Shown here piece after piece: positions 1 to 64,000 of a DNA stretch of 64,000 bases. The DNA lies in IMG/VR virus record IMGVR_UViG_3300010368_000009, positions 1 through 64,000 of that record; one strand, written 5' to 3'. Position 1 is the stretch's first letter. Each line of letters starts with the position of its first letter. The translations under genes and the position numbers were made by a program. This DNA comes from a virus. The notes below the pieces were generated by a model. The model did no database searches. It was not told the DNA's origin and saw only the letters and a list, made by a program, of their open reading frames with translations.

Positions 1-51
1 TCGCATAGATCGTGATAATTTGTTACTAGGAATGGTTTGCCATCTACTAGT

Positions 52-450
52 TTAACGTTCATCTACTTCTTGTCCATCAGGTGAATGTGATCTATTAATC
101 AACGAGTTTGTAATATTTTCAAGCGAGGGAACAGTTGGACTACTTGGAGCTGGTGGTAAATTCGCAAGTGTTGTGTCTCGTTGATATTCAATATGTCTAC
201 GATATGCGTAGTTCAACATAGTAGCAGCTGATGATGCAGATGCACCAATGACGGCTACCAGTTGGTCTGGATAATATCCTAACACAACTAGCATCACAAC
301 GATATTAATCCAGACCAATGCTTTTGATAGACTCAGAACGGCACGACCGGGTTCCAGAAGGTTGAAGAATCTCAACCACTTGAATGCAAAATTATTCTTC
401 CAATAAAGGTTTTTATCTTCTTCAAGGGGTGTTCCGTGGGATTTGGGCAT
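52..450 (-). CDS. Membrane protein with two TM segments, putative holin or lysis accessory
   Basis: Hydrophobic segments (LVWINIVVMLVVLGYY; LVAVIGASASSAATML); directly downstream of the amidase; start trimmed to ATG at 450. Confidence 0.5.
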   Translation of the reverse strand: MPKSHGTPLEEDKNLYWKNNFAFKWLRFFNLLEPGRAVLSLSKALVWINIVVMLVVLGYYPDQLVAVIGASASSAATMLNYAYRRHIEYQRDTTLANLPPAPSSPTVPSLENITNSLINRSHSPDGQEVDER

Positions 451-454
451 GCTT

Positions 455-1363
455 TCATCTCTTTGGTTTGAACCACCGTTGGAAAAAACCGCCGAGTGTT
501 CTACCACTATTTAGTGGTGGTAGTTCTCGGGGATGTAATATCGTGGAATTAGTCGGTTGATCAGCTGCACCCTGTGTATCGATATGGAACACACGTCTGA
601 TTGGTGCATCTTGAATAATCGTTACTTCTTCCTCTACATCAGCTTTGTCATCATCGCGGCTTGCTATAATGCCTCTGATGCGGTCTATCTGTGACAATGG
701 ACCCGGATCACGTTTTCGTGATGTTATTTCATCGTGGCCTACTAACTTAGAACCATACGTCGCATTGATGGTCTTGGTTAATCCTATCATCACGTTGATT
801 TGTTCTTTGGAATAAGGAATCCAACCCTTTATTGGTTCATTGGGATAAAGATTATGGGTTGATTCTACGATATCAACTCGTTCACGATATCCACGATCAC
901 GTAATGCTTTGGTGTTGATGATCAATGAGTTGAAATATACATCCCCGTACCAAGTTTTATAAACACCGGGAGAAATAATATCTAATGGACCGGGGTTAAT
1001 GACTTCTATGCCACACGAATAACTATTCAATCCAGTATAACCTTCATAGGCAGATCGCCCGGCATGCCAACATTTTTCGTTGAGGGGTGCTAGTTGAACC
1101 ACACGACCACCAGTATCTAATATCAAGTGAACATCGGCTTGGGTGTCTTTATCACGCAAGAAGGCTGTAACCCCATCGATACCGTAACGACCAGCTGTAT
1201 AATGGTATACAAAGTATTTTGGTTCAATGGTGGCTCGACCGGCACGTTTCTCGTGTGGTAGATATGGGATTTGAACCCCGTTCCGATAAACCATGTGATC
1301 AACGATAGTGAACACATCACCACCGTCTATATCTTTCATCTCTGGTAATTCACTAATTCCCAT
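455..1363 (-). CDS. N-acetylmuramoyl-L-alanine amidase (Amidase_2), endolysin
   Basis: HYTAG, CWHAG, N-x-YSCGIE, VGHDEI and RKRDPG zinc-amidase motifs. Confidence 0.9.
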   Translation of the reverse strand: MGISELPEMKDIDGGDVFTIVDHMVYRNGVQIPYLPHEKRAGRATIEPKYFVYHYTAGRYGIDGVTAFLRDKDTQADVHLILDTGGRVVQLAPLNEKCWHAGRSAYEGYTGLNSYSCGIEVINPGPLDIISPGVYKTWYGDVYFNSLIINTKALRDRGYRERVDIVESTHNLYPNEPIKGWIPYSKEQINVMIGLTKTINATYGSKLVGHDEITSRKRDPGPLSQIDRIRGIIASRDDDKADVEEEVTIIQDAPIRRVFHIDTQGAADQPTNSTILHPRELPPLNSGRTLGGFFQRWFKPKR

Positions 1364-1392
1364 AGTACTATTCCTTCAAAGAATAGTACTTA

Positions 1393-1704
1393 TCAACCAC
1401 CAGATAAAAATCTAACAAGTAGACCAACAATTAATGCTGTTGCAGCACCGGCGATTGCCCCAAAGATGGTATTCGTGATCTTACCCGTATTAGCGGTGAC
1501 CGCTAATGCTTTATTAATATCGATTATTTTTTTATCCATGGAATCGATCTTGCCCGAATTGGATGGTACTTGTTTTAGTCTTTCATCAATACGCGCAACC
1601 AGAACGGTCATGGAATTAACTTGTTCTTCCATTTTACTGATCTTGGTATCCATCTTTTCCATAACATATGCCTGTTGTTTGAAGAGTTCGATTTCTGTTG
1701 ACAT
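1393..1704 (-). CDS. Coiled-coil protein with C-terminal TM helix (holin- or XhlA-like)
   Basis: Heptad-rich N-terminus (LVARIDERLK), C-terminal hydrophobic helix, GGAGG RBS, upstream of the endolysin. Confidence 0.55.
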   Translation of the reverse strand: MSTEIELFKQQAYVMEKMDTKISKMEEQVNSMTVLVARIDERLKQVPSNSGKIDSMDKKIIDINKALAVTANTGKITNTIFGAIAGAATALIVGLLVRFLSGG

Positions 1705-1705
1705 G

Positions 1706-2281
1706 TTACCCTCCATTACTATCAGTCTCTTTTTTTGTAATTTTATTCTTTAAATTAGCCCGTTCATCTAATTCCTTTGTGGATTTTCGTATAAATTCGG
1801 CAGCACCTTCTGGTAAAGCTGAAATACACGGTATCAACATACCACATACAAAATCACGTCCGCTTGAAACAGGCCATTTGTAACTGAATATCTGTTTTGG
1901 TGGCGGCGTGTCTGTTCGGTTTTGTAATATGGCATCGATATCAGGTATTTCTTCGATGACGAGTTCTGGTTGTTTGGTTTGCCAAATTCGTTCATCTTTT
2001 GACAAGAAATCGGCAGCTACTTCTGGTCCCCATACTTCTTCGTCGGTTTTATTCAAATAGGTTGTGGCATCATTATTAAGAAACTGTCTAGCGTATTCTC
2101 TGTTAACGAACCACATCCGCCAATTACCATCACTCAGGCGTTCCTTTGCCCAAAATGGTAAGGGTGCGTTTTGAACAATGGAGAATAACTCATAATTGGT
2201 ATTGGTTTCATCCTCAACTTTCGCACGAGCAATTTCTGCTTGATCGATCATATAATGTAGTACTTTAAATTCGTCTTTCAT
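1706..2281 (-). CDS. PAS-domain protein
   Basis: IVQNAPLPFWAKE...FVNREY...LNKTDEEVWGPEVAADFLSKDERI matches the PAS_4 pattern; AGGA RBS before ATG 2281. Confidence 0.75.
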   Translation of the reverse strand: MKDEFKVLHYMIDQAEIARAKVEDETNTNYELFSIVQNAPLPFWAKERLSDGNWRMWFVNREYARQFLNNDATTYLNKTDEEVWGPEVAADFLSKDERIWQTKQPELVIEEIPDIDAILQNRTDTPPPKQIFSYKWPVSSGRDFVCGMLIPCISALPEGAAEFIRKSTKELDERANLKNKITKKETDSNGG

Positions 2282-2363
2282 AAACCGATTCCTAATAGCC
2301 AACAGGTATTTACTATAAATGCAAATACCCACTGCTAATATATACGAATCGTATTATATTTAT

Positions 2364-2594
2364 TTATTTATTTAAAGAATTTTGTAATTCCATATACCCA
2401 CCAATATAGGTATCGCCTTGGAATATTTGTGGTACTGTGCGTGGTTCTGGGTGTCCTGATCTAACAACTCGTTCGATTAAGATATCTCGGTTGGTTGAAG
2501 CTTCGACTTCTTCGAACAGAAGACCGTTGGTTTCCAATAATGATTTGGCTTTAGTGCAATAACCACAGTTGTCACGTGAATAGATGGTATACAT
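2364..2594 (-). CDS. Glutaredoxin
   Basis: CGYC active site, TVPQIF, YIGGY; follows nrdB. Confidence 0.92.
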   Translation of the reverse strand: MYTIYSRDNCGYCTKAKSLLETNGLLFEEVEASTNRDILIERVVRSGHPEPRTVPQIFQGDTYIGGYMELQNSLNK

Positions 2595-2604
2595 GTTTTT
2601 TCCT

Positions 2605-3765
2605 TTATAGTTCCATATCTGTAAATGAGTCTGAATCAACATCTTGGTCAACCTTACCAATAACGTATGACTCGACTTCGGTTTCTTGTGGCGCGACCTG
2701 ACGGCTACGCGATGAAATCCACGATTCGGTCCAAGGCAATGGATTTGCTGCCGGAAAATCGTGACGTGGTTTTAGTCCAACTGCTCGAATGCGCTGTGCA
2801 CCAATATAATCCACATAGTTTTTCAAAATAGGTTCATTCAAACCAAGGATCGACCCATCTTTGAAAAGATATTCGGCCCAATCTTTTTCTTGGTTCATGG
2901 CTGTCTCGTACATACCAAGACACTCTTCGGTAGTATCATCCTTGATTTGCTGAAAGATTGGATCATCCGCGATCATCAGGTTTCGTAATAGTTTTTGGGA
3001 AATGGACAAATGCAAATTCTCATCACGTGCGATGAATTTGATGATCTTAGCATTGCCTTCCATCCGTTTGTTTTCAGCGAAAGCCCATGAACAAGCAAAC
3101 GATACATAGAACCGAATACCTTCAAGGATATTAATAGCTGTCAGACAGAGCCATAATTTCTTCTTCAGCTCATACTCGGTGATGTTATGAGTGGTCGTGG
3201 TGTAAACGTTTGCAACCGATGAAGATTTAATCTCATGTATACCATATCCAAACGAACTCCATAGTTTCGCATATTCAATGAAGCTATCGTAATATTTGGT
3301 GATATCATCAGCGCAATCTAAAATCTCTTTAATATCAGTGACTTCATCAAATACAACAGAGGGGTCAGGGTAAACTCCACGAATGATATGTGTATACGAA
3401 TCACTGTGTAGGGTTTCAAAAGCACCCCACCACGAAATCAGTGGTTCCATTTCAGGAAGCGTCACATAGGGTAGCAAGGCAATACTGACTGCACGACCCT
3501 GAATACTATCCAACAGAATCTGGCGCTTGAGATTTGACGTGAAGATGTGTTTCTCGTGATCACTCAGTTGTAAGAAGTCTTTCTTATCGGTTGAGGTATC
3601 AACTTCGTCCGGTGTCCAAATGAAACTGCGCATCTTACGATACAACATATCCAAGTCTTTGTACTTCACGGTTTCATAACGAGCCACGTCAACACCACCA
3701 TTAGGGTCAAAGAACATCTTTGTATCTAAATGACTAATACTACGTGGTTTGAACATTGAATTCAT
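2605..3765 (-). CDS. nrdB: Ribonucleotide reductase class Ia beta subunit
   Basis: LLDSIQGR, FETLHSDSYTHII, LEGIRFYVSF, IARDENLH, QVAPQETE. Confidence 0.97.
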   Translation of the reverse strand: MNSMFKPRSISHLDTKMFFDPNGGVDVARYETVKYKDLDMLYRKMRSFIWTPDEVDTSTDKKDFLQLSDHEKHIFTSNLKRQILLDSIQGRAVSIALLPYVTLPEMEPLISWWGAFETLHSDSYTHIIRGVYPDPSVVFDEVTDIKEILDCADDITKYYDSFIEYAKLWSSFGYGIHEIKSSSVANVYTTTTHNITEYELKKKLWLCLTAINILEGIRFYVSFACSWAFAENKRMEGNAKIIKFIARDENLHLSISQKLLRNLMIADDPIFQQIKDDTTEECLGMYETAMNQEKDWAEYLFKDGSILGLNEPILKNYVDYIGAQRIRAVGLKPRHDFPAANPLPWTESWISSRSRQVAPQETEVESYVIGKVDQDVDSDSFTDMEL

Positions 3766-3783
3766 TGGTAAGTTCTTTCTATA

Positions 3784-6069
3784 TTAGAGGATACAAGATT
3801 CGCATTCTTCTTCATCTTCGATGACTTCTTGCGCATCCGCTTTGTTTTCTTCTTCGGCAGCATCATATGTATTTTGATAATACAAGGTTTTACCACCATA
3901 TTTGTAATGCTCAAGAATATCACCAATCATTTCAGTCATTGATAAAGAACCGTTTTCTCGCAGTTCTGGATTATAACTCACGTTGACCGAAATAGCTTGA
4001 TCGATGTATTTTTGTAGCACAGCTGTTATGTGCAAATATCCTTTTGGTGATACTTGATCCCATAACAGATCGTATTTGTTTTTGAGTTTGCCAATTTCAG
4101 GAACCACCTGCTTGAAAACACCATGCTTTGAAACCTTCTCAGACACAAGCGCCCTTGGTGGTTCAATGCCGTTGGTCGCATTAGCAATTTGAGCACTGGT
4201 TTCGCTAGGCATAAGTGCCATCACTGTAGCATTACGAATCCCATGCTCTTTCAACATGCCGCGAAGCCATTCCCAATCAACTCGCTCTTGGTGTGGAACT
4301 AATTGATCAACTGATTTTTTATAAGTGTCGATAGGTAGAATACCTTGAGCATATTTAGTGTGCTCAACCATAAGACAAGGACCGCGCTCAATAGCTAATT
4401 CCATTGACGCCTTGATCAGATGGAAGGACCATGCTTCTGCATATTCTTGTACGAGTTCCAAGGCATTGTCATCATAACGACAATCGTTCTTAGCCAAAAA
4501 GTATGCAAGATTGATCATACCAATACCAAGTGGGCGGTAATCCATAGTATGTTTCTTGGCCGCTAATACCGGGTAGTCTTGATAATCCAATAGGTTATCA
4601 AGTGCCCGAACCGTCAAACGCGCAATACGTTCAAATTGATCCGTTGATTTGATCTTTCCGAGATTGTGTGCAGATAGGGTACAAAGAGCGATCAACCCAT
4701 CAGGGTCTTCGATGCCTTGCATTGGTCTTGTTGGTTGCGTTATTTCAACACATAAATTGGTTTGTCTGATTGGTGCTACTTCTGGAATATATGAGCCATG
4801 TGAATTACAGTGATCGATGTTCTGAATATAGATACGACCAGTTTCTTTACGTTGGGTCATCAGGGTTGTAAAGAATTCAATCGCCGATATAGAATAACTA
4901 CGAATGGATGGATCGTTTTCGTATTTGGCATACAGGGACTCAAACAAATCATTATCACCAGCATGGAAAGCTTCGATCAATCCCGGTGCTTCGGATGGAG
5001 AGAAGAATGAAATATCACCACCCTTGATAAGACGGGTATACAGCAAGCGATTTGCTTGAACGCAATAATCCAACATACGGATACGATCTTTTTCAATACC
5101 CTTGGATGATTTGAGCATCACGAGAGATTCAAACTCAGCGTGCCAAAATGGATAAGTGATCGTTGCGGAGCCACCACGAATACCACCCTGTGAACAAGAC
5201 TTCACCGCACCCTGAAATGATCTAAGAAATGGCTGAAGTCCGGTAGATTCAGTTTCACCACCACGGATACCCGAGCCGACTGATCTAATAGGCCCAACAT
5301 CGATCCCTAAGCCTGCTCTACGTGAGATGTAACGGTAGATGGCTGACGTGGTAGCTTCGATGCTCATCATCGTGTCACCGGTCGCTATGAGGACACAGGA
5401 CGCAAATTGACGAGTAGGTGTTCTGACACCAGCCATCACCGGTGTTGGTAAAGAAATATCATGAAGGGAGATTGCATCATAATATTCCTTGATCCAAACC
5501 ATACGATCAATAGGTTCGTTAATAAACATGGTGGCGGCAATCATCAAATATGCGACCTGTGGTGTTTCGTGAAAAGTTTCATTCACCCGGTTCTTTACTA
5601 GATACTTTCCACGGAATTGTTCAACCGCTGCATACACCAACGAGAAATCACGATTATGTTTGATAATATTTTCAAACTCTTCAAACTCTTCGTCCGTGAA
5701 AGTCAAAAGACTCTTATCATAAACACCGAGCGTGACGTTACGTTCAACAATTTTACGAATAGGCCACGGTTCGTGTTCACCATAGAGTTCTTTCCGTAAT
5801 TGGTAGTTAACCAAGCGGGCCGCAACGTATTGATAATTAGGGGTATTTTCTGAAATCAAATCAGCCGCAGATCGGATCAGGGTGTTATGTATTTCAGATG
5901 TTTTGATACCGGTTGTAAATTGTAATTTGGCGCTTAGTTCAATTTTCGAAACAGATACACCGGTGATGTCTTCACACGCCCAGAATAATACTTTATGAAT
6001 TTTGTCTAGGTCTAGTGGTTCTTTAGAACCATTGCGCTTTGTTACGATTATATTAGAGGTAGTGGGCAT
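3784..6069 (-). CDS. nrdA: Ribonucleotide reductase class Ia alpha subunit
   Basis: ATP cone (VTKRNG), PTPVMAGVRT, SCVL, TNLCVEI, MPSETS, C-terminal CESC; GGAG RBS at ATG 6069. Confidence 0.97.
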   Translation of the reverse strand: MPTTSNIIVTKRNGSKEPLDLDKIHKVLFWACEDITGVSVSKIELSAKLQFTTGIKTSEIHNTLIRSAADLISENTPNYQYVAARLVNYQLRKELYGEHEPWPIRKIVERNVTLGVYDKSLLTFTDEEFEEFENIIKHNRDFSLVYAAVEQFRGKYLVKNRVNETFHETPQVAYLMIAATMFINEPIDRMVWIKEYYDAISLHDISLPTPVMAGVRTPTRQFASCVLIATGDTMMSIEATTSAIYRYISRRAGLGIDVGPIRSVGSGIRGGETESTGLQPFLRSFQGAVKSCSQGGIRGGSATITYPFWHAEFESLVMLKSSKGIEKDRIRMLDYCVQANRLLYTRLIKGGDISFFSPSEAPGLIEAFHAGDNDLFESLYAKYENDPSIRSYSISAIEFFTTLMTQRKETGRIYIQNIDHCNSHGSYIPEVAPIRQTNLCVEITQPTRPMQGIEDPDGLIALCTLSAHNLGKIKSTDQFERIARLTVRALDNLLDYQDYPVLAAKKHTMDYRPLGIGMINLAYFLAKNDCRYDDNALELVQEYAEAWSFHLIKASMELAIERGPCLMVEHTKYAQGILPIDTYKKSVDQLVPHQERVDWEWLRGMLKEHGIRNATVMALMPSETSAQIANATNGIEPPRALVSEKVSKHGVFKQVVPEIGKLKNKYDLLWDQVSPKGYLHITAVLQKYIDQAISVNVSYNPELRENGSLSMTEMIGDILEHYKYGGKTLYYQNTYDAAEEENKADAQEVIEDEEECESCIL

Positions 6070-6200
6070 ACTCGTTTTCTCCGGTATATGAACTAAGGTG
6101 TCATTACCAGAATATGATATTCTCGCGTCCATTAAATGCTCCGAGTGCTATAAATTATCTTAGGATGTGAATTTACTTACAGCAGAGCGGTATCCTTATT

Positions 6201-6644
6201 ATGAATGAATCGGCACCAGATTTAGTATTGGCTGACAATGATACACACAGTATAGTGGGTAAGATTATTGAGCACATGCCAGCATCACTTATGACACAAC
6301 TTGTTAAGAATCATTTAATAGAAACATCCGATGGAATCATTATTGGACGAAACTCAACTAGACTTAATATAGAATGCGCGCTTTATAATAACGAATTATC
6401 GCGCGCTGACTTTTTTGCAACGGGTGGTGTGTCAAATGGGTTTCATTTTAAAGCTGATGGAATATTTTGGTTTAAAAGAGATAATGAGTATGGCGGAATA
6501 CTATTACACGGCCAACGGGTAAAACCCATTGACCGTGTAAGAAAGACGGTAGCAGTTTTTTGTAAATCACCGTGGTCGGTTTTCGATGATCGAATTTGGT
6601 TTTCTACCGAGGAAGATACCAAAATTTGTTACTTGATGATTTGA
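6201..6644 (+). CDS. Hypothetical protein
   Basis: 147 aa ORF filling the gap between operons. Confidence 0.55.
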   Translation: MNESAPDLVLADNDTHSIVGKIIEHMPASLMTQLVKNHLIETSDGIIIGRNSTRLNIECALYNNELSRADFFATGGVSNGFHFKADGIFWFKRDNEYGGILLHGQRVKPIDRVRKTVAVFCKSPWSVFDDRIWFSTEEDTKICYLMI

Positions 6645-8042
6645 TTATTCGTACTCATCATAATTAATTGTGACGCCCCAAGACGGTACTGGGAGATTGC
6701 CACCCCAACTTTGAACAATCACCCAAATCATTTTAGTGATCCACGACTTGTGATCTTCACACCAACCTTCACCATATCCATCAGTGAAGAAAACAATGGC
6801 ATCATATGGATCACCAGCTTCTAGTGATTTGTCCTTCATCCATTGTACGGCTGGTTCGAAGATCGTGCCACCACCACCATGGAATGGGTATTGAAGAATT
6901 TCATCACCGTTATCCAAATCATAATGACGATGATTATAAACTTGAGTATCACACGAGATGACATCGATATCATAAGAGTCAAACTGACTGATGATACCAT
7001 ATAGTTCACCAAGCACTTTGCGCAGGTCTTCTTCACCGATTGATCCAGATGTATCAACGATAACACCGATACGAACCGATGTTTCATATTCCATGCCTTC
7101 TAGAGTAATGCCGCTAGAAAACATACGAGGATCAACCCGAAGTGGGGAATAATCAGAAACCCGAAGCGAATCCATTTCAGCGGTGATATAGCTAGCCCAC
7201 GGAACACGTGGTTTGATCCATTCGTCAATCAGTCGCAAAATACCGGCTGGAATGTCGCCACGACCTTGACCACGTTCCTTGGCCTCATTAGCTGCTTGAA
7301 GCGTGGTTGATCGAGCTTGACGCGCAATCTCTTTCTTATCTTCTTCGTCCAACTCATCCATGAGATGTGTATCAATGGTTTGTTTATCACGATGAAGACC
7401 AGAACCCGATCCACCCTTCTGTCCTTCGTCTTCTTCCAACAGAACTTCATATACTTGTTCAGCAGAAAGACCGGCGAAGCGAGTATCATACAATCCAATG
7501 TAATCAGTATCGCTTTTGCCGAACGCTTCGTTCATCTTCTCAACCATTTCCAGATGTTCTGGATCGATATACTTTTTGGTTTCTTCAATGGCAGCTTGCA
7601 TTACATCGAGACGAGGCATAGGCATACCGAATTCAACCAAGGTTTGATTGATTACATAATCGGTAGCAACATTCCATAACTGCGGATCACGAGAACCACG
7701 ACGACCCATGGAATCAAAAACGACATGCATGATTTCATGACAGAACACGAACTTCTGCTCATCGTTGGTAATTTTGCCAGACTTCGGATTCAACAGATGC
7801 ATAAACAGTGCATTGAAATAAAAGTTGAATCCATCAGTAGCAGCCGTCGAAATCAATGGATGACCCGGTGCACAAATAACCGTAGGATATGAGATAACGA
7901 AATTGGCAAAGAATGGCATATCGTTGCTGATCGAGATACGCAATCTGGTCAATTCGCTATACGGATCAAACCCTAACTTATCCACATCCAATTTTGGTTG
8001 GTTGGGGTTAAGAAAGTTTTTGATAATTGTTTTCGGGTCCAT
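6645..8042 (-). CDS. DUF2201-type metallopeptidase with VWA domain
   Basis: TAATDG, HEIMH, WNVATDYVIN, DTSGS MIDAS, GGGGT, FTDGY. Confidence 0.88.
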   Translation of the reverse strand: MDPKTIIKNFLNPNQPKLDVDKLGFDPYSELTRLRISISNDMPFFANFVISYPTVICAPGHPLISTAATDGFNFYFNALFMHLLNPKSGKITNDEQKFVFCHEIMHVVFDSMGRRGSRDPQLWNVATDYVINQTLVEFGMPMPRLDVMQAAIEETKKYIDPEHLEMVEKMNEAFGKSDTDYIGLYDTRFAGLSAEQVYEVLLEEDEGQKGGSGSGLHRDKQTIDTHLMDELDEEDKKEIARQARSTTLQAANEAKERGQGRGDIPAGILRLIDEWIKPRVPWASYITAEMDSLRVSDYSPLRVDPRMFSSGITLEGMEYETSVRIGVIVDTSGSIGEEDLRKVLGELYGIISQFDSYDIDVISCDTQVYNHRHYDLDNGDEILQYPFHGGGGTIFEPAVQWMKDKSLEAGDPYDAIVFFTDGYGEGWCEDHKSWITKMIWVIVQSWGGNLPVPSWGVTINYDEYE

Positions 8043-8044
8043 GA

Positions 8045-9433
8045 TTAACCTGCCTTTCGCAGATCAGAAGAGTTCATCACTTTTGAAAGCTCGTTCTGCA
8101 TCGTGATCCAGTGACCACCAGCATCACCAAGAACTTCAGTGTAAATTTGTGTGATCTTGGGATCATCGGTATCAATATAGAATGAAGTTGTCCGCTTGAT
8201 GAGCATCATAGCCCATTCAGCATCTTCAATTCCTTTTTTGTTGATGAAGGCGGCAACATTTTGTGCCGACTCAACCGTGAAGCTCTTAGTCATCGTGCTA
8301 ATCAACGAATTGATGAAGGCAAACTTCATAGAAAGCGCTTTAGATTTAATCTGGCGATCATTAGACACGTTGCCTGATTTCTTCACGACCGCTTCGAAGT
8401 CAATATCCTTGACCTTGCCGCTCAACACCGTTTCTGGCTTAGGAAGATGGACATAAATATCAACCCAAGCCATGAAGTCAGCAGCAACACCTTCACCAAG
8501 TGTGCCCGACAGAACTGCTTCTGTGATTGTACGAAGGTCTTTCTCGGAATCCGGTAACATCTTGATATCTTTATAAATATCAGAAGCCATTTCCCAAGTA
8601 CGAGGACAAGGGTACGAAGATGAACCGCCGCGACCAGCCATTGTGTTGGCATCGAATTCAAAAATCATTTCTGGTTTAAAGTTCAAGAAGCCAAGAACTT
8701 CTGGAACGACATCATTAGCAAAAGCCCAATGACGCCATTTGTTATATGTTGGTTCATCGATGTGGATGTGAGTCATACGAGAAACCAGAGCCGGTGACAT
8801 CGCTGTGGCACCAACCTTGTCTTCAACCCGATTACCAGCGGCAACCATGTCCACATTTTCCGGCAACATATATTCACCAACTGCACGATCCAGAACCAAT
8901 TGAAGTGCAGCACCTTGAACCAATTTCGGAGCAAGGGACAATTCGTCAAGGAAAACAACAGCATGTTGATCGTGTAGACCGGATAGAATACGCGGCATCA
9001 AACGGTTGATCATGTCGGCATCGGCCAACAGATTACCATGAGCGTCAACACGGGTGATACGTTCGATCAGTTCTTCCAAGCGCTTGGGTGACATCGGGAA
9101 GTTATTGGTAGCCAACCATTCGGCTTCTTCCTTTTGTGCATTGAATACAGGAAGACCCTTAATATCGGTAGGGTTCATCAATAGAAGACGATTATCAAAT
9201 ACCCGACGACCCTTGAATGTTTTACCACAAACGTCTTTGAACGTTTCATGAAAATGCTTAAGAAGCCGTTCGTCAATTTGTACGGTATAATATTGCTCTG
9301 AAGCAATTTCACGAATCATAACGGATTTACCAACACCCGGTGGACCCCAAATCATGGCCACTTTGTTGGACTTCCATAATACTGCCAGAATACCGGGTAC
9401 TTTATCAATTGATACGCGGGAAAGATTTTGCAT
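8045..9433 (-). CDS. MoxR-like AAA+ ATPase
   Basis: Walker A GPPGVGKS, Walker B VFLDE, AAGNR, PRTWE; paired with VWA gene. Confidence 0.9.
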   Translation of the reverse strand: MQNLSRVSIDKVPGILAVLWKSNKVAMIWGPPGVGKSVMIREIASEQYYTVQIDERLLKHFHETFKDVCGKTFKGRRVFDNRLLLMNPTDIKGLPVFNAQKEEAEWLATNNFPMSPKRLEELIERITRVDAHGNLLADADMINRLMPRILSGLHDQHAVVFLDELSLAPKLVQGAALQLVLDRAVGEYMLPENVDMVAAGNRVEDKVGATAMSPALVSRMTHIHIDEPTYNKWRHWAFANDVVPEVLGFLNFKPEMIFEFDANTMAGRGGSSSYPCPRTWEMASDIYKDIKMLPDSEKDLRTITEAVLSGTLGEGVAADFMAWVDIYVHLPKPETVLSGKVKDIDFEAVVKKSGNVSNDRQIKSKALSMKFAFINSLISTMTKSFTVESAQNVAAFINKKGIEDAEWAMMLIKRTTSFYIDTDDPKITQIYTEVLGDAGGHWITMQNELSKVMNSSDLRKAG

Positions 9434-9497
9434 AATTTGATGAACCTTGATTAATTGCCGTAATTCATCATAGCACGGCGGATATATAAGTCAACAA

Positions 9498-9836
9498 TCA
9501 ATCATCATCAGATAACAGTTTATCTAACATCACCGTGCGTGGAACTAAATCGACAGTCAGTATGCAATCAAGCCCTGATGCAATATCCTGAAGAGTCGTC
9601 AATGATAAACTTTTATTTTCATGATTTTCAATTCTACTAATAGCGGGCTGTTTCAAACCCACCGATTCTGCAAGATCAGATTGCTTCATCTTCATAGATT
9701 TGCGTTGACGCTTAATTTTATCTTTGAAGGAAAATAGAAAAGCTTGGTTTAAAATTTCCAATGCTTCTTCTTTTGATCGCTTTAACCGGTTCACATCTTC
9801 GGGAATATAATCTTTAACACTCATTATTGTATCCAA
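9498..9836 (-). CDS. XRE-family HTH regulator
   Basis: MKQSDLAESVGLKQPAISRIEN. Confidence 0.85.
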   Translation of the reverse strand: MDTIMSVKDYIPEDVNRLKRSKEEALEILNQAFLFSFKDKIKRQRKSMKMKQSDLAESVGLKQPAISRIENHENKSLSLTTLQDIASGLDCILTVDLVPRTVMLDKLLSDDD

Positions 9837-9866
9837 TATACTTATTAGGTATATTTAGGGACCAAA

Positions 9867-10241
9867 TCAGATAAACGCAATTGGAAGCACCGCACCGGGT
9901 CTTCGAACCATAATATTATCTTCACCCGTTACGAAACCGAAACTTTGAAGTTTACGTTTCATGGATGATTTGATTCCATCAATAACAACAGCGAGTGGTA
10001 AATTCTGCTCGTCTTGTCTTTTACAAATATATTGTAGCACTTCTAACATAGCATCACTTTTATTAGATGCTTCATCATCGAGTTCAATCTGGATGATGGT
10101 CGCATCACTGATGACAATCTTACATACCATATCAGTCTTCTCACCGCGAGAAATAGCAAGGACCACGATATTCTCGCCCTGTGCTTTTTCTTCGATGTCG
10201 AACTTGTTGGTGCTATTTTCTAATAAGTCTACAATACGCAT
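9867..10241 (-). CDS. Hypothetical late protein, possibly degenerate GNAT fold, MRIVDLLE N-terminus
   Basis: ATAAATA motif (10247-10253, minus strand) just upstream; LQSFGF near the C-terminus. Confidence 0.55.
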   Translation of the reverse strand: MRIVDLLENSTNKFDIEEKAQGENIVVLAISRGEKTDMVCKIVISDATIIQIELDDEASNKSDAMLEVLQYICKRQDEQNLPLAVVIDGIKSSMKRKLQSFGFVTGEDNIMVRRPGAVLPIAFI

Positions 10242-10249
10242 ATTCTTAT

Positions 10250-11659
10250 TTATCGAACTTTGAGGTTCTTTAGCTCTTTTAATTCTGAAGCGAACACATT
10301 GCGGCGTTTTGTATTAGACATCACCAATCCTTTATATTTGGAAATGTCATTTTTCAAACGAGTGATTTCAGAAATAATCTTTTGATATGCTTCCTGAGTC
10401 CATGAATATGATGCTCGTGCCGATATACGATCAGCAATATCATCACTAGCCATAAGACCATCACGACTCGCACAATTAATGATGTCAGATTTCATGTCAG
10501 CTCGATTTTTCTTTTTTGAAATTCGATCTGGCATCTTGTGATCAAAGCACGCCTTGATGCAAAGAAGATAAAGAAGTTCAGCTTCCGCCAGCTTGATCAG
10601 GTTTTCATATCGAACAAGATATTGACTGAACCGCCACTTGGTCCATTCGCGAAGATATCGTTCAACAGGATCAGCATATTTCTGTTTAGCATCATGAATA
10701 TATTGAACAATGCCCTTGCCATCAAACGTGGTAACGACAAACGTTTCACTCGCTTCTTTACGAAGTTTGAGAAAGGTGATCGCGTCTTCTTCTGTCCATG
10801 TGCGACAACGGCCACGACGAAGTTTGATTTCAATGTTGATGGTTCGGGATGAAAAATCTTTAACATCATTGATTTCACCAGCATCCATCATCTCGTTTAA
10901 TTGTTCTTTAAACGAATCAATGGTGAGATTCATCGCTGGCAATTCAGTAACCACCAGTGTGCTCGCGTCTTTCACTTCGACCTTACCAGTGAATACCCAA
11001 ACCATGCCACCGGATTTATTATATCCCTTGAATACACCGCGTTGATTGTTCATAAAATCAAACGATGGTGCCAACCGTGGAAACTCTTCGGATTTATCAT
11101 CACGAAGACAAACGGAGATAGCATCGATTAAGTCATTGAGATTGCGAGGGAAAACCCGATCACTGTAACCAACACCGATTCCTTCTGCACCGTTCAACAG
11201 GTGAGTTGGCACCATCGGGAAAAATGTTTCTGGCATCAATCGAGAACCATCATGATTCTCAACCATTGGAATAATATCGGCATCCATGTAAAGCAAACTG
11301 TTGGTATATTCGGGTTTCTTCACATAGGTATAACGTGCACTAGCGAACGCGGTTGGTTTCAGAAGTGATCCGAACGAACCCTTACCGAGAAGCAAGGGCA
11401 CATTGTTCTTGAACGGTCCAGCCAATTGTGAAATTGAATCCGCAGCAGCCGTATCACCATGAACATAAAGTTCTTCAGCGATCATTGTGCCTGCAAGAGC
11501 AATCGTTTTAATTTTGTCGCGCCGATTTCGCATAAGGTACAACGCAATACGTTGCCCTTGTTTCAAACCATCGCGAGCATCAGGGATTGCCCGATTCTTA
11601 TTAACGTAAACAGCGAACCCGTGATACGCTTCTTCCAAAAATATGGTATTGGCTGACAT
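10250..11659 (-). CDS. gp52: Type IIA topoisomerase, GyrA/ParC-like subunit (T4 gp52-like)
   Basis: RAIPDARDGLK, YVHGD, ASARY catalytic Tyr, NGAEGIGVGY; no CTD. Confidence 0.92.
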   Translation of the reverse strand: MSANTIFLEEAYHGFAVYVNKNRAIPDARDGLKQGQRIALYLMRNRRDKIKTIALAGTMIAEELYVHGDTAAADSISQLAGPFKNNVPLLLGKGSFGSLLKPTAFASARYTYVKKPEYTNSLLYMDADIIPMVENHDGSRLMPETFFPMVPTHLLNGAEGIGVGYSDRVFPRNLNDLIDAISVCLRDDKSEEFPRLAPSFDFMNNQRGVFKGYNKSGGMVWVFTGKVEVKDASTLVVTELPAMNLTIDSFKEQLNEMMDAGEINDVKDFSSRTINIEIKLRRGRCRTWTEEDAITFLKLRKEASETFVVTTFDGKGIVQYIHDAKQKYADPVERYLREWTKWRFSQYLVRYENLIKLAEAELLYLLCIKACFDHKMPDRISKKKNRADMKSDIINCASRDGLMASDDIADRISARASYSWTQEAYQKIISEITRLKNDISKYKGLVMSNTKRRNVFASELKELKNLKVR

Positions 11660-11737
11660 GTTCACTGAAATCCTTTGTTGACAATTCGACATAACTACTA
11701 TACCGTTCCCTTTCATAAGTCAAGCGGGAATTCACAC

Positions 11738-13603
11738 ATGGCACGTACCCCATCATCCCCAAAGCAACGCCAAAACAAAGAGTTGAGTGATTGGCAACAC
11801 GTGCGTCTTAAGACTGAGATGTATCTTGGATCACGTGATATCTCGACCGATACCATCGTTAACTATACCGGTAAGAAACTTGAACTCCAAGAAGTTCAAT
11901 ATGTTCCGGCACTTATGACCGCGTTTCGGGAATTGCTAGATAATGCCATGGATGAAATCGTTGGTCATGGTAATGGTAATATTATCAAAGTAACGTTTGA
12001 CCCGAATACTTTAACTATGTCGGTGCAAGATAACGGTGCTGGTATTCCTGTTGATCAGGTTGAAATGGTTTTTACTCGCCTTCGTGCCGGTTCGAATTTT
12101 AATGACCGTGAACAAGTAGTGGGTACAAATGGTATTGGTGCTTCTGCTGTCAACTTCGTATCTTCAAACTTTAAAGTTGATGTTTGGGCTAATAGTGTTC
12201 ATTACGAACAATCATATGAAGAAGATAATATTAACAACGAAGAAATTGTAATCAAACCACCACGTAAGAGTCCTGTTGGGCGCAAACGTGGTACGCGTGT
12301 ACAATTCACTCCATCGTCAACCGTCTTCAAACATATGGTGTTGCCAGAAGGATTGATTCGTGCCCGAATTCACGAATTGTCTTTCATCTATCCGAAAATC
12401 AAATTTTATTTTAATAATCAAATTATCAAAACGACTGATCTGTTCAAAGGACATGAATTCATTCGGGTTGATGTGAATTTGCCTGATAAGAAATTCTATA
12501 ACACCTTTTATATTGTTCCAAACTTCCACGATGGGAATGAGGAACATATGCATGCGGTTGTTAATGGTATCTGTGCATTCACTGGTGGCGAACACGTCAA
12601 GGCATTTCGTGCGAAGTTCTTTTCATCGATGCTTACCAACATCGCCAAGGAAGCCAAACAGCGTAAGGTCGTTCCTAACCGTTCTGATGTCGCTGCTGGA
12701 CTATTGGTGTTCGCGGTCACTCATATGGATGCACCAAACTTTAATTCACAGTCGAAACATTTTCTTGTGAACGCTGCTGCTGGTAAATGGATCACACAGG
12801 GCTTGGATGAAAAAGTCTTTGCCACCATTAAGCGCAAGCATCCTAAGTGGATCGAATCAATTATTGATCGTGCTGCTGTTCGTTCAAGCGCAAAAGATAT
12901 CAAGGACGCACAATCGTTCACCAAAAAAGCTGGTAAGACTAATGTTGTCAAATTGATTGATGCCACTGGTCGTGATCGGTCCAAATGTATTTTGATTATT
13001 GGTGAAGGCGATTCAGCTGTCAACCTTATCACCAGTGAACGGATCAATGCGATTCATGGTATCCTTCCATTGCGAGGGAAGATCATGAATGTTCACGGCG
13101 TCAAAGTTTCTGATGCTGTGAAATCGCCAGCGCTGGCCGATATTATTTCAGCTCTTGGTTTGGTATACGGTAAGACGGCAAAACGACATGAGTTGCGATA
13201 TGGTCAAATTCATATTGCGACAGACGAAGATCATGACGGTTATCATATCTTGTGTCTCTTTATCAACTTCCTGTATACGTATTGGCCTGAACTATTCGCC
13301 GATAAGAATAAACCATTCGCTTCGAAGATCATGACGCCCTTCATCATTTTGAAGAAAGGTGATCAGCGGAAATATGTTTATCAAACCGATTATCATAAAT
13401 TCGATCCATCAAAATATAAGGGATGGGAAATCACTCGTGCTAAGGGGCTTGGTACGCTTGAAAGCCCGGAGTGGAAAGATATTCTAGGTAACCCGAAACT
13501 GATTTCCTTCTGGGAAAATGGGAAAATGAAAGAAACATTAGATTTGATGTTTAATGGTAAACGTGCAGATGATCGTAAAGATTGGTTAGAGGTCGCTATC
13601 TGA
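11738..13603 (+). CDS. gp39: Type IIA topoisomerase, GyrB/ParE-like subunit (gp39+gp60 in one ORF)
   Basis: ELLDNAMD, DNGAGIP, GTNGIG GHKL motifs; EGDSA, PLRGK, DEDHDG, KGLG TOPRIM motifs. Confidence 0.93.
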   Translation: MARTPSSPKQRQNKELSDWQHVRLKTEMYLGSRDISTDTIVNYTGKKLELQEVQYVPALMTAFRELLDNAMDEIVGHGNGNIIKVTFDPNTLTMSVQDNGAGIPVDQVEMVFTRLRAGSNFNDREQVVGTNGIGASAVNFVSSNFKVDVWANSVHYEQSYEEDNINNEEIVIKPPRKSPVGRKRGTRVQFTPSSTVFKHMVLPEGLIRARIHELSFIYPKIKFYFNNQIIKTTDLFKGHEFIRVDVNLPDKKFYNTFYIVPNFHDGNEEHMHAVVNGICAFTGGEHVKAFRAKFFSSMLTNIAKEAKQRKVVPNRSDVAAGLLVFAVTHMDAPNFNSQSKHFLVNAAAGKWITQGLDEKVFATIKRKHPKWIESIIDRAAVRSSAKDIKDAQSFTKKAGKTNVVKLIDATGRDRSKCILIIGEGDSAVNLITSERINAIHGILPLRGKIMNVHGVKVSDAVKSPALADIISALGLVYGKTAKRHELRYGQIHIATDEDHDGYHILCLFINFLYTYWPELFADKNKPFASKIMTPFIILKKGDQRKYVYQTDYHKFDPSKYKGWEITRAKGLGTLESPEWKDILGNPKLISFWENGKMKETLDLMFNGKRADDRKDWLEVAI

Positions 13604-13842
13604 TGAATAAGATTTCCCAACGATACAAACGAATTCCGTATTCACCAAGAAGCAATATGGGTGAAGACCTTTGGAAACTTATTGATCAACAATTTACAAT
13701 CGAACTCATTCGTATGTTGGTCAAGGGCGAAACTACCATGCTATGGAACATGTATTCTGATTCCAAACTCATTGTTGAACTTCACACGTCTCTTAATAAT
13801 ACAAAATCAATAAACATCATGTTAATAAAACAAACTGCATAA
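13603..13842 (+). CDS. Hypothetical protein
   Basis: TGATG overlap with the topoisomerase stop. Confidence 0.5.
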   Translation: MNKISQRYKRIPYSPRSNMGEDLWKLIDQQFTIELIRMLVKGETTMLWNMYSDSKLIVELHTSLNNTKSINIMLIKQTA

Positions 13843-13904
13843 AAATGCATTTTGTTGAAAAAACCGTTTGACATTCTGATTTCAACCGGCTATACATATA
13901 AGCA

Positions 13905-14191
13905 TAGGAAGACGGGGTGACCTGTTAACTGAAAACAAGACGAAGAAAACGTTCATTTCTTCACGACTGAGATATGGTTAGGACTATTGGAAAGACATAT
14001 AAAGTTGTACTTTATATATTCAATGGTGCTGACACTCGATAACTTCTTTAATGAAGACCGACGAAAGACCGATGATAAGGGTGAATGCGGATTGAGTAGA
14101 ACACCATAGGTAAATGTCGAACAAACGGACGTGACTGGTAAGAGAGTTACTTGGGAGAGGTATAAGGGGCGTCACCCCTTGCCTCTCCCAA
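13905..14191 (+). ncRNA. Candidate ~290 nt structured ncRNA or leader
   Basis: TTGACA promoter at 13868; no credible ORF; GGGGTGAC (13914) complementary to GTCACCCC (14171); strong 3' hairpin at 14151-14191. Confidence 0.4.
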
Positions 14192-14214
14192 ACTTTATGT
14201 ATAAGTATATCATT

Positions 14215-14300
14215 GGAAGATAGGAAGGCTTGGTGCCTTAACGGGTTTCGAAAGCCCGCCCACCTTACGGTTGATGGTTCGAATCCATTATCTTCCGCCA
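14215..14300 (+). tRNA. tRNA-Ser(CGA), 8/4 cloverleaf
   Basis: Anticodon loop TTCGAAA, long V arm, GCCA end, 8-bp acceptor and 4-bp T stem. Confidence 0.85.
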
Positions 14301-14310
14301 CATTGGCTAT

Positions 14311-14401
14311 GGATAGGCAATCCGATTGGCGACGGAGCCGGTTTTGAACACCGTGTGAGCGTGAAAGCGCCTTGGGGGTTCGACTCCCTCCCTATCCGCC
14401 A
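14311..14401 (+). tRNA. tRNA-Ser(TGA)
   Basis: Loop TTTGAAC, long V arm, T loop TTCGACT, GCCA end. Confidence 0.88.
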
Positions 14402-14467
14402 AGTCTTTTTACTTGACAAATACTATTGAACCGTTTAAGTTAAACTTAACACGGGAGAGAATATATT

Positions 14468-15022
14468 ATGTCTGACACACGCACTCTGGATATTGATGAC
14501 TTCGGTATGCGCTTCCAAGTGTTTACTCGCAAGTATGCTGACTCTAAGTGGTCTGTTGCCATGTTCAATCTGTTTCAGTTGATCGATAATCGGATTTGGT
14601 CAGACTATATCAAGCACGTGCGGGCAAAGCTGCAATCTTCCGATATTCCTGAAAATAAGAGCTATCGATATTATCCATTTGATGCTGAAGCCGGTTGTAC
14701 ACAACGAAAGCTCACGGTTGGTGATCAGCGGGAAATGTTGAAACATATTTTGTATGAAGCCATGCAAACATATGAATTTAATCTTATGACACATCCCGAA
14801 TGGGGAATGGTGGGTGGCTATCCTATACCAGATAAATCATCAGACCATGTTGCTCTCACCGACACGGCCAAACATATCGCGTTGACTTTCTTTGCGACTA
14901 TCGCAACAATGCCGATGACAGAATTCGAAGGCTTTTTCAATTGTATGTTTGTCGATCCCGGCTGGGAAGGCGTGCGGGCACAACCATGGGCCAAGTTTAT
15001 CGAAAAGGAACTAGCAGCATGA
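14468..15022 (+). CDS. Hypothetical protein
   Basis: TTGACA promoter and GGGAG RBS upstream. Confidence 0.7.
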   Translation: MSDTRTLDIDDFGMRFQVFTRKYADSKWSVAMFNLFQLIDNRIWSDYIKHVRAKLQSSDIPENKSYRYYPFDAEAGCTQRKLTVGDQREMLKHILYEAMQTYEFNLMTHPEWGMVGGYPIPDKSSDHVALTDTAKHIALTFFATIATMPMTEFEGFFNCMFVDPGWEGVRAQPWAKFIEKELAA

Positions 15023-15474
15023 ACAGTTTCGCAATCGTCAATGGACAACGTGTTCAAATTCCCAATGGTAGTGAAGTCTCTATCGTTGGAAGTAAACTCT
15101 ACATTGATGGTAAAGAATATAAAGCGGATGGTTCAGAGCCACTGATTTCTATTACCATTGAAGGTGATGTCGGTTCTCTCAAGGTTGATAAGGGCGACGT
15201 TTCGGTTCTGGGTAGTGTGAACGGTAATGTTGAAGCCGGTGGTTCCGTTGGTTGTGGTCAGGTTGATGGTCATGTTGTAGCAGGTGGATCGATCACCTGT
15301 GGTAACATTGATGGTCCAGTTGATTCTGGTGGTTCTGTGAACTGTATGAATATTACCGGTAATGTTGATTCTGGTGGTTCTGTGAACTGTATGAATATTG
15401 AAGGATCAGTTGATGCTGGTGGTTCTGTGAGATATAGCAAGGAAACTGATGATGGCAACGGAACCCTGCGTTAA
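15019..15474 (+). CDS. Beta-helical repeat protein (bactofilin-like GGSVxC repeats)
   Basis: About five 15-aa repeats V(D/E)xGGSVxC; exact 36-nt DNA repeat at 15319-15354 and 15364-15399. Confidence 0.65.
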   Translation: MNSFAIVNGQRVQIPNGSEVSIVGSKLYIDGKEYKADGSEPLISITIEGDVGSLKVDKGDVSVLGSVNGNVEAGGSVGCGQVDGHVVAGGSITCGNIDGPVDSGGSVNCMNITGNVDSGGSVNCMNIEGSVDAGGSVRYSKETDDGNGTLR

Positions 15475-15814
15475 GAAGTGGCTTGTAATATACAAAGGTC
15501 ACAATCCGGCAAAAGCAGAAAATATAATTCGGGTTGTGGAAGCTACACATAAACCCGGTGGTAATACATATGATGTTTGGTATGTAGAGAACCATAAAGC
15601 GTATATCGGCGACGTGTTGTGGTATTTGCATGAATCTAGTCATGGTGCTGATCTTAGCTATGTTATGGAGGATGACTTTGACACTCCTGCGGATTTTATA
15701 AATTTGGTAAATCAATTTATCCGAAATGATCGTGCCAGACTTGAATTTCTGTTCAAAGAACACTGTATGGTTTGTGATAAAATCGCACACAATATGAAAA
15801 GAGCAAACCCATGA
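15449..15814 (+). CDS. Hypothetical protein
   Basis: Overlapping ORF in the operon. Confidence 0.55.
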   Translation: MMATEPCVKKWLVIYKGHNPAKAENIIRVVEATHKPGGNTYDVWYVENHKAYIGDVLWYLHESSHGADLSYVMEDDFDTPADFINLVNQFIRNDRARLEFLFKEHCMVCDKIAHNMKRANP

Positions 15815-16191
15815 CCAACCGTGCTCATATACAGATACATACCACTGGCACAAACATTTGCTTTGTGTCTGATTATCCATATGGAATCATGTCTGATTTC
15901 GGTGAGAAGATCAAAGCATATCTATCCGAAGTGGTCACAGCTGCTGAAGGATTGGAACCAGCACAATATCATAGTGTTGATGATGTCGTTAAATGGTTCA
16001 TGCAATTTGGTTTAACCTTTTCAGAAACATGCAATATGGGTAAAGTTTATTGGTACAAGATTGATATCAAACCAGAATGTCGTGGGATTGATCTTCGTTA
16101 TTGCTCTCGCTGGTTGGATAATTGGGATGAATCAGATTTTGCCCTAAGTAATAGACTATTGACATCCGATCCTATCCTTAGTACACCGTGA
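15811..16191 (+). CDS. Hypothetical protein
   Basis: ATGA overlap with the previous ORF. Confidence 0.6.
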   Translation: MTNRAHIQIHTTGTNICFVSDYPYGIMSDFGEKIKAYLSEVVTAAEGLEPAQYHSVDDVVKWFMQFGLTFSETCNMGKVYWYKIDIKPECRGIDLRYCSRWLDNWDESDFALSNRLLTSDPILSTP

Positions 16192-16197
16192 TTATAT

Positions 16198-16273
16198 GCC
16201 GTCATAGCTCAGTTGGCAGAGCGCCTGCCTTGTAAGCAGGATGTCCGGGGTTCGAATCCTCGTGGCGGCACCA
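16198..16273 (+). tRNA. tRNA-Thr(TGT)
   Basis: Canonical cloverleaf, loop CTTGTAA, ACCA end. Confidence 0.95.
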
Positions 16274-16295
16274 TTCCCCTCATGAAAGGTTTTTC

Positions 16296-16556
16296 ATGTC
16301 AGACCCGTATGTAGAATATCAAAACCTAAAAGCCCGCCACCAGAAAGAGTTGGTTGAGTGGATTCATTCGACGCCCGCAAATCTAGCTGCTTTTCAAGAA
16401 GATACGGGTTATGATACACCAGAAGAATATCTTGATGAATACGGATATAAGTTCTGCATCATAGCTCATATAGCACAAGATTTACGTCATCCTGATTATG
16501 AAACGTGGCGAGATGAATACATCCCGTATCATTTCTTGGAAGACCGATTCCATTAA
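16296..16556 (+). CDS. Hypothetical protein
   Basis: AAGG RBS, 86 aa. Confidence 0.6.
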   Translation: MSDPYVEYQNLKARHQKELVEWIHSTPANLAAFQEDTGYDTPEEYLDEYGYKFCIIAHIAQDLRHPDYETWRDEYIPYHFLEDRFH

Positions 16557-16568
16557 CCGATTGAGTAT

Positions 16569-16754
16569 ATGATGTTAAAACGACACAAAGACACAGCATT
16601 TACTATAACCTTCATGCCCTTAAGGTGGAAATGGGGTTGCACCGATGCCATGGGGTGTAAATCATTTACAATGGGTCCGTTTCGGTTTGGGTATTATAAT
16701 CCACATTCTGCGAACAAGTCATATAATTTCACAACCAAACTCTACGACAAATAG
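16569..16754 (+). CDS. Hypothetical protein
   Basis: 61 aa ORF ending in TAG right before a tRNA-like element. Confidence 0.45.
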   Translation: MMLKRHKDTAFTITFMPLRWKWGCTDAMGCKSFTMGPFRFGYYNPHSANKSYNFTTKLYDK

Positions 16755-16755
16755 C

Positions 16756-16838
16756 GGGCAGGACTCTGGTAGGGAAACCGCTGCGGCGTTAATGAACAAA
16801 TGCAAACCCCATGGGTTCAATTCCCATCCTGTCCACCA
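16756..16838 (+). ncRNA. tRNA-like RNA with alanine-type acceptor (G3:U70, A73, CCA), lacking normal D and anticodon arms
   Basis: GGGCAGG/CCTGTCC-ACCA acceptor; T arm ATGGG-TTCAATT-CCCAT. Confidence 0.7.
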
Positions 16839-16852
16839 TTAATGAGTATATT

Positions 16853-17164
16853 ATGCTTGATGATCATCCGTTAATTCCGCAATTAAAAGAATATATGAAG
16901 CAATCAGTATCTGCTGATGGTGAACAACGTATTGGTGAATATTTCTGGTCTTCTGAATTGCCATCATATGATTTCACAAAAGAAGTTCTTGAACCGGGTT
17001 GTAGTGAAACCTTACCCGAAGGTGCAACAGGATTGAGAGTCGATGATGACTTCTGGATCGTTGGCATTATTCCCTACGAGTATAAAGATGTTCCAACCCG
17101 TGAACTGGTCGATGTGTTGTATCCATGGATACCAGAAGGAAAAGTAATTATACTTTCCGAATGA
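16853..17164 (+). CDS. Hypothetical protein
   Basis: ORF start trimmed out of the RNA gene. Confidence 0.6.
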   Translation: MLDDHPLIPQLKEYMKQSVSADGEQRIGEYFWSSELPSYDFTKEVLEPGCSETLPEGATGLRVDDDFWIVGIIPYEYKDVPTRELVDVLYPWIPEGKVIILSE

Positions 17165-17520
17165 TGGTTATAAGTAAGTTCATGAAAGAACTTACTCTTG
17201 CAGTTCGACACGATAATAATCTAGCCTTTGCGGAATTTGATGAAGATGGTAACATCTTACATTGGAAGGTGAAGACTCAAGCAAAGTTCATAGAAGAATC
17301 ACTTGGTCGAGAATTACCGTACACATGGGTATTGGTCGTTGGCAAAGAAGAAAAAGATCAAACCATCATCTGTGAAGTTTTAGAGACTTTTCCAATGGAC
17401 GAGTATGGTGATACAATTAATATCCTAAACGAGCCGATGTTCCAGTTACAAGCAAGCGAGTTACTAATATCATATATGAAAGATCATAGATGTGATGTAT
17501 CAGCTGAAACTATTAATTGA
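17161..17520 (+). CDS. Hypothetical protein
   Basis: ATGA overlap. Confidence 0.6.
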   Translation: MMVISKFMKELTLAVRHDNNLAFAEFDEDGNILHWKVKTQAKFIEESLGRELPYTWVLVVGKEEKDQTIICEVLETFPMDEYGDTINILNEPMFQLQASELLISYMKDHRCDVSAETIN

Positions 17521-17556
17521 CATTGATGGTTCACCCTGTATATTGATGTCTTCAAC

Positions 17557-17633
17557 GGCTGGTTAGCTTAATTGGTCAAAGTCGGAGCCTCTAAAACTCC
17601 CAGATATGGGTTCAAGTCCCATACCAGCCACCA
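17557..17633 (+). tRNA. Amber suppressor tRNA (anticodon CTA)
   Basis: GGCTGGT/ACCAGCC acceptor with ACCA; anticodon loop CTCTAAA (CTA at 17591-17593); T arm ATGGG-TTCAAGT-CCCAT; own TTGACA promoter. Confidence 0.85.
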
Positions 17634-17647
17634 AATTTTACAGAGCG

Positions 17648-17947
17648 ATGAATATGTCAAAAGATAAAACAACTGACCGGGTTTACACTCTTGATGAGTG
17701 GAGAAACAGTGTCGCCAGAATGTGGTGGGCAATTATTCCATCTTCGAAGTCTGATCTTGAAAAAATCAAGGATTGGGTTCTGAAGAACAGCAAAACCCTT
17801 GGTGATAACGTTTTCTTCCTCACAGATGATAAAACGGTTAAGATCAGCTGTCCTGATGGATTTCGTAAACTTTGCGGAATCGTTAAAGATGAACTGAACA
17901 TCCAATTCAAGGTCAAGCCTTATGGCGACAACGATCTTGAACTTTAA
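17648..17947 (+). CDS. Hypothetical protein
   Basis: ORF downstream of the tRNA. Confidence 0.6.
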   Translation: MNMSKDKTTDRVYTLDEWRNSVARMWWAIIPSSKSDLEKIKDWVLKNSKTLGDNVFFLTDDKTVKISCPDGFRKLCGIVKDELNIQFKVKPYGDNDLEL

Positions 17948-18203
17948 AGTGTTTTTGGATTCATACGCAGCTTCATATAATTGGGCAGCAATTGTTTTCC
18001 CAATGAGTGATTTCGAATTAGCTATAGCATTCAAAGAGTTAGCAGAACCATACCTAACTGACCAAGTTGTTTTATTGGGATGTGAAGTTCGCTGCATTGA
18101 TAATCTATTAATGCTTAAAATTGTTGAGGCAGCGAAAGCCAAAGGAATTGATATCAAGTCGATTCAATTAAAATATGCAGGATGTGATATACTGATGGGT
18201 TGA
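17922..18203 (+). CDS. Hypothetical protein
   Basis: Overlapping ORF. Confidence 0.5.
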   Translation: MATTILNFKVFLDSYAASYNWAAIVFPMSDFELAIAFKELAEPYLTDQVVLLGCEVRCIDNLLMLKIVEAAKAKGIDIKSIQLKYAGCDILMG

Positions 18204-18256
18204 CAACCCTAATACATCTTGATAACTATATAATATGACAACCACAGGAGATAGTC

Positions 18257-18682
18257 ATGACGTAGATTACTAAACAAGAACTACTTAAGAATAACACGAA
18301 CGAAGTGTCGGATAATAATCTTTATCTTTACGCTATCATTCGCAAAGACCTTGAAATGCCTTCGGGCAAGCTTGCGTCCCAAGCTGGTCATGCTTTCACT
18401 GACAGTCTTTGTCAGGCTTTAGATCAATCACCTGAACGGTTTCATAATTACCGTACCGGCCATGGTGGATCGAAAGTCGTTCTGAAAGCCAAGGGCGAAA
18501 CCCAACTCATCAATACCTATAATCGAATTCGCGAATCTGGCATTCCTTGTGCCTTGATCGTGGATCAGAAACATATCATGCCGCCGCACTTTGATGGTAA
18601 TCCCATCATCACGGCGCTTGGTATTGGTCCGTGTCGCCGCGAAGAGATTTACCCGATCATTAAAAAGTTTGGGTGCGTGTGA
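18257..18682 (+). CDS. pth2: Peptidyl-tRNA hydrolase Pth2-family protein with in-frame TAG at codon 3 (alternative GTG start at 18305)
   Basis: IIRKDLEMPSGKLASQAGHAF, KVVLKA, TALGIGP; AGGAG RBS before ATG-ACG-TAG, in frame with the ORF. Confidence 0.82.
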
Positions 18683-19275
18683 TGGCCAAGGATTATACGA
18701 AAATCAAAAATATTGATGAACTTGGATGCATGATGATGAAATGCAAACAGTTCAAGGATCAAGATGTGTTGGAACACGGATATTCAATCTATGATTACTT
18801 CCGTGATCTTCAGGATCATATACTTTATGATTCACCTACAACATATGAATGGAAATTACCTAATTGGATTTATAATGAAAAGTTATGGGATCAACTATTA
18901 GATCACAAGACGATTCGTACATATCAAATCTATCACGATTGTGGTAAACCATTCTGTAGAACCATCGATACGGAAGGTCGTCACCATTTCCCAGATCATG
19001 CTAATATATCAGCTGATCTATGGATGCATCTAATGGGTGATCAACAGATTTCCGATTTGATGCGAATGGATATGGATATTCATTTGATGCGTGCAGATGG
19101 GATTGAAGAATTCGCATCTCGTAAAGAGGCAGCAACGTTGCTTATAACGGGTTTATGTGAACTTCACAGCAATGCGCGTATGTTTGGTGGAATCTCATCC
19201 ACGGGCTTCAAAATCAAGTGGAAGGCCATGAACAAGTATGGTGGTCGCATTGCCGAAATACTTTGTCAAAAATGA
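18682..19275 (+). CDS. HD-domain phosphohydrolase-like protein
   Basis: VLEHG...YHDCGKPF...HFPDHA...MDIH; TGATG-coupled to pth2. Confidence 0.75.
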   Translation: MAKDYTKIKNIDELGCMMMKCKQFKDQDVLEHGYSIYDYFRDLQDHILYDSPTTYEWKLPNWIYNEKLWDQLLDHKTIRTYQIYHDCGKPFCRTIDTEGRHHFPDHANISADLWMHLMGDQQISDLMRMDMDIHLMRADGIEEFASRKEAATLLITGLCELHSNARMFGGISSTGFKIKWKAMNKYGGRIAEILCQK

Positions 19276-19279
19276 TTGT

Positions 19280-19305
19280 TCGGGGAGTCTTAACCGGCTC
19301 CCCGA
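19280..19305 (+). terminator. Hairpin after the pth2-HD operon
   Basis: TCGGGGAG...CTCCCCGA inverted repeat. Confidence 0.5.
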
Positions 19306-19358
19306 TATCATATATAGACGTTGACATTGATACATAAGTACTGTAACATGTTAATAAT

Positions 19359-19433
19359 GCCGATTTCGTCCAATGGCTAAGATGTCTGTTTCGTACTCAG
19401 GAGATAACAGTTCGATTCTGTTAATCGGCTCCA
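19359..19433 (+). tRNA. tRNA-Thr(CGT)
   Basis: Loop TTCGTAC, acceptor GCCGATT/AATCGGC, TCCA end, promoter at 19321. Confidence 0.85.
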
Positions 19434-19447
19434 TTAATAGGTGATGC

Positions 19448-19948
19448 ATGTTCAAGATTAAACAAAAGCCCAAGTTCAAAGAGCTTCCTGATGAAGTTAT
19501 TGAAGTACATCTTAGTCGTGCTTATGGCAGTGATGAGTTCACTCTTGAAGAGATTGTTAAACAACTGCTTGATAAGATGCATGAGTTTAATAAACGTCAC
19601 GAAAATATTGTGATACCGGACCCGATTGATGTTTATAAATTAAAATTTGAAGCAGATAATGATGATTATGAATATGATTGTCATGCTTCCCCACATCTAG
19701 AAGTTCGATGCATGGTTCGCCCGTCTGATCGTTTATGTGAAGCCCATCTACTCGCATACGAAAAGAAACTCAAAGTGTTTGAGAAATGGGAAGAAGACAA
19801 CAAGGACAAGATCGCTGCTGAATTGGTGCGTCGAGTTGAACAGGAAAAGCTTGATAAGATTCGCGCCAAGGATCAGACACAGGTGAAATTGAACGAAGAA
19901 CGTGAGCGTTTGCAAAAACGATTGGCAGAAATAGAAAAGAAATTATAA
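19448..19948 (+). CDS. Hypothetical protein with coiled-coil C-terminus
   Basis: AGGTG RBS; charged helix. Confidence 0.65.
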   Translation: MFKIKQKPKFKELPDEVIEVHLSRAYGSDEFTLEEIVKQLLDKMHEFNKRHENIVIPDPIDVYKLKFEADNDDYEYDCHASPHLEVRCMVRPSDRLCEAHLLAYEKKLKVFEKWEEDNKDKIAAELVRRVEQEKLDKIRAKDQTQVKLNEERERLQKRLAEIEKKL

Positions 19949-19949
19949 A

Positions 19950-20345
19950 ATGTATTTTGCAAAAATATTATTGTCAGCCAACAGTACCGATTTAGCGTGC
20001 TTGTGTGATGCTTACTATCCAAATCAGGATGGTCAATGGTTTGACTGTGGTGATACCGATATGGCAACGCGCCTATATAATGCTTGTCTGGTGAACCGTT
20101 CGGCTGATCCTGATTCTAGTATGATCAAGCTAACGGAAAATGGTGAAGATTTCTTAGTGGAAGTCGCTCGACGTGCCTTGGCACAAGGTATGTTCTTATC
20201 CCCTGAATTGAGCCGCGACGAACTTGATTACATCAAAACTATGAAAGATGCACAGGCGGAAGGAATTGTATTAGCCGAAGCAGCAGCAAAGAAGAAAGAA
20301 GACCGTGCTGCTGGCCAACGTGCATTAGCCAAGGCAGGTCAATAG
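19950..20345 (+). CDS. Hypothetical protein
   Basis: 131 aa ORF, TAG stop abutting the next ATG in frame. Confidence 0.65.
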   Translation: MYFAKILLSANSTDLACLCDAYYPNQDGQWFDCGDTDMATRLYNACLVNRSADPDSSMIKLTENGEDFLVEVARRALAQGMFLSPELSRDELDYIKTMKDAQAEGIVLAEAAAKKKEDRAAGQRALAKAGQ

Positions 20346-20597
20346 ATGGTGGATTTCATACTCAGTATAGTAAGTGGCAGCATGGCCGTGTTGTTCTTTT
20401 ATATGAGTGTGGAATCCCTTTTCATGCCTAATCGTGCCAAACGAAGATATGAAAAGTATTTGAACCAACGAATTAATGTTTGTTATGTTGACAGAAATAA
20501 TAAAATAGTGTTTCTAAGAACAGTTGCCGAGAAGATGGAACACGACCGAATTCAAAACCGAGACTGGTGGCGAGCCATTATTAGACATTCGCTATAA
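20346..20597 (+). CDS. Hypothetical membrane protein
   Basis: N-terminal TM helix. Confidence 0.55.
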   Translation: MVDFILSIVSGSMAVLFFYMSVESLFMPNRAKRRYEKYLNQRINVCYVDRNNKIVFLRTVAEKMEHDRIQNRDWWRAIIRHSL

Positions 20598-20611
20598 GTA
20601 TTAACAAGATT

Positions 20612-20687
20612 GCCGTCTTAGCTCAGTTGGCAGAGCGTTACATTGGTATTGTAAAGGTCACTGGTTCGACTCCAGTAGACGGCACCA
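20612..20687 (+). tRNA. tRNA-Thr(GGT)
   Basis: Canonical cloverleaf, loop TTGGTAT, ACCA end. Confidence 0.93.
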
Positions 20688-20763
20688 AATTAATACTTGA
20701 CAAGAACAAGGTAAACGTATAATGTCATTTGTGTCGGTACTAAAGAAATTAAACGAGGATGCT

Positions 20764-20916
20764 ATGAGCGATATTGAACAACTCCTGATCGAAGCCAACG
20801 AACAACTCAATAATTCGAAGATCACCCGTATGTCCGGTGATGACCTCATCCGCGAGAACCTTCGCTTGATCGAGGAAATGGAAAACGAGTCCCAGAAGAA
20901 CGTTCTCACCGCCTAA
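20764..20916 (+). CDS. Small acidic hypothetical protein
   Basis: TTGACA-TATAAT promoter and GAGG RBS. Confidence 0.55.
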   Translation: MSDIEQLLIEANEQLNNSKITRMSGDDLIRENLRLIEEMENESQKNVLTA

Positions 20917-20948
20917 TCCGTTTTTAATCATCAACGATTGATCATACT

Positions 20949-21293
20949 ATGAGCAATAGGTATATTAAATCGAGGGAAGCCATCTCCAAGGCTGACCCTA
21001 TTTTCAGGAAAAACGTCAGCATATTCGAAAAGCTAATTATTAAGGGTCACAATAGGACGCCCGAAGAAGAAGACCTATTAAAACGATTCAATCCACATGT
21101 GATCAAACATGCCAATACCCGAAAGGGTAAAGCGTTATTCAAACAACATCAGCGTGGCAATTTTCGTATATGGCAAGCGCACATCCCATCATCGGGTAGC
21201 AATACTCAACACATCGTGGCTATGGCAATCGATGCTAAATCGAAGGTAGTCAGGTTTCTTCTAGTCGGGACACACGCCGATACATCTGGTTGA
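20949..21293 (+). CDS. RelE/YafQ-like fold protein, paralog 1
   Basis: FNPH...WQAHI...VRFLLVGTH C-terminal motif. Confidence 0.5.
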   Translation: MSNRYIKSREAISKADPIFRKNVSIFEKLIIKGHNRTPEEEDLLKRFNPHVIKHANTRKGKALFKQHQRGNFRIWQAHIPSSGSNTQHIVAMAIDAKSKVVRFLLVGTHADTSG

Positions 21294-21304
21294 TAAATAA
21301 CCAT

Positions 21305-21739
21305 ATGAGATTGGTAGATTTATTTGAAAAGAATAAAAAGAAACCGGTGCAACCACAGCAACCGGTTTCTTCTGTATTTGCGGTTGAGTTGACCAACAAG
21401 TATGAGAAAACCAAAGAGACGCTATCAAAAAGTGATCCTATTCTCAAAAAGAATATTCTCGTATTTGAAATGCTGGCTACCAAGGGACCAACGCGTTCAC
21501 CCGAGGAAGAAGAATTATATAAAAATCGGTTCAATGCTCATATTGTTAAATTTTCTAACTCTCGTAAGGGACAAGCATTATTCAATCGACATAATCAAGC
21601 CGGGTTTCGTATGTGGCAAGCCCATATTCCTTCTACTCAAACCAAGGGTAGATATGTTATGGCGTACTCGATTAACAATAAGAGCAAAATTATAAGATTT
21701 ATTTTAGTTGGAACTCACGATGATACGACCGGTGGATGA
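21305..21739 (+). CDS. RelE/YafQ-like fold protein, paralog 2, MRLVDLFE N-terminus
   Basis: Clear paralog of the previous ORF (IRFILVGTHDD); ATAAATA at 21293-21299. Confidence 0.5.
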   Translation: MRLVDLFEKNKKKPVQPQQPVSSVFAVELTNKYEKTKETLSKSDPILKKNILVFEMLATKGPTRSPEEEELYKNRFNAHIVKFSNSRKGQALFNRHNQAGFRMWQAHIPSTQTKGRYVMAYSINNKSKIIRFILVGTHDDTTGG

Positions 21740-21933
21740 TTTTTATTCTCGGTTGATTGTAATCGTTTGAAGGTCATCGCCTTGATGTCAGCTGTTCGCA
21801 CACGTTCATGCTTTCGGAAATATACATAATTTCCTTTCTTGCTTTCCCATTGATCGAGAAAGTTTGTTCCATCTTTCAACTTCACAAACACGTGTGCTGA
21901 TTTGGGAAAAGTGGTGTGTGGTGACTTAGCCAT
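21715..21933 (-). CDS. Small basic hypothetical protein
   Basis: 72 aa ORF. Confidence 0.5.
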   Translation of the reverse strand: MAKSPHTTFPKSAHVFVKLKDGTNFLDQWESKKGNYVYFRKHERVRTADIKAMTFKRLQSTENKNHPPVVSS

Positions 21934-21970
21934 AACATTAATTATAAATACTACTACGATTGGATGCGCA

Positions 21971-22336
21971 ATGAAAAAACTATTGAATTACATTTTGACA
22001 GAAAGCGAAAATGCAGAGTTTGATTTCAAACCATTTATTGCATTCGCTACCAAACACTTAAAGCTGGATGAAGAACCGAAGATCGACATCGTTGATGTTA
22101 TCGAAGGACTCACCGCGTTCGGGTGTCATAATCTAATGGATAGAAGCATCACCGTTGCCAAAGGTGGGCGTCACCAGATTGATGTGATGAGAACCATAGC
22201 ACATGAGATGGTTCACTACAAACAATCAGCGACGTACACACCGGATGGTCAAACTGGATCAGATGATGAAAACGAAGCGAATGCAGTTGCCGGAATCATT
22301 TTGAGAGATTACGCACAAACTGCATTCAACGATTAA
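21971..22336 (+). CDS. Zinc metallopeptidase-like protein (HEXXH)
   Basis: RTIAHEMVH...ENEANA; TATAAATA late promoter at 21943-21950. Confidence 0.7.
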   Translation: MKKLLNYILTESENAEFDFKPFIAFATKHLKLDEEPKIDIVDVIEGLTAFGCHNLMDRSITVAKGGRHQIDVMRTIAHEMVHYKQSATYTPDGQTGSDDENEANAVAGIILRDYAQTAFND

Positions 22337-22558
22337 ACCAATTTATTACTAATGATTAACGCAGATCGCGTTTCTCTGAATTCCGAATCGGTTTGTTCGG
22401 CTTGATATTCTTCCGCGACTTCGATGTCAGAATAAGACTGGCAAAGTTCTGGCATAAGACTGCTTCCGCGACCGGTCACAAACTTATATACCAAGACGGT
22501 GTGAATTCGCTGCATTGGATTCTCCGATTAATGTTTAACACATTAATACCATATGACA

Positions 22559-23080
22559 TTAATCGGAAAATACGAGGGACCAATCCCGTGACAAGATTTC
22601 AAGAACATCCATATAAAGGAAACGGTTACCTTCGGTGAGAACACCAAGCAGTAACACCTTCTCTTTAAAATAGACCCGTGCGAAATCACGATCATTCTTA
22701 ACAATATCTTTGAGATTTGATTTCAAATCTGCCAGTTTGATCGTCTTGACTTCGGGTGGTGCCGACGCGATGAACTCACGGTCACGCTTCTTGCGTTCGG
22801 CCCGGCTCAACTTCAACCCGTTACTGACATCGGTCAGATAGACCACATAATCAGAAACCGTTTTACCGAATTCTTGATACACCAGTGGATGTGACCAATG
22901 GGTGTCTTCCACAATATCGTGAAGATAAGCTGCTGCAACCTGTTCAGCAGTTCCACCATGGAACTCGACACTCTTAGCAACTTCTTCAACATGTGTGAAA
23001 TATGGAAGGCTCGTGTACTTTCGTACTTGTCCTTCGTGCGCTTCTAAGGCTGTAGCGCGTGCCTTTTCTACTATATTCAT
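22559..23080 (-). CDS. RelA/SpoT-type HD hydrolase (Mesh1-like small alarmone hydrolase)
   Basis: AHEGQVRK, PYFTH, AAYLHDIVEDT, IKLADLKSN. Confidence 0.88.
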   Translation of the reverse strand: MNIVEKARATALEAHEGQVRKYTSLPYFTHVEEVAKSVEFHGGTAEQVAAAYLHDIVEDTHWSHPLVYQEFGKTVSDYVVYLTDVSNGLKLSRAERKKRDREFIASAPPEVKTIKLADLKSNLKDIVKNDRDFARVYFKEKVLLLGVLTEGNRFLYMDVLEILSRDWSLVFSD

Positions 23081-23232
23081 TTTCTTTTCCTTTATAAGCC
23101 GAATTGCTTATCATTTCTAGATTTTCTCTATTGGTGTTATTTATCATGTCATTCCATATGAGTCAATAATAAAAAGTTCTTGCTATAGGACAAACACTCT
23201 GCTATAAGTAAGTTGTACGTAATTGATCGTAT

Positions 23233-23317
23233 GGGGATGTGGCGGAATTGGTAGACGCCCCAGATTTAGGTTCTGGTGTTGCAAGACGTGGGAGTTCGAG
23301 TCTCTCCATCCCTACCA
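23233..23317 (+). tRNA. tRNA-Leu(TAG)
   Basis: Leu-type D arm, loop TTTAGGT, V arm, ACCA end. Confidence 0.93.
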
Positions 23318-23340
23318 TCATTTAAGAAAGAATATTTCTA

Positions 23341-23829
23341 ATGTTGTGTAATGTTGAAATCAAAACGGTTGATGATTTTCTTGATCCAATGGATAAAGAA
23401 GGGGTTCAATCCTTGCTGGATTATATTCAAAAACATACTGACTTTACTGGTATCCAGACCTTTGTTGAAAATCATTTATGGAACGAAAACCCAACCGAGG
23501 GTGTCTACATCTGTGATCTGAATTATTCATACAACATCAAGACGAAGCTCATTAATTATCCCGAGGATGTTGATTTTCCATCCTATGGCGTTGCTGATAA
23601 TTATGAACAGATCATTGATAAATATCATGAACTAACCAGTTTGAGCCAACGTAAATTTTGCATCCTGTGCACACCAATGCGCAAATCTGAACAATATTCA
23701 GAAGGTGGATGGCGTTGGCATAAATGGGGTGAGTACATCGGTACAGAAGAGCCGACATGTGAATACCTTTATGACGAACCCGTCATCGAAGAAGTCTATG
23801 TTTTTCACATTTACGAAATCAATGAGTAG
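23341..23829 (+). CDS. Phage hypothetical protein (GWRWHKWGEYIG motif)
   Basis: 162 aa ORF with a distinctive Trp-rich motif. Confidence 0.7.
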   Translation: MLCNVEIKTVDDFLDPMDKEGVQSLLDYIQKHTDFTGIQTFVENHLWNENPTEGVYICDLNYSYNIKTKLINYPEDVDFPSYGVADNYEQIIDKYHELTSLSQRKFCILCTPMRKSEQYSEGGWRWHKWGEYIGTEEPTCEYLYDEPVIEEVYVFHIYEINE

Positions 23830-23837
23830 GAACACCG

Positions 23838-24236
23838 ATGCCCGAAGTCGATTTTGGACCCGAAGTAATAGTTAACCGACAGAAGAAACTTTTTTATAAG
23901 AAGTATCGCTATTCTGTAGTCGTTAGTTATGGATGGGGTCCAGATTACACCCATGGGTTTATCACTCAGGAAATGTCAGATTGGCGTGATGCTATTGCTG
24001 CACGTATCCGTGCAGCGTTGAAGGAAGGCCAACTACCAACCATTGTTGGTAATAATCATTCTCGCAATTTTGGAGAATACGGGCCGCATAAAAGAATATA
24101 CACAAACGATATCAACGAAGTTAACACTATCATCGGTTATATTCTTGACATGAATGTCAGACCAGAGATTGGTGTAGCAACAGAAGATACATCATGTCCA
24201 AAACAATCAAATTTACCCCACTGGAAGATAAAGTAG
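23838..24236 (+). CDS. Hypothetical protein
   Basis: AGGA RBS. Confidence 0.6.
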   Translation: MPEVDFGPEVIVNRQKKLFYKKYRYSVVVSYGWGPDYTHGFITQEMSDWRDAIAARIRAALKEGQLPTIVGNNHSRNFGEYGPHKRIYTNDINEVNTIIGYILDMNVRPEIGVATEDTSCPKQSNLPHWKIK

Positions 24237-24535
24237 TTCGAATAAAACTGAGAACTGGTAAATCCGGTTGGCCATTAGCACCATCCGGGTTAGTTATAAG
24301 TTATATTCCAACCGGGTTCGACCAGCTTCCAACCCAATGGTTTTATTCTGATTATCAGGGTGGTGTTACGGGTCCATTCATATCTTCGGGTCAAGCAATT
24401 TATGAATTCTACAATTATGTCATGGATAAACATCGTGATTATCATGATGATCCGGGCGAAGGGGGATGGGTTCATTATAAGGGCAATCGGATACCACCTG
24501 TATATAAAGGCAGACCATTGAAACTTTATGTTTGA
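24194..24535 (+). CDS. Hypothetical protein
   Basis: Overlapping ORF. Confidence 0.55.
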   Translation: MSKTIKFTPLEDKVVRIKLRTGKSGWPLAPSGLVISYIPTGFDQLPTQWFYSDYQGGVTGPFISSGQAIYEFYNYVMDKHRDYHDDPGEGGWVHYKGNRIPPVYKGRPLKLYV

Positions 24536-24567
24536 CGCATACGACTTTCATGATAAGTAAATCTACT

Positions 24568-24655
24568 GGAAGGTAGGAAGGCACGGTGCCTTAACGAGCT
24601 TGGAAAGCTTGCCCACCCTTACGGGTTGATGGTTCGAGTCCATTACCTTCCGCCA
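24568..24655 (+). tRNA. tRNA-Ser(GGA), 8/4 cloverleaf
   Basis: Loop TTGGAAA; body nearly identical to the tRNA at 14215; GCCA end. Confidence 0.85.
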
Positions 24656-24663
24656 CTACTTGT

Positions 24664-24738
24664 CGTCGTGTAGCTCAATGGCTAGAGCAGATACCTTATA
24701 AGTGTCAGATGCGAGTTCAATTCTCGTCGCGACAACCA
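24664..24738 (+). tRNA. tRNA-Ile(TAT)
   Basis: Loop CTTATAA; D and T arms canonical; C1xA72 mismatch; ACCA end. Confidence 0.82.
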
Positions 24739-24766
24739 TCCCATCAGCATATTCAGGAGTGTTCCA

Positions 24767-25339
24767 ATGACCGAAGTCGAAATTCTGGCAATGGAAACCG
24801 AATTAAATAGATTGAGTGATGCTTTTGATGAACGGGTTCGCATCGTGCGTGGTGAACATACTTGGCCTTGCCGCATTTGTGATGAGTCGTCAAAATTTAA
24901 AGACATCACCATCTATTCCACGCAATGGTACACTTCGCCTCATGGATGTACTGGTGGTGATTACTGGAACATCAATGATGAAGAAGTTGTGTGGCAATGT
25001 GGATTATGCGAATCAGTAAACCGGATGCTATTTCAATCATGGTATGATAATAAACCGGCTAGTCTCCCACGTAAAAAAATCAAAACATTAGAACCGTTCA
25101 TGCGTAGATTTGAAAGATCATTCAAAGACCGAAAGGTTTTGAACGGTCATTTCTGTAGTAACGGGTTTCGATCTTATAACAATTATTACATGTATGATCC
25201 GGCGATTTACAAAGAACTCATACCAGATTTCAAACATGATTTACCGAAAATTAATAAACACTCAATAAATCCTGTTGGTGGTGATCCATCAGTTATAAAG
25301 AAACCCAATCCTGTTCAACTATGTGACCATACAGAATAA
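24767..25339 (+). CDS. Hypothetical protein with CxxC...CxxC zinc ribbon
   Basis: CRIC, CGLC; AGGAG RBS. Confidence 0.65.
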   Translation: MTEVEILAMETELNRLSDAFDERVRIVRGEHTWPCRICDESSKFKDITIYSTQWYTSPHGCTGGDYWNINDEEVVWQCGLCESVNRMLFQSWYDNKPASLPRKKIKTLEPFMRRFERSFKDRKVLNGHFCSNGFRSYNNYYMYDPAIYKELIPDFKHDLPKINKHSINPVGGDPSVIKKPNPVQLCDHTE

Positions 25340-25765
25340 TTATTGATTGGATTCAATTTGGTGTTGAATACTATCATAATCAGATTGAGCACGTGCCAGT
25401 AAGGTTACGAGTATTTGGTGTTCTGGTGTATTATCCATATTTTGGTTAATATTTTTTTGAATTAAAGTGTTCAAATCTGCTATCTGTTCAATGGCGGCTC
25501 GACGACTTTCGTTCAAATCAACAAACTGAATGGTCCAATTACGAATATTGCCTTCTAACATTATACCGCGTTCGCGCAATGTGGTACTATCACGAAGGCG
25601 ATTGTTTTCTTCTAACCGGGCGTCAACCCAACCCTTTTGTGCCAATGCGAACGGCGAGGATTGAAATGCAATTACAGCTGAAACGATGACAACCACAGAA
25701 CCAACAATGCTGGCAATGATACCAAGCTTGGATTGTATCATTTGGATTATTGATTGTTCTTCCAT
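25340..25765 (-). CDS. Membrane-anchored coiled-coil late protein
   Basis: N-terminal TM helix; TATAAATA upstream on the minus strand (~25790). Confidence 0.6.
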   Translation of the reverse strand: MEEQSIIQMIQSKLGIIASIVGSVVVIVSAVIAFQSSPFALAQKGWVDARLEENNRLRDSTTLRERGIMLEGNIRNWTIQFVDLNESRRAAIEQIADLNTLIQKNINQNMDNTPEHQILVTLLARAQSDYDSIQHQIESNQ

Positions 25766-25819
25766 GATGAAATTCCCTTAGATGTAATATTTATATCTAG
25801 AAGGTTATACAGGTGCGCC

Positions 25820-26203
25820 ATGAGAGTTTTAGTTTGCGGTGGTAGAAAGTTTGATGACACTGATATGTTAGATCAAGCTTTACGAACCATACATGATAAT
25901 GTTGGCATCAGTTGCATAATCCATGGTGCCGCTAAAGGTGCAGACCTTATGGGTGCAGGATGGGGTTCAAAGAATCACATTGAATCTATCTCAGCGTTTG
26001 TAGCATTATGGAATGAACATGGTAAAAAGGCAGGCGTGTTACGAAACACTCAAATGATTAAAGAAGGTCATCCTGATATCATTGTCGCATTCCCCGGTGG
26101 AGTGGGTACTGAAAATATGAAAAGACAGGGTAGACAAAACAATATTATGGTGGTAGAAGTATCGAAAGATGATAACGGCACCGTTTGTTTCGGAGAGTTC
26201 TAA
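25820..26203 (+). CDS. SLOG-family (DUF2493/YspA-like) protein
   Basis: VLVCGGR, IIHGAAKGAD, AGVLRNTQM, AFPGGVGT. Confidence 0.85.
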   Translation: MRVLVCGGRKFDDTDMLDQALRTIHDNVGISCIIHGAAKGADLMGAGWGSKNHIESISAFVALWNEHGKKAGVLRNTQMIKEGHPDIIVAFPGGVGTENMKRQGRQNNIMVVEVSKDDNGTVCFGEF

Positions 26204-26641
26204 ATGAAGACCGAAGATTACCCAGTTCAGATTATTCTGATGCGATCCGATTTGGCTTCTATGACTCCGGGTCGTGGCATGGCCCAAGCTGCACATGCAT
26301 CAAGCGTTCTTGCAGCGGCCCTACCAAGTTTCACAGACGAAATGAGTAAGGCATACGATAAATGGGAAAACACCACCACTCAAGGTTTCGGCACCTGTCT
26401 GGTGTTTGATGCCCACAATGAAGAAACAATCAAGAATATCGTGGATGATGTTCAAAAAGAATTAACTAAAACCGTGTTCGCGGCAATGGTGAATGATCCA
26501 ACATATCCAATCCATGATGGCTCATTCATTCATCTGGCCAGCGTCAATACATGCGGTGTGCTCTTCGGAATGAAATCCCAAATTGATATTATTCTTCAAC
26601 AATGGACTATCGATCTTCATCGTACTGGGTATGGGATTTAA
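26204..26641 (+). CDS. Pth2-like protein, divergent
   Basis: ILMRSDLASMTPGRGMAQAAHAS, GFGTCLV, NDPTYP. Confidence 0.7.
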   Translation: MKTEDYPVQIILMRSDLASMTPGRGMAQAAHASSVLAAALPSFTDEMSKAYDKWENTTTQGFGTCLVFDAHNEETIKNIVDDVQKELTKTVFAAMVNDPTYPIHDGSFIHLASVNTCGVLFGMKSQIDIILQQWTIDLHRTGYGI

Positions 26642-26643
26642 TA

Positions 26644-26955
26644 ATGTTTGAGTTCTTTGCCGCACTACCAGTATATGCAAAACCAGCCGCATTGATGGGC
26701 TTTATATTATTCATATATTTTGGAAACATGTTTTTCTGGTGGTTGGTTTTTCAAGCTATGAAACAAATCATGATTGGTATGGAAATCAATCATCATGAAT
26801 TTTTCACCGGTAGTTCTCGTTCAGACAGTCCAAAGAAGGATGTGTTTCAGTGCTTCATGGTGATTCCGGGTTACTCGATATACTTCGCAATCAAATGGAT
26901 TGTCGCAAATTGGTTGATACTGATTGGTAAAACCATCAAACGAGTGGTTAAATAA
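26644..26955 (+). CDS. Membrane protein
   Basis: Two TM segments. Confidence 0.6.
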   Translation: MFEFFAALPVYAKPAALMGFILFIYFGNMFFWWLVFQAMKQIMIGMEINHHEFFTGSSRSDSPKKDVFQCFMVIPGYSIYFAIKWIVANWLILIGKTIKRVVK

Positions 26956-26958
26956 ATC

Positions 26959-27276
26959 ATGGAACCGGAACCACTCAACCTAATCCCATTTATTGTACTA
27001 GGTAGTTATGCCGGTATGATATTTGTTCATATGCTGTTTTGGAATATGCTGAAAGGTATTTTACGAGAAGTGACAGGATCAAACAGTGCATATATTGATC
27101 GTTACTGTGTGACAAAATGGGGGGAATCAGGATATAACCCTAGTCACTTCGTCGTGATATCGTGTTTTTTCCCACCTTTGTTATGGGGATGGATCATCAC
27201 TAAGATATTTTACTTCATTGGTAAGATCATTGGTGCTTGGTGTAGAATATTAATGAGCTGTCTTCCGAAACACTAA
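26959..27276 (+). CDS. Membrane protein
   Basis: Two TM segments; layout like the previous ORF. Confidence 0.6.
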   Translation: MEPEPLNLIPFIVLGSYAGMIFVHMLFWNMLKGILREVTGSNSAYIDRYCVTKWGESGYNPSHFVVISCFFPPLLWGWIITKIFYFIGKIIGAWCRILMSCLPKH

Positions 27277-27281
27277 CATAT

Positions 27282-27358
27282 CGGCACGTAGCATAGCGAT
27301 CTAATGCCGTCAGCTCATAACTGATTGATCGCAGGTTTGAATCCTGCCGTGCCGACCA
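27282..27358 (+). tRNA. tRNA-CAT (Met or Ile2), atypical D and T loops
   Basis: CGGCACG/CGTGCCG acceptor, loop CTCATAA, T loop TTTGAAT, ACCA end. Confidence 0.78.
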
Positions 27359-27375
27359 CTTTTTAGGAATGCCCG

Positions 27376-27759
27376 ATGTTTGAATGGCTTATCACTACCA
27401 ATAATGAAATAGTGACGCAATACATACGGGCGTTCATTGATAGTATAGGTGTATCTGAATTCTGGTTCGGTGTATGGGTTTTATGGACAGTGATAGTGGT
27501 CGTCTTTATAACGGTTATGTTCAAACTGTCACCACCAGAGAAACACGATTTCTCTCCCGATGTGGTTTGGGGCGGGTTCGTTTTATATCTTATTTTCGGT
27601 GGAATGTTTGGTGGGATTGTTGTTCTACTCACTAATATCCCGATGTTTATATTGGGATTGGCGATTATGGCCTTGTTTCTCTTCTATATTTCAAATGCCA
27701 CATCAATGATAGTAAACATCATGACTGATCCTGTAGACAGTTCAACCGATAACGAGTAG
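27376..27759 (+). CDS. Membrane protein, paralog A
   Basis: MFEWL start; about three TM segments. Confidence 0.65.
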   Translation: MFEWLITTNNEIVTQYIRAFIDSIGVSEFWFGVWVLWTVIVVVFITVMFKLSPPEKHDFSPDVVWGGFVLYLIFGGMFGGIVVLLTNIPMFILGLAIMALFLFYISNATSMIVNIMTDPVDSSTDNE

Positions 27760-27796
27760 TGTTCAAAACGGTTATCGTATATAAGGGAATACTGAA

Positions 27797-28165
27797 ATGT
27801 TTGAATGGTTGACTAGAATGAATGCCGAATGGGTTACCAAGGTAGCTAGACCGTTTATAACCACCGTTGGTGCTGCTGAATTGTTGGTGATATGGATAAT
27901 TGTGTGGACAATAATTATTGCATCTCTCATCAACTTACACAAAATACAAAATGGTAACCGACCAATTACAGATGATGGTGATGCCCTCATGGCTATTATA
28001 GTGGGTTATTTTGTTGGCGGTATAATAATGTTTATCATACTGACCGGCGTGTTGTACAGCTTTGTGTTTAGTGTGGCTGGTGTTGTTGGTATTCTATTAT
28101 TGATTTGTATTTTCATGGGTACTGATAGAATAGCTAAAACCTTTATTACTGATAATGATGCTTGA
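27797..28165 (+). CDS. Membrane protein, paralog B
   Basis: MFEWL start; tandem paralog of 27376. Confidence 0.65.
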   Translation: MFEWLTRMNAEWVTKVARPFITTVGAAELLVIWIIVWTIIIASLINLHKIQNGNRPITDDGDALMAIIVGYFVGGIIMFIILTGVLYSFVFSVAGVVGILLLICIFMGTDRIAKTFITDNDA

Positions 28166-28216
28166 CAAATAGTTCTCTCCCGTTTATAAGTTATATCAAC
28201 AACGGGAGAGATTATT

Positions 28217-28621
28217 ATGAAGTATTTTAATCGACTTGTTATTTTGATTGGTGCTATGCTGGTTTCTCTGATGATCGGAGGCGCGCTGGCCATCTTCTAT
28301 CCACTTGATATCACCGAATCCGAACCACTCCCAATGGCACGGATGATTGGTTATGGTTTTGTCGAGTATGGTGAATTCGGTGACCAACCGGAATACCAAA
28401 CACTTGGATCAGTGAATGATACTGATCGATACGGTCGTTTGGATGTTCGTATTGGTGGAACGACTCCAGTAGAATATGTCACCATGGCTCATTGTCGATA
28501 TACCCAAGAAGCGGTGATGATATTGGACCGCCGTCCTGAAGAATATCGTTCCTTTGTTATTTGTTTACGGGTAATACAAAACGAAGATGGTACTTTTCGC
28601 CAACCCCGTATCAATGAATAG
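28217..28621 (+). CDS. Secreted or membrane-anchored hypothetical protein
   Basis: Signal-like N-terminus; promoter and GGGAG RBS. Confidence 0.65.
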   Translation: MKYFNRLVILIGAMLVSLMIGGALAIFYPLDITESEPLPMARMIGYGFVEYGEFGDQPEYQTLGSVNDTDRYGRLDVRIGGTTPVEYVTMAHCRYTQEAVMILDRRPEEYRSFVICLRVIQNEDGTFRQPRINE

Positions 28622-28686
28622 TGTAATTACTACTTGACTAATATTACATCACGTATATAGTAATACAAGTTGAGGGAGAGATTATT

Positions 28687-29817
28687 ATGATGAAAACTTA
28701 TCTGGTTGGCGGCGCTGTCCGTGATAGCATGATGAACCGGAAATCAAAGGACAACGATTTCGTTGTTGTTGGTTCCACTCCTGAACAAATGCTTTCCAAT
28801 GGTTTCACCAAGGTTGGTGCAGACTTTCCAGTCTTCCTTCATCCTGAAACCAAGGACGAATACGCACTGGCACGTCGCGAGCGCAAGACTGGTACGGGCT
28901 ACAACGGGTTTGAAGTTGTCTTTGATCCTTCGGTAACCCTGATCGAAGATTTGGCTCGTCGTGACCTGACCATCAATGCAATCGCTATGGATGACGATGG
29001 CGTGGTTGTTGATCCGTTTAACGGGCAACGTGATATCTATGATCGTGTTCTTCGTCCGGTTAGCCGCGAAGCATTTGCTGAAGACCCGGTTCGTGCTCTT
29101 CGTGTTCTTCGGTTCCTTGCCCGGTTTGGTAACAACTGGAAGATGGCTGATGAACTGGTCGAGCTGCTGGTTGATATGCGTGATTCAGGTGAGTTTGAAC
29201 ATCTGGTCAAGGAACGTGTTCTTGCTGAAATGATGAAGGCGATGTCAGAACCACATTGGTATCTCTTCTTCACCACCAAGATCATGGGTCGGCCACTGTT
29301 TGAAGAAATCATCGAACAGATGGTTCCGGTGAATTTTAAAGTCAACATGGGCCATCTTGACCTGTCACGCGCTGAGTTGATTCAGGTTAAACGAATAAAA
29401 ACCAACAAACATCGTTTTTCGTGTGCCGTTGAAATGGTTCATGGTTTCGAAGACCTGTTGAAGTTCCTGAAGGCATCAACTGCTACACATAATCAAGTCA
29501 AAGCTGACATGGCCATCCAATGTGTACACAGGGTATACTGGGGTGATAAAGTATCCCCGGCGGAAATGGCCAAAATAGCGGTCGATAAACTCGAACTGTT
29601 TGATGATCAAAGTCCGATTTTTCGTTTTGTTCAAAATCATGCTGATAACCAATTGGTATCGATGATGTTGAAAGCACGTGAAAAAGCCATGATGGTCAAA
29701 TTTCATAATGCTATACTGCCGGGTGACACGAACCAAGAAGCGGCACAACGTCTTCATGATTTTAGACTGGCGGTAATGTGTCGGGAAATAGCGAACGCTA
29801 CTGATAATGAAGTGTAA
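28687..29817 (+). CDS. cca: tRNA nucleotidyltransferase (class II CCA-adding enzyme)
   Basis: YLVGGAVRD, DNDFVV, EYALARRERK, DLARRDLTINAIA, EDPVRALR. Confidence 0.92.
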   Translation: MMKTYLVGGAVRDSMMNRKSKDNDFVVVGSTPEQMLSNGFTKVGADFPVFLHPETKDEYALARRERKTGTGYNGFEVVFDPSVTLIEDLARRDLTINAIAMDDDGVVVDPFNGQRDIYDRVLRPVSREAFAEDPVRALRVLRFLARFGNNWKMADELVELLVDMRDSGEFEHLVKERVLAEMMKAMSEPHWYLFFTTKIMGRPLFEEIIEQMVPVNFKVNMGHLDLSRAELIQVKRIKTNKHRFSCAVEMVHGFEDLLKFLKASTATHNQVKADMAIQCVHRVYWGDKVSPAEMAKIAVDKLELFDDQSPIFRFVQNHADNQLVSMMLKAREKAMMVKFHNAILPGDTNQEAAQRLHDFRLAVMCREIANATDNEV

Positions 29818-29821
29818 TACG

Positions 29822-29850
29822 AAAGAGCCGGTGTAAAAACCGGCTCTTTT
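29822..29850. terminator. Bidirectional intrinsic terminator
   Basis: AAAGAGCCGG-tgtaaaaa-CCGGCTCTTT between convergent genes. Confidence 0.75.
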
Positions 29851-29855
29851 GCTTA

Positions 29856-30674
29856 TTATTTTATACCGCGTAATGCACGTGGCCGTCTATCAATGACATA
29901 GTAATCACTTTTTCTATTAAAAATCAACACGTTGTACTGCCAGTAATATTCTTTGGTATCGGTGTGTTTGTTACTAATACTAACATCTGGACGCTTGAGT
30001 CTAAGCTTGATCGCACTCAACATGGATTCTTTATCATAAAAATAATCAATCAAGTCTAATTTATTTTTATTGTTCTTTTTATAAAATCCCCATGACTTCA
30101 TGATATCATACATTTCGCTGATGGTTTCTTTATCAGTCTTGTTTTCAGAAACTTTTGCTTTCTTCTTTGAAACATTTCTCTTCGGTGGAAATTTACGAAG
30201 TTGAGCCTTTACGGTGCCAGTTTCGTTTTCATCATCCGAACCCCAATGTGCAACATCAATACGACCATGACGATCTAGTTTTGCGGATTCATTAACAACA
30301 TCTTCAAAAACATCATCAGTGTCTTCCGGCTTTGCTAACAATGAGGCAAAACCGCTGCGTCTCATATACATACCAATGATGCTATCTACTGCATCTTCAG
30401 CTCTATCATAACCCATGTTCTCATGATAAAATTCAGCGGTTTGTCTTGCTGCTTCTTCAATGTTCTCTGGATTAACTGCACCAAGATCACTCAACGCACC
30501 ATTCATGTAATCCATGGCAGCTGTCCAATCAGATGAACCCCAATCTTCAACCAATTCGTTTTCAACAATCCGATTCAGTTTCTTAGAAGTGACAGGGCCA
30601 GTATCACCACGTGATGTCGGTTTAATCGAACCATCTAGAATACCATTGAGATTTTTAGATGTAGGCTTACGCAT
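29856..30674 (-). CDS. Hypothetical protein, likely virion-associated
   Basis: Start overlaps the upstream stop; multiple (V/L)xE sites. Confidence 0.55.
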   Translation of the reverse strand: MRKPTSKNLNGILDGSIKPTSRGDTGPVTSKKLNRIVENELVEDWGSSDWTAAMDYMNGALSDLGAVNPENIEEAARQTAEFYHENMGYDRAEDAVDSIIGMYMRRSGFASLLAKPEDTDDVFEDVVNESAKLDRHGRIDVAHWGSDDENETGTVKAQLRKFPPKRNVSKKKAKVSENKTDKETISEMYDIMKSWGFYKKNNKNKLDLIDYFYDKESMLSAIKLRLKRPDVSISNKHTDTKEYYWQYNVLIFNRKSDYYVIDRRPRALRGIK

Positions 30675-31272
30675 TAAACTCTTCCTCGTCTTGTTCTTCT
30701 TTGCTAATAGGACCGGGTTTATTACCGGCTTCACGTTCACGGCGACGTTTCATTGTTCCGGGCACTGATTCACCAAGGGCGTCAGCAATATTAAAATCTT
30801 CATCATCGGTATCAACCGTGTGAGTATTACCGCCAGCCATCCCGTCATCATACGTTTTACCCTCAGTTTCTAGGAAACGTATAATTAATTCCATATACTG
30901 TTCGCGTGAAATTGTGCCGCGCATTTCTTCAACAAGCCGGTCGCCGCGCGCTTTGGCGTCATCTAGTGATGCATAACCGCGTGATGCACTCTTTGGTCCA
31001 ATCTGAACATACCATTCCTCATCGAACAACAATACGGCTAAATGTTCAATTTGTCTCACTGCCGATGGCATCGGTTTACCATCACTACCGATATCCAATG
31101 TCTGTTTCATTGCCTCACTCATGCTACTGAATGGCCCACGTATATCTTGTCCTTCGGGTTTGTCCGCGAAATAGATATAATAACCGGGTTGAGAATTAGC
31201 ACCACCATCGTGTTCTGGCCGTTCTTGTTCAAATAGGATTGAATTTAATTTACTGCGAAACATATCGGTCAT
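30667..31272 (-). CDS. Hypothetical late protein (...ILFE N-terminus)
   Basis: AAGGA RBS; ATAAATA upstream on the minus strand (~31302). Confidence 0.65.
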   Translation of the reverse strand: MTDMFRSKLNSILFEQERPEHDGGANSQPGYYIYFADKPEGQDIRGPFSSMSEAMKQTLDIGSDGKPMPSAVRQIEHLAVLLFDEEWYVQIGPKSASRGYASLDDAKARGDRLVEEMRGTISREQYMELIIRFLETEGKTYDDGMAGGNTHTVDTDDEDFNIADALGESVPGTMKRRREREAGNKPGPISKEEQDEEEFNA

Positions 31273-31331
31273 GAGTTATTCCTTGAGAAACGGGTTTGGT
31301 TTATTTATGCCTGTCATATGATAAGGGTGAT

Positions 31332-31796
31332 ATGAAACCATCCATTCAACAACATCTTCTTTCGCTCAACGATGATGAACCATCTCATATGGTTACATTA
31401 ACTCTTGAATCACCCGACAAGATAAATGATGTGGTCAAATGGAATCATACAATCTGTAACGAATACACCACCCATACTAATCATGTTGCCAATATCATAA
31501 AGAGAACTTCGGGACTGCGCAACCAAAATATAAAAATGTTGGTGACGCGCGAAACACATGATAAGTATGAAAACATCAAACCCGTCCACTACCATGGATT
31601 ACTGTTTCTTACTGAAGACCAAACCATCATATTCGATAGTAAAACACCCATCGTCAAACAACTGCTGTGTAACAAATTCAAAAATGATTTTCCAAATTGT
31701 CAGACCGATATCAGAAAACTCGTAAATTCAGATCGTGCAATATCGTATGTCCTTAAAGATGTGAACAATCACATCGAATGTGTCTTCCTCTCGTAA
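31332..31796 (+). CDS. HUH-superfamily endonuclease (Rep-like)
   Basis: Motif I MVTLTL, motif II HYHGLLF, motif III YVLKD, in the correct order. Confidence 0.65.
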   Translation: MKPSIQQHLLSLNDDEPSHMVTLTLESPDKINDVVKWNHTICNEYTTHTNHVANIIKRTSGLRNQNIKMLVTRETHDKYENIKPVHYHGLLFLTEDQTIIFDSKTPIVKQLLCNKFKNDFPNCQTDIRKLVNSDRAISYVLKDVNNHIECVFLS

Positions 31797-31968
31797 ATCC
31801 CCCATGTTCAAATTCCACCACTAGGCAATGTCGGGTGGAATTTACCCCGCAATATCAAATACTTAGTGTTATGTGGATCGCCCATAACAGATGATAGGGT
31901 AATGGTTAAACGCTATACATCCTTTAAGTGACCAGTTTTTGATAAATACTATAAAAGGTGATTATCAA

Positions 31969-33192
31969 ATGACTACAAAGGTTCCCGGTACATTAATAAT
32001 CGACGGTTCTATCACGAGTACTCAACTCGGAACGGCCAGTGTCACATCTACAAAGGTTGGCACAGGTGCTATCGTCGAAGCAGCGTATGCCGCTACCAGT
32101 ATTCCAACAGCGGCATATAAAGTCGGTTCGGTAAATGATGTTGCATTAGGAGCATCCGCTGTAACCAGTGCTAAGATAGCCGCAGCTGCAATTATTGAAA
32201 ACCATTATGGTGCAGTATCTATCCCATCGGGTGCATATAAGATTGGTTCTATTGGAACTACCGCTTTAGCAGATCGGGCTGTTACTCAAATCAAACATGC
32301 ATTATTATCTGTTGGCACCCCTGAATTGATAGACGGTAGTGTGACGCGTTTGAAACTGGCAGCAAGTGCGGTTGGCACGACTGAGATAGAAGATTTCTCA
32401 ATAACCCCTACCGATTATGTAAAGGGCACGAAGGGTGATATCTTTGTGGCTACAGAAACTGATGGAACATGGACACGTGTACCAGTTGGAACCGCTGATT
32501 CGGTATTAGCGGTAAAGAATGGTTTACCTACATGGTCTGGTAACATTTTACCGGCAGGTGTTATGATGGATTATTGTGGAATTGCTGCACCGAGTGGATG
32601 GGTATTAGCGAATGGTCGAACGATTGGTAATGCCGCCTCTGGTGCAACGGGACGAGCAAACGCTGATACGAGCGCATTGTTTACTGTGTTGTGGGATAAC
32701 TTTGCTGATGCTCAAGCTGCCGTTTCTGGTGGCCGTGGTGCTTCGGCTACAGCAGACTTTAGTGCGAATAAGACAATCGCCTTACCGGACCTTAGAGGGC
32801 GTATGAGTGCTGGTCGTGATAATATGGAAGCCACGTCTACTAATCGTCTAACAACGGCTACAGCGACCGCTGGTGGTAATGTGTTGGGTGCTTCTGGTGG
32901 TAGTGAAACTCATATTCTAACAGCTGCCCAATTACCGGCTCATAAGCATTACACGGTTACGGACAATGGTATTGACCAAGACCTAGCGAGTGGTGCAACA
33001 TCGGCTTTCCCTTCTACGACCTTATCAATCCATCGTCGTGGTTCGGGTAGTGATAGAAACTATGTATTGTTTGCTGATGGTGCACATCCAACCTTGACCC
33101 CAACCAAGTCACCAACATCCGTGATTGGTTCTGGTACAGCACATAGTAACATGTCGCCATTTCTGGTAGTTAGCAAGATTGTGAAATTATAA
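31969..33192 (+). CDS. Tail fibre protein with phage tail-collar domain
   Basis: Repeats of G(S/A)VTxxK; PAGVMMDY...APSGWVLANG...LPDLRGR; H-x-LT...QLPAHKH; AHSNMSPF. Confidence 0.85.
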   Translation: MTTKVPGTLIIDGSITSTQLGTASVTSTKVGTGAIVEAAYAATSIPTAAYKVGSVNDVALGASAVTSAKIAAAAIIENHYGAVSIPSGAYKIGSIGTTALADRAVTQIKHALLSVGTPELIDGSVTRLKLAASAVGTTEIEDFSITPTDYVKGTKGDIFVATETDGTWTRVPVGTADSVLAVKNGLPTWSGNILPAGVMMDYCGIAAPSGWVLANGRTIGNAASGATGRANADTSALFTVLWDNFADAQAAVSGGRGASATADFSANKTIALPDLRGRMSAGRDNMEATSTNRLTTATATAGGNVLGASGGSETHILTAAQLPAHKHYTVTDNGIDQDLASGATSAFPSTTLSIHRRGSGSDRNYVLFADGAHPTLTPTKSPTSVIGSGTAHSNMSPFLVVSKIVKL

Positions 33193-34115
33193 TGTATATT
33201 AAAGATTTATTTGAAGCGTATACTGCGACTGAAGGACAGGACATTATTCAGAATGTTTCTAATTTTCTAGAATGGCGTGAAGGTATCATTCCTGAAGTTC
33301 GGGAATTGCGTAATAGATATATGGCTGAGTTGAGTGCCCATCGTGAAACCGTCAAGGCAGACAATGATGCCAAGCGTGCACATAATGCGGATGCTAAGCA
33401 GACCAAGGCAGCAACCGGTGAGAAGCCTGACAAGTATGAAGGTTTAACTAAGGAAGAACGCCGAACGCCTAATTTTTATTCCCAACCATTGGAGAATCGG
33501 ATAGCCCGTTATGGTCGTGTTGGTATTGCATTTATTAGTAGTGCTGAAGGCGGTGAGTATTGTGGCCGTACTGAGTTACCGGGACTTGGATCATTCAATT
33601 GTTATAATGGAATGTATTCGGCTTTATCTTATTCTGGGTCACCGGGACAATTCACCTTATTGAATTCGAATGCGTTTAGTGTATTATTTCACGAATGGTG
33701 GCATTCGACACAATCGGTATTTGATGATCAGAAGATACCGCATGGTAAATTGATTCATGAAATTGAAGCGGTTGTTGCAACCTCGTTGGCCAAGTTTGTT
33801 GCCACGATGTTACAACAAGGGAATGGGAATGCGGCTGGATTTATGAAGAAGCGTGGGTTCAGAGATGATTATGGTCATTTCGTCAGAGAATTTTTACCGG
33901 ACAGGTTATCGTTTGTGAAGAACATATTATCCCATACGGGTGGTGGCAGTGATCCGGGTGCGTATATAACCCAAGACAAGGGTCGGGCGATGGCGATTCA
34001 TAAAATGTTCTTTGCATATTTCAGAGCATTTTATCGGGGTGAGTATCATGAGGGTATGAATTTCCCTGCGGATTATTGGAAAGATCGCGAGGGTCGAACC
34101 AGAGGGAAGCACTAA
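33192..34115 (+). CDS. HEXXH metallopeptidase-like protein, MYIKDLFE N-terminus
   Basis: LFHEWWH...HEIEA. Confidence 0.6.
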   Translation: MYIKDLFEAYTATEGQDIIQNVSNFLEWREGIIPEVRELRNRYMAELSAHRETVKADNDAKRAHNADAKQTKAATGEKPDKYEGLTKEERRTPNFYSQPLENRIARYGRVGIAFISSAEGGEYCGRTELPGLGSFNCYNGMYSALSYSGSPGQFTLLNSNAFSVLFHEWWHSTQSVFDDQKIPHGKLIHEIEAVVATSLAKFVATMLQQGNGNAAGFMKKRGFRDDYGHFVREFLPDRLSFVKNILSHTGGGSDPGAYITQDKGRAMAIHKMFFAYFRAFYRGEYHEGMNFPADYWKDREGRTRGKH

Positions 34116-34837
34116 TGGGTAATATCAAGCGGCGTGTGAACATCATTCTTACTGAAGACGTGAGTGATGGTATGACGGTAAGGATGACACATGATGAATG
34201 TGTTGTTTACCGTACTGTGTCATTGATTGGTAGTGGAATAATGGAATTCATTTCTGGTGTTGCGACAACAGTAAAAGATAATACTACATCGGTTAATGAC
34301 AAGGTAATCTTTATAAAGGAACCATTGTTTGTTAGTGGGGTTCGGCGTGAAGGATATGATGAAGCATTACAAGCTGATATTTCATCCATTCCTGAAGTCA
34401 AGTTGAGCAAGGGTTATGTTTATTTGTCATATGATGGTAATGGTGAACCTTATATGTTTGAAGCCATCATTGGTGAGAGGACAATGGATTTCACTATTAT
34501 TGATAATATCGAAACTCCACAAATATTATTAACGCTTGATAAAGGTATCAACCCGAAAGAGATTATCAAGCGTGTTGCCCATAGTCTCGATACTACAGCG
34601 GTTATACCGGGCAATGGTAGTGAACCAGATAAGCCTATTGGTATGTTGAGTGATAAGACCAAGATGATGGGTGCAAAGAAGACTGTGATATATCATGGTG
34701 TGCCCGTGAATATTGTTAGTACTATTTTTAAAGCTGGCGGTGAATATAAGTTACGCATTACGGCGACCTTAGCGTATTCGGCTGGCACCGCTGATGTGGT
34801 TCGTTCTGCTATTACTGCGATACGGTCAGTCATATGA
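34115..34837 (+). CDS. Hypothetical late protein
   Basis: TAATG coupling; IILTE near the N-terminus. Confidence 0.6.
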   Translation: MGNIKRRVNIILTEDVSDGMTVRMTHDECVVYRTVSLIGSGIMEFISGVATTVKDNTTSVNDKVIFIKEPLFVSGVRREGYDEALQADISSIPEVKLSKGYVYLSYDGNGEPYMFEAIIGERTMDFTIIDNIETPQILLTLDKGINPKEIIKRVAHSLDTTAVIPGNGSEPDKPIGMLSDKTKMMGAKKTVIYHGVPVNIVSTIFKAGGEYKLRITATLAYSAGTADVVRSAITAIRSVI

Positions 34838-35859
34838 TTACGCGTTCGGTTCTTCAGTCTATTTTATTAGAGGGTGATTTTGATTGGGATGCCATTGAGC
34901 GTGGTATCATTCAGGTTCATGATCTATCCGAGTTGTTACCATTGATACCAGAAAACAGATTCATGTCTGTCTGGTGGAATGTTAAAACGCGTGAGTGTTG
35001 GGCGCATACGATTGCTATACGTGTACACCATACGCAGATGGCACCATTCGTTGATAATACGATCAAGGACAAGTTGACGGTTGATTATGATATAGCGACC
35101 ATTAATAAGATGTTTGGTAATGGTTGGGTTCGGGTAAGTCTTGGATATAACAATGATCGCATAACAGATGATGCTGTATCGCTGTGCATCCATCATTCTG
35201 ACATGGGATACATCAAACGTACTGGTCGCGTCTTTGGTCCATTGTTCCGCGTTATCAATGATCTTGTTTTAGAGACATCCATGACTGGTTATACGGTGAT
35301 TGATGATCAGGATGATATTAGTGCATTTATTTCCAGTGGTAAGCTACCGCGTCGTATGCCTGCTCTTACAGAATCTGATGATGGTCAATATGATGGTCGT
35401 AGTGGTTGGGTTTCCATAGAGAAATTTCCAATTACTCGTGAGGGTAAGTTTTGGATGAATGCTACTACGGGCGTCATATATATGTGGCATGATTCTCGGA
35501 TTGAGCATTCGGGGATAGCGAGTGATTTAGATAATCGAGTTGATTCGACAACGAGTCCTTGGGATGATGCAGTTTTGGATGCGATGTTTGGTTTCAAGTG
35601 GGTTCGTGGACTTATGTGGCAGAATGATGATGGCACCACTATTGGTTTGCATGGTGATTCATTACCGATACGCAAATCAATGAAGGTGTTTGAAGATCAA
35701 TTCAGTAAGATGATTGATGTTTATACATTGGATTTACGTATTACTGGTAATGTGAAAGGTGTTCGTTTCTACAAGAACGAGAGCGTTGATGCTATTCCTC
35801 TCTTTATAAAACGAGGCATTATACCACGACCAGACATGATGCGTGAAGACATCAGCTAA
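34834..35859 (+). CDS. Hypothetical protein with duplicated H...GWVR domain
   Basis: Two internal repeats (HHTQ...MFGNGWVR; EHSG...MFGFKWVR) separated by LTE. Confidence 0.65.
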   Translation: MITRSVLQSILLEGDFDWDAIERGIIQVHDLSELLPLIPENRFMSVWWNVKTRECWAHTIAIRVHHTQMAPFVDNTIKDKLTVDYDIATINKMFGNGWVRVSLGYNNDRITDDAVSLCIHHSDMGYIKRTGRVFGPLFRVINDLVLETSMTGYTVIDDQDDISAFISSGKLPRRMPALTESDDGQYDGRSGWVSIEKFPITREGKFWMNATTGVIYMWHDSRIEHSGIASDLDNRVDSTTSPWDDAVLDAMFGFKWVRGLMWQNDDGTTIGLHGDSLPIRKSMKVFEDQFSKMIDVYTLDLRITGNVKGVRFYKNESVDAIPLFIKRGIIPRPDMMREDIS

Positions 35860-36310
35860 TTTTATCACCACCGGATATATAACCTTTTTCCAGAAATGCA
35901 TTCAGTGCTTTGTCTTCTAGTAGATAGACATCGATATCATCATGGTTAACGCCAAGCCGTTTCACAATAATCAAATGGATGATTGGGGATTTTGATTGAA
36001 TCCATTGTGCGGTGGAATGAATTACTTTTTTATCGGTGCCTTCGATACGTATTTTTTCATCACTTGCTATTGTATTGGTGAATATTTTTGTCCAGCCTTG
36101 ATTTAGAGCATTATAACATAATTCATTATCATCATCCGTGAAGTGTAAATCAAAGTGTTCTTGGTTGTTTCTAATTAGTTCTGCAAATGAGTCTTTGTGT
36201 GCTGATGGTATTATTATTCCTTTATCAATATTACATAATAGTTGTCTGTATGATAATATAGAATAGGTTTCCATATTGGGTAGATTGTCTTCGAAGAGAT
36301 TCATAATCAT
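35852..36310 (-). CDS. Hypothetical protein, H...GWxK family
   Basis: GGAGG RBS; paralogous to 36327-36830. Confidence 0.6.
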   Translation of the reverse strand: MIMNLFEDNLPNMETYSILSYRQLLCNIDKGIIIPSAHKDSFAELIRNNQEHFDLHFTDDDNELCYNALNQGWTKIFTNTIASDEKIRIEGTDKKVIHSTAQWIQSKSPIIHLIIVKRLGVNHDDIDVYLLEDKALNAFLEKGYISGGDKIS

Positions 36311-36326
36311 AATAATCCTCCGGTTC

Positions 36327-36830
36327 TTAGACCGGTGATGGCGCGGGGGTTTGGCCGCTATCACAAAAGGATTTTAATGATCCATCATGATGATGTAGAG
36401 TGTGTACTACTCTACTGCTATCATCTTTGCTTTGTCTGATTATAATAGACAGGGTTAATATGATAACTTTAGAATTGATCCATTGTGCGGTTTGTATTAG
36501 GTCATCTATGTTGACGCCTTCGATTGATGAATGAATGTGTGGTTTGTTGATATCGATTAAGACTCTGACTGCACCACGTTTCATCGCCGCATATAGGATT
36601 GGTCCGTAATATTCTGGTATTTCCGTTCTTCGGAATTTTTTTGTTATTTTGAAATATTTTTGATCAAGTAGTACCACCCGTGAATGGCTTAAGGTGGGTG
36701 GATATGCTGGCACGGTGCAGCATTCATTGGCTTTTGGAAGATGCCATATTCTAGACGTTTCGCGGCTCTTTCCGAGTGCGATTTTATCGTCTTTTATAAT
36801 CAATGGCTTATGTGACTTATCAAAAATCAT
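36327..36830 (-). CDS. Hypothetical protein, paralog of 35852-36310
   Basis: Shared IEG...TAQWI.SK motif; ATAAATA upstream. Confidence 0.6.
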   Translation of the reverse strand: MIFDKSHKPLIIKDDKIALGKSRETSRIWHLPKANECCTVPAYPPTLSHSRVVLLDQKYFKITKKFRRTEIPEYYGPILYAAMKRGAVRVLIDINKPHIHSSIEGVNIDDLIQTAQWINSKVIILTLSIIIRQSKDDSSRVVHTLHHHDGSLKSFCDSGQTPAPSPV

Positions 36831-37210
36831 AGTTATATATTTATTATTCCGGTGTATGTCTCTTACGAATGCCTGTAATTATCATATGATAATCATGTTG
36901 GCGACCTTTATGTAAGCCCAACGAGGCCATGAAGAAATCGAATTAGGCAGCGATTGAAATACCCTTGGTCTTCCCTTTGTTAGATTTGTGGTTGGTAGAC
37001 CCACATCGTGTTGTGCCTGCAACAAGCTCATGCAATAGACGGACTTCATTGTTAAGATGTGAGTATGAGTTCGATTGTGATATTGTGTTAGTATGTTAGT
37101 GTTGAACATCAGCCGTCAAGACCTTAGATAAGAAAACGGGTTTCATTTTTCTGATGTTCAAACACGCCTTGACTACTAGCATTTATTATGACTAAATATC
37201 CACTGGTTAT

Positions 37211-37295
37211 GGGGATATGGTGGAACTGGTAGACACGACAGATTCAAAATCTGTTGCCGCAAGGCGTGGGGGTTCGATTCCCTCTATCCCTACCA
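37211..37295 (+). tRNA. tRNA-Leu(CAA)
   Basis: Loop TTCAAAA, V arm, ACCA end. Confidence 0.93.
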
Positions 37296-37311
37296 ACAAA
37301 GGAAGAATGAT

Positions 37312-37509
37312 ATGAAACTTATTGCAACTGGTAATGTGTTTATGGGCCATGCCGACCACGTAAAAGACTGTGTTGTTATCTTACCTGCATCATTGGTCTT
37401 TACTGATATTATTGCTTATGGCGGTGCGGGTGATTCGGTAACAGATGATATTTTGGTAATTGGCGATGCTGGTATCTTATATCCCATTAAAGATGATATA
37501 AATTCATAA
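37312..37509 (+). CDS. Hypothetical protein
   Basis: AGGA RBS. Confidence 0.5.
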   Translation: MKLIATGNVFMGHADHVKDCVVILPASLVFTDIIAYGGAGDSVTDDILVIGDAGILYPIKDDINS

Positions 37510-37517
37510 ATAAACCC

Positions 37518-37904
37518 ATGAATGTTCAATCTTTACAATACCGATTTCTTAAAGTCGATGAATTCAAAAAGCGCGATTTACCATTGCCTCGATTTTATGA
37601 TGGTGTTCATGATCATCATAATAATGAAACCTTTGGTGAATTTATTTGTATTACCCCTGACTTTGATTGGGATCATAAGGTTTCAAAAGAGATATATGGT
37701 GTCATCACTTATGGAATATATAATAATGAAGAAACCATTATTAAGATGATAGAAACCAATGAGATATATCGTGGTCTTGGTATTGCTGCTGAGATGGTCA
37801 GTCAGCTTTCATTGAGACATAAGACTAAAATTGTAATGAGTCACACGACTGAAGATGGTGCCAAGTTGGTAGATTTTCTGAATGCAAATGGTTTTGAATT
37901 ATAA
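37518..37904 (+). CDS. GNAT-family acetyltransferase
   Basis: YRGLGIA acetyl-CoA motif, TEDG. Confidence 0.7.
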   Translation: MNVQSLQYRFLKVDEFKKRDLPLPRFYDGVHDHHNNETFGEFICITPDFDWDHKVSKEIYGVITYGIYNNEETIIKMIETNEIYRGLGIAAEMVSQLSLRHKTKIVMSHTTEDGAKLVDFLNANGFEL

Positions 37905-37942
37905 TTGACAAGCTTCAATTATTAATCTATAAGTACAGTATT

Positions 37943-38034
37943 GGATGGGTGACCGAGAGGCTTAAGGTGCTCGCCTGCTAAGTGAGTGAGCGATGAAAAT
38001 TGTTCCGAGGGTTCGAATCCCTCCCCATCCGCCA
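37943..38034 (+). tRNA. tRNA-Ser(GCT)
   Basis: Loop CTGCTAA, long V arm, GCCA end. Confidence 0.93.
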
Positions 38035-38053
38035 AGCTTCACGAGTTCCCTTC

Positions 38054-38239
38054 ATGAAAAAACCACAAAAAGATGAGCCGGGTAGATATAAAGTCTATTC
38101 GTGTCCTTGTTGTGAAACATGTCGCTTTGATTTGAAATTCAATAGATGTGTTCAAGGTGGTCCATACAAAGGTTATGTCAATGTCGGAGAAACCAGTGAT
38201 CATTTGGTGGAAACCGGGGATGCGGTCATCAACGATTGA
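38054..38239 (+). CDS. Small Cys-rich hypothetical protein
   Basis: CPCCETC...C. Confidence 0.45.
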   Translation: MKKPQKDEPGRYKVYSCPCCETCRFDLKFNRCVQGGPYKGYVNVGETSDHLVETGDAVIND

Positions 38240-38507
38240 TAATAAGGTAAAACACAGTCGTATATTTGATCGACCAATTCATCTTTATATTCATATTGAT
38301 GTCCATGCTGGTATAAGTCAGAGTCGTATATTTGATATTATCCCTAGTCGGTGTGGGTATACGTGTGACGTGATTTTAATATATCATGGTGGGTTCGACC
38401 TCGTATTAAAAAACCGCTATTCTCCCCCTGAAGGATTACAGATTTTCAAACGATCAATGGTTCGTGGTAATTTTATAAAGCTTCCTACCAGTTTCAAGAT
38501 AAAATAA
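38220..38507 (+). CDS. Hypothetical protein
   Basis: ORF ending at the terminator; start uncertain. Confidence 0.4.
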   Translation: MRSSTIDNKVKHSRIFDRPIHLYIHIDVHAGISQSRIFDIIPSRCGYTCDVILIYHGGFDLVLKNRYSPPEGLQIFKRSMVRGNFIKLPTSFKIK

Positions 38508-38537
38508 AACCCGCTGGATTGCTCCAACGGGTTTTAT
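38504..38537. terminator. Bidirectional intrinsic terminator ending the Ro60 operon
   Basis: ATAAAACCCG...CGGGTTTTAT. Confidence 0.75.
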
Positions 38538-38556
38538 CTTTGTGGTGGTTCAGTAG

Positions 38557-40188
38557 TTACCGAACGAATTCAGCCATTACCGATGGTGCGTTAGCATCAA
38601 ATCCAACGATGTCGAGCATGCCCGGATCGTCTGGGTTAGCAATAGTGAACTCCGTTGCAGTCATACCAACAACAACCAGCTTTGCGTTGATGCCGGTCTT
38701 CTTGCGATAGTCACGAAGTGCTTCATGTGGATGAATGCCACCAGCCCATGTTTCATTATCCGTGTAGATAACAAAGACATCAACTTCAATACCATTATCC
38801 ATTGCATAAAGCATTGGTGCTGCGCAATCGGTTCCACCGAATGGAAGACCACTGACCTTGCTAATCACGCCACTAAGCGTTGACGCCCGGCCAAAGTTTA
38901 GTGGCGTGACACCACGATCACCTACCGAAGACGATCCACGACCCCAACCACCACGTGAAGGACTCGTGAAAGAAACAGTATGAGTAACCGGTTCTGTCTT
39001 CATTGTGATGAGAGCCATTGCAGCTGAAGCATCACGTGCAGTCAGATTGGTATTCATAATGTTTTCCCAACCCATTGAGCCGGAAACATCAAGTGCAAGC
39101 AGATGACGCTTTCCAGTAGGAACAACATTCTTGAAGGCCAACATAAATGCTTCTTCAAGAGCGGACGTAATGTTTCCATTAACATTCCATGTGTTATTAC
39201 CACGGAAACCCTTACCACTTTCGTAAGTCTTCAGAGCAAGAAGCACCGCCATTGGGTGGATACGTGACTTATGGATCAAATTTTGGTCCGTAAGACGACG
39301 CACTGCTTCTTGTTCAAACTCGGACATTGGCTTGAATAGATTGATCTTATCCGAAGACATATTTCCGAGATTACGGATCATAGCGGTCATTGGCATCTTA
39401 TCAAAAAGAGCTTCCCAAACCTTTGGTTCGTTCAACATTTCCGTTGGAAGTGCTTCACGAGGCAGGTTAGCGTTCTTGATCAGATCAATCGTTTCCTTCA
39501 CTGTTGCTGTCTTCACCATTTCGTATGCAGTGATGATAGCAGGCAGGTTAGCGGCATCTACTGGACGCCCGGACAGCCAACGGAAGAGCGAGTTACGCTC
39601 TGTGTCGTCTGTCTTAGGGTGTGCCAGACGAAGCAGGTCAAGGTGTGTCCAACCTTCGCGTTGACGATACTTCGTTGTCTGATAGGCAAGATCATCAACC
39701 GTTTGGTTGATATACCAATTACCGACAGCACGACGAAGCGCTGGACCCCAACCACGGAACTGTTCTATGAATTCCGCGAACTGGAACAGGTGTGTACCGA
39801 TACGAGCAACACGAGGCAGAGCCGCAAGAGCGTATGCAGCAACCTTTGGGTTAGCTGGATCACAAGCCATTGCGAGTGCAAACAGAGCTGCATCGTTACG
39901 ATATGCACGACCGTTAACAGAAACGTCAACAATAAGATCGACTGCACGGAAACCATTTTCAGCGATTGCCGTCTTCATGGAGTCTGCATTGCTAAGCGTG
40001 AGTTCACGAGCGGATGCATAATATGATGGTGCATCCGATCCAAGAATCAGGAATCGTTCAAGACGACCGAAGCTATCCAGCGTGAACGAATATCCGCCCG
40101 CGTTGTTTTCCGCCTGCTTAGGGGAAGCTGCTTCTGTTTGTGGGGTTTGTCGGTTACGAGTTCCGACATTCTTATATGCAGTTGCCAT
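38557..40188 (-). CDS. rsr: Ro60/TROVE-domain RNA-binding protein (Rsr)
   Basis: NNAGGY, RFLILGS, KYRQREGWTHLDLLRLAHP, MPMTAMIRNLG, vWA DVSGSM, GGTDC, VIYTDNET, DPGMLDIVGFD; GAAGGA RBS. Confidence 0.95.
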   Translation of the reverse strand: MATAYKNVGTRNRQTPQTEAASPKQAENNAGGYSFTLDSFGRLERFLILGSDAPSYYASARELTLSNADSMKTAIAENGFRAVDLIVDVSVNGRAYRNDAALFALAMACDPANPKVAAYALAALPRVARIGTHLFQFAEFIEQFRGWGPALRRAVGNWYINQTVDDLAYQTTKYRQREGWTHLDLLRLAHPKTDDTERNSLFRWLSGRPVDAANLPAIITAYEMVKTATVKETIDLIKNANLPREALPTEMLNEPKVWEALFDKMPMTAMIRNLGNMSSDKINLFKPMSEFEQEAVRRLTDQNLIHKSRIHPMAVLLALKTYESGKGFRGNNTWNVNGNITSALEEAFMLAFKNVVPTGKRHLLALDVSGSMGWENIMNTNLTARDASAAMALITMKTEPVTHTVSFTSPSRGGWGRGSSSVGDRGVTPLNFGRASTLSGVISKVSGLPFGGTDCAAPMLYAMDNGIEVDVFVIYTDNETWAGGIHPHEALRDYRKKTGINAKLVVVGMTATEFTIANPDDPGMLDIVGFDANAPSVMAEFVR

Positions 40189-40252
40189 AATATTATTTCC
40201 TTCTCTCTTATACTTTCTCTTTAATAAGACAATATAAGACGAAGCGGATATC

Positions 40253-40335
40253 TTAACGAGCAAATGAGTTGCAGTGGATATGGTTTGTCAAAGTATGAGT
40301 CTGATTATGATAATCCATTACATCCGGCACGTTAA
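40253..40335 (-). ncRNA. Y RNA-like unit 1 (nearest Ro60)
   Basis: 5' CGUGCCGGAUG / 3' AUUUGCUCG bulged helix; UUAUC motif. Confidence 0.75.
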
Positions 40336-40353
40336 TATTACTATATTACTAAT

Positions 40354-40499
40354 ATGGCTTTGTGAGCAAATGTATAGAAAATAGGGTTTAAGCGCTCTAC
40401 CGCTGAGCTACCAAGCCGCGAACGACCTGAGTTGGATTCGAACCAACGACCTCTCCATTACAAGTGGATAACCTATTTTCATCCGGCTCACAAAGCCAT
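40354..40499 (-). ncRNA. Y RNA-like unit 2, YrlA-type with permuted tRNA domain
   Basis: 14-bp terminal stem, GCCGGAUG, UUAUC, T arm, UUCG-capped acceptor, D arm. Confidence 0.85.
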
Positions 40500-40504
40500 T
40501 TTAG

Positions 40505-40651
40505 TAAGACGAGTAAATGAAATGACAAAGGGATAATATACAGTTGCGTCTACCAATTCCGCCACTCCCCGTTAGATTGGTCGGGGAGACAGGACTTGAA
40601 CCTGTAATACTCACTGTTCCTTAGATAACCCTAAATCTCCGACACGTCTTA
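40505..40651 (-). ncRNA. Y RNA-like unit 3, YrlA-type with Leu-like permuted tRNA domain
   Basis: GUGUCGGAG/AUUUACUC stem, UUAUC, T arm ACAGG-UUCAAGU-CCUGU, acceptor CUCCCCG/CGGGGAG, D arm GGCGGAAUUGGUAGACGC. Confidence 0.82.
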
Positions 40652-40682
40652 AATCATTTCCTTCTTTGTTCAGTCGTTAGTA

Positions 40683-40751
40683 GTTACGAGCAAATTGTTG
40701 AAAATGGGGGTTCATCAACAAAAGATAACCCACTCTCATCCGGCACGTAAC
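40683..40751 (-). ncRNA. Y RNA-like unit 4 (short)
   Basis: GUUACGUGCCGGAUG...GGGUUAUC...AUUUGCUCGUAAC. Confidence 0.78.
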
Positions 40752-40760
40752 CGCTTTAGT

Positions 40761-40828
40761 ACTGCGAGCAAATTGTTTGAAATGGGGGTTCATCGTTGCA
40801 AGATAACCCACTTCATCCGGCCCGCAGT
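40761..40828 (-). ncRNA. Y RNA-like unit 5 (short, near-duplicate of unit 4)
   Basis: ACUGCGGGCCGGAUG...GGGUUAUC...AUUUGCUCGCAGU. Confidence 0.78.
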
Positions 40829-40844
40829 CTTATTGCGATGTGGA

Positions 40845-40875
40845 TATACTTAAGGGTAATAATTCGGGGTGTCAA
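40845..40875 (-). promoter_or_regulatory. Sigma70-type promoter of the Y RNA-Ro60 operon
   Basis: TTGACA (40875-40870), 17 nt, TAAGTA on the minus strand. Confidence 0.6.
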
Positions 40876-40948
40876 ACGGTTTTATGATTTTTCTGCATTT
40901 TTCTCTTTTTTGTTGCACATGGAGTGAAACGTGCTATAAGTATTATCT

Positions 40949-41025
40949 TGCGGGTTAGAGAAGTTGGTCATCTCGTTAGACTCATAATCTGAAAACCGGT
41001 GGTTCGAGTCCACCACCCGCTCCCA
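40949..41025 (+). tRNA. tRNA-Met(CAT), initiator-like
   Basis: Loop CTCATAA; 1:72 mismatch; GAG/CTC D stem; lacks the three G-C anticodon-stem pairs. Confidence 0.8.
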
Positions 41026-41044
41026 GTTTTACGTAGGAATAATT

Positions 41045-41209
41045 ATGAACAGAAAAGTAGAATTATTCCCAACGATTCATATCACCGAAGAAACTGTAGC
41101 TGACTTGAAAGAAATATATGATTTCGATGTCACGGCACCCATTGTTATTCCATGGGGTGATGGAGACACGATTACTATAACACTGAAAGTTGTCACTGAG
41201 AATACTTGA
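41045..41209 (+). CDS. Small hypothetical protein (54 aa, not in the ORF track)
   Basis: AGGA RBS, ATG...TGA. Confidence 0.5.
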   Translation: MNRKVELFPTIHITEETVADLKEIYDFDVTAPIVIPWGDGDTITITLKVVTENT

Positions 41210-41261
41210 CATATAGTTGTAGACCTATTAGAGTGATAGCATAATCACTTAGGGAACTACT

Positions 41262-41525
41262 ATGTCTAGCAATCCTTTTGAATTTGTGAAGTTTTCAACC
41301 AATTATATGGTGCCCCTGACAAATGAACAACGGCGGGTGCTGTTCCAACGGGGTGATCGGTTTCATAATAACAACTCGCCAGATGCAGACATTATGGCCA
41401 TCGAGGGCGTCGAAGAGTTCCGTCTTCAGTGTTTGGTCTATGTTGTGGAAATCAATGTCAATCATGATACACCCGAAACACATTTGGCCGTTTCTAACAT
41501 GATACGCAAACATCTGGCCGCTTGA
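41262..41525 (+). CDS. Hypothetical protein
   Basis: Promoter and AGGGA RBS. Confidence 0.6.
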   Translation: MSSNPFEFVKFSTNYMVPLTNEQRRVLFQRGDRFHNNNSPDADIMAIEGVEEFRLQCLVYVVEINVNHDTPETHLAVSNMIRKHLAA

Positions 41526-41536
41526 TAAATACCTTC

Positions 41537-41638
41537 ATGATATATGTAATAATTATTGGTTGTATTGTTGCCGTGATTGTGTTACCACTAGCACATTATG
41601 TGGTGTTCGGTAAAAATCCACTGGACAAATTTATATAA
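41537..41638 (+). CDS. 33-aa single-TM peptide
   Basis: ATAAATA upstream; MIYVIIIGCIVAVIVLPLAH. Confidence 0.35.
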   Translation: MIYVIIIGCIVAVIVLPLAHYVVFGKNPLDKFI

Positions 41639-41650
41639 AGAACCAGTACG

Positions 41651-42397
41651 ATGAAAATTGTTTCGAAATTCCAAGACTACTATGATTGTGGTCTGGCATA
41701 CGGTGTTGACGAAAATATCGTTTATACTCGTACCGAACATGTTGAACGTATCAAGATGGTGAATGGTTCGAACACACGCGAGGTCCGGCTTCGTGATAAT
41801 CGCCCAACTCGCTATGGTATTAATAGTCCCAGCTGGTATCGATTACAACCGAATTATCTTCACTTCTGTGGTATGGTGTATCCATTCTATCGTCTTTTCA
41901 AATCTGAAAAGATCGGTCGTGACCGTAAGACTGGCGAGGATGTGATACGAGAGTGGACTGAATATTATTGGGATAATGAATCAGTATCGAAGGAATATTC
42001 AGTTAGCCGTGAAAAAAGTCGGCATGCATACAATCCCGGTGAGCCATTCGATATGGCCAATGAATGGAATGTAATTATCGATGATGAATTGAATCAACGA
42101 TATCAGTCACCCATTGTTGTTGAAGTTTTTGGTACAATCGAACAACGCCAAGCTTTTAGACCAATATATCATGATGTTAGTGAAGTTAATCATATCATCA
42201 ACCCGTGTCTGAAAGATTATGGGTTCGGTAATCTAATCGATCCATATACCGCCTTCCAAGAAATCAGTATGTATCTTGGTATGTTGCAGAACCCGGAAGA
42301 TAAAGACTTGGACCCGACTGCAACCGATGTCGAAAAAATCAACCAACATGGAATGGACCCAGTTTATGGCTTCAGAAAACCACCAGTTTCAAAATGA
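41651..42397 (+). CDS. Phage hypothetical protein (MKIVSKFQDYYD...DPYTAFQEI)
   Basis: 248 aa ORF. Confidence 0.75.
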   Translation: MKIVSKFQDYYDCGLAYGVDENIVYTRTEHVERIKMVNGSNTREVRLRDNRPTRYGINSPSWYRLQPNYLHFCGMVYPFYRLFKSEKIGRDRKTGEDVIREWTEYYWDNESVSKEYSVSREKSRHAYNPGEPFDMANEWNVIIDDELNQRYQSPIVVEVFGTIEQRQAFRPIYHDVSEVNHIINPCLKDYGFGNLIDPYTAFQEISMYLGMLQNPEDKDLDPTATDVEKINQHGMDPVYGFRKPPVSK

Positions 42398-42600
42398 TAT
42401 TGGCACAGCCACTGAAGAATTTCGATCTATGGTCGAAAAGTGGTATCGAGATATTATCATTCCTGCTGTAGCAGCAGATCAACCGAGAAATAATTGTCGG
42501 ATCGTGGTCATGTTGATTCGCGATGATGAGAAAGATGCCGAACGAGGCGTTATTATGGATCGTATTAAAATCATGGAAAATATGGAAATAGGAGCTGGAC

Positions 42601-42801
42601 ATGAATAAATCGGATTATAATAAAACTGTCGTGTATAGTGTGGCGATTATCGGTGTCATTATTGTTCTATCGGGTTTTACTGTGTCCGATATAATGCGAA
42701 ATAAAGCTATGAGTGAAGTGGGAATTGCCGGTATGGAATTACAACAGGCGTGTGTGGAACATGATATTCCGCTGGCCGAATGTCGAGTGCGTATCAGATA
42801 A
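42601..42801 (+). CDS. Small membrane protein
   Basis: AGGAG RBS; TM helix. Confidence 0.55.
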   Translation: MNKSDYNKTVVYSVAIIGVIIVLSGFTVSDIMRNKAMSEVGIAGMELQQACVEHDIPLAECRVRIR

Positions 42802-42884
42802 CGTTGATTCGTTCCCGGTGTGCCATCCATAGTGTTCCCAAAACGTTGTATCCAACCCAACCAGTAGCCGGTTGGGATGGATAA

Positions 42885-43301
42885 TCAGTCAACATCGATT
42901 TGTTCCATTGCGTCAAAGATTTTATCTGTCCAGTATATATCATATTTCTTTAACGTTTTCAATAGATGAAAACATTTTGCTGCTAATAACTCTCGGTCTT
43001 TTAAATTATATGCTCTATAACAAGCACATGAAGCTGCAATGATTCTGGAAGTATAAAGATACGCATTACCATCGAAATTCCAATTGGTAAGACATTTCTT
43101 TAAGACGGTGAACTTATCATCATTGGTTTCGGCAAAATCAGTTTCACACGCGATTCGTAATCCACAATCCAATATAACGCTGCATAGAAATTCAATTCGA
43201 TACATTGGTGCACCGAGAATCACCCGTTTGATTTCTGTCTGCGGATCAAACATCTCCTTCAGATCATTATCTAATTCATCGGTATCCAAAAAATCTTCCA
43301 T
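42885..43301 (-). CDS. Hypothetical protein
   Basis: 138 aa ORF, hairpin downstream. Confidence 0.55.
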   Translation of the reverse strand: MEDFLDTDELDNDLKEMFDPQTEIKRVILGAPMYRIEFLCSVILDCGLRIACETDFAETNDDKFTVLKKCLTNWNFDGNAYLYTSRIIAASCACYRAYNLKDRELLAAKCFHLLKTLKKYDIYWTDKIFDAMEQIDVD

Positions 43302-43413
43302 GATTAATTTATAGCTGCAAAATTATAATTGACAAGGAAAATCATTCTGCCTATAAGTAATATTAACGAGACACTGCTGAAGGCGTCTTGGCTATAATAA
43401 CATGGAGTGTGTT

Positions 43414-44565
43414 ATGTCCAAACTAACAGGGGTTGATCCCCGTGCCGTATATAATGACGGAAAAATCCTAACCGATTCTCTCGGGCCGGATCAAAAGCAT
43501 GACCTGTTGGTATTCATTGGCCGTTTTCAGCCATTGCATTATGGACACATGCGAGTAATCGATATTGCTCTTACTCGCGCCAAGCAAACATTGATCTTGG
43601 TAGGTTCGGCAAATGTCGGACGAACTCTTTACAACACCTTTACATATCAAGAACGCTACGCGATGATTGCTTCCCAATATCAGGAAGCGATTGATGATGG
43701 CCGTCTTGTGCTTCGTCCACTGGATGATCACACCTACGCTGATGCCGATTGGCTCGAACAGGTTCAAGATATCGTTGAACACGATGTTCTCAAGAATAAA
43801 ACTGCAAAGACTATCAGTCTGATTGGTTGTGAGAAAGATCACACCAGTTATTACCTTGGTCTGTTTCCGCAGTGGGGCAACATTGGTGTTGAATTCAAGG
43901 TGCCGTTGAACAGTACTGATGTTCGCAAAGCTGTATTCCTTCAAAAGAATAGTTATAATCCCGGTCCCGGTTCTGGTCGCATCATTAATGAAGAATACGA
44001 GTTTATTCATAAAGCGTGTCCTCCTGAAATCGCACGGTTGCTGTATGCCTTTACGATGCGATCTGAGTATGAAGACATCAAAGAAGAATGGGGTTTTATC
44101 AACACGTATCGTAACAACCGCCAAAAAGGTAATGAATATCCCGTCATCGATCATACGGTTGATGCATGTGTTGTTCAGTCGGGTCACGTGTTGGTTGTTC
44201 AACGTCGCTGGCGTCCGGGTAAAGGACTGTTTGCTCTTCCGGGTGGCTTCCTTAATGAATTTGAACCGGTTGATCATGCCATCCTTCGGGAACTTCGTGA
44301 AGAAACTCAAATTGATGTGAGTGATACGGTTCTTCGTGCCGGTTTTGTGAAACGTGAACAGTTCAGTGATCCACGCCGGTCTGATCGTGGCCGCATCATT
44401 ACTGAGTGTGGTTTGTTCAAACTTCAAGATCGCGCCAAGCTTCCAACGGTTAAGGGTGCCGATGATGCCGCCTGTGCATTCTGGTTGCCATTGAATAAAG
44501 TTGATCCAAGTGCATTTTTTGAAGACCATGCATTCATCATTCGCAAACTGACAAAAGATTTGTGA
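43414..44565 (+). CDS. nadM: Bifunctional NMN adenylyltransferase / Nudix hydrolase
   Basis: IGRFQPLHYGH, NSTDVR, Nudix box LPGGF...RELREET, DPRRSDRGR, GADDA, FEDH. Confidence 0.93.
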   Translation: MSKLTGVDPRAVYNDGKILTDSLGPDQKHDLLVFIGRFQPLHYGHMRVIDIALTRAKQTLILVGSANVGRTLYNTFTYQERYAMIASQYQEAIDDGRLVLRPLDDHTYADADWLEQVQDIVEHDVLKNKTAKTISLIGCEKDHTSYYLGLFPQWGNIGVEFKVPLNSTDVRKAVFLQKNSYNPGPGSGRIINEEYEFIHKACPPEIARLLYAFTMRSEYEDIKEEWGFINTYRNNRQKGNEYPVIDHTVDACVVQSGHVLVVQRRWRPGKGLFALPGGFLNEFEPVDHAILRELREETQIDVSDTVLRAGFVKREQFSDPRRSDRGRIITECGLFKLQDRAKLPTVKGADDAACAFWLPLNKVDPSAFFEDHAFIIRKLTKDL

Positions 44566-44575
44566 GGAGAACACT

Positions 44576-44737
44576 ATGGAAGATGACACCTATCAAATCA
44601 TTCAAAAACTGAAAGATATGGTTGATGAAATCGATCTATATGAAATTGAAATCGCCGCTGCTCGCGAGCGTATCACACAGAACCGGCTGGTAATCAAAGC
44701 ATTGAAGGCCGAAACCGAAAAAGAAAAAGGAAATTAA
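44576..44737 (+). CDS. Small coiled-coil protein (53 aa, not in the ORF track)
   Basis: GAGGAG RBS; lies between nadM and nadV. Confidence 0.55.
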   Translation: MEDDTYQIIQKLKDMVDEIDLYEIEIAAARERITQNRLVIKALKAETEKEKGN

Positions 44738-44741
44738 TATC

Positions 44742-46205
44742 ATGACCATCATTGTAAACGTAAATGAAATCGAACGCATTCTTTCCAATCCGATTCTTAT
44801 GTCAGATTCGTATAAGTTTTCACATTGGAAGCAATACCCACAAAAATCTTTGTATGTGAATAGCTACATTGAATCTCGCGGCATGTGTACCGAATTGGTC
44901 AACAGTGGCCTCGACAACGAGTTGGTATTCTTTGGTATCCAAGGATTTATCAAGCGTTACCTGTCTCGCCAAATCACACCCCAACATATTGATGAAGCTG
45001 AAAAATTCTGCAAGAATCATGGTGAACCATTCAATCGTCGTGGCTTTGAAATAATCGTGAATGATTACAACGGCTATTACCCTGTCAGTATTCAGGCTAT
45101 TCCAGAAGGAACAGTCATCAGTGCACACAATGTTATGGTTCAAGTAATCAATACTGACTCTCGGTTGTACTGGTTGACCTCGTTTCTGGAAACTGCATTG
45201 CTTCGCGCCGTGTGGTATCCAGTTTCCGTGGCTACCAAGAGCCGGGAAATCAAAAAGGTTATTGCCAAATATATGGATGATACGGTTGGCAATCGTGATG
45301 GTTTGGAATTCAAACTTCATGATTTCGGTGCCCGTGGTGTTTCTTCTCAAGAATCGGCCATGATTGGTGGCGCTGCCCATCTGGTGAACTTCATGGGAAC
45401 TGATACCGTTGAAGCCGCTGTATGGCTCTCTGCACTGTATAGTGAGCCTATGGCCGGGTTCTCGGTGCCAGCCGCTGAGCATAGCACCACGACGACTTGG
45501 GGTGGACCGGAAGGCGAAGAAGCTAGTTTCTTGAATATGCTGGAACAATTCCAAGGCAACTACCCGATTATCTCGGTGGTATCTGATAGCTATGACATTT
45601 ACAATGCGATCACCAATCTTTGGGGTGGCACATTGAAGGAAGCTGTTATCGCTGCTTCAAAAATGGGTAGCAAGTTGGTCGTTCGTCCAGACAGTGGTGA
45701 TCCAACAACGGTTCCTATCGATTGTGTTAAACTACTGATGGAAGTCTTTGGATACACGACTAATGATCTTGGGTATAAGGTATTGCCACCATATATCGGT
45801 GTGCTTCAGGGTGATGGTATCAACATCAATTCCATTCGTGCCATTCTTGAAAACATGAAGCGTGCTGGACTGTCGGTGGAAAACATTGTGTTCGGTATGG
45901 GCGGTGAGTTGCTTCAGGGTCATATGCGTGATGATCACAAATTCGCCATGAAGGCTTCTGAGATTCGGGTTGGTGATGAAGTTCGGGATGTGTTCAAGCA
46001 GCCGGTTACGGATGCTATGAAAATTTCAAAGAAGGGTCGATTGGCACTTATTGAAACCAGCGGCGTTGGTTCTCGTGGCTACAACACATTGCGTGAATGT
46101 AATTTGGGCTACTTGGATAAAAACCTACTGCGGGAAATTTACCGTAATGGTGAAATTTTAATCGATGACACCTTTACAACCATTCGGAAGCGTGCCAGTA
46201 TCTGA
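44742..46205 (+). CDS. nadV: Nicotinamide phosphoribosyltransferase
   Basis: DSYKFSH, LHDFGARG, GTDT, PAAEHST, SVVSDSYD, RPDSGDP, QGDG, FGMGG. Confidence 0.95.
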   Translation: MTIIVNVNEIERILSNPILMSDSYKFSHWKQYPQKSLYVNSYIESRGMCTELVNSGLDNELVFFGIQGFIKRYLSRQITPQHIDEAEKFCKNHGEPFNRRGFEIIVNDYNGYYPVSIQAIPEGTVISAHNVMVQVINTDSRLYWLTSFLETALLRAVWYPVSVATKSREIKKVIAKYMDDTVGNRDGLEFKLHDFGARGVSSQESAMIGGAAHLVNFMGTDTVEAAVWLSALYSEPMAGFSVPAAEHSTTTTWGGPEGEEASFLNMLEQFQGNYPIISVVSDSYDIYNAITNLWGGTLKEAVIAASKMGSKLVVRPDSGDPTTVPIDCVKLLMEVFGYTTNDLGYKVLPPYIGVLQGDGININSIRAILENMKRAGLSVENIVFGMGGELLQGHMRDDHKFAMKASEIRVGDEVRDVFKQPVTDAMKISKKGRLALIETSGVGSRGYNTLRECNLGYLDKNLLREIYRNGEILIDDTFTTIRKRASI

Positions 46206-46285
46206 TTGTCATACTGGCGTGGTTAGCTGTATGACGGTACTTCATGTTCTGATTATCCTTTGCGTAGAAGGGTCAGCGAAAGAAT

Positions 46286-46762
46286 TTAAACACCTTTCGC
46301 TGACCCTGATATGTCTACACCATTAGATAATATTTGTTTGCATAAACGCTGTTGGGTTTCAGTTTTAAAACGATCCCAACCACTGTCCGATCCGGTATAA
46401 AACGCAAAATCCAAACCTTCGAATCGGTATCTACCTTGTAAGTTGGTGGATGAATACTTCCATTCGCTCGGGGTTGGTTCTTGGTTTTGCGGTGTTACGA
46501 AACCCATCGCATATGGGATACCCATATTAAAACTGTACCCTTCTTGTTTCTCAAGTACGTTTAATATGGTTAGATGAGTACCAAGACCAGCCGCAAACAG
46601 AAACATGGTATTATCATAAACTAGAAACCGGCCTTCGTTTAATCGGAAGCTAGGTAAAACGCTTTTGACCTTAAACCAAGACGGGTCAATATAAATTGTG
46701 ATATCAACCTGACCGTCCTTGGTTTTAATAAAACTGCGTTCTAAAAGTTTATTGAGCTTCAT
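46286..46762 (-). CDS. Hypothetical late protein, MKLNKLLE N-terminus
   Basis: Last gene of a late-promoter operon. Confidence 0.6.
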   Translation of the reverse strand: MKLNKLLERSFIKTKDGQVDITIYIDPSWFKVKSVLPSFRLNEGRFLVYDNTMFLFAAGLGTHLTILNVLEKQEGYSFNMGIPYAMGFVTPQNQEPTPSEWKYSSTNLQGRYRFEGLDFAFYTGSDSGWDRFKTETQQRLCKQILSNGVDISGSAKGV

Positions 46763-47522
46763 TACTCATATTGCTTTCTGGGCCGGGTTTGAGTTTTTTA
46801 TATTTTATTTTACTGATGAACATATCAACGGTTAGTTGTTGTTTTTGCTTCTCGTTACCATTGCCTTTCACTATAAGTGATGGTTCCATTTTAAATTTAT
46901 TAATATATTGTTTGAACAGTTCGGAGATAGCTTTTCTTGCGAGCGTCATTATTTTGTCTTTTTCTATAACGGTTGGTTCAGAATAAGCTTGAACGATGAT
47001 CATGCAATCGTTGTTTAACATAGTTGCGGCTAGGGCAGCAATCTCTGACGCAGCGGCATTCTTGTTGAGTGCTTTAGCAACACTCTGCATATTCCGCTGA
47101 TTCATTTTTTCTATTTCGGCATCGGTCCATTTTATTAAGGCTTGAACTCCCCTCTCTTTCGCGGCAGCTTCTCTTTCGTCATTCTTGGCAGAACGCTCTT
47201 TTTGTTCTAGATCGGCCACGTTCATATTATTACCATGGGCTAGTTTTTTCTTTTTCAAACTTTTAATGGCGGCTGAATTACCGGGGTATAGGTTTTCGGT
47301 TTTCTCGATAACTTCGCCGGTCGCATCAATTGTAAGAACGCGTTTTTCTTTAGTGATGCCCTTAATTACCCATCCGGCATCGGATGTCTGTACTTCGTAG
47401 ATCGCAATGATGTTGTAACCAACGTCTAATAGGCGGGTGAATAGTGGAGTGTCATACATCATTGTTATGTTATCAATGCCGAAGAATTCTAACATTTCTC
47501 TTTGAGTGCTAAAGGTTTTCAT
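46749..47522 (-). CDS. Hypothetical protein
   Basis: 257 aa ORF. Confidence 0.65.
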   Translation of the reverse strand: MKTFSTQREMLEFFGIDNITMMYDTPLFTRLLDVGYNIIAIYEVQTSDAGWVIKGITKEKRVLTIDATGEVIEKTENLYPGNSAAIKSLKKKKLAHGNNMNVADLEQKERSAKNDEREAAAKERGVQALIKWTDAEIEKMNQRNMQSVAKALNKNAAASEIAALAATMLNNDCMIIVQAYSEPTVIEKDKIMTLARKAISELFKQYINKFKMEPSLIVKGNGNEKQKQQLTVDMFISKIKYKKLKPGPESNMSNEAQ

Positions 47523-47890
47523 TATCTTCCACCTGCTTTGACTACAACGGAGCGTTTCTTATTGAAGTTCTTATCAATATTATAAACATTACGACTGACC
47601 GCAAAATAGCACCCAAGGTAAACACCTTTAGGATCACTATCTATAAAGATTTGATCTGGAAAGGTTTCACCTTCCCCCCATATTTCTTTATATTTTTCAC
47701 TTAATGGGATTGCCATCACGTTTTTAGCACCGAATGCTGCAACGAGTGATGCTTCGTCGGCAAATGGCTTTAGTTCCGCCCGTGATAAGAATTTTTTAAT
47801 TTTACGACCAGCGGTCTTTACCATTTCTGGCATCTCATCAAGTTGTTCAGACTCGATGATCAATTTGATTTTTTGTTTTATTTCATCCAT
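47522..47890 (-). CDS. Hypothetical late protein (...LIIESEQLDE)
   Basis: CTAAATA upstream within a hairpin loop. Confidence 0.6.
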   Translation of the reverse strand: MDEIKQKIKLIIESEQLDEMPEMVKTAGRKIKKFLSRAELKPFADEASLVAAFGAKNVMAIPLSEKYKEIWGEGETFPDQIFIDSDPKGVYLGCYFAVSRNVYNIDKNFNKKRSVVVKAGGR

Positions 47891-47895
47891 AAGAA

Positions 47896-47939
47896 AAACA
47901 CCCGTTGCTTTTACTATTTAGTAAGCAACGGGTGTTTCG
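47896..47939 (-). terminator. Terminator hairpin with a late-promoter-like CTAAATA in its loop
   Basis: AAACACCCGTTGCTT...AAGCAACGGGTGTTT. Confidence 0.6.
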
Positions 47940-47944
47940 TGGTT

Positions 47945-48652
47945 CTAATATCCGAGTGCTTCTACACCAACTGGTTCACACTCTGGACCGGATATTTGAA
48001 ATGTCGATCCATTACTATTACGAATGAACAATGGACCTTCCCAATTTAGATATTCTTCCCATCCAGATTTCTCAGGAATGATAAGCTTTCTCTTCTTCAT
48101 CTTGTTTGCAAGATCGAAGTAATCGGGCTTGTATGGCTTATGAATCGGACCCTTCTTCCCAGATGGACCAACCCATGTTTCGCTGTTGCCTTTTTTGCGA
48201 TTACAAACATCACAAGCCGACACAATGTTATACCAATCGGTTCCACCGCCCTTTGAGCGAGGGATAACGTGGTCAAACGTCAATTCGGAACCAGAGAAAT
48301 GCTTACTGCAATACTGGCAGGTATAATTGTCTCGCAGGAAGATATTCTTCTTGCTAAACGGAAGTGTTTGTTCCGGCTTCTGATATTTCTTGACGGCCAC
48401 GATGGATGGCAGCGGAACAGAAATTGATGGTGACCTGATAGCCACGTTCTGATATTCCGCAACTACATCATACTTTTCCGTGATGACGCCAACCACAGCT
48501 TCGCGCCAACCGATAGCAGATATCGGAATTACGCTAAATGGGTTGTAATCGGCATTCAGAACAAGAATTCTGAAATGGTCAAGGTGACCAAGTTGTCCAG
48601 CAGTAGCAGCAAGGACTTCTTGATACGTCATCTTGTCAAACGGCAAGCTCAT
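47945..48652 (-). CDS. HNH endonuclease (McrA-like)
   Basis: LVLNADY, IFLRDNYTCQYC, TFDHVIPRSKGG, NIVSACDVCNRKKG. Confidence 0.9.
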   Translation of the reverse strand: MSLPFDKMTYQEVLAATAGQLGHLDHFRILVLNADYNPFSVIPISAIGWREAVVGVITEKYDVVAEYQNVAIRSPSISVPLPSIVAVKKYQKPEQTLPFSKKNIFLRDNYTCQYCSKHFSGSELTFDHVIPRSKGGGTDWYNIVSACDVCNRKKGNSETWVGPSGKKGPIHKPYKPDYFDLANKMKKRKLIIPEKSGWEEYLNWEGPLFIRNSNGSTFQISGPECEPVGVEALGY

Positions 48653-48749
48653 GATAATCTCCTATGCTTAAATTATATTTACACGGTGAAACTCTTCTTG
48701 TCAACCCGGTTGGTTATATGTATGATAAATCTAAGATGAGGATAATATT

Positions 48750-49109
48750 ATGAAAATGTATGCCATCGTTCTTAACGAAGCACTTGCTGTCATGGGTGAT
48801 AATCGTGGAAAGATTGCCGCCCAATGCGGACACGCGTTTGTTACGGTTGCCATGAAATGCAAATCCAGTGATCCGAAACGCTGGAAAGAATATGATGAAT
48901 CAAGCTATCATGGCAAAGTTGTATTGAAGGCTGATATGGAAGAAGTTCAATCTTTGATGGATGAACTTAAAGGCAAAGTACCGATGCAACTTATTCGTGA
49001 TGCTGGTCTAACTGTGTTTGATGGTCCTACAAATACTGTATTAGGCATCGGTCCTATTCGAGATAGTGAACAGCCTAAGAGCTTGAAAGAATTGAAGTTA
49101 CTCAGATAA
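48750..49109 (+). CDS. pth2: Peptidyl-tRNA hydrolase Pth2
   Basis: GKIAAQCGHA, KVVLKA, DAGLT, TVLGIGP; catalytic residues intact. Confidence 0.88.
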   Translation: MKMYAIVLNEALAVMGDNRGKIAAQCGHAFVTVAMKCKSSDPKRWKEYDESSYHGKVVLKADMEEVQSLMDELKGKVPMQLIRDAGLTVFDGPTNTVLGIGPIRDSEQPKSLKELKLLR

Positions 49110-49111
49110 CA

Positions 49112-51568
49112 TTAATCCCAGACGGAACTCATTTCATCGTGGAGTCTATTTTCGAAACTTTCTTTAGCAGCGTCTTCATCATGACCTGACCAACCGTGAT
49201 ATGGTTCATCAATATTAATAACTTTTTCATCGCTTCCATTGAATTCTGACAAATCTTCAAATCCGTGTTCAATCCAATGATCAGAAAAATATGCATCATT
49301 GAATACTTTTAATATATCTTTCTTCGGGAAGATAACCCATACTGTTGAATCAATGGAGTATTCCTTGGATAATGTTTTCATTGATATATCTTTCTTTTTA
49401 CCGGCATCTTTGTCTTGATACGGTTGTTCGTGGAACATAACGGTAGCCGACAACCCGCCCGATACAGGATGTTCAACACCGCCATTTAGTGCTGATCGAA
49501 GTGTTTCATAAACTTCATTCTCGGCACCGACGCTAGCATCATCCATCGCCGCCATATGTGCTGCTGCCTTAAACTCTTCAATGAATTCCAATGCAAAATC
49601 AATAACTAATCGCTTGTTATCCAGATCAACGCCTTCTTCTTCAACTTCATCTTCCATATTGGTTTTAATGTAGTCTAGTAGCTTCGCGTAATCTGCGTCA
49701 GTTATCCAATTTTCCACTTCCCATGAATCTGGTTCTTCCGCATAGTCACCACTATTGTGGAAGTCTTCGTCGCCGGTCACGACATCAATACAAAAGTTAG
49801 CAGTTCGGTTGCCATATTTTCCAACATAATCTTTAACCGTGTCACCAGATTCATATTTAAGATAGTAATAATCTGCATCAAAGCTTTCGAGATTTTCCCA
49901 ACCGATACCTGTTTCGTCGGCCACTTTTTCAAAACGGGCCATTGCAACCTTTGAATCGGTTCCAAGCATGTCCACATATGTTTCAACTCTTATAGCTTCG
50001 GGTTTACGTTTCAATATAAGTGCCTTGGCTTCATCCGGTAATGCGTTTGCTTTGGAAATAGAAATTCGGCTTTCTTCTTCTTCCCATTCTTCCAGTGCGT
50101 CCAGTGATTTCTGAAAACCCTCAGACATTGGACCAAACAATCTAGCACTATCAGAAATATCGAGCAAATCTGGTCGCATCGTTTTGATGTAATCAATGTC
50201 ATTCTCGGTGTATATACGTGATGGTTTCTCGAAACCGCCCTTGCGTTGAAGGAACTGGATGAATCTTAGAAATTCGTCTTGTCTATTAAGACCAAGAACC
50301 CATTTCTTCATTTCTTCGGATTTCAATCCAAAGACTCGCTCGATGGTATACATGTCCAAGAATTCAGGCTTTAGTGCGTAAGCCTTCTTCACCGTATCTG
50401 GTTCAAGTTTGGGTACTAGTTTAAGGAATGATCCCTTATCGGTTAGCTTCTTGATATATTCCCAGAAGTCTTCCGTTCCTTCTTTGAAATAATCTAATAC
50501 ACGATCTGGTTCAATTAGATTAGGTTTCATCTTGGCTAAGGTTCGTGCCTGTGCTTCTGGTAGATCACTAAGGGTGAAGTTTGTCGCAGCACTATAACCA
50601 CCGCCTACGATGCCCTCGACATAATCAGATTCCAGAAGCTTTGCAATATATTTGTGATATTTGGAATCTGGTTTTGCGTTTCCGAAACCCTTCATTTCGT
50701 AGAGAACTTTATCTTTGGTCATGAAGGTGGCAACTGGTTTCAACCATTCTTTGCCTTTACGTTTGACCATTTCCCGCAATGAGTAAACAGTTCCGCCCGT
50801 TCCAGATGTTCTTGGATCAGTGCAACAATGTCGCATTGTTCGACCTTCATCACGACTGCTGCCAGTTTGAAGATCATACCAAGCAAAACCATCATTGAAA
50901 TCAATGAGTACTTTAATGTTGTCGGTCATTTGACTGATCAGGATGTACCGGTCATCGGCACCCATTTCCTGTGTCCACTTGGTTTCCAATGAGCGTAAAT
51001 CAATCAATGCGGTTTCCCATGATCGACCTGTGACGTTGTACTGGTCGATTGGTGGATATTCTAAACTAGCATAATGAATAAGCTGATCACGCAACGAGGT
51101 CCAATTTCCAATTCGATCACCCGGTGACCAATCGAAGTTACCAGATTTACCGCGTTTCAAACCAAGTACTCTTTGTATTTGTGCTTCGGTGTTCCCCAAT
51201 GCCATTACTTTAGCAACATACGTGTTGATAATTTTGAACACCGCTGAACCATGTGGCCATTCAATATGAAGATTGCTGATTATAGATTGAAATACTTCAG
51301 CCGCGATGAGTGGTCTATATATCAGTAACAACCATGATGCCCGATCACTGCGGTTGATACCTTGAATTATGGTGGTGATGCTTATTCGAACTAACTTTCC
51401 TACTTTTTTCTTTGTGGTCGCCCGGTCTTCTATTCTGAATACTTCATCCGGGTAACTGTCAAGTTCAGCATTGAACGTTTCAATGAATGCAGAGAACATG
51501 TTGACGTAGTTCTGCCTATTCTTTTCGAGAAGCAGTTCGTCTTCAAATAATTTCATCAATATGGACAT
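49112..51568 (-). CDS. Large acidic late protein, probably virion-internal (MSILMKLFE; PcfJ-like segment)
   Basis: EGRTMRHC...YSLR...EMKGFGNAKP; TAAATA motifs upstream. Confidence 0.6.
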   Translation of the reverse strand: MSILMKLFEDELLLEKNRQNYVNMFSAFIETFNAELDSYPDEVFRIEDRATTKKKVGKLVRISITTIIQGINRSDRASWLLLIYRPLIAAEVFQSIISNLHIEWPHGSAVFKIINTYVAKVMALGNTEAQIQRVLGLKRGKSGNFDWSPGDRIGNWTSLRDQLIHYASLEYPPIDQYNVTGRSWETALIDLRSLETKWTQEMGADDRYILISQMTDNIKVLIDFNDGFAWYDLQTGSSRDEGRTMRHCCTDPRTSGTGGTVYSLREMVKRKGKEWLKPVATFMTKDKVLYEMKGFGNAKPDSKYHKYIAKLLESDYVEGIVGGGYSAATNFTLSDLPEAQARTLAKMKPNLIEPDRVLDYFKEGTEDFWEYIKKLTDKGSFLKLVPKLEPDTVKKAYALKPEFLDMYTIERVFGLKSEEMKKWVLGLNRQDEFLRFIQFLQRKGGFEKPSRIYTENDIDYIKTMRPDLLDISDSARLFGPMSEGFQKSLDALEEWEEEESRISISKANALPDEAKALILKRKPEAIRVETYVDMLGTDSKVAMARFEKVADETGIGWENLESFDADYYYLKYESGDTVKDYVGKYGNRTANFCIDVVTGDEDFHNSGDYAEEPDSWEVENWITDADYAKLLDYIKTNMEDEVEEEGVDLDNKRLVIDFALEFIEEFKAAAHMAAMDDASVGAENEVYETLRSALNGGVEHPVSGGLSATVMFHEQPYQDKDAGKKKDISMKTLSKEYSIDSTVWVIFPKKDILKVFNDAYFSDHWIEHGFEDLSEFNGSDEKVINIDEPYHGWSGHDEDAAKESFENRLHDEMSSVWD

Positions 51569-51691
51569 GTTTCTATTTACCGGTATTTATTATTATATTG
51601 CTTTCTTGAAAGCTTCATGTGTTCAAACACGTTTTTGTTGAAATATTCTCTGGCGGCGTCCTCATCAAATCCATTTTTATCTAACGACATA

Positions 51692-52027
51692 TTATGCTGC
51701 CCAAGTCACCACTGAATCATTTGATGAACCAGCCGTTCGTTGAATTACCCAAATTGGAATCGGTGAAACTTCAACAATTGCGGTTGCAGTATAAGATGCC
51801 ATTTCAATCCATGCGTCAGCCGCAAGATATTTTCCGTATAGTTTTAATGTGTCACCACTACCAACGACGACCTGAAGTCTAATCTTTGATCCACTGTCCC
51901 GGCCACGCCAAACCCGGTATCCGTCACCAAATCCATCTGCGTGAGTGTCATCGCCAGTAACAACGGAACCATATCCGCTGCCGTCTTCGGTTGCTGTAGT
52001 GTATACATCATAAGCGGTAATAGCCAT
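51692..52027 (-). CDS. Small beta-rich late protein, putative virion component
   Basis: GAGG RBS; ATAAATA upstream. Confidence 0.55.
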   Translation of the reverse strand: MAITAYDVYTTATEDGSGYGSVVTGDDTHADGFGDGYRVWRGRDSGSKIRLQVVVGSGDTLKLYGKYLAADAWIEMASYTATAIVEVSPIPIWVIQRTAGSSNDSVVTWAA

Positions 52028-52143
52028 TAATTTAATCCTCGGTAATCTATAGTTATATTATTTATCCCCCTTCACCATAATGATTGACATAGGATGATGC
52101 GTGTGGTAGCTTAATGTTTGAATTTATCTTTTGGAGAATACCA

Positions 52144-52347
52144 ATGGCCAAACTTCCCTTCCGCACAAAGCGATATATTGTTCTAGCTCCTCATGGTGGT
52201 GGAATGATTAATGCTATCGGTGATACAATCTCTCGCGCACATGAAAATGCTATTCATGAACTTGGTAATCAATTTACAGTTGACAAACTGAATTCTTACG
52301 GTTATCGTACAATTGAAGTTGAGCTAGTCGAAGTGACTCGCAAATAA
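52144..52347 (+). CDS. Hypothetical protein
   Basis: TTGACA promoter, GGAG RBS. Confidence 0.55.
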   Translation: MAKLPFRTKRYIVLAPHGGGMINAIGDTISRAHENAIHELGNQFTVDKLNSYGYRTIEVELVEVTRK

Positions 52348-52370
52348 CAATATAACCGGGGTGATATATT

Positions 52371-54539
52371 ATGAGAGTTTCACAGGTTGAACGCAAAGTT
52401 GAAATTACTGGTGCGGTTTCGCAAGAGCAATTCACTATTGCGATGAATGCCAAGATGTTCGAAATGCTTTCTAAGAAAGTGTACGAGCGTCCAGCCGAAG
52501 CAGTTCTTCGCGAAATTTGTGCAAACGCATATGACTCCAATCGTGAAGCCGGTAATGGTGATGAGCCAATTACTGTTGTGATGCCAACCCTACTGGTTCC
52601 TGTTCTTCGGGTTCGTGATAATGGTCTTGGTATGTCGCATGATTTTGTTATGCGTAACTATACCAAGTATGGTGAATCCACTAAGGATGGTTCGGACGAA
52701 TCAATTGGTGGCTTCGGTCTTGGTTGTAAATCCCCCTTTGCTGTCACCGATACATTCACCGTAATCTCACGCCACGAAGGTGTTCAACGCACCTATACCG
52801 CAGTGATCGGCACCACTGGTTTCCCAACAATCAATTGTCTGGATGAACATCCTACAGATGAACGCAATGGTGTTGAAGTCATCGTTCCTTGTTCGGATGA
52901 TATGCTTCGTAAATTCACGGAAGCCGCCCCAAAGGTTTTCGAATATTATGATGTGATGCCGACCTTCAAGAATTATGATGCTCGTCAAATTAATCAACTT
53001 CGTGAACAACTGCTTCTCGATACCGATACACTCACGATGTATAAGAACAATAATTATTATCGCGAGAGTTCGCTTCGTATTCAGATGGGTATTGTGGGTT
53101 ATCCGGTTGAACTGGGTGAAATGGATATTTCACGTGATGTTAGAGACTTCATTTCGAACCTGCGTCTTACCCTGAAGCTGCCAATCGGTTCCGTTCCGTT
53201 GGCACCATCACGCGAACGTTTGAATTATGATAATGAAACTATCAAGTTGCTGGCCGACGCGCTTAACGATGCTCGCCAAGAAATTCTTGATTATTATTTG
53301 GAGCCGGTTCACTCGATCAGTGAATATTACGAAGCTTGTTGTGCATTTATCAAGGTTCGCGAAAACCTTCCGTTTTTGCCTTCTGAGTATACTCATGGTG
53401 ATCGCACTCTGAGAACAGCGACGACATTCACCTTTAATAAGAAACGTGGATTTTCGGTTATCAAAGCTGGCCGCAGTGAATTGTATAATGGTCGTATGCC
53501 TCGTGCTACCAATGATAATCGCGTGAATATCGCGTATGATCCTAAAACCATTTTCGTTATCGATGATGTTTATCGGTGTCATGCTCGTGCAGAACGAATC
53601 GAGCGTGCCTGTCGTGATCATACGACTGTTGTTATTCTATCCAGTTCGCGTCTGAACCACGATAATCACGATACTGTTTCTCATGCATTGGATGTTGAAC
53701 TTCAAGATATCTTCCGTCAAATCGGATATCCAAATGAAGATCAATTCTGTATTCTTTCAGAAACTGAAGAGGTTGAAAAACACCGAAACAATACTGGTGG
53801 ATGGCGTACATCTGTTGGTGGCATTCGTCTCGCCACTGAACGGTTCCGTGCTAAACCAAGAGCTGTTAGTAATAATGATGGTGTATTGAGCGCCACGACT
53901 GAACCAAAGGAAGATGATGAAGGCAATCTTCTTCTTCCAGCGGATGCTCTGTACGTTAATATGTCACGTGGTAAGCCAACCATTCAAGAATCGGTTATCT
54001 ACCAGTTCGTGATGAATGATCCGCGTCCACTTTATTTTATTCCGAAAACTCTGATTAAGAAGATTCCAGAATCTTGGAAGCCTTTGGAAAGCGTTGTTGA
54101 TGGGATTGTGGACAAGGTTCGTGTTTCATCATATATTAAGTTGAAGAAGTTGTATGATAATCAGAAATTATCACATGGTGCACTTTACAAATTGATGAAT
54201 AATAAAAACACACCAACGCGTAATCGAATTCTTGCGTTCGTTGAAAAATATCCAGAGAATCAACTTTCACAACTGATTAAAATGTATCAACGCGCTCATA
54301 CTCATAAGGCCAACGCGCATATTGATGCCGTCATCACTTATAAGCATGTGCCACTGGTTAACAGTATTGAATTTCGTACCACCAAAAAGGTTAACACCTT
54401 GTTCGCCGGGTTTGAGCATGCTCATTACCTGTTGTTCCGGGCGATCACATCTTTGGGTGAAAACACTTATAGTTCGTCGCACAAGCAACAAGCATATAAA
54501 ATGATTGACAACGTATTAGACACCGTATACGGTGTCTAA
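52371..54539 (+). CDS. rIIA: rIIA protein
   Basis: GHKL-like N-terminus (REICANAYDS, RDNGLGMS, YGESTK, IGGFGLGCKSPFA); adjacent to rIIB. Confidence 0.88.
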   Translation: MRVSQVERKVEITGAVSQEQFTIAMNAKMFEMLSKKVYERPAEAVLREICANAYDSNREAGNGDEPITVVMPTLLVPVLRVRDNGLGMSHDFVMRNYTKYGESTKDGSDESIGGFGLGCKSPFAVTDTFTVISRHEGVQRTYTAVIGTTGFPTINCLDEHPTDERNGVEVIVPCSDDMLRKFTEAAPKVFEYYDVMPTFKNYDARQINQLREQLLLDTDTLTMYKNNNYYRESSLRIQMGIVGYPVELGEMDISRDVRDFISNLRLTLKLPIGSVPLAPSRERLNYDNETIKLLADALNDARQEILDYYLEPVHSISEYYEACCAFIKVRENLPFLPSEYTHGDRTLRTATTFTFNKKRGFSVIKAGRSELYNGRMPRATNDNRVNIAYDPKTIFVIDDVYRCHARAERIERACRDHTTVVILSSSRLNHDNHDTVSHALDVELQDIFRQIGYPNEDQFCILSETEEVEKHRNNTGGWRTSVGGIRLATERFRAKPRAVSNNDGVLSATTEPKEDDEGNLLLPADALYVNMSRGKPTIQESVIYQFVMNDPRPLYFIPKTLIKKIPESWKPLESVVDGIVDKVRVSSYIKLKKLYDNQKLSHGALYKLMNNKNTPTRNRILAFVEKYPENQLSQLIKMYQRAHTHKANAHIDAVITYKHVPLVNSIEFRTTKKVNTLFAGFEHAHYLLFRAITSLGENTYSSSHKQQAYKMIDNVLDTVYGV

Positions 54540-54559
54540 TATACCTTGGGAGAATAAAA

Positions 54560-55888
54560 ATGATTATGCGTCCACCTATTGTTCAATCTGGCGAAACCAT
54601 TACCGTTTATGTTGATGGCTTGCCTGAAACGATCAACCGCGACCATTCCAATTGGGAACGCGTGAAGCAAGCCATTCGTGATGAACAATGGGATCAACTG
54701 GTTCCATTGATGAACATCCCGAAAGGACTGGTTCAATATAGTGAAGGCAACATCACGATTGTTGATGATGTGTTCCTTTTCCGTGGCATTGAAGTTGCGG
54801 ATTATCTCGTCACGAAGATCATGGAAATGTTTCATGATAAGATGCCTATCCAGCCAATGGTTCGGTATTTTGAAAACCTGATGACCAATCCGAACCCGGA
54901 AGCACGCAAAGACCAATTCAAATGGTTGGAAGCTGGCAACATGCCGATCACCGATGATGGTTATGTCATCGGGTACAAGTATGTTGATGAAAACTACAAG
55001 TCTTGTCACAACGGCGTTTGGGAACTGAAGGGTGGCAAGGATTGGATTCTCAATACTGGTCGGTATTATGATCACGTTATTGGTTCCATTGTTACCATGC
55101 CACGTGAAAAGTGTGATGAAAACAGCCGCGCTACCTGTTCGACTGGTCTTCACTTCTGTTCGTTCTCGTATCTGAACTCTGGATATACGAAGTCCAAACG
55201 AATTGTTCTGGTCAAGATCAATCCGCGTGACATTGTTGCGGTTCCAGCCGATTATTCATTCGCCAAGGCTCGGTGCTGTGAATATGAAGTTATTACTGAA
55301 ATCGATGTTCAAGAACACGGTGATATTCTGGCCGGGAAGCGTGTTGTTCGTGCTTCGCAAAAGATTACCACTCTTGATGATCTGATCTTCTCGCCAACAC
55401 CGGCAGCTGTCGAAACTGATGCAGAGCGTCATGATCGTATTCTTGAAGAAGAGGAAGATGAACTTTATGAGGATCAATACAGTCTTCATGAAGATCATGT
55501 TGATTTTGATCGTGACGATGACGATGAAGACGTTGATGATGGTGAAACTGAAACCTTCTACCATGAAGCAACGGATCAACGGTTCACTGCGGCTGAAGTA
55601 TTGAACCTGTTGAGCAAATATGGTTCACAAGGTGCGGTTGCCCGTGAAACTTGTATTCCTCGATCAACGTTTGGTGGATGGTTGAACAAGATTACGGAAG
55701 ATCGCGAATCATCTTCTGAAGTTCAACTTTCGTTTTTCCACGAAGGCACCAACCAAACCTTTACGGCACAAGGGGTTCTTGACCTGCTGTCCGCTCATGG
55801 TTCACAGGGTGCAGTTGAACGCAACATCGGTATTCCTCGATCCACTCTTCGTGGATGGTTGAACCGGATAGAAGCAGCCAACGGCTAA
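54560..55888 (+). CDS. rIIB: rIIB protein with C-terminal tandem HTH repeats
   Basis: NLMTNPN, ITDDGYVIGYK, MPREKCD, TCSTGLHFC, VKINPRDIVAVP, KARCCEY. Confidence 0.9.
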   Translation: MIMRPPIVQSGETITVYVDGLPETINRDHSNWERVKQAIRDEQWDQLVPLMNIPKGLVQYSEGNITIVDDVFLFRGIEVADYLVTKIMEMFHDKMPIQPMVRYFENLMTNPNPEARKDQFKWLEAGNMPITDDGYVIGYKYVDENYKSCHNGVWELKGGKDWILNTGRYYDHVIGSIVTMPREKCDENSRATCSTGLHFCSFSYLNSGYTKSKRIVLVKINPRDIVAVPADYSFAKARCCEYEVITEIDVQEHGDILAGKRVVRASQKITTLDDLIFSPTPAAVETDAERHDRILEEEEDELYEDQYSLHEDHVDFDRDDDDEDVDDGETETFYHEATDQRFTAAEVLNLLSKYGSQGAVARETCIPRSTFGGWLNKITEDRESSSEVQLSFFHEGTNQTFTAQGVLDLLSAHGSQGAVERNIGIPRSTLRGWLNRIEAANG

Positions 55889-55924
55889 CGTTCCCCCAGA
55901 CGTTATGTTGACGGTTGCATCGGA

Positions 55925-55958
55925 GAATGGCTCTTGGAAACAAGGGCCATTCTTTTTA
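55925..55958 (+). terminator. Intrinsic terminator
   Basis: GAATGGCTCTTG-gaaa-CAAGGGCCATTC followed by a T tract. Confidence 0.75.
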
Positions 55959-56017
55959 TGTAAACTTTGAAATATTTTTATTGACTCTATTGGTGATTTG
56001 CCTATAAGTAACATGAT

Positions 56018-56093
56018 GCGGATGTAGCTCAGTTGGCAGAGCGACAGATTTCCAATCTGTATGTCGTCGGTTCGAACCCGTCCATCCGCTCCA
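56018..56093 (+). tRNA. tRNA-Gly(TCC)
   Basis: Loop TTTCCAA, GCGGATG acceptor, TCCA end. Confidence 0.93.
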
Positions 56094-56099
56094 AGATTT

Positions 56100-56177
56100 G
56101 GTGCTGTAGCTCAGTTGGGAGAGCGCCACGCTCATAACGTGGGTCAGTCATCGGTTCGAGTCCGATCAGCACTACCA
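56100..56177 (+). tRNA. tRNA-CAT (elongator Met or Ile2)
   Basis: Loop CTCATAA, canonical arms, ACCA end. Confidence 0.9.
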
Positions 56178-56350
56178 ATTCCATCGAAAGATGGAAACAT
56201 TAACTTGCGGTTGCTACAGTTCCTCACCTGAAGAGATAGGCCGGTAGCATTAAATTAAATGGATGCGTTCAGCCGTATTTTATACTTGACTTATAGAAAT
56301 TCAACCTGTATACAGATAATACAGAAACAACATACAAGGTAATAAACATC

Positions 56351-56497
56351 ATGGCAAAGCACGCATCTGGTAATACTCATGTCGTTGGTGTACGTAAGCG
56401 CACCAGCATTGGTAACTCCTTCCGTTCGGGCGACAAGTCCAAGAATGCGAAAAGCCGTAATGGTTCTCGCTTCACACGTGGTCAAGGTCGTCCGTGA
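56351..56497 (+). CDS. 48-aa basic peptide ending RGQGRP (not in the ORF track)
   Basis: Own TTGACT promoter and AAGG RBS; MAKHASGNTHVVGVRKRTSIGNSFRSGDKSKNAKSRNGSRFTRGQGRP. Confidence 0.65.
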   Translation: MAKHASGNTHVVGVRKRTSIGNSFRSGDKSKNAKSRNGSRFTRGQGRP

Positions 56498-56516
56498 ATA
56501 AAATGCAGTAACGGGG

Positions 56517-56625
56517 TTGACTTTATATAGATCGCCCTGTATAGTATAAATCATCGGCGGGGAGTTACTTCCTAGTAACTCCCCGCCGAAAGAATTGAAT
56601 GCTCTTTGACATTGTTGTGTGAAGC
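56517..56625 (+). promoter_or_regulatory. Promoter followed by an rrn-like antitermination leader (boxB hairpin, boxA, GT-rich boxC-like)
   Basis: TTGACT-17-TATAGT; perfect 16-bp hairpin at 56554-56589; TGCTCTTTGACA at 56600-56611. Confidence 0.65.
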
Positions 56626-57195
56626 TTAGAACAGCTTCCGTTGGAGCATCGGGATAGATACTCCTTGTTTAACGAAAATAAACACTGTTGTGCTATTGGC
56701 ATGGTATGATGGGTTCCGGTGTTTCATCGCAAGTTGTTCTAAAAGTTTGTTGACACAGATGCATGTGTTGTATTGGTGACCATAACCGGAGTACGGGGCG
56801 GAACTTTTACTGATCATTGCGGAATGCCTAGTTTAAATGGCGTGTGTCAAAGCCGGTGTCCCGTTTAAATCTGGGGATGTGACCGGCCTCGTCATCTTAC
56901 AAAAGAGAGTCCAAACGTTTTCTAGAAACGACAAAAACTCAGCTCTGGTGGCCACAGAGAACCGGATATTCTCTTAATAGAGATAGCTTCGGGTGACGAG
57001 ATATAGTTTTCGTGTACTGACTAGAGTGCACACAAGTTCCCTTCGGGGAAGGCATCTTATGGTGTCTTAGTGAATGGACTGACAAAAGAGAATATGGGCG
57101 GTAACCTGTAGGATCACAAATCAGTCGCCTTTACCGAGGAAAATCGGTTATTGTCATTCTGTTGGCATCACCACCAGAGTGGCTTACAGTCGGGA
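56626..57195 (+). ncRNA. Large multi-domain structured ncRNA candidate
   Basis: No credible ORF; consecutive closed helical domains and a UUCG tetraloop. Confidence 0.6.
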
Positions 57196-57197
57196 AT

Positions 57198-57326
57198 TAG
57201 TTTAGAGATGGGACGTAGCTCAATATGGTAGAGCTTCTTAATCCCGGCCACTTTGGAAAACGAACTGGTCCGGTAATGTCAAACGTTGTATGCGGGTTCG
57301 ATTCCCGTCGCCTGTCATCTAAACTA
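57198..57326 (+). ncRNA. tRNA-like element with D and T arms, expanded centre, no CCA
   Basis: TAGCTCAATATGGTAGAGC; GCGGG-TTCGATT-CCCGT; closing TAGTTTAGA/TCTAAACTA. Confidence 0.6.
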
Positions 57327-57357
57327 GCTGTTTCGTCCAAATGGACAACAATAACTA

Positions 57358-57442
57358 TGCGTGCCGACTTAGACACATAGTCCGTAATACAAATGAGTGT
57401 CTGGATACGGTTGTAATGGGTTCGACTCCCGGTAGGCATGCA
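57358..57442 (+). ncRNA. T-loop RNA with possible H-type pseudoknot
   Basis: TGCGTGCC/GGCATGCA closure; AGACAC/GTGTCT crossing CCGTA/TACGG; GGG-TTCGACT-CCC. Confidence 0.45.
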
Positions 57443-57453
57443 AATGATCTTAT

Positions 57454-57575
57454 AGTCGTTGGCTGTATTATCAGAAACAACACAAGGCCGTTGAGAATCC
57501 AGCGTGTTGTTTCTGGTAGGTGTCTAGATGGATATAGCTACCATCTAAGGAGTTCAAGTCTCTTAACGACTGCCA
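57454..57575 (+). ncRNA. CCA-ended tRNA-like RNA with 8/4 acceptor-T and a long central helix
   Basis: AGTCGTTG/TAACGACT-GCCA; T loop TTCAAGT; TTATCAGAAACAACAC/GTGTTGTTTCTGGTAG helix. Confidence 0.6.
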
Positions 57576-57736
57576 ATAATATCGAGTGAAGCACTGTCAT
57601 AACATAGTTCGCGCAGAGGCTTATTATTTCGGGCTGGTATACTGATGTGGAGTAGCGTAAGCTGACACCGATTAGTAATCAGTCAGGAATATACTCGGTA
57701 TTTTGTCAAGACAAATATACCTTATGATTATGGGGT

Positions 57737-57813
57737 TGATCGATAATGCTCAGTCTGGTAGAGCTTTCTTACAAAAACTAGGAAGGTCGTTGGTTCAAAT
57801 CCAACTCGGTCGC
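57737..57813 (+). ncRNA. Pseudo-tRNA (loop CAAAAAC, no CCA)
   Basis: D arm GCTCAGTCTGGTAGAGC; T arm GTTGG-TTCAAAT-CCAAC. Confidence 0.55.
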
Positions 57814-57821
57814 ATAAATAC

Positions 57822-57992
57822 TATCTATCAGTGCACGGGGTATGTGCACGCCTATATGTGAATCGCCCGTCCATCATCTGGTTACTGAGTAACAAGTAGG
57901 TAACAAATGGAGCAACGGGGGCAGTGAAGCAAGCGTTGAAAGTCGTCGAGGTTATGTAGACGATGGTTGGTTCGAATCCAATCTGATAGATA
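57822..57992 (+). ncRNA. Structured RNA with a terminal T arm
   Basis: TATCTATCAG/CTGATAGATA closure; TTGG-TTCGAAT-CCAA. Confidence 0.5.
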
Positions 57993-58138
57993 TAATGGTG
58001 GCGTCATCTAGGAGCGGTGAAGTGTGCGTTCCGGGTGTTGCAGGCATGCAAACCTATGCGGCAGTCCTTTTCCGAGGGCGAGTCGATTCTAGTCGTTTAA
58101 CGAGCGACATGGCACCCCATCATTAAACGAGAAACATA

Positions 58139-58939
58139 ATGTTTTGGATAGTACAAGAAGATTTATATAACGAATACAATTATGATTCGTTTCTTGATTC
58201 GTTGAAAAGAATGAATATTGATCATGTATTGGTCAAGCCAATTCCATTTACCAATACACTGGTTGATGAAGATCAAATTCATATCGATGATACCAAACCG
58301 ATAATCGTATCAGGATCAATGGGATTAGTTCGTGTGGCTCGCCGTAGAGGTTGGAAGCCCGGATCATTCCTTGATGAAGATTTCGAATTCACTCAATGGC
58401 GTGATGGCTTCGGTAAAAAACATTGTATGAATGGATGGGGCAAGGTCAGTAAATTACGGGATGCATCTTTTTCCGGTAGCGATATATTCGTTCGTCCGAC
58501 AGCTGATAATAAATCTTTCAACGGAACTATTATGAACCGGGAAGAGTTTATTTGCTGGCGTGACCATTATGCGGACATCGAACCAACCGATGAATTTCAA
58601 TTACTCCATGCTGATACAGAAATTATGTTATGTCAGCCTAAAAACATTTCGGCTGAATACAGATTCTTTATCGCTGGTGGCCAAATTCTAACCGGAAGCC
58701 TGTATTCTAGAAATAGACGCGTCCTTTATCAAGAATGTGTTGATGCAGGGCCGATAGCATTCATCAATGCAATGATCGCCATATATCAACCAGCGGAAGC
58801 ATTCGTTCTAGATATAGCTTATATTCATGGTGAGTATAAAATAATTGAAGTTAATAATTTCAATTCATCTGGTTATTATGCTTGTGATGTTCAGAAAATC
58901 ATTGACGGGGTTGAACAATTAACTTACAAGTATGAATAA
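58139..58939 (+). CDS. ATP-grasp domain protein (DUF4343/R2K-like)
   Basis: FVRPTADNKSFNG, EYRFF, FVLDIA, KIIEVNNFNSSGYY. Confidence 0.82.
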   Translation: MFWIVQEDLYNEYNYDSFLDSLKRMNIDHVLVKPIPFTNTLVDEDQIHIDDTKPIIVSGSMGLVRVARRRGWKPGSFLDEDFEFTQWRDGFGKKHCMNGWGKVSKLRDASFSGSDIFVRPTADNKSFNGTIMNREEFICWRDHYADIEPTDEFQLLHADTEIMLCQPKNISAEYRFFIAGGQILTGSLYSRNRRVLYQECVDAGPIAFINAMIAIYQPAEAFVLDIAYIHGEYKIIEVNNFNSSGYYACDVQKIIDGVEQLTYKYE

Positions 58940-58950
58940 AGAGGATAACA

Positions 58951-59355
58951 TTGATGACAACAATGGTTTGGCTCGACGAAGAGAATAAAATAGCCTATAC
59001 GGATTATGACCGTAATGATAGTCGTGTCGAATCGCGTGCGCAAGATGTTCCAAGCGGAACCACACCGGGTGATAAACTTTATATTGTTTCGGTGGTTTAT
59101 GAGTGGTATGATTCTGAAAGTCGTGAAGGTCCGTATTCCAAAGTTATAGCGATGACGGTTGATGTTGTTGCTGTTGCAAAGTTGAAAATTGCTTTGAACG
59201 AATTATTGTTCGGTAGAAAACGGTATGACAATGATAAGGATCATACGGTTGAGTCTAAGATCGAATTCGAAGGCTATATGATCAATTATGGTGAATTCTT
59301 GGGATGGGGAACATCCGCAAAAGAATTAAAACTTGAAGTTTACAACGTGGTGTGA
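58951..59355 (+). CDS. Hypothetical protein
   Basis: GAGG RBS. Confidence 0.6.
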   Translation: MMTTMVWLDEENKIAYTDYDRNDSRVESRAQDVPSGTTPGDKLYIVSVVYEWYDSESREGPYSKVIAMTVDVVAVAKLKIALNELLFGRKRYDNDKDHTVESKIEFEGYMINYGEFLGWGTSAKELKLEVYNVV

Positions 59356-59657
59356 TTATGAAGCAAGAAATTTTAGATAAGTGGATTGCCAGACTTCGTG
59401 ATCCATCAGCGAAGAAGGCCCGTGGGCAACTGTGGAATAAAAGCGGCATGTGCTGCTTGGGTCATCTTGGTGATGTCTGCGGTTTGTCTAAGTCTGATAT
59501 GTCGAATGGAAACGGCGAGTCAATGCTACACCTTGATATGGCGTTTCTCCAAAAGGTTGAACTTCCGACTTCCCTATCAACGGAATTAGCTGATTTGAAT
59601 GATACAAAAGCTGGTTTCCCCATCGATGAGATAATTAAACTAGTACCGACCGATTGA
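59352..59657 (+). CDS. Phage hypothetical protein (KWIARLR...MCCLG...LND)
   Basis: 101 aa ORF. Confidence 0.6.
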   Translation: MIMKQEILDKWIARLRDPSAKKARGQLWNKSGMCCLGHLGDVCGLSKSDMSNGNGESMLHLDMAFLQKVELPTSLSTELADLNDTKAGFPIDEIIKLVPTD

Positions 59658-59665
59658 AAAATAGA

Positions 59666-60040
59666 ATTTGTACTAAACTGGACGCAGGTCCGATGAAACT
59701 GCGGCGGGAAGTAGCTACCTTAGCCGTATGGAGGATATGTACAAATACGGGTGCATTAGAGGAAGTTACTAATGCAGTAAAAAAGGAACGAAGCGTGATC
59801 CCTTGTTCCACCCACCATTATTAGTAGGCCGTCAGTCTAACCGTTTCTGAAGGTAAAAGCGAAGGTTATAAAGCATCCGCTGCCTACACGGTGGTTCTTG
59901 ATAACAGTTATCAAGAATATGATGTGCCTTATCAATGGCTCTGGGGTACATCATTAAAAACCCATTAGCTGGCCCTTTCGAGGCATGCCATAGACAAATA
60001 TCGAACGTTGTATAGTACACAGCGAAACCGCGATTGTCGG
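59666..60040 (+). ncRNA. Second cluster of structured non-coding elements
   Basis: Closed domains at 59666-59746, 59749-59817 (ends ACCA) and GTAGGC/GCCTAC; no credible ORF. Confidence 0.4.
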
Positions 60041-60043
60041 TCG

Positions 60044-60091
60044 GGGGAGAGATTGATTGGCGAATAGGTCAATAATCTCTCCCCTTTTTTT
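60044..60091 (+). terminator. Intrinsic terminator
   Basis: GGGGAGAGATT...AATCTCTCCCC followed by a T tract. Confidence 0.75.
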
Positions 60092-60722
60092 ATCTAGTTT
60101 TGAATGATACTGTGATATTGTTCGGATCAACCGGCCAATGACCGTCACTCTTGCATGAATAAGAGATATCTTCTGGCCAAGCACCGGGAATATTATCTAG
60201 TGCTTTGTTGATAAGTTCATCAGTTTGTCGTGCTGTATCACTTACAACTTTACGCTCGCCCAGTTTCTTCATGATTTCACTGAACTCGCTGCCTTTATTA
60301 AAGAGGTTTTCATTTAATGTGCGGAACCCCATTTGATTGAAATCACCACTCAATAACTCTTTTAATGTTTTGCGGTGCTTGCGCGCCATCTTCTTATCCA
60401 ACGATGATGTCACATCCATGAATCGCTGCATCTTATCATCTGGCAAATCATTGATATAATCGTAGGTGTGTTTCAGCATTTTATCAACTTTGAGATAAGG
60501 CGGAAGATCATTGAACTCTGGTCCTACATCGGCATCGGTTCTATATGTTTCTTCCATATGCTCTTCTTCGCATTCTGGATACTCGTCGGAATCGGGACAT
60601 TCGGGTGTAGCATCCACGAAGGAGTCATTATTAAATAGCGCGTTCACAATAGGACGCACTAATACTTCTGCCATGGTTTTGGCGATAGCTTCTCTTTCGT
60701 CTTCATTAAGATAAATTTGCAT
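60090..60722 (-). CDS. Hypothetical protein
   Basis: AAGG RBS, 210 aa. Confidence 0.65.
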   Translation of the reverse strand: MQIYLNEDEREAIAKTMAEVLVRPIVNALFNNDSFVDATPECPDSDEYPECEEEHMEETYRTDADVGPEFNDLPPYLKVDKMLKHTYDYINDLPDDKMQRFMDVTSSLDKKMARKHRKTLKELLSGDFNQMGFRTLNENLFNKGSEFSEIMKKLGERKVVSDTARQTDELINKALDNIPGAWPEDISYSCKSDGHWPVDPNNITVSFKTR

Positions 60723-60768
60723 GGGTGATTAACCTTTCGTTTGCTATAAGTATAATATGATAATTTAC

Positions 60769-60843
60769 GCAGTATTAGTTATAAGGGTAGAACAAGACCG
60801 TGCCATGGTCTAGGTGACGGTTCGAATCCGTCATACCGCTCCA
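60769..60843 (+). tRNA. tRNA-Gly(GCC)
   Basis: Loop GTGCCAT, T arm GACGG-TTCGAAT-CCGTC, TCCA end; one acceptor mismatch. Confidence 0.8.
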
Positions 60844-60844
60844 A

Positions 60845-61429
60845 TTATCTTAATATTTTCAATGTATTGATATAAGTCCTGACCTTGCTGCAAAGCAAAG
60901 TCACACCACCTTCGTTTCCGGGGATTGTTTCATATGTGTATTCGTGTCGATCAAGTAATGATTTGACGGTTGTGTCAATCTCTATTGATTGTTCTAATGT
61001 ATGTACTCGACCCTTTGGGTTAAATTGTTTTACTCTATTCAAGAAAAAGTTTTTATTGTCGTGCTGATCATATTGCCATTTGACCAAATCATCAAACGCT
61101 TGTGGATAATGTTCGCCTCTATAGATAGAACATAATAGTAATGGGCTATCGGTGATGATTGCATCAACCTTGCCTCTTAGCATTTCAATCCGGTTGGTTT
61201 GTTTGCCCAATAGATATATTTGATTAGCTAGCGTTTTGTTTCGTTCTTCCCATACTAGTTCTTTTGCATATTCAGTAACGAGTTCAACATTGTATCCATG
61301 TTGTTTGAGATGACCAAATAATAGGGCGGCAGATGTTGATTTACCACTTCCGGGTCCACCAAATAAATTAATCACCAAAGGCTTTAAAGGAATCATTTTT
61401 ATCTCCGTGTTCTTTTTATTATATGACAT
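60845..61429 (-). CDS. P-loop kinase (AAA_28, NadR/Ttd14-like)
   Basis: INLFGGPGSGKST, EYAKELVWE, ITDSPLL. Confidence 0.8.
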   Translation of the reverse strand: MSYNKKNTEIKMIPLKPLVINLFGGPGSGKSTSAALLFGHLKQHGYNVELVTEYAKELVWEERNKTLANQIYLLGKQTNRIEMLRGKVDAIITDSPLLLCSIYRGEHYPQAFDDLVKWQYDQHDNKNFFLNRVKQFNPKGRVHTLEQSIEIDTTVKSLLDRHEYTYETIPGNEGGVTLLCSKVRTYINTLKILR

Positions 61430-61505
61430 GTAAAACCCCATCCTATGCCTCTAAGTATATCACTGACAGAATAAATATGCCTGTCGATAATTTGGAGAGA
61501 CATAA

Positions 61506-61763
61506 ATGAGTGCTAATAAAAAAGACGATACAGCCGAACACAACCCCGGTGCAGAAGTCGCCGCGACGAACCCAAGTCAAGAAAAGGCTAATTTGCCACT
61601 TGAAGATTTGGTGGTTCAAGATGGAGTCATCATGCTTCAGCTGGTTGATCGACTCTTTAAAAATGGTGGCGTCCAAGGCCGTGAAGCCCTTCCGGTTGGT
61701 ATCTTACGTCAAAAGATCAGTGAGTCTTTGGCTAAGCAGGGTGTTACGGAACAACAAGGATAA
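61506..61763 (+). CDS. Hypothetical late protein
   Basis: ATAAATA and GGAG RBS. Confidence 0.65.
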   Translation: MSANKKDDTAEHNPGAEVAATNPSQEKANLPLEDLVVQDGVIMLQLVDRLFKNGGVQGREALPVGILRQKISESLAKQGVTEQQG

Positions 61764-61770
61764 TAATTAC

Positions 61771-62622
61771 ATGAGAAATTTTGGTGAACACGAAGGCGAA
61801 CCTTGTTTGCTTCTTGGATATAGAGCAAACAATGGTAATATGCTGTTGGTACATTTGAATGATATTAGTGGTACTGCTGAAGTAGATACCATGATTAATT
61901 TCTTACAACGGCACAGAATGGACAATCGTAATATTGCAGCAATTCTTGCAGCAGAACCATCCCCGTTTATGGGATATCCAAGCATGATTGCATATTACTC
62001 TGGTAAGGCGGGTCATGATGGAAGTTCATCTTCGCTTCGCCAAATTCCTGAATTTTATATTTCGATGTATGATCAGCAGCAATCCGAAAGCTGGATTGGA
62101 TCATCTGCTAGATATAAAGCTAAGCAGAAATCTCATCCGTTCTTGGATAGATTTAAAGCATCATTGGGTCAACCTATTACAAAGTCGGATGAGCCATTGA
62201 TTGAAAACAGACCAACCATCGCACCGGCACAATCTGAAAAGATTGAGGGTGATGCTGCACTTGCCTATCTCAAGCAACACAACCTACCGATCCCAGATCA
62301 ACTTAAGCCGATGGTGGAACCTGTTGCCGAACCAATGGAACTTGAAGAATTTGTTTCTGGTGGCGGTAGTGGTCGCGGAACCAAGGTGGAAACATTGGAT
62401 ACGGTAGCAGAACAGCAATTGGCAGCATTGATGCAAATTGTTACATTACAGAAGAACCTACTTGAGCAACAGGCCGAAGCATCTGGTCAAATCAAACGCG
62501 TTCTAGGACGTGTTGATGCTGTGGACAAATCTCTTCGCAGTGCCGCTAGAAATATGGAAAAGGCTGGTTTTGAAAAACCGGTTGTCCCTCCTACTAAGGC
62601 ATCTCGTGGAAAGTCCAGTTAA
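61771..62622 (+). CDS. Hypothetical protein with C-terminal coiled coil
   Basis: AAGGA RBS before ATG 61771. Confidence 0.65.
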   Translation: MRNFGEHEGEPCLLLGYRANNGNMLLVHLNDISGTAEVDTMINFLQRHRMDNRNIAAILAAEPSPFMGYPSMIAYYSGKAGHDGSSSSLRQIPEFYISMYDQQQSESWIGSSARYKAKQKSHPFLDRFKASLGQPITKSDEPLIENRPTIAPAQSEKIEGDAALAYLKQHNLPIPDQLKPMVEPVAEPMELEEFVSGGGSGRGTKVETLDTVAEQQLAALMQIVTLQKNLLEQQAEASGQIKRVLGRVDAVDKSLRSAARNMEKAGFEKPVVPPTKASRGKSS

Positions 62623-63016
62623 GAAACCCCTGTCGGTGGGTGTACCGAAGCTTCCTGTTAGATTCGAATACGATGATAACGGGAAGCTTCACATTCATTT
62701 TGATGGGGATACCGAATTACATTTCCATGGAACCAAATCTGAAGTCATTGAAGACTCTTCGGTGGAATTCATACATGGTGACAAAATCATTATTACTTCG
62801 GGAGTGCATCACGTGAATCCATGGGGTGCAGAATTTTATGATCAAATTCTAAATAATATTATAGAAAATGATACATTGAGAGAAGTAATGGAAGCTAAAC
62901 TGAAGCTTCATAAAGAACAAGAAGTAAATAGTATTAAAGCGAACCGTTCTTTAAGTCTTCGTGAAAAATTATTTAAACGTATTATGAAAAAAGGTAAAAA
63001 GTGTTCTTGTGGCTGA
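62607..63016 (+). CDS. Hypothetical protein, possibly related to gp5 C-terminal repeats
   Basis: xHGD beta-strand repeats; start uncertain. Confidence 0.45.
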
Positions 63017-63377
63017 ATTAGATAACCAGAAGCTAGATCAAATCATTGATCTATTACAACAACTCGTTACCGTGACGAAGAATCCATCGGGTATCACGGT
63101 TGAGGAACGTCCTTGGTCTTTCCGATTGCTACAAGAATTGGCTAGCGGTGAAGATGCTGATGGCAACAACATGGTGTACGGTCATGATTTCATTTTCAAT
63201 CAGGTGATCGATTGGCATCCACCAGCATTGCAATCATCTGCCGATAGTCTGACTCGGACATTCAAGGGCAATAAACGCATAACCTTTATTGAATACGCAC
63301 AAAGTTTACCAGTTGATGACGTAAAGATTGAAAAAATTCTTGATTTCGTTGATAGTAAGAAACAATTAAATGGCTAA
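63009..63377 (+). CDS. Hypothetical protein
   Basis: Overlapping ORF in the operon. Confidence 0.55.
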   Translation: MAELDNQKLDQIIDLLQQLVTVTKNPSGITVEERPWSFRLLQELASGEDADGNNMVYGHDFIFNQVIDWHPPALQSSADSLTRTFKGNKRITFIEYAQSLPVDDVKIEKILDFVDSKKQLNG

Positions 63378-63777
63378 TGTTGCCTTCGTCACATCACTGA
63401 GTACTGTATTTTTTGAATGCACACCGGATCAAGCTGTAACTGGATCACCTGATACGTTTGTTAATGGACTAGCTGTTCATCGGAAAAATGATAAGTGGTC
63501 AGTTCATGCGTGTGCTCATGGGAACAGTTATGATGCATATCTTCAAGAAGGCGCTCCAACTCATTTAACCAACGGTCTGAACACGGGTCGTGTCGGTGAT
63601 CCAATCACGCGCTGGCAGAAGGTCGCTGGATCGCAACCCTATCGCACTGGTACGGCTTTCGTTGCTACGGGTTCGCGCGATACCTTTATTGGTGGAACGG
63701 GTGCTGGTGGCACTACCACGGGATATTTTCGTGCTGGTAAAGCTCGTGCTGGTAGCAAGCTTTATACAATTGGTTAA
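63370..63777 (+). CDS. PAAR-like tail spike tip protein (T4 gp5.4-like)
   Basis: TGSPDTFVNGLAVHRKND...H.C, NG...GRVGDPI, VATGS..TFIG. Confidence 0.8.
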   Translation: MANVAFVTSLSTVFFECTPDQAVTGSPDTFVNGLAVHRKNDKWSVHACAHGNSYDAYLQEGAPTHLTNGLNTGRVGDPITRWQKVAGSQPYRTGTAFVATGSRDTFIGGTGAGGTTTGYFRAGKARAGSKLYTIG

Positions 63778-63986
63778 TTGAGAGAAGTCACAAACGGTCG
63801 CTGATCCATTGCGATGTTTCGGGCCAAATAGATTGGTCCACCGATCATAGACGATAGAAACAACACAACACGAGAAAAGATGGGAGAATTACCCAACTCG
63901 AATCTAAACCCTTCGGGAACATATTCAGTTGGGTAAAACCGGTACAGACCGAGATACCAGATGTATTCAATAAGACCAGCGATCAA
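63774..63986 (-). CDS. Membrane hypothetical protein, probably truncated by the window edge
   Basis: Hydrophobic ORF close to the end of the window. Confidence 0.4.
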   Translation of the reverse strand: MIAGLIEYIWYLGLYRFYPTEYVPEGFRFELGNSPIFSRVVLFLSSMIGGPIYLARNIAMDQRPFVTSLN

Positions 63987-64000
63987 CCATAGTGATAGAC

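What the first reader, a model, noticed from the sequence alone, without database searches (positions are those of the whole stretch)
17557..19433. Amber-gated Pth2/HD operon: ATG-ACG-TAG start between an amber suppressor tRNA and tRNA-Thr(CGT)
Seen: a promoter (TTGACA at 18200) and a strong RBS (AGGAG at 18246-18250) lead to ATG 18257, ACG, TAG 18263-18265. The frame stays open after the TAG and runs into the Pth2-like ORF. The ORF-track GTG at 18305 is 48 nt downstream in the same frame and has no clear RBS. An HD-domain gene is coupled by TGATG. A tRNA with anticodon CTA lies about 600 nt upstream, and tRNA-Thr(CGT), which reads ACG, lies directly downstream of the operon. All large genes are intact in code 11, so the genome is not globally recoded. 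Established: start-sense-stop minigenes such as lambda bar cause peptidyl-tRNA drop-off and make Pth limiting. Inference: hydrolase expression depends on amber read-through, forming a feedback sensor of suppressor tRNA charging or RF1 activity. The Pth2-like and HD proteins may edit or repair the suppressor tRNA. I do not recognise this as a described system.
Basis: partly seen in the sequence, partly recalled or inferred. Interest (0 to 1): 0.9.

Follow-up and report, generated by a model that had tools for sequence, protein, structure and literature searches.

The report
Suppressor-tRNA-gated phage Pth2/HD operon
A jumbo phage that otherwise uses the normal genetic code puts a UAG stop at codon 3 of a tRNA-hydrolase (Pth2) gene coupled to an HD-hydrolase gene and carries its own UAG-reading tRNA 0.6 kb upstream; about fifty related phage genes, some from lab-grown phages, keep this lock-and-key design, so it is probably a natural translational switch and a concrete target for the unexplained suppressor tRNAs of such phages.

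Summary
AGGAG, six bases, then ATG-ACG-TAG (18257-18265) runs in frame into a PTH2-family ORF. An HD-like gene follows through a TGATG overlap, and tRNA(CUA) lies at 17557-17633.

A complete 335-kb relative keeps ATG-ACC-TAG and the peptide after it, but has GTT where the window has GTG 18305. The only start with a ribosome-binding site is therefore upstream of the stop.

Of 59 phage PTH2/PTH2-like loci:
- 43 have an early in-frame TAG, 34 of them with tRNA(CUA) within 4 kb.
- 2 have TGA with tRNA(UCA), and 1 has TAA with tRNA(UUA).
- 3 need a +1 shift at TAGA or TAGG.
- 10 are ungated, form one clade and have no suppressor tRNA nearby.

The phage is not recoded: reading TAG as sense adds no coding density. 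In the complete relative, a scan for Shine-Dalgarno-led short leaders found no other clear gated gene.

The HD gene is coupled, separately gated or fused to PTH2 in other phages, including GAP32, XacN1 and RsoM2USA.

The proposed links to tRNA-Thr(CGT) and to bar-type minigenes are not conserved. The purpose of the gate is untested.

This scan has found the same design on other DNA many times. I found no paper describing it.

The parts
17517..17544 (+). promoter-like site (TTGACA-16-TATATT) directly upstream of the suppressor tRNA
   Evidence: 11 of 12 consensus matches. This is a consensus match only.
17557..17633 (+). tRNA with anticodon CUA (amber suppressor), class I, A73, encoded CCA, C31xA39 mismatch; amino-acid identity unknown
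   Evidence: The only similar phage tRNA in GenBank phages is the XacN1 tRNA-Sup (76.7% over 60 nt). No close paralogue exists among the 19 tRNAs of the record (best 69%).
17651..17947 (+). small ORF between the tRNA and the operon; unknown function; weakly conserved in the closest relative
   Evidence: 30% identity to L003, no Pfam or PHROG match.
18200..18228 (+). possible promoter of the Pth2/HD operon (TTGACA-17-TAACTA)
   Evidence: Not called by the scan. The relative has TTGACG-17-TATAGT at the equivalent place.
18246..18250 (+). Shine-Dalgarno AGGAG, 6 nt before ATG 18257
   Evidence: AAAGGAG-N6-ATG is found in L003, and similar sites in most gated loci.
18257..18265 (+). gate: ATG-ACG-TAG followed by A (TAG-A)
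   Evidence: Conserved as ATG-ACC-TAG-A in L003. The base after the gate TAG is A in 28, G in 11, C in 1 and T in 0 of 40 contexts.
18257..18682 (+). full Pth2 reading frame if UAG is read (141 codons with the stop read as a residue); PTH2 domain from about 18326
   Evidence: invariant GK..AQ.GHA, D, TA.G.GP columns; below the NCBIfam equivalog cut-offs.
18266..18304 (+). 13 codons between TAG and GTG 18305 that are conserved as protein (ITKQELLKNNTNE)
   Evidence: ITREEILERNAND in L003, ITKEAIL in L004, NKEQIL in L017. There is no canonical start inside this stretch.
18682..19275 (+). HD/HDIG-like hydrolase gene (197 aa), start overlapping the Pth2 stop (TGATG)
   Evidence: phrog_14850, E 2e-58; invariant H32, H85-D86, H106, D130, H134; model pLDDT 95.7; best folds are 3wfo_A (Z 12.5) and the GlyRS beta HD domain (Z 11.2).
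19281..19304 (+). G+C-rich hairpin (CGGGGAG...CTCCCCG) after the HD gene; possible operon end
   Evidence: read by eye. The terminator scan did not call it because there is no T run. L003 has a hairpin plus T run at the same place.
19359..19433 (+). tRNA-Thr(CGT) with its own promoter-like site at 19321-19349; a neighbour, not part of the gate
48750..49109 (+). second, ungated PTH2 paralogue (119 aa, ordinary SD and ATG)
   Evidence: It falls in the single ungated clade (96/82) in the tree.

Best explanation
The Pth2/HD-like operon is a suppressor-tRNA-gated operon.

Proposed mechanism:
- Ribosomes start at the only SD-equipped start, ATG 18257, read ACG and meet UAG at codon 3.
- If RF1 wins, a dipeptide is released and nothing useful is made.
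- If the phage tRNA(CUA) at 17557-17633 reads the UAG, translation continues into a full PTH2-family hydrolase.
- Through the TGATG overlap, translation then passes into an HD/HDIG-type hydrolase whose fold is closest to tRNA-binding enzymes.

The two enzymes, which probably work on tRNA 3' ends, are therefore made only when, and roughly in proportion as, the phage suppressor tRNA is expressed, processed, charged and outcompeting RF1.

Shown here: the anatomy; conservation of the gate and of the peptide behind it; co-variation of gate and anticodon; the absence of general recoding.

Inferred: that read-through really happens, which residue is inserted, the substrates of the two enzymes, and the purpose of the gate. 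My preferred purpose is a timing or dose coupling (an AND gate) to the phage's own tRNA supply. It may work as a self-limiting safety catch on enzymes that strip tRNA ends.
For: - The closest relative (complete 335,552-bp genome) has AAAGGAG-N6-ATG-ACC-TAG-ATC-ACT. The next 13 residues are conserved with synonymous and conservative changes, and it has GTT where the window has GTG 18305.
- Of 59 phage PTH2/PTH2-like loci, 43 have start-(1-10 sense codons)-TAG in frame with the domain. In at least 27 of these there is no ATG, GTG or TTG between the TAG and ten codons into the domain.
- tRNA(CUA) lies within 4 kb in 34 of the 43. The 10 ungated loci have no suppressor tRNA.
- Gate and key change together. 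L021 and L023 have MxHLDHR-TGA with tRNA(UCA) and are sister to L020 (TAG with tRNA(CUA)). L032 has TAA with tRNA(UUA). L025 needs TAGA read as one step and has a tRNA whose 8-nt loop is CCUCUAAU.
- The ungated paralogues form one clade (96/82). All other branches, across two deep subfamilies, are gated.
- Context: the base after gate TAGs is a purine in 39 of 40, whereas true TAG terminators in the relative are followed by T in 24, C in 9, G in 8 and A in 8.
- The HD gene shares the gate. It is coupled by TGATG or TAATG here and in L003. It has its own MTM-TAG in L004, MYA-TAG in L063, MKS-TAG in RsoM2USA, and mid-gene TAGs in L005, L064, L065 and the GAP32 group. It is fused to PTH2-like behind MK-TAG in XacN1 and in L070.
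- No general recoding. The only GGAG-N4-9-ATG-NNN-TAGA in the relative's whole genome is this leader.
Against: - There are no expression, proteomic or ribosome-profiling data. Read-through is inferred from comparison only.
- The tRNA's amino-acid identity and charging are unknown, and its anticodon stem has a C31xA39 mismatch.
- TAG ends 10 genes in this record and 63 in the relative, so strong suppression would extend many phage proteins. That argues the suppression level must be low or transient.
- 9 of the 43 TAG-gated loci show no tRNA(CUA) within 4 kb. In XacN1 it lies about 200 kb away, so absence from a flank is not absence from the genome.
- Many of the 59 loci are related, so the counts are not independent events.
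- The operon's -10 box is poor.
Confidence: 0.8

Rival explanations
1. ATG-ACG-TAG is a separate two-codon upstream ORF or a chance string, and Pth2 starts at GTG 18305 or by re-initiation just after the stop. The suppressor tRNA is then irrelevant to this gene.
For: - GTG 18305 gives a complete PTH2 domain (profile positions 3-112 of 115), and ORF callers pick it.
- ATT, ATC or ATG follows the TAG in several loci, which could act as weak re-initiation codons.
Against: - GTG 18305 has no SD and is GTT in the closest relative.
- The 13 codons upstream of it are conserved as protein.
- In every gated locus except three, the leader is in frame with the enzyme. Re-initiation would not require this.
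- The three exceptions are one base out of frame at the stop (TAGG in two, TAGA in one). L025 has a tRNA loop that matches TAGA and L062 a candidate loop that matches TAGG. L022 has no tRNA in its 8-kb locus.
- The type of stop follows the suppressor anticodon.
- Only 9 of 40 contexts have ATT, ATC or ATG after the TAG.
Confidence: 0.08
2. This is a lambda-bar-like minigene. The start-sense-stop string makes dipeptidyl-tRNA-Thr drop off, ties up tRNA-Thr(CGT) and so senses or regulates Pth capacity. The neighbouring tRNA-Thr(CGT) is part of the circuit.
For: - In this window the leader has the minigene form, and tRNA-Thr(CGT) lies 84 nt after the HD gene's stop.
- Thr codons precede the TAG in 10 of 40 contexts.
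Against: - The closest relative uses ACC.
- 14 different codons precede the stop, and leaders range from 2 to 10 sense codons.
- Four other loci with ACG-TAG have no tRNA-Thr(CGT) in the flank, and only 2 of 31 loci hold an exact cognate tRNA for the codon before the stop.
- tRNA-Thr(CGT) has its own promoter-like site.
Confidence: 0.04
3. The phage is partly recoded (TAG read as an amino acid in a late gene set, as in code-15 phages), and Pth2/HD are just two of many genes with in-frame TAG.
For: - The record is only about 30% complete, so late genes could be missing.
- Phage suppressor tRNAs are the hallmark of recoded phages (bioRxiv 10.1101/2021.08.26.457843).
Against: - The complete 335-kb relative has code-11 coding density 0.908 and no gain with TAG as sense (0.906). 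It has 63 genes ending in TAG. The scan for SD-start, 1-12 sense codons, then a stop found no other clear TAG-gated gene; mid-gene TAGs were not scanned directly.
- The 101-kb record behaves the same way.
- Cultured carriers such as GAP32 and XacN1 are annotated in code 11, and the XacN1 authors found no read-through targets (PMC5852040).
Confidence: 0.04
4. The TAG is an assembly error or the gene is a decaying pseudogene.
Against: - The same stop is found in an independent complete genome and in over 40 other contigs, including cultured phages.
- Pth2 and HD are far better conserved (76-78% and 72% identity) than the flanking ORFs (29-47% identity).
- Catalytic-looking columns are invariant.
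Confidence: 0.01

Closest known systems
Stop-codon recoding in phages by phage-encoded suppressor tRNAs (TAG read as Gln, 'code 15'; Lak and crAss-like phages; bioRxiv 10.1101/2021.08.26.457843; PMC9523058)
   Same: A phage in a standard-code host carries a tRNA that reads a stop codon. In-frame stops make some genes depend on that tRNA, and this is proposed to be a post-transcriptional regulator.
   Different: There, 26-71% of genes, mainly late and lysis genes, carry in-frame stops throughout, and code-11 coding density collapses. Here the genome is standard code, TAG still ends 9-14% of genes, and the stop sits in one small operon. It is almost always within the first ten codons, and the target (PTH2 and its HD partner) is conserved across very distant phages.
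prfB (release factor 2) autoregulation through an early in-frame UGA
   Same: An early in-frame stop in a translation-factor-type gene acts as a sensor. Synthesis of the product depends on the outcome of a competition at that stop.
   Different: prfB needs a +1 frameshift, and the sensed factor is its own product. Here the stop is read in frame by a dedicated tRNA, and the product is not a release factor. Only three relatives (L022, L025, L062) need a +1 step.
Engineered amber-codon plus suppressor-tRNA gates (for example the 'leak dampener' feed-forward loop, PMC7969014)
   Same: The logic is the same: an amber codon early in a gene, so that protein is made only when a suppressor tRNA is also expressed.
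   Different: That system is synthetic. Here the design is natural, conserved, and tied to one enzyme pair.
Lambda bar and other two-codon minigenes (peptidyl-tRNA drop-off; Pth limitation)
   Same: A start-sense-stop string and a thematic link to peptidyl-tRNA hydrolase.
   Different: bar minigenes are stand-alone and depend on codon identity. These leaders vary in length and codon, and they are always continuous with the enzyme's frame.
Archaeal/eukaryotic Pth2 (PF01981) and the HD/HDIG domains of class II tRNA nucleotidyltransferases and of bacterial GlyRS beta
   Same: The Pfam PTH2 match is above threshold. The HD protein has the H...HD...H...D pattern, and its best structural matches are 3wfo_A (Z 12.5, residues 249-448) and 8ie2_H (Z 11.2).
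   Different: The Pth2 gene scores below the NCBIfam equivalog cut-offs and carries an N-terminal extension. The HD protein is a stand-alone 197-aa protein without a nucleotidyltransferase head and falls below the Pfam HD and TIGR HDIG cut-offs.

Membership tests
PTH2 (Pfam PF01981) | Profile match above the gathering score | tested here: met
   76.7 bits against a cut-off of 23, E 2.1e-21, profile positions 3-112 of 115.
Pth2 equivalog (NCBIfam NF003314 / TIGR00283) | Score above the curated equivalog cut-off | tested here: not met
   68.7 bits against 126, and 57.9 against 82. It is a family member but not a demonstrated functional equivalent.
PTH2 | Conserved active-site-region motifs (GK..AQ.GHA; D; T-A-x-G-x-G-P) | tested here: met
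   K35, Q39, H42, D100, T116, G119, G121 and P122 are invariant in 17 gated homologues. Which of these are catalytic is from memory. Activity cannot be tested here.
HD superfamily (Pfam PF01966; TIGR00277 HDIG) | Profile match above the curated cut-off | tested here: not met
   HD 13.1 bits against 22. HDIG 16.8 bits against 27.6.
HD superfamily | HD fold with the H...HD...H...D metal-ligand pattern | tested here: met
   invariant H32, H85-D86, H106, D130 and H134; a model of pLDDT 95.7 matches many HD hydrolases at Z 7-12.5.
Class II tRNA nucleotidyltransferase (CCA/CC/A-adding) | Pol-beta-type nucleotidyltransferase head domain | tested here: not met
   The protein is 197 aa and aligns only to residues 249-448 of 3wfo_A. 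The HMM match to the same chains covers 306-377 only.
Stop-codon-recoded (code 15) phage | Many genes with in-frame TAG; coding density much higher with TAG as sense | tested here: not met
   (0.88 against 0.90, no more than the controls); complete relative, 0.908 against 0.906, with 63 TAG terminators.
prfB-type autoregulatory recoding | +1 frameshift at the in-frame stop, and the stop is read by the gene's own product | tested here: not met
   The window's leader is in frame. The product is a PTH2 hydrolase, not a release factor.
lambda bar-type minigene | Stand-alone two-codon ORF whose effect depends on the identity of the sense codon and its tRNA | tested here: not met
   The form is present here, but homologous leaders have 2-10 sense codons, 14 different last codons, and always continue into the enzyme frame.
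Suppressor-tRNA-gated PTH2/HD module (as met elsewhere in this scan) | Early in-frame stop in PTH2(-like) and/or HD gene, a matching suppressor tRNA in the same phage, and standard code elsewhere | tested here: met

The most novel reading that the evidence does not exclude
The tRNA, the gate and the two enzymes form a closed feedback circuit. The PTH2 and HD hydrolases would act on the 3' end of the suppressor tRNA itself, or on phage and host tRNAs in general, by removing peptidyl, acyl or phosphate groups. Their own synthesis would then report and set the level of charged suppressor tRNA. That would make the module a natural 'suppression-stat', or a sentinel for attacks on tRNA ends by host defence. 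Switches between TAG, TGA, TAA and four-base gates would be re-keying of an orthogonal lock.
Probability: 0.2. Interest if true: 0.9.

Novelty: new variant of a known kind. Interest (0 to 1): 0.8.

Why it matters
Many standard-code jumbo phages carry suppressor tRNAs whose purpose is unknown. The XacN1 paper states that no target genes could be identified (PMC5852040). The RsoM2USA paper only speculates that several genes may be targeted (PMC8504454).

This module supplies a conserved target, and in XacN1, RsoM2USA and GAP32 it can be seen directly. The question becomes testable in cultured phages with ordinary reporter, mass-spectrometry and knock-out experiments.

It also shows that gene callers systematically mis-annotate these genes. 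GAP32's HD gene is split into three 'hypothetical proteins'. Other records start the gene at an internal codon.

The design is a natural example of a gene-specific tRNA/codon lock. It is of interest for translational control, for how code change begins in phages, and for orthogonal-translation engineering.

Tried and rejected
- Global or partial recoding: rejected by coding density and by a whole-genome scan of the complete relative.
- Cross-genome search for conserved protein alignments spanning TAG (G000 against G001): uninformative. Off-frame and antisense translations of similar DNA swamp the signal.
- tRNA identity: no close paralogue exists among the phage's own tRNAs. Only the XacN1 tRNA-Sup is similar. 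TAG aligns with Trp in three HD lineages (L005, L064, L065) and with a column that is Gln in the nearest relatives in L011. No assignment was made.
- Tandem-stop protection of TAG-ending genes: extension lengths do not differ by stop type.
- PADLOC: no match for Pth2, HD or the second Pth2.
- Sequence search of the HD family against the PDB gave only a borderline hit (3wfo, E 0.009). Foldseek E-values were all above 0.001. The VIA-align match (Z 12.5) is at the level where helical folds can match by arrangement alone.
- The flanking small ORFs are not part of a wider conserved module.
Full report
**1. What is in the window**

The window is the first 64 kb of a 101,446-bp viral record estimated to be about 30% complete. 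The source is therefore a jumbo phage of roughly 340 kb. The window holds 16 tRNA genes.

- AGGAG lies at 18246-18250, followed six bases later by ATG 18257, ACG, and TAG 18263-18265.
- The same frame then stays open to TGA 18680-18682.
- From GTG 18305 onward the frame is a PTH2-family domain (PF01981, 76.7 bits, E 2e-21).
- The next gene starts at ATG 18682 inside TGATG. It encodes a 197-aa protein of PHROG 14850, whose function is unknown.
- tRNA(CUA) is at 17557-17633, behind a good sigma-70-like site at 17517-17544 (TTGACA-16-TATATT).
- tRNA-Thr(CGT) is at 19359-19433, behind its own promoter-like site.
- The TTGACA at 18200 lacks a canonical -10 box and was not called by the scan. The closest relative has TTGACG-17-TATAGT at that spot.

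**2. The phage is not recoded**

In the 101-kb record a greedy ORF set ends in TAA 62, TGA 41 and TAG 10. Reading TAG as sense raises coding density no more than reading TGA or TAA as sense.

The Pth2 leader is the only SD-start-(1-3 codons)-TAG followed by at least 50 open codons in the record.

I fetched the complete genome of the closest relative, G001 (335,552 bp, direct terminal repeats).
- Coding density is 0.908 in code 11 and 0.906 with TAG as sense.
- 63 ORFs end in TAG.
- It has 44 tRNAs, including one CUA and one UCA.
- The only GGAG-N4-9-ATG-NNN-TAGA in the whole genome is the Pth2 leader.
- A broader leader scan found no other convincing TAG-gated gene.

**3. The stop is conserved and must be passed**

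The relative's Pth2 is 76-78% identical. Its gene begins AAAGGAG-N6-ATG-ACC-TAG-ATC-ACT.
- The peptide after the stop reads ITREEILERNANDVSDNNLY, against ITKQELLKNNTNEVSDNNLY in the window.
- The differences are synonymous or conservative.
- The codon aligned with GTG 18305 is GTT, which is not a start.

More distant homologues keep the same N-terminal motif upstream of the domain: ITKEAIL in L004 and NKEQIL in L017. The only start with a ribosome-binding site therefore lies before the stop, and the residues between TAG and GTG 18305 are under protein-level constraint.

Pth2 and HD (72% identical) are much better conserved than the surrounding small ORFs (29-47%). A pseudogene is thus excluded.

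**4. The design is widespread and the key matches the lock**

Three scans of viral contigs gave 59 loci with PTH2 or a divergent PTH2-like family. Reading upstream in frame gave these classes:

| Class | Loci | Suppressor tRNA within 4 kb |
|---|---|---|
| Start, 1-10 sense codons, then TAG, continuous with the domain (MT#, ML#, MKQ#, MAH#, MNKQ#, MNNEY# and others) | 43 | tRNA(CUA) in 34 |
| MxHLDHR-TGA (L021, L023) | 2 | tRNA(UCA) in both |
| TAA after a weak GTG start (L032) | 1 | tRNA(UUA) directly upstream |
| Leader ends in TAG one base out of frame (L022, L025, L062) | 3 | see section 8 |
| Ordinary start, no early stop | 10 | none |

In at least 27 of the 43 TAG-gated loci, no ATG, GTG or TTG lies between the stop and ten codons into the domain.

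In a maximum-likelihood tree the ungated proteins form a single clade (96/82) that includes the window's second PTH2 paralogue at 48750-49109. All other branches, spanning two deep subfamilies, are gated. The TGA pair is sister (99/88) to a TAG locus and a +1 locus, so gate and anticodon switched together among close relatives.

As a control I examined 361 other long frames in the same loci.
- Only 5 have a TAG leader of this form.
- One of the five is the HD gene.
- Two others that I checked have ordinary starts just after the TAG.

Many of the 59 loci are related, so these counts overstate the number of independent events.

**5. Sequence context**

The base after the gate TAG is A in 28, G in 11, C in 1 and T in 0 of 40 distinct contexts. 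Genuine TAG terminators of long ORFs in the same loci show A 22, G 22, T 18, C 15. In the complete relative they show T 24, C 9, G 8, A 8.

From memory of the classical context studies (Bossi 1983; Miller and Albertini 1983), a purine after UAG favours suppression. The gate therefore sits in a leaky context, and the phage's real TAG stops tend to sit in a tight one. I did not check those papers here.

**6. The HD partner**

An HMM of the HD family finds it directly downstream of PTH2(-like) in most loci. The gate reaches it in several ways:
- Translational coupling: TGATG in the window, TAATG in L003.
- Its own early stop: MTM-TAG in L004, where two genes separate it from Pth2; MYA-TAG in L063; MKS-TAG in Ralstonia phage RsoM2USA.
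- A mid-gene TAG: L005, L064 and L065 at a column that is Trp in six homologues; L011 at a column that is Gln in its nearest relatives; codon 47 in the GAP32/CBB/BF/fHe-Yen9-04 group.
- Fusion to PTH2-like behind a leader stop: Xanthomonas phage XacN1 ORF364 (MK-TAG) and L070.

In GenBank the GAP32 gene is split into GAP32_398, 398A and 399.

What the protein looks like:
- It has invariant H32, H85-D86 (YHDCGKP), H106, D130 and H134.
- It scores below the Pfam HD and TIGR HDIG cut-offs.
- It folds with pLDDT 95.7.
- Its best structural matches are the C-terminal part of a class II tRNA nucleotidyltransferase (3wfo_A, Z 12.5, 158 residues, rmsd 3.4) and the HD domain of bacterial GlyRS beta (8ie2_H, Z 11.2). 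Generic HD phosphohydrolases follow.
- The same 3wfo chains are the only borderline sequence hit in the PDB (E 0.009).

For a helical protein these Z values are suggestive, not decisive. Together with the fusion to PTH2, they make 'a pair of hydrolases acting on tRNA 3' ends' the most economical reading. No substrate is shown.

**7. What does not hold**

The proposed role of tRNA-Thr(CGT) fails.
- The relative uses ACC.
- The codon before the stop takes 14 forms.
- Other loci with ACG-TAG lack that tRNA nearby.

The bar-minigene idea does not fit either, because leaders range from 2 to 10 sense codons and always continue into the enzyme frame.

The tRNA's amino-acid identity could not be assigned.
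- It is a class I tRNA with A73.
- It has no close paralogue in the phage.
- Its only similar GenBank phage tRNA is the XacN1 tRNA-Sup.
- Suppressors from different loci differ widely in their acceptor stems.

Placing the stop in a non-conserved leader makes the gate indifferent to which residue is inserted. That may be why it is usually early.

**8. Four-base variants**

In L025 the leader ATG-TTG-TAG is followed by one extra base (TAGA) before the Pth2 frame. The tRNA 130 nt upstream (3776-3849) has the eight-base loop CCUCUAAU, which contains UCUA.

L062 and L022 need TAGG. L062 has a tRNA (3404-3481) whose enlarged or G33-containing loop holds CCUA. L022 has no tRNA in its 8-kb locus.

I did not pursue these further. 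The scan has reported such cases before.

**9. Literature and earlier notes**

Four full-text searches found no description of a suppressor-gated Pth2 or HD gene (papers read).
- Iyer et al. note PTH2 in jumbo phages, without mentioning the stop (PMC7824862).
- The XacN1 paper reports two CUA suppressor tRNAs and says that in silico read-through found no targets (PMC5852040).
- The recoding literature concerns phages with many recoded genes.

This scan has recorded the same design many times on other DNA. A word search found 287 notes in at least 201 genomes that hold all the search words, and all eight notes shown describe this design. The HD partner and the four-base variants have also been noted before. 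I treated those notes as leads and re-derived each point above from my own calls.

**10. Mechanism and verdict**

Most likely (about 0.8), the operon is translated in full only when the phage's amber suppressor reads UAG at codon 3 in competition with RF1.

The purpose is inferred. My order of preference is:
- A timing or dose coupling of two tRNA-end hydrolases to the phage's own tRNA supply.
- A self-limiting safety catch or feedback on charged suppressor tRNA.
- An RF1 sensor.

The finding is a new variant of phage stop-codon recoding. It is gene-specific, lies in the leader, and has a conserved target. It is directly testable in cultured phages.

Noticed in passing
L025:3776-3849 and L025:3982-4000; L062:3404-3481 and L062:3961-4000; L022:3958-3982: Three PTH2/PTH2-like genes have an SD-ATG leader that ends in TAG one base out of frame with the enzyme (TAGA in L025, TAGG in L062 and L022). 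L025 has a tRNA with the 8-nt loop CCUCUAAU (UCUA would read UAGA). L062 has a tRNA whose odd loop holds CCUA. These are candidates for four-base decoding or a tRNA-driven +1 shift.
   Followed up: partly
G001:C1:145422-145493 (- strand), complete relative of the window's phage: The close relative also carries a tRNA with anticodon UCA (opal suppressor type). My leader scan found no TGA-gated gene for it.
   Followed up: partly
L077 (Cronobacter phage GAP32, JN882285.1) 4986-5552; L076 (XacN1, AP018399.1) 3480-4340; L075 (RsoM2USA, MG752970.1) about 2990-3558: Cultured phages show the same gates, but the records hide them. GAP32's HD gene is annotated as three small hypothetical proteins around a TAG at codon 47, and its PTH2-like gene begins MAQ-TAG. 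XacN1 ORF364 is an HD-PTH2-like fusion behind ATG-AAA-TAG. The RsoM2USA HD gene begins MKS-TAG.
   Followed up: yes
window 48750-49109 (+): A second PTH2 paralogue has an ordinary SD and ATG and no early stop. The relative has one too (L041). The phage therefore keeps one gated and one ungated PTH2.
   Followed up: yes
G001 whole genome (loci L079-L095): Genuine TAG terminators are followed by T in 24 of 49 cases. Gate TAGs are followed by a purine in 39 of 40. This looks like selection for tight and leaky contexts respectively.
   Followed up: partly
window 14413, 28162, 37905, 43329 and record position 81673 (+ strand): Recurrent TTGACA-N16-18-TATAAGT/TTAAGT promoter-like sites lie in front of tRNA genes and small ORFs. 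They suggest a phage early-promoter consensus with an unusual -10 box (TATAAG).
   Followed up: no
L011:3974-4537: The HD homologue in a 359-kb phage contig has a TAG at about codon 114. The column is Gln in its three nearest relatives, whereas three other lineages have TAG at a Trp column. Different suppressors may carry different amino acids.
   Followed up: no

What the first reader, a model, noticed from the sequence alone, without database searches (positions are those of the whole stretch)
38557..40875. Phage Ro60 operon fed by a tandem array of five Y RNA-like genes
Seen: on the minus strand, one promoter (TTGACA at 40875) precedes five consecutive self-closing RNA units (40761-40828, 40683-40751, 40505-40651, 40354-40499, 40253-40335), then a full-length Ro60/TROVE gene and a terminator. 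Every unit has the same 5' GNGYCGGA and 3' AUUURCUC strands, which form a helix with a bulged C. Every unit also carries an upper G-rich stem followed by UUAUC. The outer stems differ in sequence but stay paired. Established: Ro60 binds the bulged-C helix of Y RNAs; UUAUC is the conserved loop motif of nematode stem-bulge RNAs and related Y RNAs; bacteria such as Salmonella (rsr-yrlBA-rtcBA) encode a small number of Y RNAs next to Ro60. Inference: this is a modular phage RNP system, with one protein and five interchangeable RNA adaptors. Two adaptors are tRNA mimics and three are short. They may act as decoys or tethers for host RNases or anticodon nucleases. No rtcB is adjacent in this window. 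Unit 1 lies about 65 nt before the start codon and could also give autoregulation.
Basis: partly seen in the sequence, partly recalled or inferred. Interest (0 to 1): 0.92.

Follow-up and report, generated by a model that had tools for sequence, protein, structure and literature searches.

The report
Phage Ro60 gene with five Y RNAs
An uncultured giant freshwater phage has a gene for the ring-shaped RNA-binding protein Ro60 preceded by five small "Y RNA" genes in a row; this protein-RNA pairing is already known in bacteria and phages, and I found such multi-RNA rows beside many phage Ro60 genes, so it is a clean new example and not a new kind of system.

Summary
On the minus strand there is a promoter-like box (40848-40875), five stem-closed RNA units (40253-40828), a full-length Ro60/TROVE+vWA gene (38557-40188) and a strong terminator hairpin (38501-40). 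All five units share GNGYCGGA...GGUUAUC...AUUURCUC.

Units 3 and 4 (my U1-U5 run 5' to 3' on the minus strand) carry permuted tRNA-like modules of the YrlA type. Units 1, 2 and 5 are short hairpins of the YrlB type.

A covariance model built from the five units finds nothing else in the phage record. In 77 other viral Ro60 loci it finds 190 further units, 189 of them on the Ro60 strand, with strong covariation. 62 of the 77 loci have at least one unit, 37 have three or more, and the maximum is seven. Unrelated viral DNA gives none.

The closest relative (75% Ro60 identity) is syntenic with four units.

Phage Ro60 with Y RNAs is published (Chen 2014; Thermus phage phiLo 2025), and this scan has noted similar arrays on other DNA. 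The functional ideas (decoys, autoregulation) are untested. Expression evidence is weak: metatranscriptome contigs only.

Verdict: new member of a known kind, moderate interest.

The parts
40848..40875 (-). Promoter-like box TTGACA-N17-TAAGT(ATATC), upstream of the array
   Evidence: Read. The motif class TTGACA-N14-20-TAAGT occurs 5 times in the window against 0.34 expected, with 0 of 100 shuffles reaching 5; all five lie just upstream of genes. The box is conserved in the 75%-identical relative L121 at 1929-1960. It was not called by the generic sigma-70 scan.
40761..40828 (-). U1: short Y RNA (YrlB-like). Terminal stem, bulged C, GGA/UUU, upper stem GAAGUGGG/CCCAUUUC, then UUAUC paired with GAUGA, closed by a 7-nt loop.
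   Evidence: R1 85.4 bits. Fold z = -4.4. Rfam stem-bulge RNA family RF01656 35.6 bits, E = 2e-5, below the gathering score of 38.
40683..40751 (-). U2: short Y RNA, a near-duplicate of U1 with a different terminal stem
   Evidence: R1 79.3 bits. Fold z = -3.8. RF01656 31.2 bits. L121 has a single unit in the place of U1+U2.
40505..40651 (-). U3: YrlA-type Y RNA. Ro-binding stem (GUGUCGGA/UUUACUC) carrying a closing stem, T arm, 7-bp acceptor-like stem whose loop reads ACCA plus 6 nt, and a Leu-type D arm.
   Evidence: R1 59.1 bits. YrlA RF02553 15.1 bits over the whole model. The cloverleaf-type fold lies 1.4 kcal/mol above the minimum free energy. A 20-nt D-arm stretch is identical to the phage tRNA-Leu(UAG) at 23233-23317.
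40354..40499 (-). U4: YrlA-type Y RNA. 12-bp terminal stem, 9-bp upper stem, UUAUC, anticodon-arm-like 'V' hairpin (loop CUUGUAA), T arm, 7-bp acceptor-like stem closed by a 6-nt loop, D arm.
   Evidence: R1 63.6 bits. YrlA RF02553 28.4 bits, E = 8e-4. The minimum-free-energy fold is the multi-hairpin fold, z = -4.4. The loop equals the anticodon loop of the phage tRNA-Thr(UGU), but the same loop recurs in four other phage loci.
40253..40335 (-). U5: short Y RNA with a larger apical region, ending 65 nt before the Ro60 start codon
   Evidence: R1 73.4 bits. RF01656 31.4 bits. Fold z = -2.1. Its orthologue in L121 lies at 2373-2448.
40189..40252 (-). Ro60 5' leader with Shine-Dalgarno AGAAGGA (40198-40204)
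   Evidence: Read. The sequence GAGAAGGAAA before the ATG is conserved in L121.
38557..40188 (-). Ro60 (Rsr) gene, 543 aa: TROVE/HEAT ring plus vWA domain with MIDAS DVSGS
   Evidence: The KYRQR...H stretch is invariant among 11 close homologues. The closest homologue is 75% identical and lies on a 335-kb viral contig.
38501..38540 (-). Intrinsic terminator: GC-rich hairpin followed by UUUUAUUUU
   Evidence: Fold -27.6 kcal/mol, z = -6.9, 0 of 200 shuffles as stable.

Best explanation
This is a Ro60/Y-RNA operon of an uncultured jumbo phage. The record is 101 kb, CheckV estimates it as 30% complete, and the same protein also sits on a 317-kb contig.

Transcription and processing (inferred).
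- One phage promoter drives a precursor that holds five Y RNAs followed by the Ro60 mRNA.
- Host RNases cut the precursor into separate RNAs. This processing step is known for M. smegmatis YrlA and YrlB.

Binding (inferred from homology and covariation).
- Each RNA docks on the outer face of the Ro60 ring through the same module.
- That module is the terminal helix G-N-G-Y-[bulged C]-G-G-A paired with U-U-U-R-C-U-C, then an upper stem, then GGUUAUC.

The variable parts.
- U3 and U4 carry permuted tRNA-like domains of the YrlA class.
- U1, U2 and U5 are simple hairpins with small pyrimidine-rich or irregular loops, of the YrlB class.

Likely function (inferred only by analogy).
- The variable heads gate the Ro60 cavity and tether Ro60 to different RNA-handling proteins. 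Host PNPase is the best precedent.
- The phage would thereby redirect structured-RNA decay or RNA quality control during infection.
For: Protein.
- TROVE and vWA_Ro60 domains are present.
- The protein aligns end to end with D. radiodurans Rsr, human Ro60 and Xenopus Ro60.
- The KY(R/K)QR and RL.H stretches are conserved.

RNA units in the window.
- The five units share the module and fold as predicted.
- The Rfam YrlA consensus has the same layout: lower stem, CGAAUG, upper stem, CUAc, then T arm, acceptor-like stem and D arm.
- Chen 2014 describes the GNCGAA motif, a conserved YUAY, the V, T, AS and D stem-loops, and co-transcription upstream of rsr.

Comparative evidence.
- Model R2 finds 190 further units in 62 of 77 other viral Ro60 loci. 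189 of them are on the Ro60 strand and most lie directly upstream of the gene.
- 91% of cells are paired, against 31-47% with slid partners. 19 of 20 pairs show changes on both sides.
- The bulged C is present in 62 of 63 aligned units.

Specificity control.
- I took 80 viral loci chosen only by a chance 15-nt motif match.
- Matches fell in the three loci that encode Ro60 and in two others. One of those two ends 45 nt after its match.
- The other 75 loci (most of the 726 kb searched) gave none.

Synteny.
- The relative L121 keeps the promoter box and units 2 to 5, with wholly different but still paired terminal stems.

Single transcription unit.
- No terminator-like site lies between the units.
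- A strong terminator follows the gene.

Precedent for function.
- Thermus phage phiLo Ro60 binds two upstream Y-like RNAs and forms a complex with host PNPase in vitro (PMC12135203).
Against: - No experiment shows that these RNAs exist as discrete species or bind this protein.
- The only RNA-library evidence is 100%-identical contigs of one metatranscriptome over 40258-40794 and parts of the gene. That could be carried-over DNA, and contigs cannot show RNA ends.
- U3 and U4 score far below the YrlA gathering threshold: 15 and 28 bits against 69.
- The covariation counts come from an alignment fitted to the model, and from loci that are not independent of one another.
- The host, and hence the partner enzyme, is unknown. 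The closest cultured phages share only 27-37% identity in RIIA.
Confidence: 0.8

Rival explanations
1. Counter-defence decoy reading. The tRNA-like heads (U3 Leu-like, U4 with a Thr-type anticodon-like loop) would be presented on Ro60 as baits or shields against host nucleases that cut tRNAs or other RNAs. The Ro60 particle would therefore serve mainly as an anti-defence device, not in RNA decay.
For: - The locus sits inside the phage's dispersed tRNA gene region, with 16 tRNAs in the window and a phage CCA-adding enzyme at 28687-29817.
- The hairpin before the T arm has anticodon-loop form (Y-U-N-N-N-R-A) in U4, in its L121 orthologue with a different triplet, and in many other phage units.
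- A preprint reports that a Ro60-like protein of phage Bas63, next to its tRNA genes, counters the Ppl defence system (PMC11482910).
Against: - It explains nothing about the three short units.
- No defence target is known for this host.
- The loop CUUGUAA recurs in unrelated phages. It therefore looks like a conserved YrlA feature and not a copy of this phage's own tRNA.
- This reading is compatible with the main explanation and does not exclude it.
Confidence: 0.12
2. Leader reading. The five structures are mainly a long structured 5' leader of the Ro60 mRNA, to which Ro60 binds to control its own translation or stability. They would not be free-standing RNAs.
For: - The units share strand and transcription unit with the gene, and U5 ends 65 nt from the ATG.
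- In most related loci a unit ends 40-130 nt before the Ro60 start.
Against: - In 10 of the 77 loci, units lie downstream of Ro60 (23 units in all). In Gordonia phage GMA2 one unit lies downstream of the gene.
- In M. smegmatis such upstream units are processed to stable Ro-bound RNAs (PMC4201824).
- tRNA-like heads with conserved T and D loops are not needed for a simple operator.
Confidence: 0.06
3. Relic reading. The units are decayed tRNA genes or tandem-tRNA junctions with no link to Ro60.
For: - U3's acceptor-like loop reads discriminator A, CCA and a 6-nt spacer. That is what a junction of two tandem tRNA genes looks like, and the phage has such junctions with 6-10-nt spacers.
- Chen 2014 warns that tRNA dimers can mimic YrlA.
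Against: - Three units have no tRNA part at all, yet share the same flanking module.
- The module covaries and tracks Ro60 across 62 loci. It is absent from the 75 control loci that gave no match.
- tRNA ancestry of the heads explains their origin. It does not argue against function.
Confidence: 0.02

Closest known systems
Bacterial Rsr (Ro60) with YrlA and YrlB Y RNAs (S. Typhimurium, M. smegmatis; Rfam RF02553; Chen et al. 2014, PMC4201824)
   Same: - Ro60 orthologue with Y RNAs on the same strand within 1 kb. In M. smegmatis both RNAs lie upstream and come from one precursor.
- The module is the same: terminal stem, GNCGAA-type strand, upper stem, YUAY.
- One class has a permuted tRNA-like domain (V, T, AS, D). 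[quoted passage not shown]
   Different: - Five RNAs here, against two.
- The 5' strand reads GYCGGA where the bacterial motif reads G.CGAA.
- GGUUAUC replaces CUAY.
- U3 and U4 are below the Rfam threshold.
- No rtcBA or RtcR lies nearby.
- The genome is a phage genome.
Thermus phage phiLo Ro60 with Yrl1 and Yrl2 (PMC12135203, 2025), and mycobacteriophage Ro with YrlA (Chen 2014)
   Same: - A phage-encoded Ro60 with Y-like RNAs directly upstream.
- In vitro, phiLo Ro60, its Yrl RNA and host PNPase form a RYPER-like complex.
- I find three unannotated units upstream of Ro in Mycobacterium phage InterFolia and two in Gordonia phage GMA2.
   Different: - Two or three RNAs there, five here.
- The Ro60 proteins are only 43-47% identical to actinophage ones.
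- This phage is a T4-like-gene-bearing jumbo phage from fresh water with no cultured relative.
D. radiodurans Rsr-Yrn1-PNPase machine (RYPER)
   Same: - A Ro60 ring. 2nvo is the best solved match at 1.6e-112.
- A Y RNA with a T-arm-like element.
- Several Y RNAs encoded upstream of rsr.
   Different: - PNPase tethering is only assumed here.
- No phage PNPase was looked for beyond the two family searches I ran.
Metazoan Y RNAs and nematode stem-bulge RNAs (Rfam RF01656 ceN72-3_ceN74-2)
   Same: - Bulged-C helix formed by the RNA ends, a G-rich upper stem, and UUAUC right after it.
- U1, U2 and U5 match RF01656 at E = 2e-5 to 3e-4.
- From my own memory, human Y4 has a very similar 5' run.
   Different: - Scores are below the gathering threshold (35.6 against 38).
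- Rfam's vertebrate Y_RNA model did not match at E <= 10.
- No RF01656 match was listed at E <= 0.01 in four other phage loci.
- The resemblance fits shared Ro60-binding constraints and does not show membership.

Membership tests
Ro60 / TROVE family | TROVE (HEAT-repeat ring) domain followed by a vWA domain with a MIDAS motif | tested here: met
   PF05731 1.8e-41 and PF25045 2.8e-62. DVSGS with downstream GGTDC and TDNET.
Ro60 / TROVE family | Full-length homology to structurally solved Ro60 proteins | tested here: met
   2nvo 1.6e-112 over residues 14-543; 9nen 4e-103; 1yvp 2e-100.
Ro60 / TROVE family | Binds Y RNA on the outer surface and misfolded RNA in the cavity | not testable with these tools
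   Only residue conservation is available: K173, R177 and H190 align with the KYKQR and RLSH stretches of vertebrate Ro60. Their roles are recalled from memory, not tested.
YrlA (Rfam RF02553) | Score at or above Rfam's gathering threshold (69 bits) | tested here: not met
   U4 28.4 bits (partial model) and U3 15.1 bits. Orthologous and analogous phage units reach 35-44 bits.
YrlA (Rfam RF02553) | Order of elements: terminal stem with GNCGAA-type 5' strand, upper stem, YUAY, (V), T arm, acceptor-like stem-loop, D arm, return strands | tested here: met
   definition from PMC4201824. The motif is the variant GYCGGA. In related phage units it is GCCGAA or GCCGGA.
YrlA (Rfam RF02553) | Encoded within 4 kb of Ro60 on the same strand | tested here: met
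   All five units lie 65-640 nt upstream on the same strand.
Y RNA (general) | Terminal helix formed by the 5' and 3' ends, with a conserved bulged C, supported by covariation | tested here: met
   91% of cells paired. 19 of 20 pairs have changes on both sides. Slid controls give 31-47%. The C is present in 62 of 63 units. Caveat: the alignment is fitted to the model.
Y RNA (general) | Exists as a discrete stable small RNA bound by Ro60 | tested here: inconclusive
   Contigs of one metatranscriptome run cover 40258-40794 at 100% identity. Contigs show no ends, and DNA carry-over cannot be excluded.
Nematode stem-bulge RNA (RF01656) | Score at or above the gathering threshold (38 bits) | tested here: not met
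   35.6, 31.4 and 31.2 bits. This is a resemblance, not membership.
rsr-yrlBA-rtcBA RNA repair operon | RtcB ligase and RtcA cyclase adjacent to rsr | tested here: not met
   No PF01139 (RtcB) or PF09414 (RNA ligase) match in the 101-kb record. The record is about 30% of the genome, so absence from the whole phage is not shown.
RYPER (Ro60-Y RNA-PNPase) | The Y RNA tethers Ro60 to PNPase | not testable with these tools
   The host is unknown, and the complex predictor takes no RNA chain.

The most novel reading that the evidence does not exclude
The array would be a set of exchangeable heads on one Ro60 handle, and the tRNA-like heads would be working pseudo-tRNAs.

- U3 and U4 have full 7-bp acceptor-like stems. 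In U3 the loop reads A-CCA plus a 6-nt spacer.
- RNase P and 3' trimming, or the phage's own CCA-adding enzyme, could therefore open the loop. The product would be a two-piece, Ro60-bound RNA with a tRNA-Leu-like acceptor end.
- U4 would display a Thr-type anticodon-like loop.
- Such particles could occupy or divert host tRNA-handling or tRNA-cutting enzymes during infection, among them synthetases, modification enzymes and anticodon nucleases.
- The number and kind of heads would then track the host's defences.
Probability: 0.12. Interest if true: 0.75.

Novelty: new member of a known kind. Interest (0 to 1): 0.4.

Why it matters
Why organisms keep several Y RNAs for one Ro60 is still an open question. 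This locus is one of many phage loci that line up three to seven different Y RNAs on one promoter, and that gives natural variation to work with:
- one constant docking module with strong covariation;
- heads that are swapped, duplicated (U1/U2) or rebuilt from tRNA parts.

The practical gains are modest:
- a covariance model that finds short, YrlB-like Y RNAs, which Rfam does not cover;
- evidence that cultured phages (Mycobacterium phage InterFolia, Gordonia phage GMA2) carry unannotated units and could serve as test systems.

It does not reveal a new kind of system.

Tried and rejected
- Megablast of the locus against 50,697 phage records gave no match.
- A DNA-pattern scan of IMG/VR with part of the motif returned mostly chance single matches. 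I later reused those loci as a negative control.
The loci of the 59-74% identical Ro60 homologues P0003-P0008 could therefore not be fetched. Only the 75% relative (L121) and more distant loci were compared.
- The reviews PMC10870794 and PMC6047535 are not held, and the supplements of Chen 2014 are not held. I could not check how many Y RNAs per phage those authors list.
- Reads:
  - All runs were contigs, so no RNA ends, strand or level could be read.
  - Parts of the stretch without cover in the RNA run (38958-39897, and above 40838) say nothing.
  - The 8-letter loose end at 40794 matches the U2 sequence. I read it as an assembly switch between the U1 and U2 repeats.
- The generic sigma-70 and terminator scan found neither the promoter nor the terminator. 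Both were then supported by other means.
- Rfam's vertebrate Y_RNA model gave no match at E <= 10.
- TAG recoding: in-frame TAG read-through joins no long ORFs, so I see no sign of recoding despite the suppressor tRNA.
- NCCA in the acceptor-like loop is not a general feature: 3 of 65 T-arm-bearing units.
- The idea that U4's loop was copied from this phage's own tRNA-Thr is weakened, because the same 7-nt loop is found in four other phage loci.
- Complex prediction was not used, because it takes no RNA chain.
- No structure prediction was run, because sequence matches to solved Ro60 are already decisive.
Full report
**What is in the sequence**

Unit numbers U1-U5 run 5' to 3' on the minus strand. 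That strand of 38490-40880 reads, in order:
- a TTGACA box at 40875;
- five stem-closed units, U1 40761-40828, U2 40683-40751, U3 40505-40651, U4 40354-40499 and U5 40253-40335;
- a Shine-Dalgarno sequence and the ATG at 40188;
- a 543-codon ORF that ends at 38557;
- a GC-rich hairpin with a U-tract.

MAFFT aligns the five units with invariant blocks at both ends. The 5' block reads G-N-G-Y-C-G-G-A. A G-rich stem strand follows, then GGUUAUC. On the 3' side come the return strand of that stem and A-U-U-U-R-C-U-C.

The ends pair as G-C, Y-R, a bulged C, then GGA with UUU. The Y-R pair is C-G in four units and U-A in U3. The outer stems all differ and are all paired.

Single-sequence folding gives this architecture. 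Z-scores are -4.4 (U1), -3.8 (U2) and -4.4 (U4), and weaker for U5 (-2.1) and U3 (-1.4). For U3 the cloverleaf-type fold lies only 1.4 kcal/mol above the minimum free energy. For U4 it is the minimum itself.

A covariance model built from the five units (R1) scores them 59-85 bits. It finds nothing else in the window or in the whole 101-kb record.

**The protein**

- The ORF has Pfam TROVE and vWA_Ro60 domains.
- It aligns from end to end with D. radiodurans Rsr (1.6e-112) and with human and Xenopus Ro60.
- The MIDAS motif DVSGS is present.
- The KYRQR...RLAH stretch is invariant among eleven close homologues. From memory, this stretch holds residues used in Y-RNA-binding and cavity mutants of vertebrate Ro60.
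- 365 cultured-phage records encode a homologue at no more than 48% identity. These are mainly actinophages annotated "Ro-like RNA binding protein".

**The genome around it**

- The record is an IMG/VR viral contig that CheckV estimates as 30% complete. The identical protein also sits on a 317-kb contig.
- The window holds 16 tRNA genes, all on the plus strand and all with encoded CCA.
- It also holds a tRNA nucleotidyltransferase, RIIA/RIIB, NrdA, topoisomerase II and NAD-salvage genes.
- No cultured phage is close: RIIA is 27-37% identical at best.
- Runs that hold the DNA come from aquatic and freshwater metagenomes.
- No RtcB or RNA ligase is in the 101 kb.

**What the units are**

The tRNA-like units, U3 and U4:
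- In a permissive Rfam search, U4 and U3 match YrlA at 28.4 and 15.1 bits, against a gathering score of 69.
- The YrlA consensus shown against an orthologous unit has the same plan as these units. That plan is lower stem, CGAAUG, upper stem, CUAc, then T arm, acceptor-like stem and D arm.
- Chen et al. 2014 define YrlA by the GNCGAA motif, a conserved YUAY, and V, T, AS and D stem-loops (PMC4201824).
- U3 and U4 have all of these. U3 has a closing stem, T arm, a 7-bp acceptor-like stem and a Leu-type D arm. Twenty nucleotides of that D arm are identical to the phage's tRNA-Leu(UAG).
- U4 has in addition a 4-bp hairpin with the 7-nt loop CUUGUAA in the V position.

The short units, U1, U2 and U5:
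- They match a nematode stem-bulge RNA family, which is a Y RNA homologue, at 31-36 bits. E-values run from 2e-5 to 3e-4, just under the gathering score of 38.
- They lack any tRNA part.
- In U1 and U2, UUAUC pairs with GAUGA under a 7-nt U-rich loop. [quoted passage not shown]

**Comparative test**

- I fetched 80 viral loci that encode Ro60 relatives and searched them with R1.
- An alignment of 63 matches gave a broader model, R2.
- R2 finds 195 units at E <= 0.01 in the window plus 77 non-duplicate loci. 194 of them are on the Ro60 strand.
- Most lie directly upstream of the gene. 23 lie downstream, in ten loci.
- 62 of the 77 loci have at least one unit and 37 have three or more.
- Five loci have five units, two have six, and three (L126, L130, L180) have seven. 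These counts are lower bounds, because only 2.5 kb of flank was held.
- Lengths fall into two groups, about 69-94 nt and about 115-190 nt. 82 units are long, and 65 of those have a canonical T arm.

Covariation on the 63-row alignment:
- 91% of cells form standard pairs, against 31-47% when partners are slid.
- 19 of 20 pairs show changes on both sides.
- The bulged C is present in 62 of 63 rows, and G-UUA-C of GGUUAUC in 62-63 of 63.
- Two caveats apply. The alignment is fitted to the model. The search model itself contains the motif, so units that lack it would be missed.

Control:
- I searched 80 viral loci (726 kb) that had been picked only by a chance match to 15 nt of the motif.
- R2 matched in five of them. 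Three are exactly the three that encode Ro60, with units upstream on the same strand.
- One locus ends 45 nt after its match. One (L046) has a lone unit with no Ro60 in 14.7 kb.
- The other 75 loci have none.

**Closest relative**

- L121 carries a Ro60 that is 75% identical, on a 335-kb contig.
- It has the same divergent tRNA-Met, the same box (TTGACACCCC ... TAAGTATATC) and four units in the same order. They are a short unit, a Leu-type long unit with GUCGGAG, a long unit with a V hairpin, and a short unit.
- U1 and U2 of the window therefore look like a lineage-specific duplication.
- Terminal stems of orthologous units differ at nearly every position and yet remain fully paired, for example U4 against L121 2209-2356.
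- The V-hairpin loop keeps anticodon-loop form, but the middle triplet differs: UGU in the window, UAC in L121.

**Transcription unit**

- The box is not a canonical sigma-70 promoter, and the generic scan missed it.
- TTGACA-N17-19-TAAGT occurs five times in the window, against 0.34 expected. Each copy lies just upstream of a gene or tRNA. It therefore looks like this phage's own promoter class.
- No terminator-like site lies between the units.
- The hairpin after the stop codon is very stable, z = -6.9.
- One metatranscriptome run holds 100%-identical contigs over 40258-40794 and over parts of the gene. This is a weak hint of expression and nothing more.

**How it most likely works**

- Shown: the anatomy, the protein family, the association with Ro60 and the covariation.
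- Inferred from characterised relatives: the precursor is cut into separate RNAs, and each docks on Ro60 through the shared helix.
- Inferred from characterised relatives: the variable heads gate the ring or tether it to other proteins. The precedents are PNPase in D. radiodurans and S. Typhimurium, and in vitro for Thermus phage phiLo (PMC12135203).
- Speculative: the 7-bp acceptor-like stems of U3 and U4 predict RNase P sensitivity. Chen et al. named a 7-bp stem as the reason why M. smegmatis YrlA is cleaved and then receives CCA.
- Speculative: U3's loop already reads A-CCA plus a 6-nt spacer, like a junction of two tandem tRNA genes. This suggests how such heads arise. The feature is rare, at 3 of 65 units.
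- Speculative: a defence-related role is possible. A Ro60-like protein of phage Bas63 is reported to counter the Ppl system (PMC11482910). Nothing here tests it.

**Comparison and novelty**

- Phage Ro60 genes, phage YrlA RNAs and a phage Ro60 with two upstream Y-like RNAs are all published. So is co-transcription of two Y RNAs upstream of rsr.
- What I did not find in the papers I could read is a description of arrays of three to seven units in phages, or a family model for the short class. Two key reviews and the 2014 supplements were not available to me.
- This scan has already noted many similar arrays on other DNA. Other readers of this same genome noted the permuted tRNA details.
- I therefore file this as a new member of a known kind: a well-formed five-unit Ro60/Y-RNA operon in a novel jumbo phage.
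- It is useful as comparative material and is not a new system.

Noticed in passing
window 17557-17633 (+): A tRNA with anticodon CUA (amber suppressor; ARAGORN calls it Pyl) lies among the phage tRNAs. TAG ends only 4 of 50 long ORFs, but reading TAG through joins no long ORFs, so I see no sign of recoding.
   Followed up: partly
window 14413, 28162, 37905, 43329 (+) and 40875 (-): A phage promoter-like motif class, TTGACA-N17-19-(TA)TAAGT, occurs five times against 0.34 expected. Each copy lies just upstream of a gene or tRNA.
   Followed up: partly
window 28687-29817 (+): A phage-encoded tRNA nucleotidyltransferase (CCA-adding enzyme; PHROG 2244, 1.2e-88), although all 16 phage tRNAs already encode CCA. 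It may be relevant to tRNA repair or to the tRNA-like Y RNAs.
   Followed up: no
window 43402-46205 (+): An NAD-salvage pair: an NMN adenylyltransferase/NUDIX fusion and a nicotinamide phosphoribosyltransferase, as found in several large phages.
   Followed up: no
window 56178-58138: About 2 kb after two tRNA genes holds no ORF of 100 aa or more. Other readers of this genome flagged it as a non-coding RNA region. The Y-RNA models R1 and R2 find nothing there.
   Followed up: no
L190:1035-1180, L184:844-990, L143:4470-4620, L126:1923-2072, L130:1593-1738: In several other phage arrays the head inside the Ro-binding stem is laid out in normal tRNA order (hairpin, D arm, anticodon-like arm, T arm). 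This differs from the permuted YrlA order.
   Followed up: partly
L046:11416-11490 (-): A single good Y-like unit (41.9 bits) on a 44.6-kb viral contig, with no Ro60 homologue in the 14.7 kb held. It may be an orphan Y RNA, or Ro60 may lie further away.
   Followed up: no
L208:2063-2418 (Mycobacterium phage InterFolia) and L207:2262-2341, 4829-4907 (Gordonia phage GMA2): Unannotated Y-like units lie beside the Ro-like gene of cultured phages: three upstream in InterFolia, and one upstream plus one downstream in GMA2, just before its tRNA array.
   Followed up: partly
window 40649-40664 (-): Between U2 and U3, the sequence GAAGGAAAUGAUUUAA repeats the Ro60 ribosome-binding context (GAAGGAAAU) and is followed by AUG-AUU-UAA. 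It is probably chance and is not conserved in L121.
   Followed up: no

What the first reader, a model, noticed from the sequence alone, without database searches (positions are those of the whole stretch)
40354..40499. Y RNA unit 2 is a complete circularly permuted tRNA that keeps a Thr(UGU) anticodon arm
Seen (minus strand): after UUA come UCCA-CUUGUAA-UGGA, GAGGUC, T arm GUUGG-UUCGAAU-CCAAC, acceptor stem UCAGGUCG-UUCG-CGGCUUGG and D arm UAGCUCAGCGGUAGAGC. The 7-nt loop CUUGUAA is identical to the anticodon loop of this phage's tRNA-Thr(TGT) at 16198. Established: in YrlA RNAs the Ro-binding stem normally takes the place of the anticodon arm. Inference: this RNA cannot be charged because the acceptor is capped, yet it displays a real anticodon loop, as a decoy for anticodon nucleases or modification enzymes would.
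Basis: partly seen in the sequence, partly recalled or inferred. Interest (0 to 1): 0.75.

Follow-up and report, generated by a model that had tools for sequence, protein, structure and literature searches.

The report
Phage Y RNA with anticodon-arm mimic
Next to a giant phage's Ro60 gene lies a small RNA that is a whole tRNA turned inside out, with its amino-acid end sealed and a threonine-type anticodon loop still on show; the same overlooked anticodon-like hairpin, with a fast-changing "anticodon", is present in most related Y RNAs of phages and bacteria.

Summary
The unit at 40354-40499 (minus strand) folds as a Ro60-binding stem that carries a T arm, a UUCG-capped acceptor stem, a D arm and a 4-bp hairpin. 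The hairpin's 7-nt loop, CUUGUAA, is identical to the anticodon loop of the phage's own tRNA-Thr(UGU).

The RNA is a YrlA-class Y RNA and is not exceptional. The hairpin is the stem-loop that Chen et al. 2014 called "V" (variable arm).

What looks new is how that hairpin reads. I collected 122 non-identical YrlA-type units beside Ro60 genes (48 viral, 74 bacterial). Across them the hairpin sits in the exact tRNA register, followed by a 5-nt RGGUY variable loop. Its three loop-proximal pairs covary. The loop reads Y32-U33-NNN-R37-A38, and U36 goes with A37 while G36 goes with G37. The middle triplet changes about five times faster than the rest of the RNA.

Near-identical orthologues toggle between CUCAUAA and CUUAAGA. 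The closest relative of this phage carries UAC instead of UGU. A primer in Chen et al. suggests that M. smegmatis YrlA carries CUUCUAA.

A decoy or bait role for enzymes that read anticodon loops is plausible but untested. The stem is short and its 3D position is unknown. This scan has met other Y-RNA/tRNA chimeras before, but none of the summaries I saw describes this feature.

The parts
40354..40499 (-). Whole Y RNA unit (fourth of five in the array): Ro60-binding stem plus a permuted tRNA-like module
   Evidence: Sequence; MFE fold -53.7 kcal/mol, z -4.55; coordinates
40486..40497 (-). Outer closing stem, 5' strand GGCUUUGUGAGC; pairs with 40356-40367
40480..40485 (-). Bulged C + GGAUG. With the preceding G this gives GCCGGA, a variant of the Ro60-binding motif GNCGAAN0-1G; GGAU pairs with AUUU at 40368-40371
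   Evidence: motif definition from Chen 2014; the same motif occurs in all five units
40472..40480 (-). Inner Y stem, 5' strand GAAAAUAGG; pairs with CCUAUUUUC at 40377-40385
   Evidence: Pair probabilities 0.74-0.99
40467..40471 (-). UUAUC motif (the conserved YUAY of YrlA); overlaps the 5' strand of the hairpin
40454..40468 (-). Anticodon-arm mimic UCCA-CUUGUAA-UGGA. Loop at 40458-40464; 'anticodon' UGU at 40460-40462. Equivalent to tRNA positions 28-42; A27 and G43 do not pair
   Evidence: loop identical to that of tRNA-Thr(UGU); family statistics
40448..40453 (-). G43 + 5-nt variable loop AGGUC (positions 44-48, with G46 and C48)
   Evidence: family consensus R44 G45 G46 U47 Y48
40431..40447 (-). 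T arm GUUGG-UUCGAAU-CCAAC
40411..40430 (-). Acceptor-like stem of 8 bp closed by a UUCG loop; no discriminator or CCA
40394..40410 (-). U8-A9 + D arm GCUC-AGCGGUA-GAGC (A14, G15, G18 and G19 present)
   Evidence: YrlA model alignment
40386..40393 (-). G26 + linker CUUAAAC leading back into the Y stem; family consensus R-C-(N)-UAAA-CC
38557..40188 (-). Ro60/Rsr orthologue, 166 nt downstream of the unit on the same strand
   Evidence: Pfam TROVE 1.8e-41 and vWA_Ro60 2.8e-62
40516..40640 (-). Neighbouring Y RNA unit with a Leu-type (class II) permuted tRNA module and no anticodon-like hairpin
40683..40829 (-). Two short hairpin-type Y RNA units (40761-40829 and 40683-40752)
   Evidence: sub-threshold matches to the nematode Y-like sbRNA model RF01656
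40253..40336 (-). Fifth unit, a hairpin-type Y RNA, just upstream of the Ro60 gene
16198..16273 (+). Comparator: the phage's genuine tRNA-Thr(UGU), with the same 7-nt anticodon loop CUUGUAA

Best explanation
The unit is a YrlA-class Y RNA transcribed with the phage's Ro60 gene. Its paired ends form the Ro60-binding stem.

Its body is an entire class-I tRNA, opened between positions 26 and 27 and sealed at the acceptor end. All four arms are present, and the nucleotides for the L-shape contacts (U8-A14, G15-C48, G18/G19 with the T loop, G26-A44, C13-G22-G46) can all be read off the sequence.

The small hairpin before the T arm is a selected mimic of an anticodon stem-loop, here of the Thr UGU type. 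It is the element the literature calls 'V'.

Proposed mechanism (inferred, not shown): the RNA cannot enter translation, because it has no free CCA end. While tethered to Ro60 it offers a tRNA body plus an exposed anticodon loop to proteins that read anticodon loops. Most likely it acts as a competitive substrate or inhibitor (decoy or bait) for tRNA anticodon nucleases. Failing that, it acts as an adaptor that brings a tRNA-handling enzyme to Ro60. The middle triplet sets which tRNA species is imitated and is exchanged quickly in evolution.

Confidence by part: about 0.85 that the hairpin is a conserved anticodon-loop look-alike; about 0.35 for the decoy or adaptor function.
For: Anatomy and fold. 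Loop identity with the phage tRNA-Thr(UGU). Overlapping tRNA and YrlA model matches.

Homologous units sit upstream of Ro60 in Mycobacterium phages, a Caulobacter phage and others, with 76-80% identity over about 105 nt.

Results from 122 units anchored only on the T stem and not selected for a hairpin:
- The register with a 5-nt variable loop gives pairs 31-39, 30-40 and 29-41 in 82, 81 and 86 units. Column shuffles give 43.6, 51.4 and 58.9. Each pair shows 4-6 pair types.
- U33 occurs in 83 units, R37 in 97 and A38 in 86. Shifted registers score far lower.

In 19 units of the window's own subtype, all four hairpin pairs show compensatory changes (covariation 0.66 against 0.22 in shuffles).

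The loop logo (n = 82) is C32 57, U33 69, R37 71, A38 64, with 34 different triplets. U36 is followed by A37 in 25 of 27 loops and G36 by G37 in 17 of 21.

In close pairs the triplet diverges at 0.32 per site. The loop flanks diverge at 0.11, the stem at 0.06 and other sites at 0.06.

Verrucomicrobial orthologues, 86% mean column identity over the aligned stretch, toggle between CUCAUAA and CUUAAGA. The nearest relative of this phage (Ro60 75% identical) has CUUACAA at the orthologous unit.

The loop shows no complementarity to the rest of the RNA, so it is probably exposed.

Precedent: YrlA was proposed as a competitive inhibitor of an anticodon nuclease (PMC7790460). Anticodon loops of phage tRNAs are a documented battleground, including in phage Rizal (PMC10264068), which carries Ro60 and such a unit.
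Against: The two outer pairs (28-42 and 27-43) pair no more often than chance, so the stem is usually 3 bp (4 here) instead of the 5 bp of a tRNA. Such a hairpin is marginal thermodynamically. With loosely cut flanks the canonical hairpin is in the MFE fold of only 6 of 56 units. With exact ends a hairpin appears at that spot in all five homologues folded, but in the exact 7-nt-loop register only in CcrColossus unit 3.

The Y stem begins two nucleotides after the D stem, so it also claims the anticodon-stem position. In the only solved YrlA structure, the Y stem stacks under the D stem. The hairpin may therefore stick out sideways like a variable arm.

S. Typhimurium YrlA, which lacks the hairpin, was not cut by the SOS-induced anticodon nuclease.

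The fast triplet evolution is also what neutral drift in an exposed loop would give.

No RNA repair gene (RtcB) was found in the 101-kb fragment held. No transcript, modification, binding or cleavage data exist for this RNA.
Confidence: 0.45

Rival explanations
1. The hairpin is only a structural side arm (a true 'V' arm). The Y stem stacks on the D stem as in S. Typhimurium YrlA. The hairpin braces the five-way junction or touches Ro60. Its U-turn-type loop is kept for stability, and the triplet drifts because it is solvent-exposed and unread.
For: The crystal structure places the Y stem in the anticodon-stem position. The conserved GGUUA on the 5' side and UAAACC after the D arm could extend the Y stem up to position 27. 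The stem is only 3-4 bp. The triplet is saturated with change.
Against: Variable arms of class II tRNAs have 3-5-nt loops and are followed by 1-2 nt (established tRNA knowledge). Here the loop is 7 nt and a full RGGUY variable loop follows. The dependence of position 37 on position 36 and the depletion of A34 (7 of 82) are anticodon-loop traits that a mere brace does not need. The same 7-mers recur on different scaffolds.
Confidence: 0.25
2. The hairpin is an evolutionary relic. YrlA arose from a dimeric tRNA transcript (the Sim and Wolin model quoted). The hairpin is the leftover anticodon arm of the upstream tRNA and has no present function.
For: The order anticodon arm, variable loop, T arm, 3' acceptor strand, (NCCA), spacer, 5' acceptor strand, D arm is exactly that of a tRNA dimer. 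NCCA follows the 7-nt 3' strand in 20 of 122 units (about 2 expected). CcrColossus unit 1 still has ACCA plus a spacer hairpin.
Against: A relic without function should decay. Instead U33, R37, A38, the 7-nt loop length and the stem pairing are kept across phages and at least eight bacterial phyla, while the triplet is saturated.
Confidence: 0.1
3. The unit is a disguised pre-tRNA. RNase P and 3' trimming open the acceptor cap, CCA is added, and the resulting two-piece molecule, held together by the Y stem, is charged and used, or at least handled by the synthetase.
For: M. smegmatis YrlA is cut by RNase P and receives CCA in vivo, and its authors raised aminoacylation as a possibility. A primer in that paper suggests it has the loop CUUCUAA. 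The un-permuted window module is called tRNA-Thr(tgt) by ARAGORN. G35 and U36, known ThrRS identity elements (my own knowledge), are present.
Against: The window unit has no discriminator or CCA and an 8-bp stem closed by UUCG. The second acceptor pair is G-U, not the C2-G71 of tRNA-Thr. The anticodon stem is too short. The ARAGORN call does not discriminate. The phage already encodes three genuine Thr tRNAs.
Confidence: 0.07
4. The pattern is chance, or a mis-scored pair of adjacent tRNA genes.
For: Tandem tRNAs can imitate the T-then-D order (a caveat raised by Chen 2014). One such artefact appeared in my scan and was removed (L012 at about 5619).
Against: There is no D arm upstream and no T arm downstream. 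The ends form a stem of 12 bp and more carrying the Ro60 motif. ARAGORN finds no tRNA here. Shuffle controls exclude chance.
Confidence: 0.02

Closest known systems
YrlA (Y RNA-like A; Rfam RF02553; Chen et al. 2014, PMC4201824; S. Typhimurium structure PDB 6CU1 in Wang et al. 2018, bioRxiv 10.1101/312249)
   Same: It is encoded beside Ro60/Rsr. The 5' and 3' ends pair into a stem with the Ro60 motif and YUAY/UUAUC. The order is T arm, closed acceptor-like stem, D arm. The nucleotides for tRNA tertiary contacts are conserved. Many members have a fourth stem-loop ('V') upstream of T, which is the hairpin discussed here.
   Different: The Rfam consensus and the crystallised S. Typhimurium RNA lack the hairpin, and the structure paper states that YrlA lacks the anticodon loop. 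Here, and in most units sampled, the hairpin has the sequence signature and register of an anticodon stem-loop followed by a normal 5-nt variable loop. The window unit scores 28.4 bits against a cut-off of 69.
Mycobacterium smegmatis YrlA (Chen et al. 2014)
   Same: It belongs to the same actinobacterial and phage lineage as the window unit's best DNA matches (Sparky, prophiGD43A-5). A published primer reads CACTTCTAATGGAATGGTCGC, which fits a CCA-CUUCUAA-UGG hairpin followed by a variable loop and the T stem.
   Different: The M. smegmatis RNA has a 7-bp acceptor stem that RNase P opens in vivo, with CCA addition. The window unit has an 8-bp stem with a UUCG cap and no CCA.
Circularly permuted tRNA genes of Cyanidioschyzon merolae and some archaea (Soma et al. 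2007, as cited)
   Same: The 3' half of the tRNA precedes the 5' half. The acceptor end is initially closed and the ends pair.
   Different: Those are precursors matured into working tRNAs through a circular intermediate made by the splicing endonuclease and a ligase. No such pathway is known in bacteria. Here the paired ends are a Ro60-binding module and not a splice site.
Other tRNA mimics: the tRNA-like domain of tmRNA, the TYMV tRNA-like structure, mascRNA
   Same: They share an L-shaped tRNA imitation used to engage tRNA-binding proteins. mascRNA is reported to bind GlnRS through its anticodon-like loop.
   Different: tmRNA and TYMV TLS have free CCA ends and are charged. None of them is tethered to Ro60.

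Membership tests
YrlA-class bacterial/phage Y RNA | Encoded within a few kb of a Ro60/Rsr orthologue | tested here: met
   The unit ends 166 nt upstream of the Ro60 start, on the same strand. Pfam TROVE and vWA_Ro60 match the protein.
YrlA-class bacterial/phage Y RNA | The 5' and 3' ends pair into a stem carrying the Ro60-binding motif (GNCGAAN0-1G, bulged helix) | tested here: met
   A 12-bp outer stem, a bulged C and GGAUG/AUUU are present. The motif is the variant GCCGGA, shared by all five units of the array and by many loci. Binding itself was not tested.
YrlA-class bacterial/phage Y RNA | T arm, then a closed acceptor-like stem-loop, then a D arm, with conserved tRNA tertiary-contact nucleotides | tested here: met
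   MFE fold. The YrlA model aligns T, AS and D. U8, A14, G15, G18, G19, G46, C48 and UUCGA are present.
YrlA-class bacterial/phage Y RNA | Reaches the Rfam RF02553 gathering score | tested here: not met
   28.4 bits against 69, over model positions 23-87 only. The curated model represents hairpin-less enterobacterial-type YrlA.
YrlA-class bacterial/phage Y RNA | Bound by Ro60; modified by TruB and DusA | not testable with these tools
   Needs immunoprecipitation and modification mapping.
Genuine (decoding) tRNA | Cloverleaf in standard order with a free acceptor end (discriminator + CCA, or able to receive it) | tested here: not met
   The acceptor is closed by UUCG. ARAGORN finds no gene. The Rfam tRNA model gives 28.3 bits, below the cut-off of 29, and only by using the Y strand as a false acceptor and D arm.
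Genuine (decoding) tRNA | 7-nt anticodon loop with U33 and a purine at 37, followed by a 4-5-nt variable loop and the T arm | tested here: met
   CUUGUAA, then G + AGGUC, then the T arm. The register holds across the family.
Genuine (decoding) tRNA | 5-bp anticodon stem continuous with the D stem through position 26 | tested here: not met
   The stem is 4 bp with an A27-G43 mismatch. A 7-nt linker and the Y stem lie between G26 and position 27. Family-wide, only 3 pairs are supported.
Permuted pre-tRNA (C. merolae type) | Matured to a linear tRNA via a bulge-helix-bulge splice site and a circular intermediate | not tested
   No bulge-helix-bulge motif was looked for. The paired ends carry the Ro60 motif instead. 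The pathway is unknown in bacteria.

The most novel reading that the evidence does not exclude
The 'V' hairpin of YrlA RNAs is a programmable anticodon-loop display. Ro60 particles of phages and bacteria carry one or several non-chargeable tRNA dummies. The dummy's 'anticodon' is swapped among discrete states to match the tRNA species attacked (or handled) by a particular anticodon-loop enzyme. This would make the Ro60-Y RNA system a specificity-switching decoy or sensor in the tRNA-cleavage arms race. In the sub-lineage that keeps NCCA and is opened by RNase P, the dummy could even be a two-piece chargeable tRNA tethered to Ro60.
Probability: 0.2. Interest if true: 0.85.

Novelty: new variant of a known kind. 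Interest (0 to 1): 0.62.

Why it matters
What the tRNA-like half of bacterial Y RNAs binds has been open since 2014. The published view is that YrlA has no anticodon loop.

This work changes that view. Most YrlA-type RNAs carry a conserved anticodon-loop look-alike with a rapidly switching triplet. This includes the phage unit here and, judging from a primer, the experimentally studied M. smegmatis RNA.

That narrows the search for partners to proteins that read anticodon loops: anticodon nucleases, loop-modifying enzymes and synthetase anticodon-binding domains. It also gives simple loop-swap experiments.

The result supports the tRNA-dimer origin of YrlA, because the upstream tRNA's anticodon arm, and in some units its NCCA, are still there.

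There is also a practical point. Several public phage records annotate pieces of these Y RNAs as tRNA genes.

Tried and rejected
(1) Un-permuting the modules and running ARAGORN. It called 109 of 122, and the window unit as tRNA-Thr(tgt). It also called 76-90 of 122 after the anticodon arm was shuffled, so the test does not discriminate.

(2) MAFFT alignment of all 122 anchored 39-mers (A4). It shifted the 5' strand by one column in many rows, so pair counts on it would be wrong. I counted pairs on ungapped anchored segments in a script instead. I used the count of structure pairs only on a gap-free subset, which was preselected for having the hairpin, so its percentage paired is circular.

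(3) Folding with loosely cut flanks. This gave the canonical hairpin in 6 of 56 units. I kept it as a caveat and refolded five units with exact ends.

(4) Looking for a pseudoknot between the loop and the flanks. No excess complementarity was found.

(5) Asking whether the mimic's anticodon matches a genuine tRNA of the same phage. Only 10 loci had tRNAs within reach, with 2 matches, so the test has no power.

(6) RtcB in the held genome fragment: none found, but the record is about 30% complete.

(7) Pfam on nine neighbouring ORFs: no RNA-repair or nuclease genes.

(8) The sigma-70 scan did not score the conserved TTGACA-containing motif upstream of the array.

(9) Burroughs and Aravind 2016, Sim and Wolin 2018 and Sim et al. 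2020 are not held. I cannot exclude that one of them already comments on the loop.

(10) The search for related loci on genome contigs with the first alignment failed for lack of a conserved stretch. It worked after the Caulobacter phage protein was dropped.

Full report
**What is there.** On the minus strand, between about 40880 and the Ro60 start codon at 40188, lie five stem-closed Y-RNA-like units. The downstream ORF (38557-40188) is a Ro60/Rsr orthologue, with Pfam TROVE 1.8e-41 and vWA_Ro60 2.8e-62.

Folded alone, the unit gives exactly the described five-way junction: closing stem with a bulged C, inner stem, a 4-bp hairpin with a 7-nt loop, T arm, UUCG-capped 8-bp acceptor stem and D arm. 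The energy is -53.7 kcal/mol, z = -4.55, and none of 200 shuffles folds as well. Pair probabilities are 0.58-0.68 for the hairpin, 0.97-0.98 for the T arm, about 0.9 for the acceptor stem and 0.35 for the D arm.

The loop CUUGUAA equals the anticodon loop of the phage's tRNA-Thr(UGU) at 16198. The stems and arms differ, so the unit is not a recent copy of that gene. ARAGORN calls no tRNA here.

Two half-overlapping sub-threshold Rfam matches together span a permuted tRNA:
- The tRNA model aligns anticodon arm, variable loop, T arm and 3' acceptor strand (28.3 bits, cut-off 29).
- The YrlA model aligns T arm, capped stem and D arm (28.4 bits, cut-off 69).

**What the literature calls it.** Chen et al. 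2014 defined YrlA RNAs by a Ro60-binding stem plus T, AS (closed acceptor) and D stem-loops. [quoted passage not shown] The conserved YUAY begins this "V loop".

The structure paper on S. Typhimurium YrlA, which has no such hairpin, states that "YrlA lacks the anticodon loop". It places the Y stem in the anticodon-stem position. It also quotes the Sim and Wolin model, in which YrlA arose from a dimeric tRNA transcript and the first tRNA's anticodon arm was absorbed into the Ro60-binding stem.

It does not set this unit apart from other YrlA RNAs. Searching the held library for YrlA together with anticodon gave seven papers, none describing anticodon-like loops. Three relevant reviews and analyses are not held.

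**Homologues.** The unit has 76-80% DNA identity over about 105 nt with unannotated or mis-annotated stretches just upstream of Ro60 genes. These are in Mycobacterium phages Sparky and Farewell, M. abscessus prophages prophiGD43A-5 and prophiT37-1, and Caulobacter phages CcrColossus and CcrPW.

Reading them shows the same architecture and a hairpin at the same place with different loops:

| Phage unit | Loop | Public annotation |
|---|---|---|
| prophiGD43A-5, first | CUUGUAA | tRNA-Thr(tgt) |
| Sparky | AUUGCAA | none |
| prophiGD43A-5, next unit | CUUUCCA | none |
| CcrColossus | AUCUGGA | tRNA-Gln |
| CcrColossus | CUGUUAA | none |

Other units in the same arrays are Leu- or Ser-type and have no such hairpin.

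To enlarge the sample I collected further Ro60 loci: annotated phage records, 80 IMG/VR loci and 80 bacterial loci from many phyla.

**Family-wide test.** A script located YrlA-type units by T arm, closed acceptor stem, D arm and an upstream GNTTA motif. Tandem-tRNA artefacts were filtered out. This gave 122 non-identical units, 48 viral and 74 bacterial.

A hairpin of at least 3 bp with a 7-nt loop, U at loop position 2 and a purine at position 6, lying 3-8 nt before the T stem, is present as follows:

| Set | Observed | Shuffle mean | Shuffle maximum (100 shuffles) |
|---|---|---|---|
| Viral | 32 of 48 | 2.8 | 8 |
| Bacterial | 33 of 74 | 5.5 | 12 |

A less circular test anchors all 122 units on the T stem alone and assumes the tRNA register (5-nt variable loop). 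Results:

| Pair | Units paired (of 122) | Column-shuffle expectation |
|---|---|---|
| 31-39 | 82 | 43.6 ± 4.9 |
| 30-40 | 81 | 51.4 ± 4.9 |
| 29-41 | 86 | 58.9 ± 4.2 |

Each of these pairs shows four to six pair types. U33 is present in 83 units, R37 in 97 and A38 in 86. The variable loop reads R-G-G-U-Y, with G46 in 105 of 122. Every shifted register is much worse.

The outer pairs 28-42 and 27-43 are not above chance. The stem is therefore typically 3 bp, and 4 bp in the window.

On a gap-free alignment of 19 units of the window's subtype, all four hairpin pairs show compensatory changes. The covariation score is 0.66 against 0.22 in shuffles, and slid controls give at most 0.14. That subset was chosen for having the hairpin, so only the covariation counts as evidence, not the percentage paired.

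**The loop behaves like an anticodon loop.** Among 82 units with the hairpin in register, the loop logo is C32 57, U33 69, R37 71 and A38 64. Positions 34-36 take 34 different triplets; the commonest are CAU 8, GUU 6, UCG 6 and UGU 5. A34 is rare, at 7 of 82.

Position 37 depends on position 36. U36 is followed by A37 in 25 of 27 loops and G36 by G37 in 17 of 21. From my own knowledge, these are the dinucleotides read by the t6A and m1G37 (TrmD) enzymes in real tRNAs.

The loop has no excess complementarity to the rest of the RNA, so an intramolecular pseudoknot is unlikely.

**Anticodon switching.** In pairs of units whose non-hairpin sites differ by at most 10% (mean 0.061), per-site divergence is as follows:

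| Site class | Divergence per site |
|---|---|
| Triplet 34-36 | 0.32 |
| Loop flanks 32, 33, 37, 38 | 0.11 |
| Stem | 0.06 |

Five verrucomicrobial orthologues, 86% mean column identity over 160 nt, carry either CUCAUAA or CUUAAGA. The two states do not follow the grouping given by the 5' flanks.

The closest relative of this phage (Ro60 75% identical, a 335-kb contig) has a four-unit array with the same promoter-like motif. In its orthologous unit the loop is CUUACAA, with a compensatory change in the loop-closing pair and ACCA retained after the acceptor 3' strand.

CUUGUAA itself recurs in the M. abscessus prophages and in two unrelated IMG/VR loci.

Bodies with different triplets are near-identical, so the triplets change on a constant scaffold. 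They were not captured with different tRNAs.

**Link to the experimentally studied RNA.** A primer that Chen et al. used to map M. smegmatis YrlA reads CACTTCTAATGGAATGGTCGC. This fits a CCA-CUUCUAA-UGG hairpin followed by a variable loop and the T stem. I inferred this from the primer alone and did not check it against the M. smegmatis genome. That RNA is cut by RNase P and receives CCA in vivo, and its authors raised aminoacylation as a possibility.

In my sample, NCCA follows a 7-nt acceptor 3' strand in 20 of 122 units, where about 2 would be expected. The window unit is not one of them. Its cap is a bare UUCG on an 8-bp stem.

**Caveats.**
- A 3-4-bp stem is weak. With loosely cut flanks the canonical hairpin is in the MFE fold of only 6 of 56 units.
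- With exact ends, all five homologues folded have a hairpin at that spot, but the exact 7-nt-loop register appears only in CcrColossus unit 3.
- The Y stem starts two nucleotides after the D stem, and GGUUA on the 5' side with UAAACC after the D arm could extend it. The Y stem and the hairpin therefore compete for the anticodon-stem position. In the only solved YrlA structure the Y stem wins. No tool here can decide the 3D arrangement.
- My units are related to one another, so shuffle statistics overstate independence.
- The fast triplet is compatible with neutrality.

**Mechanism.** Shown here: a conserved, covarying hairpin with the anticodon-loop signature on a non-chargeable tRNA body fused to a Ro60-binding stem.

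Inferred: it presents an anticodon loop to proteins that read such loops. The leading idea is a decoy or competitive substrate for anticodon nucleases. Three things fit it:
- Hughes et al. proposed that YrlA competitively inhibits an SOS-induced anticodon nuclease.
- There is evidence that phage tRNAs evolve anticodon-loop changes against host tRNases, shown for phage Rizal. Rizal itself carries Ro60 and a unit with loop AUUGCAA.
- This phage carries all three Thr isoacceptors.

Nothing in the neighbourhood or in the 101-kb fragment held adds direct support.

The rivals are a purely structural side arm, a relic of the tRNA-dimer origin, and a processed two-piece tRNA. They are weighed in the report sections.

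**Verdict.** The RNA is a YrlA-class Y RNA. The added value is that the so-called V arm of this class is an anticodon-arm mimic with a switching triplet, which I could not find described. Earlier notes of this scan describe related Y-RNA/tRNA chimeras and the neighbouring units of this array. None of the summaries shown mentions this feature.

Noticed in passing
L002:2493-2571 (prophiGD43A-5 gene 51); L003:2150-2217 (CcrColossus); L007:5040-5107 (Boopy gene 160); L010:1405-1477 (Blueeyedbeauty gene 99); L012:2143-2351 (Trina gene 136): Public phage records annotate pieces of Ro60-linked Y RNA units as tRNA-Thr(tgt), tRNA-Gln, tRNA-Ile, tRNA-His and a 'tRNA-OTHER' pseudogene. The callers take the Y RNA 5' strand as acceptor and D arm and the hairpin as the anticodon arm.
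   Followed up: partly
L014:2761-2800; L135:2346; L137:170; L020:2817 and others (list): NCCA directly follows a 7-nt acceptor 3' strand inside the closed acceptor loop in 20 of 122 YrlA-type units (about 2 expected). This fits a tRNA-dimer origin and possible RNase P opening. The window unit lacks it.
   Followed up: partly
L135:2280-2440, L137:104-264, L134:2154-2314, L169:2658-2818, L117:450-610 (alignment A5): Verrucomicrobial YrlA orthologues, 86% mean column identity, toggle between loops CUCAUAA and CUUAAGA (three coordinated changes). The pattern does not follow the grouping given by their 5' flanks.
   Followed up: partly
L003:2142-2314 (CcrColossus unit 1): The acceptor 3' strand CGCGUCC is followed by ACCA, a spacer hairpin (CCAGGC-UUCG-GCCUGA) and then the 5' strand GGGCGUG. 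This looks like a barely remodelled tRNA dimer.
   Followed up: no
window 40840-40880 (-) and L014:2425-2462: A conserved promoter-like motif, TTGACAcccc...ATTAT...TAAGTATAT, heads the Y RNA array in this phage and in its closest relative. The sigma-70 consensus scan does not score it.
   Followed up: no
window 37518-37904 (+): A 128-aa GNAT-family acetyltransferase ORF (weak Pfam match, 21.1 bits) sits between tRNA-Leu(CAA) and tRNA-Ser(GCU), just beyond the Ro60 gene.
   Followed up: no
window 16198-20687 (+): The phage encodes all three threonine isoacceptors (UGU, CGU, GGU) within 4.5 kb, in addition to the Thr-type Y RNA mimic.
   Followed up: no
L012:4142-4996 (Rhodococcus phage Trina): A band-7-like membrane protein gene lies directly downstream of Ro60. 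This recalls the Band-7 and tRNA-like RNA association attributed to Burroughs and Aravind.
   Followed up: no
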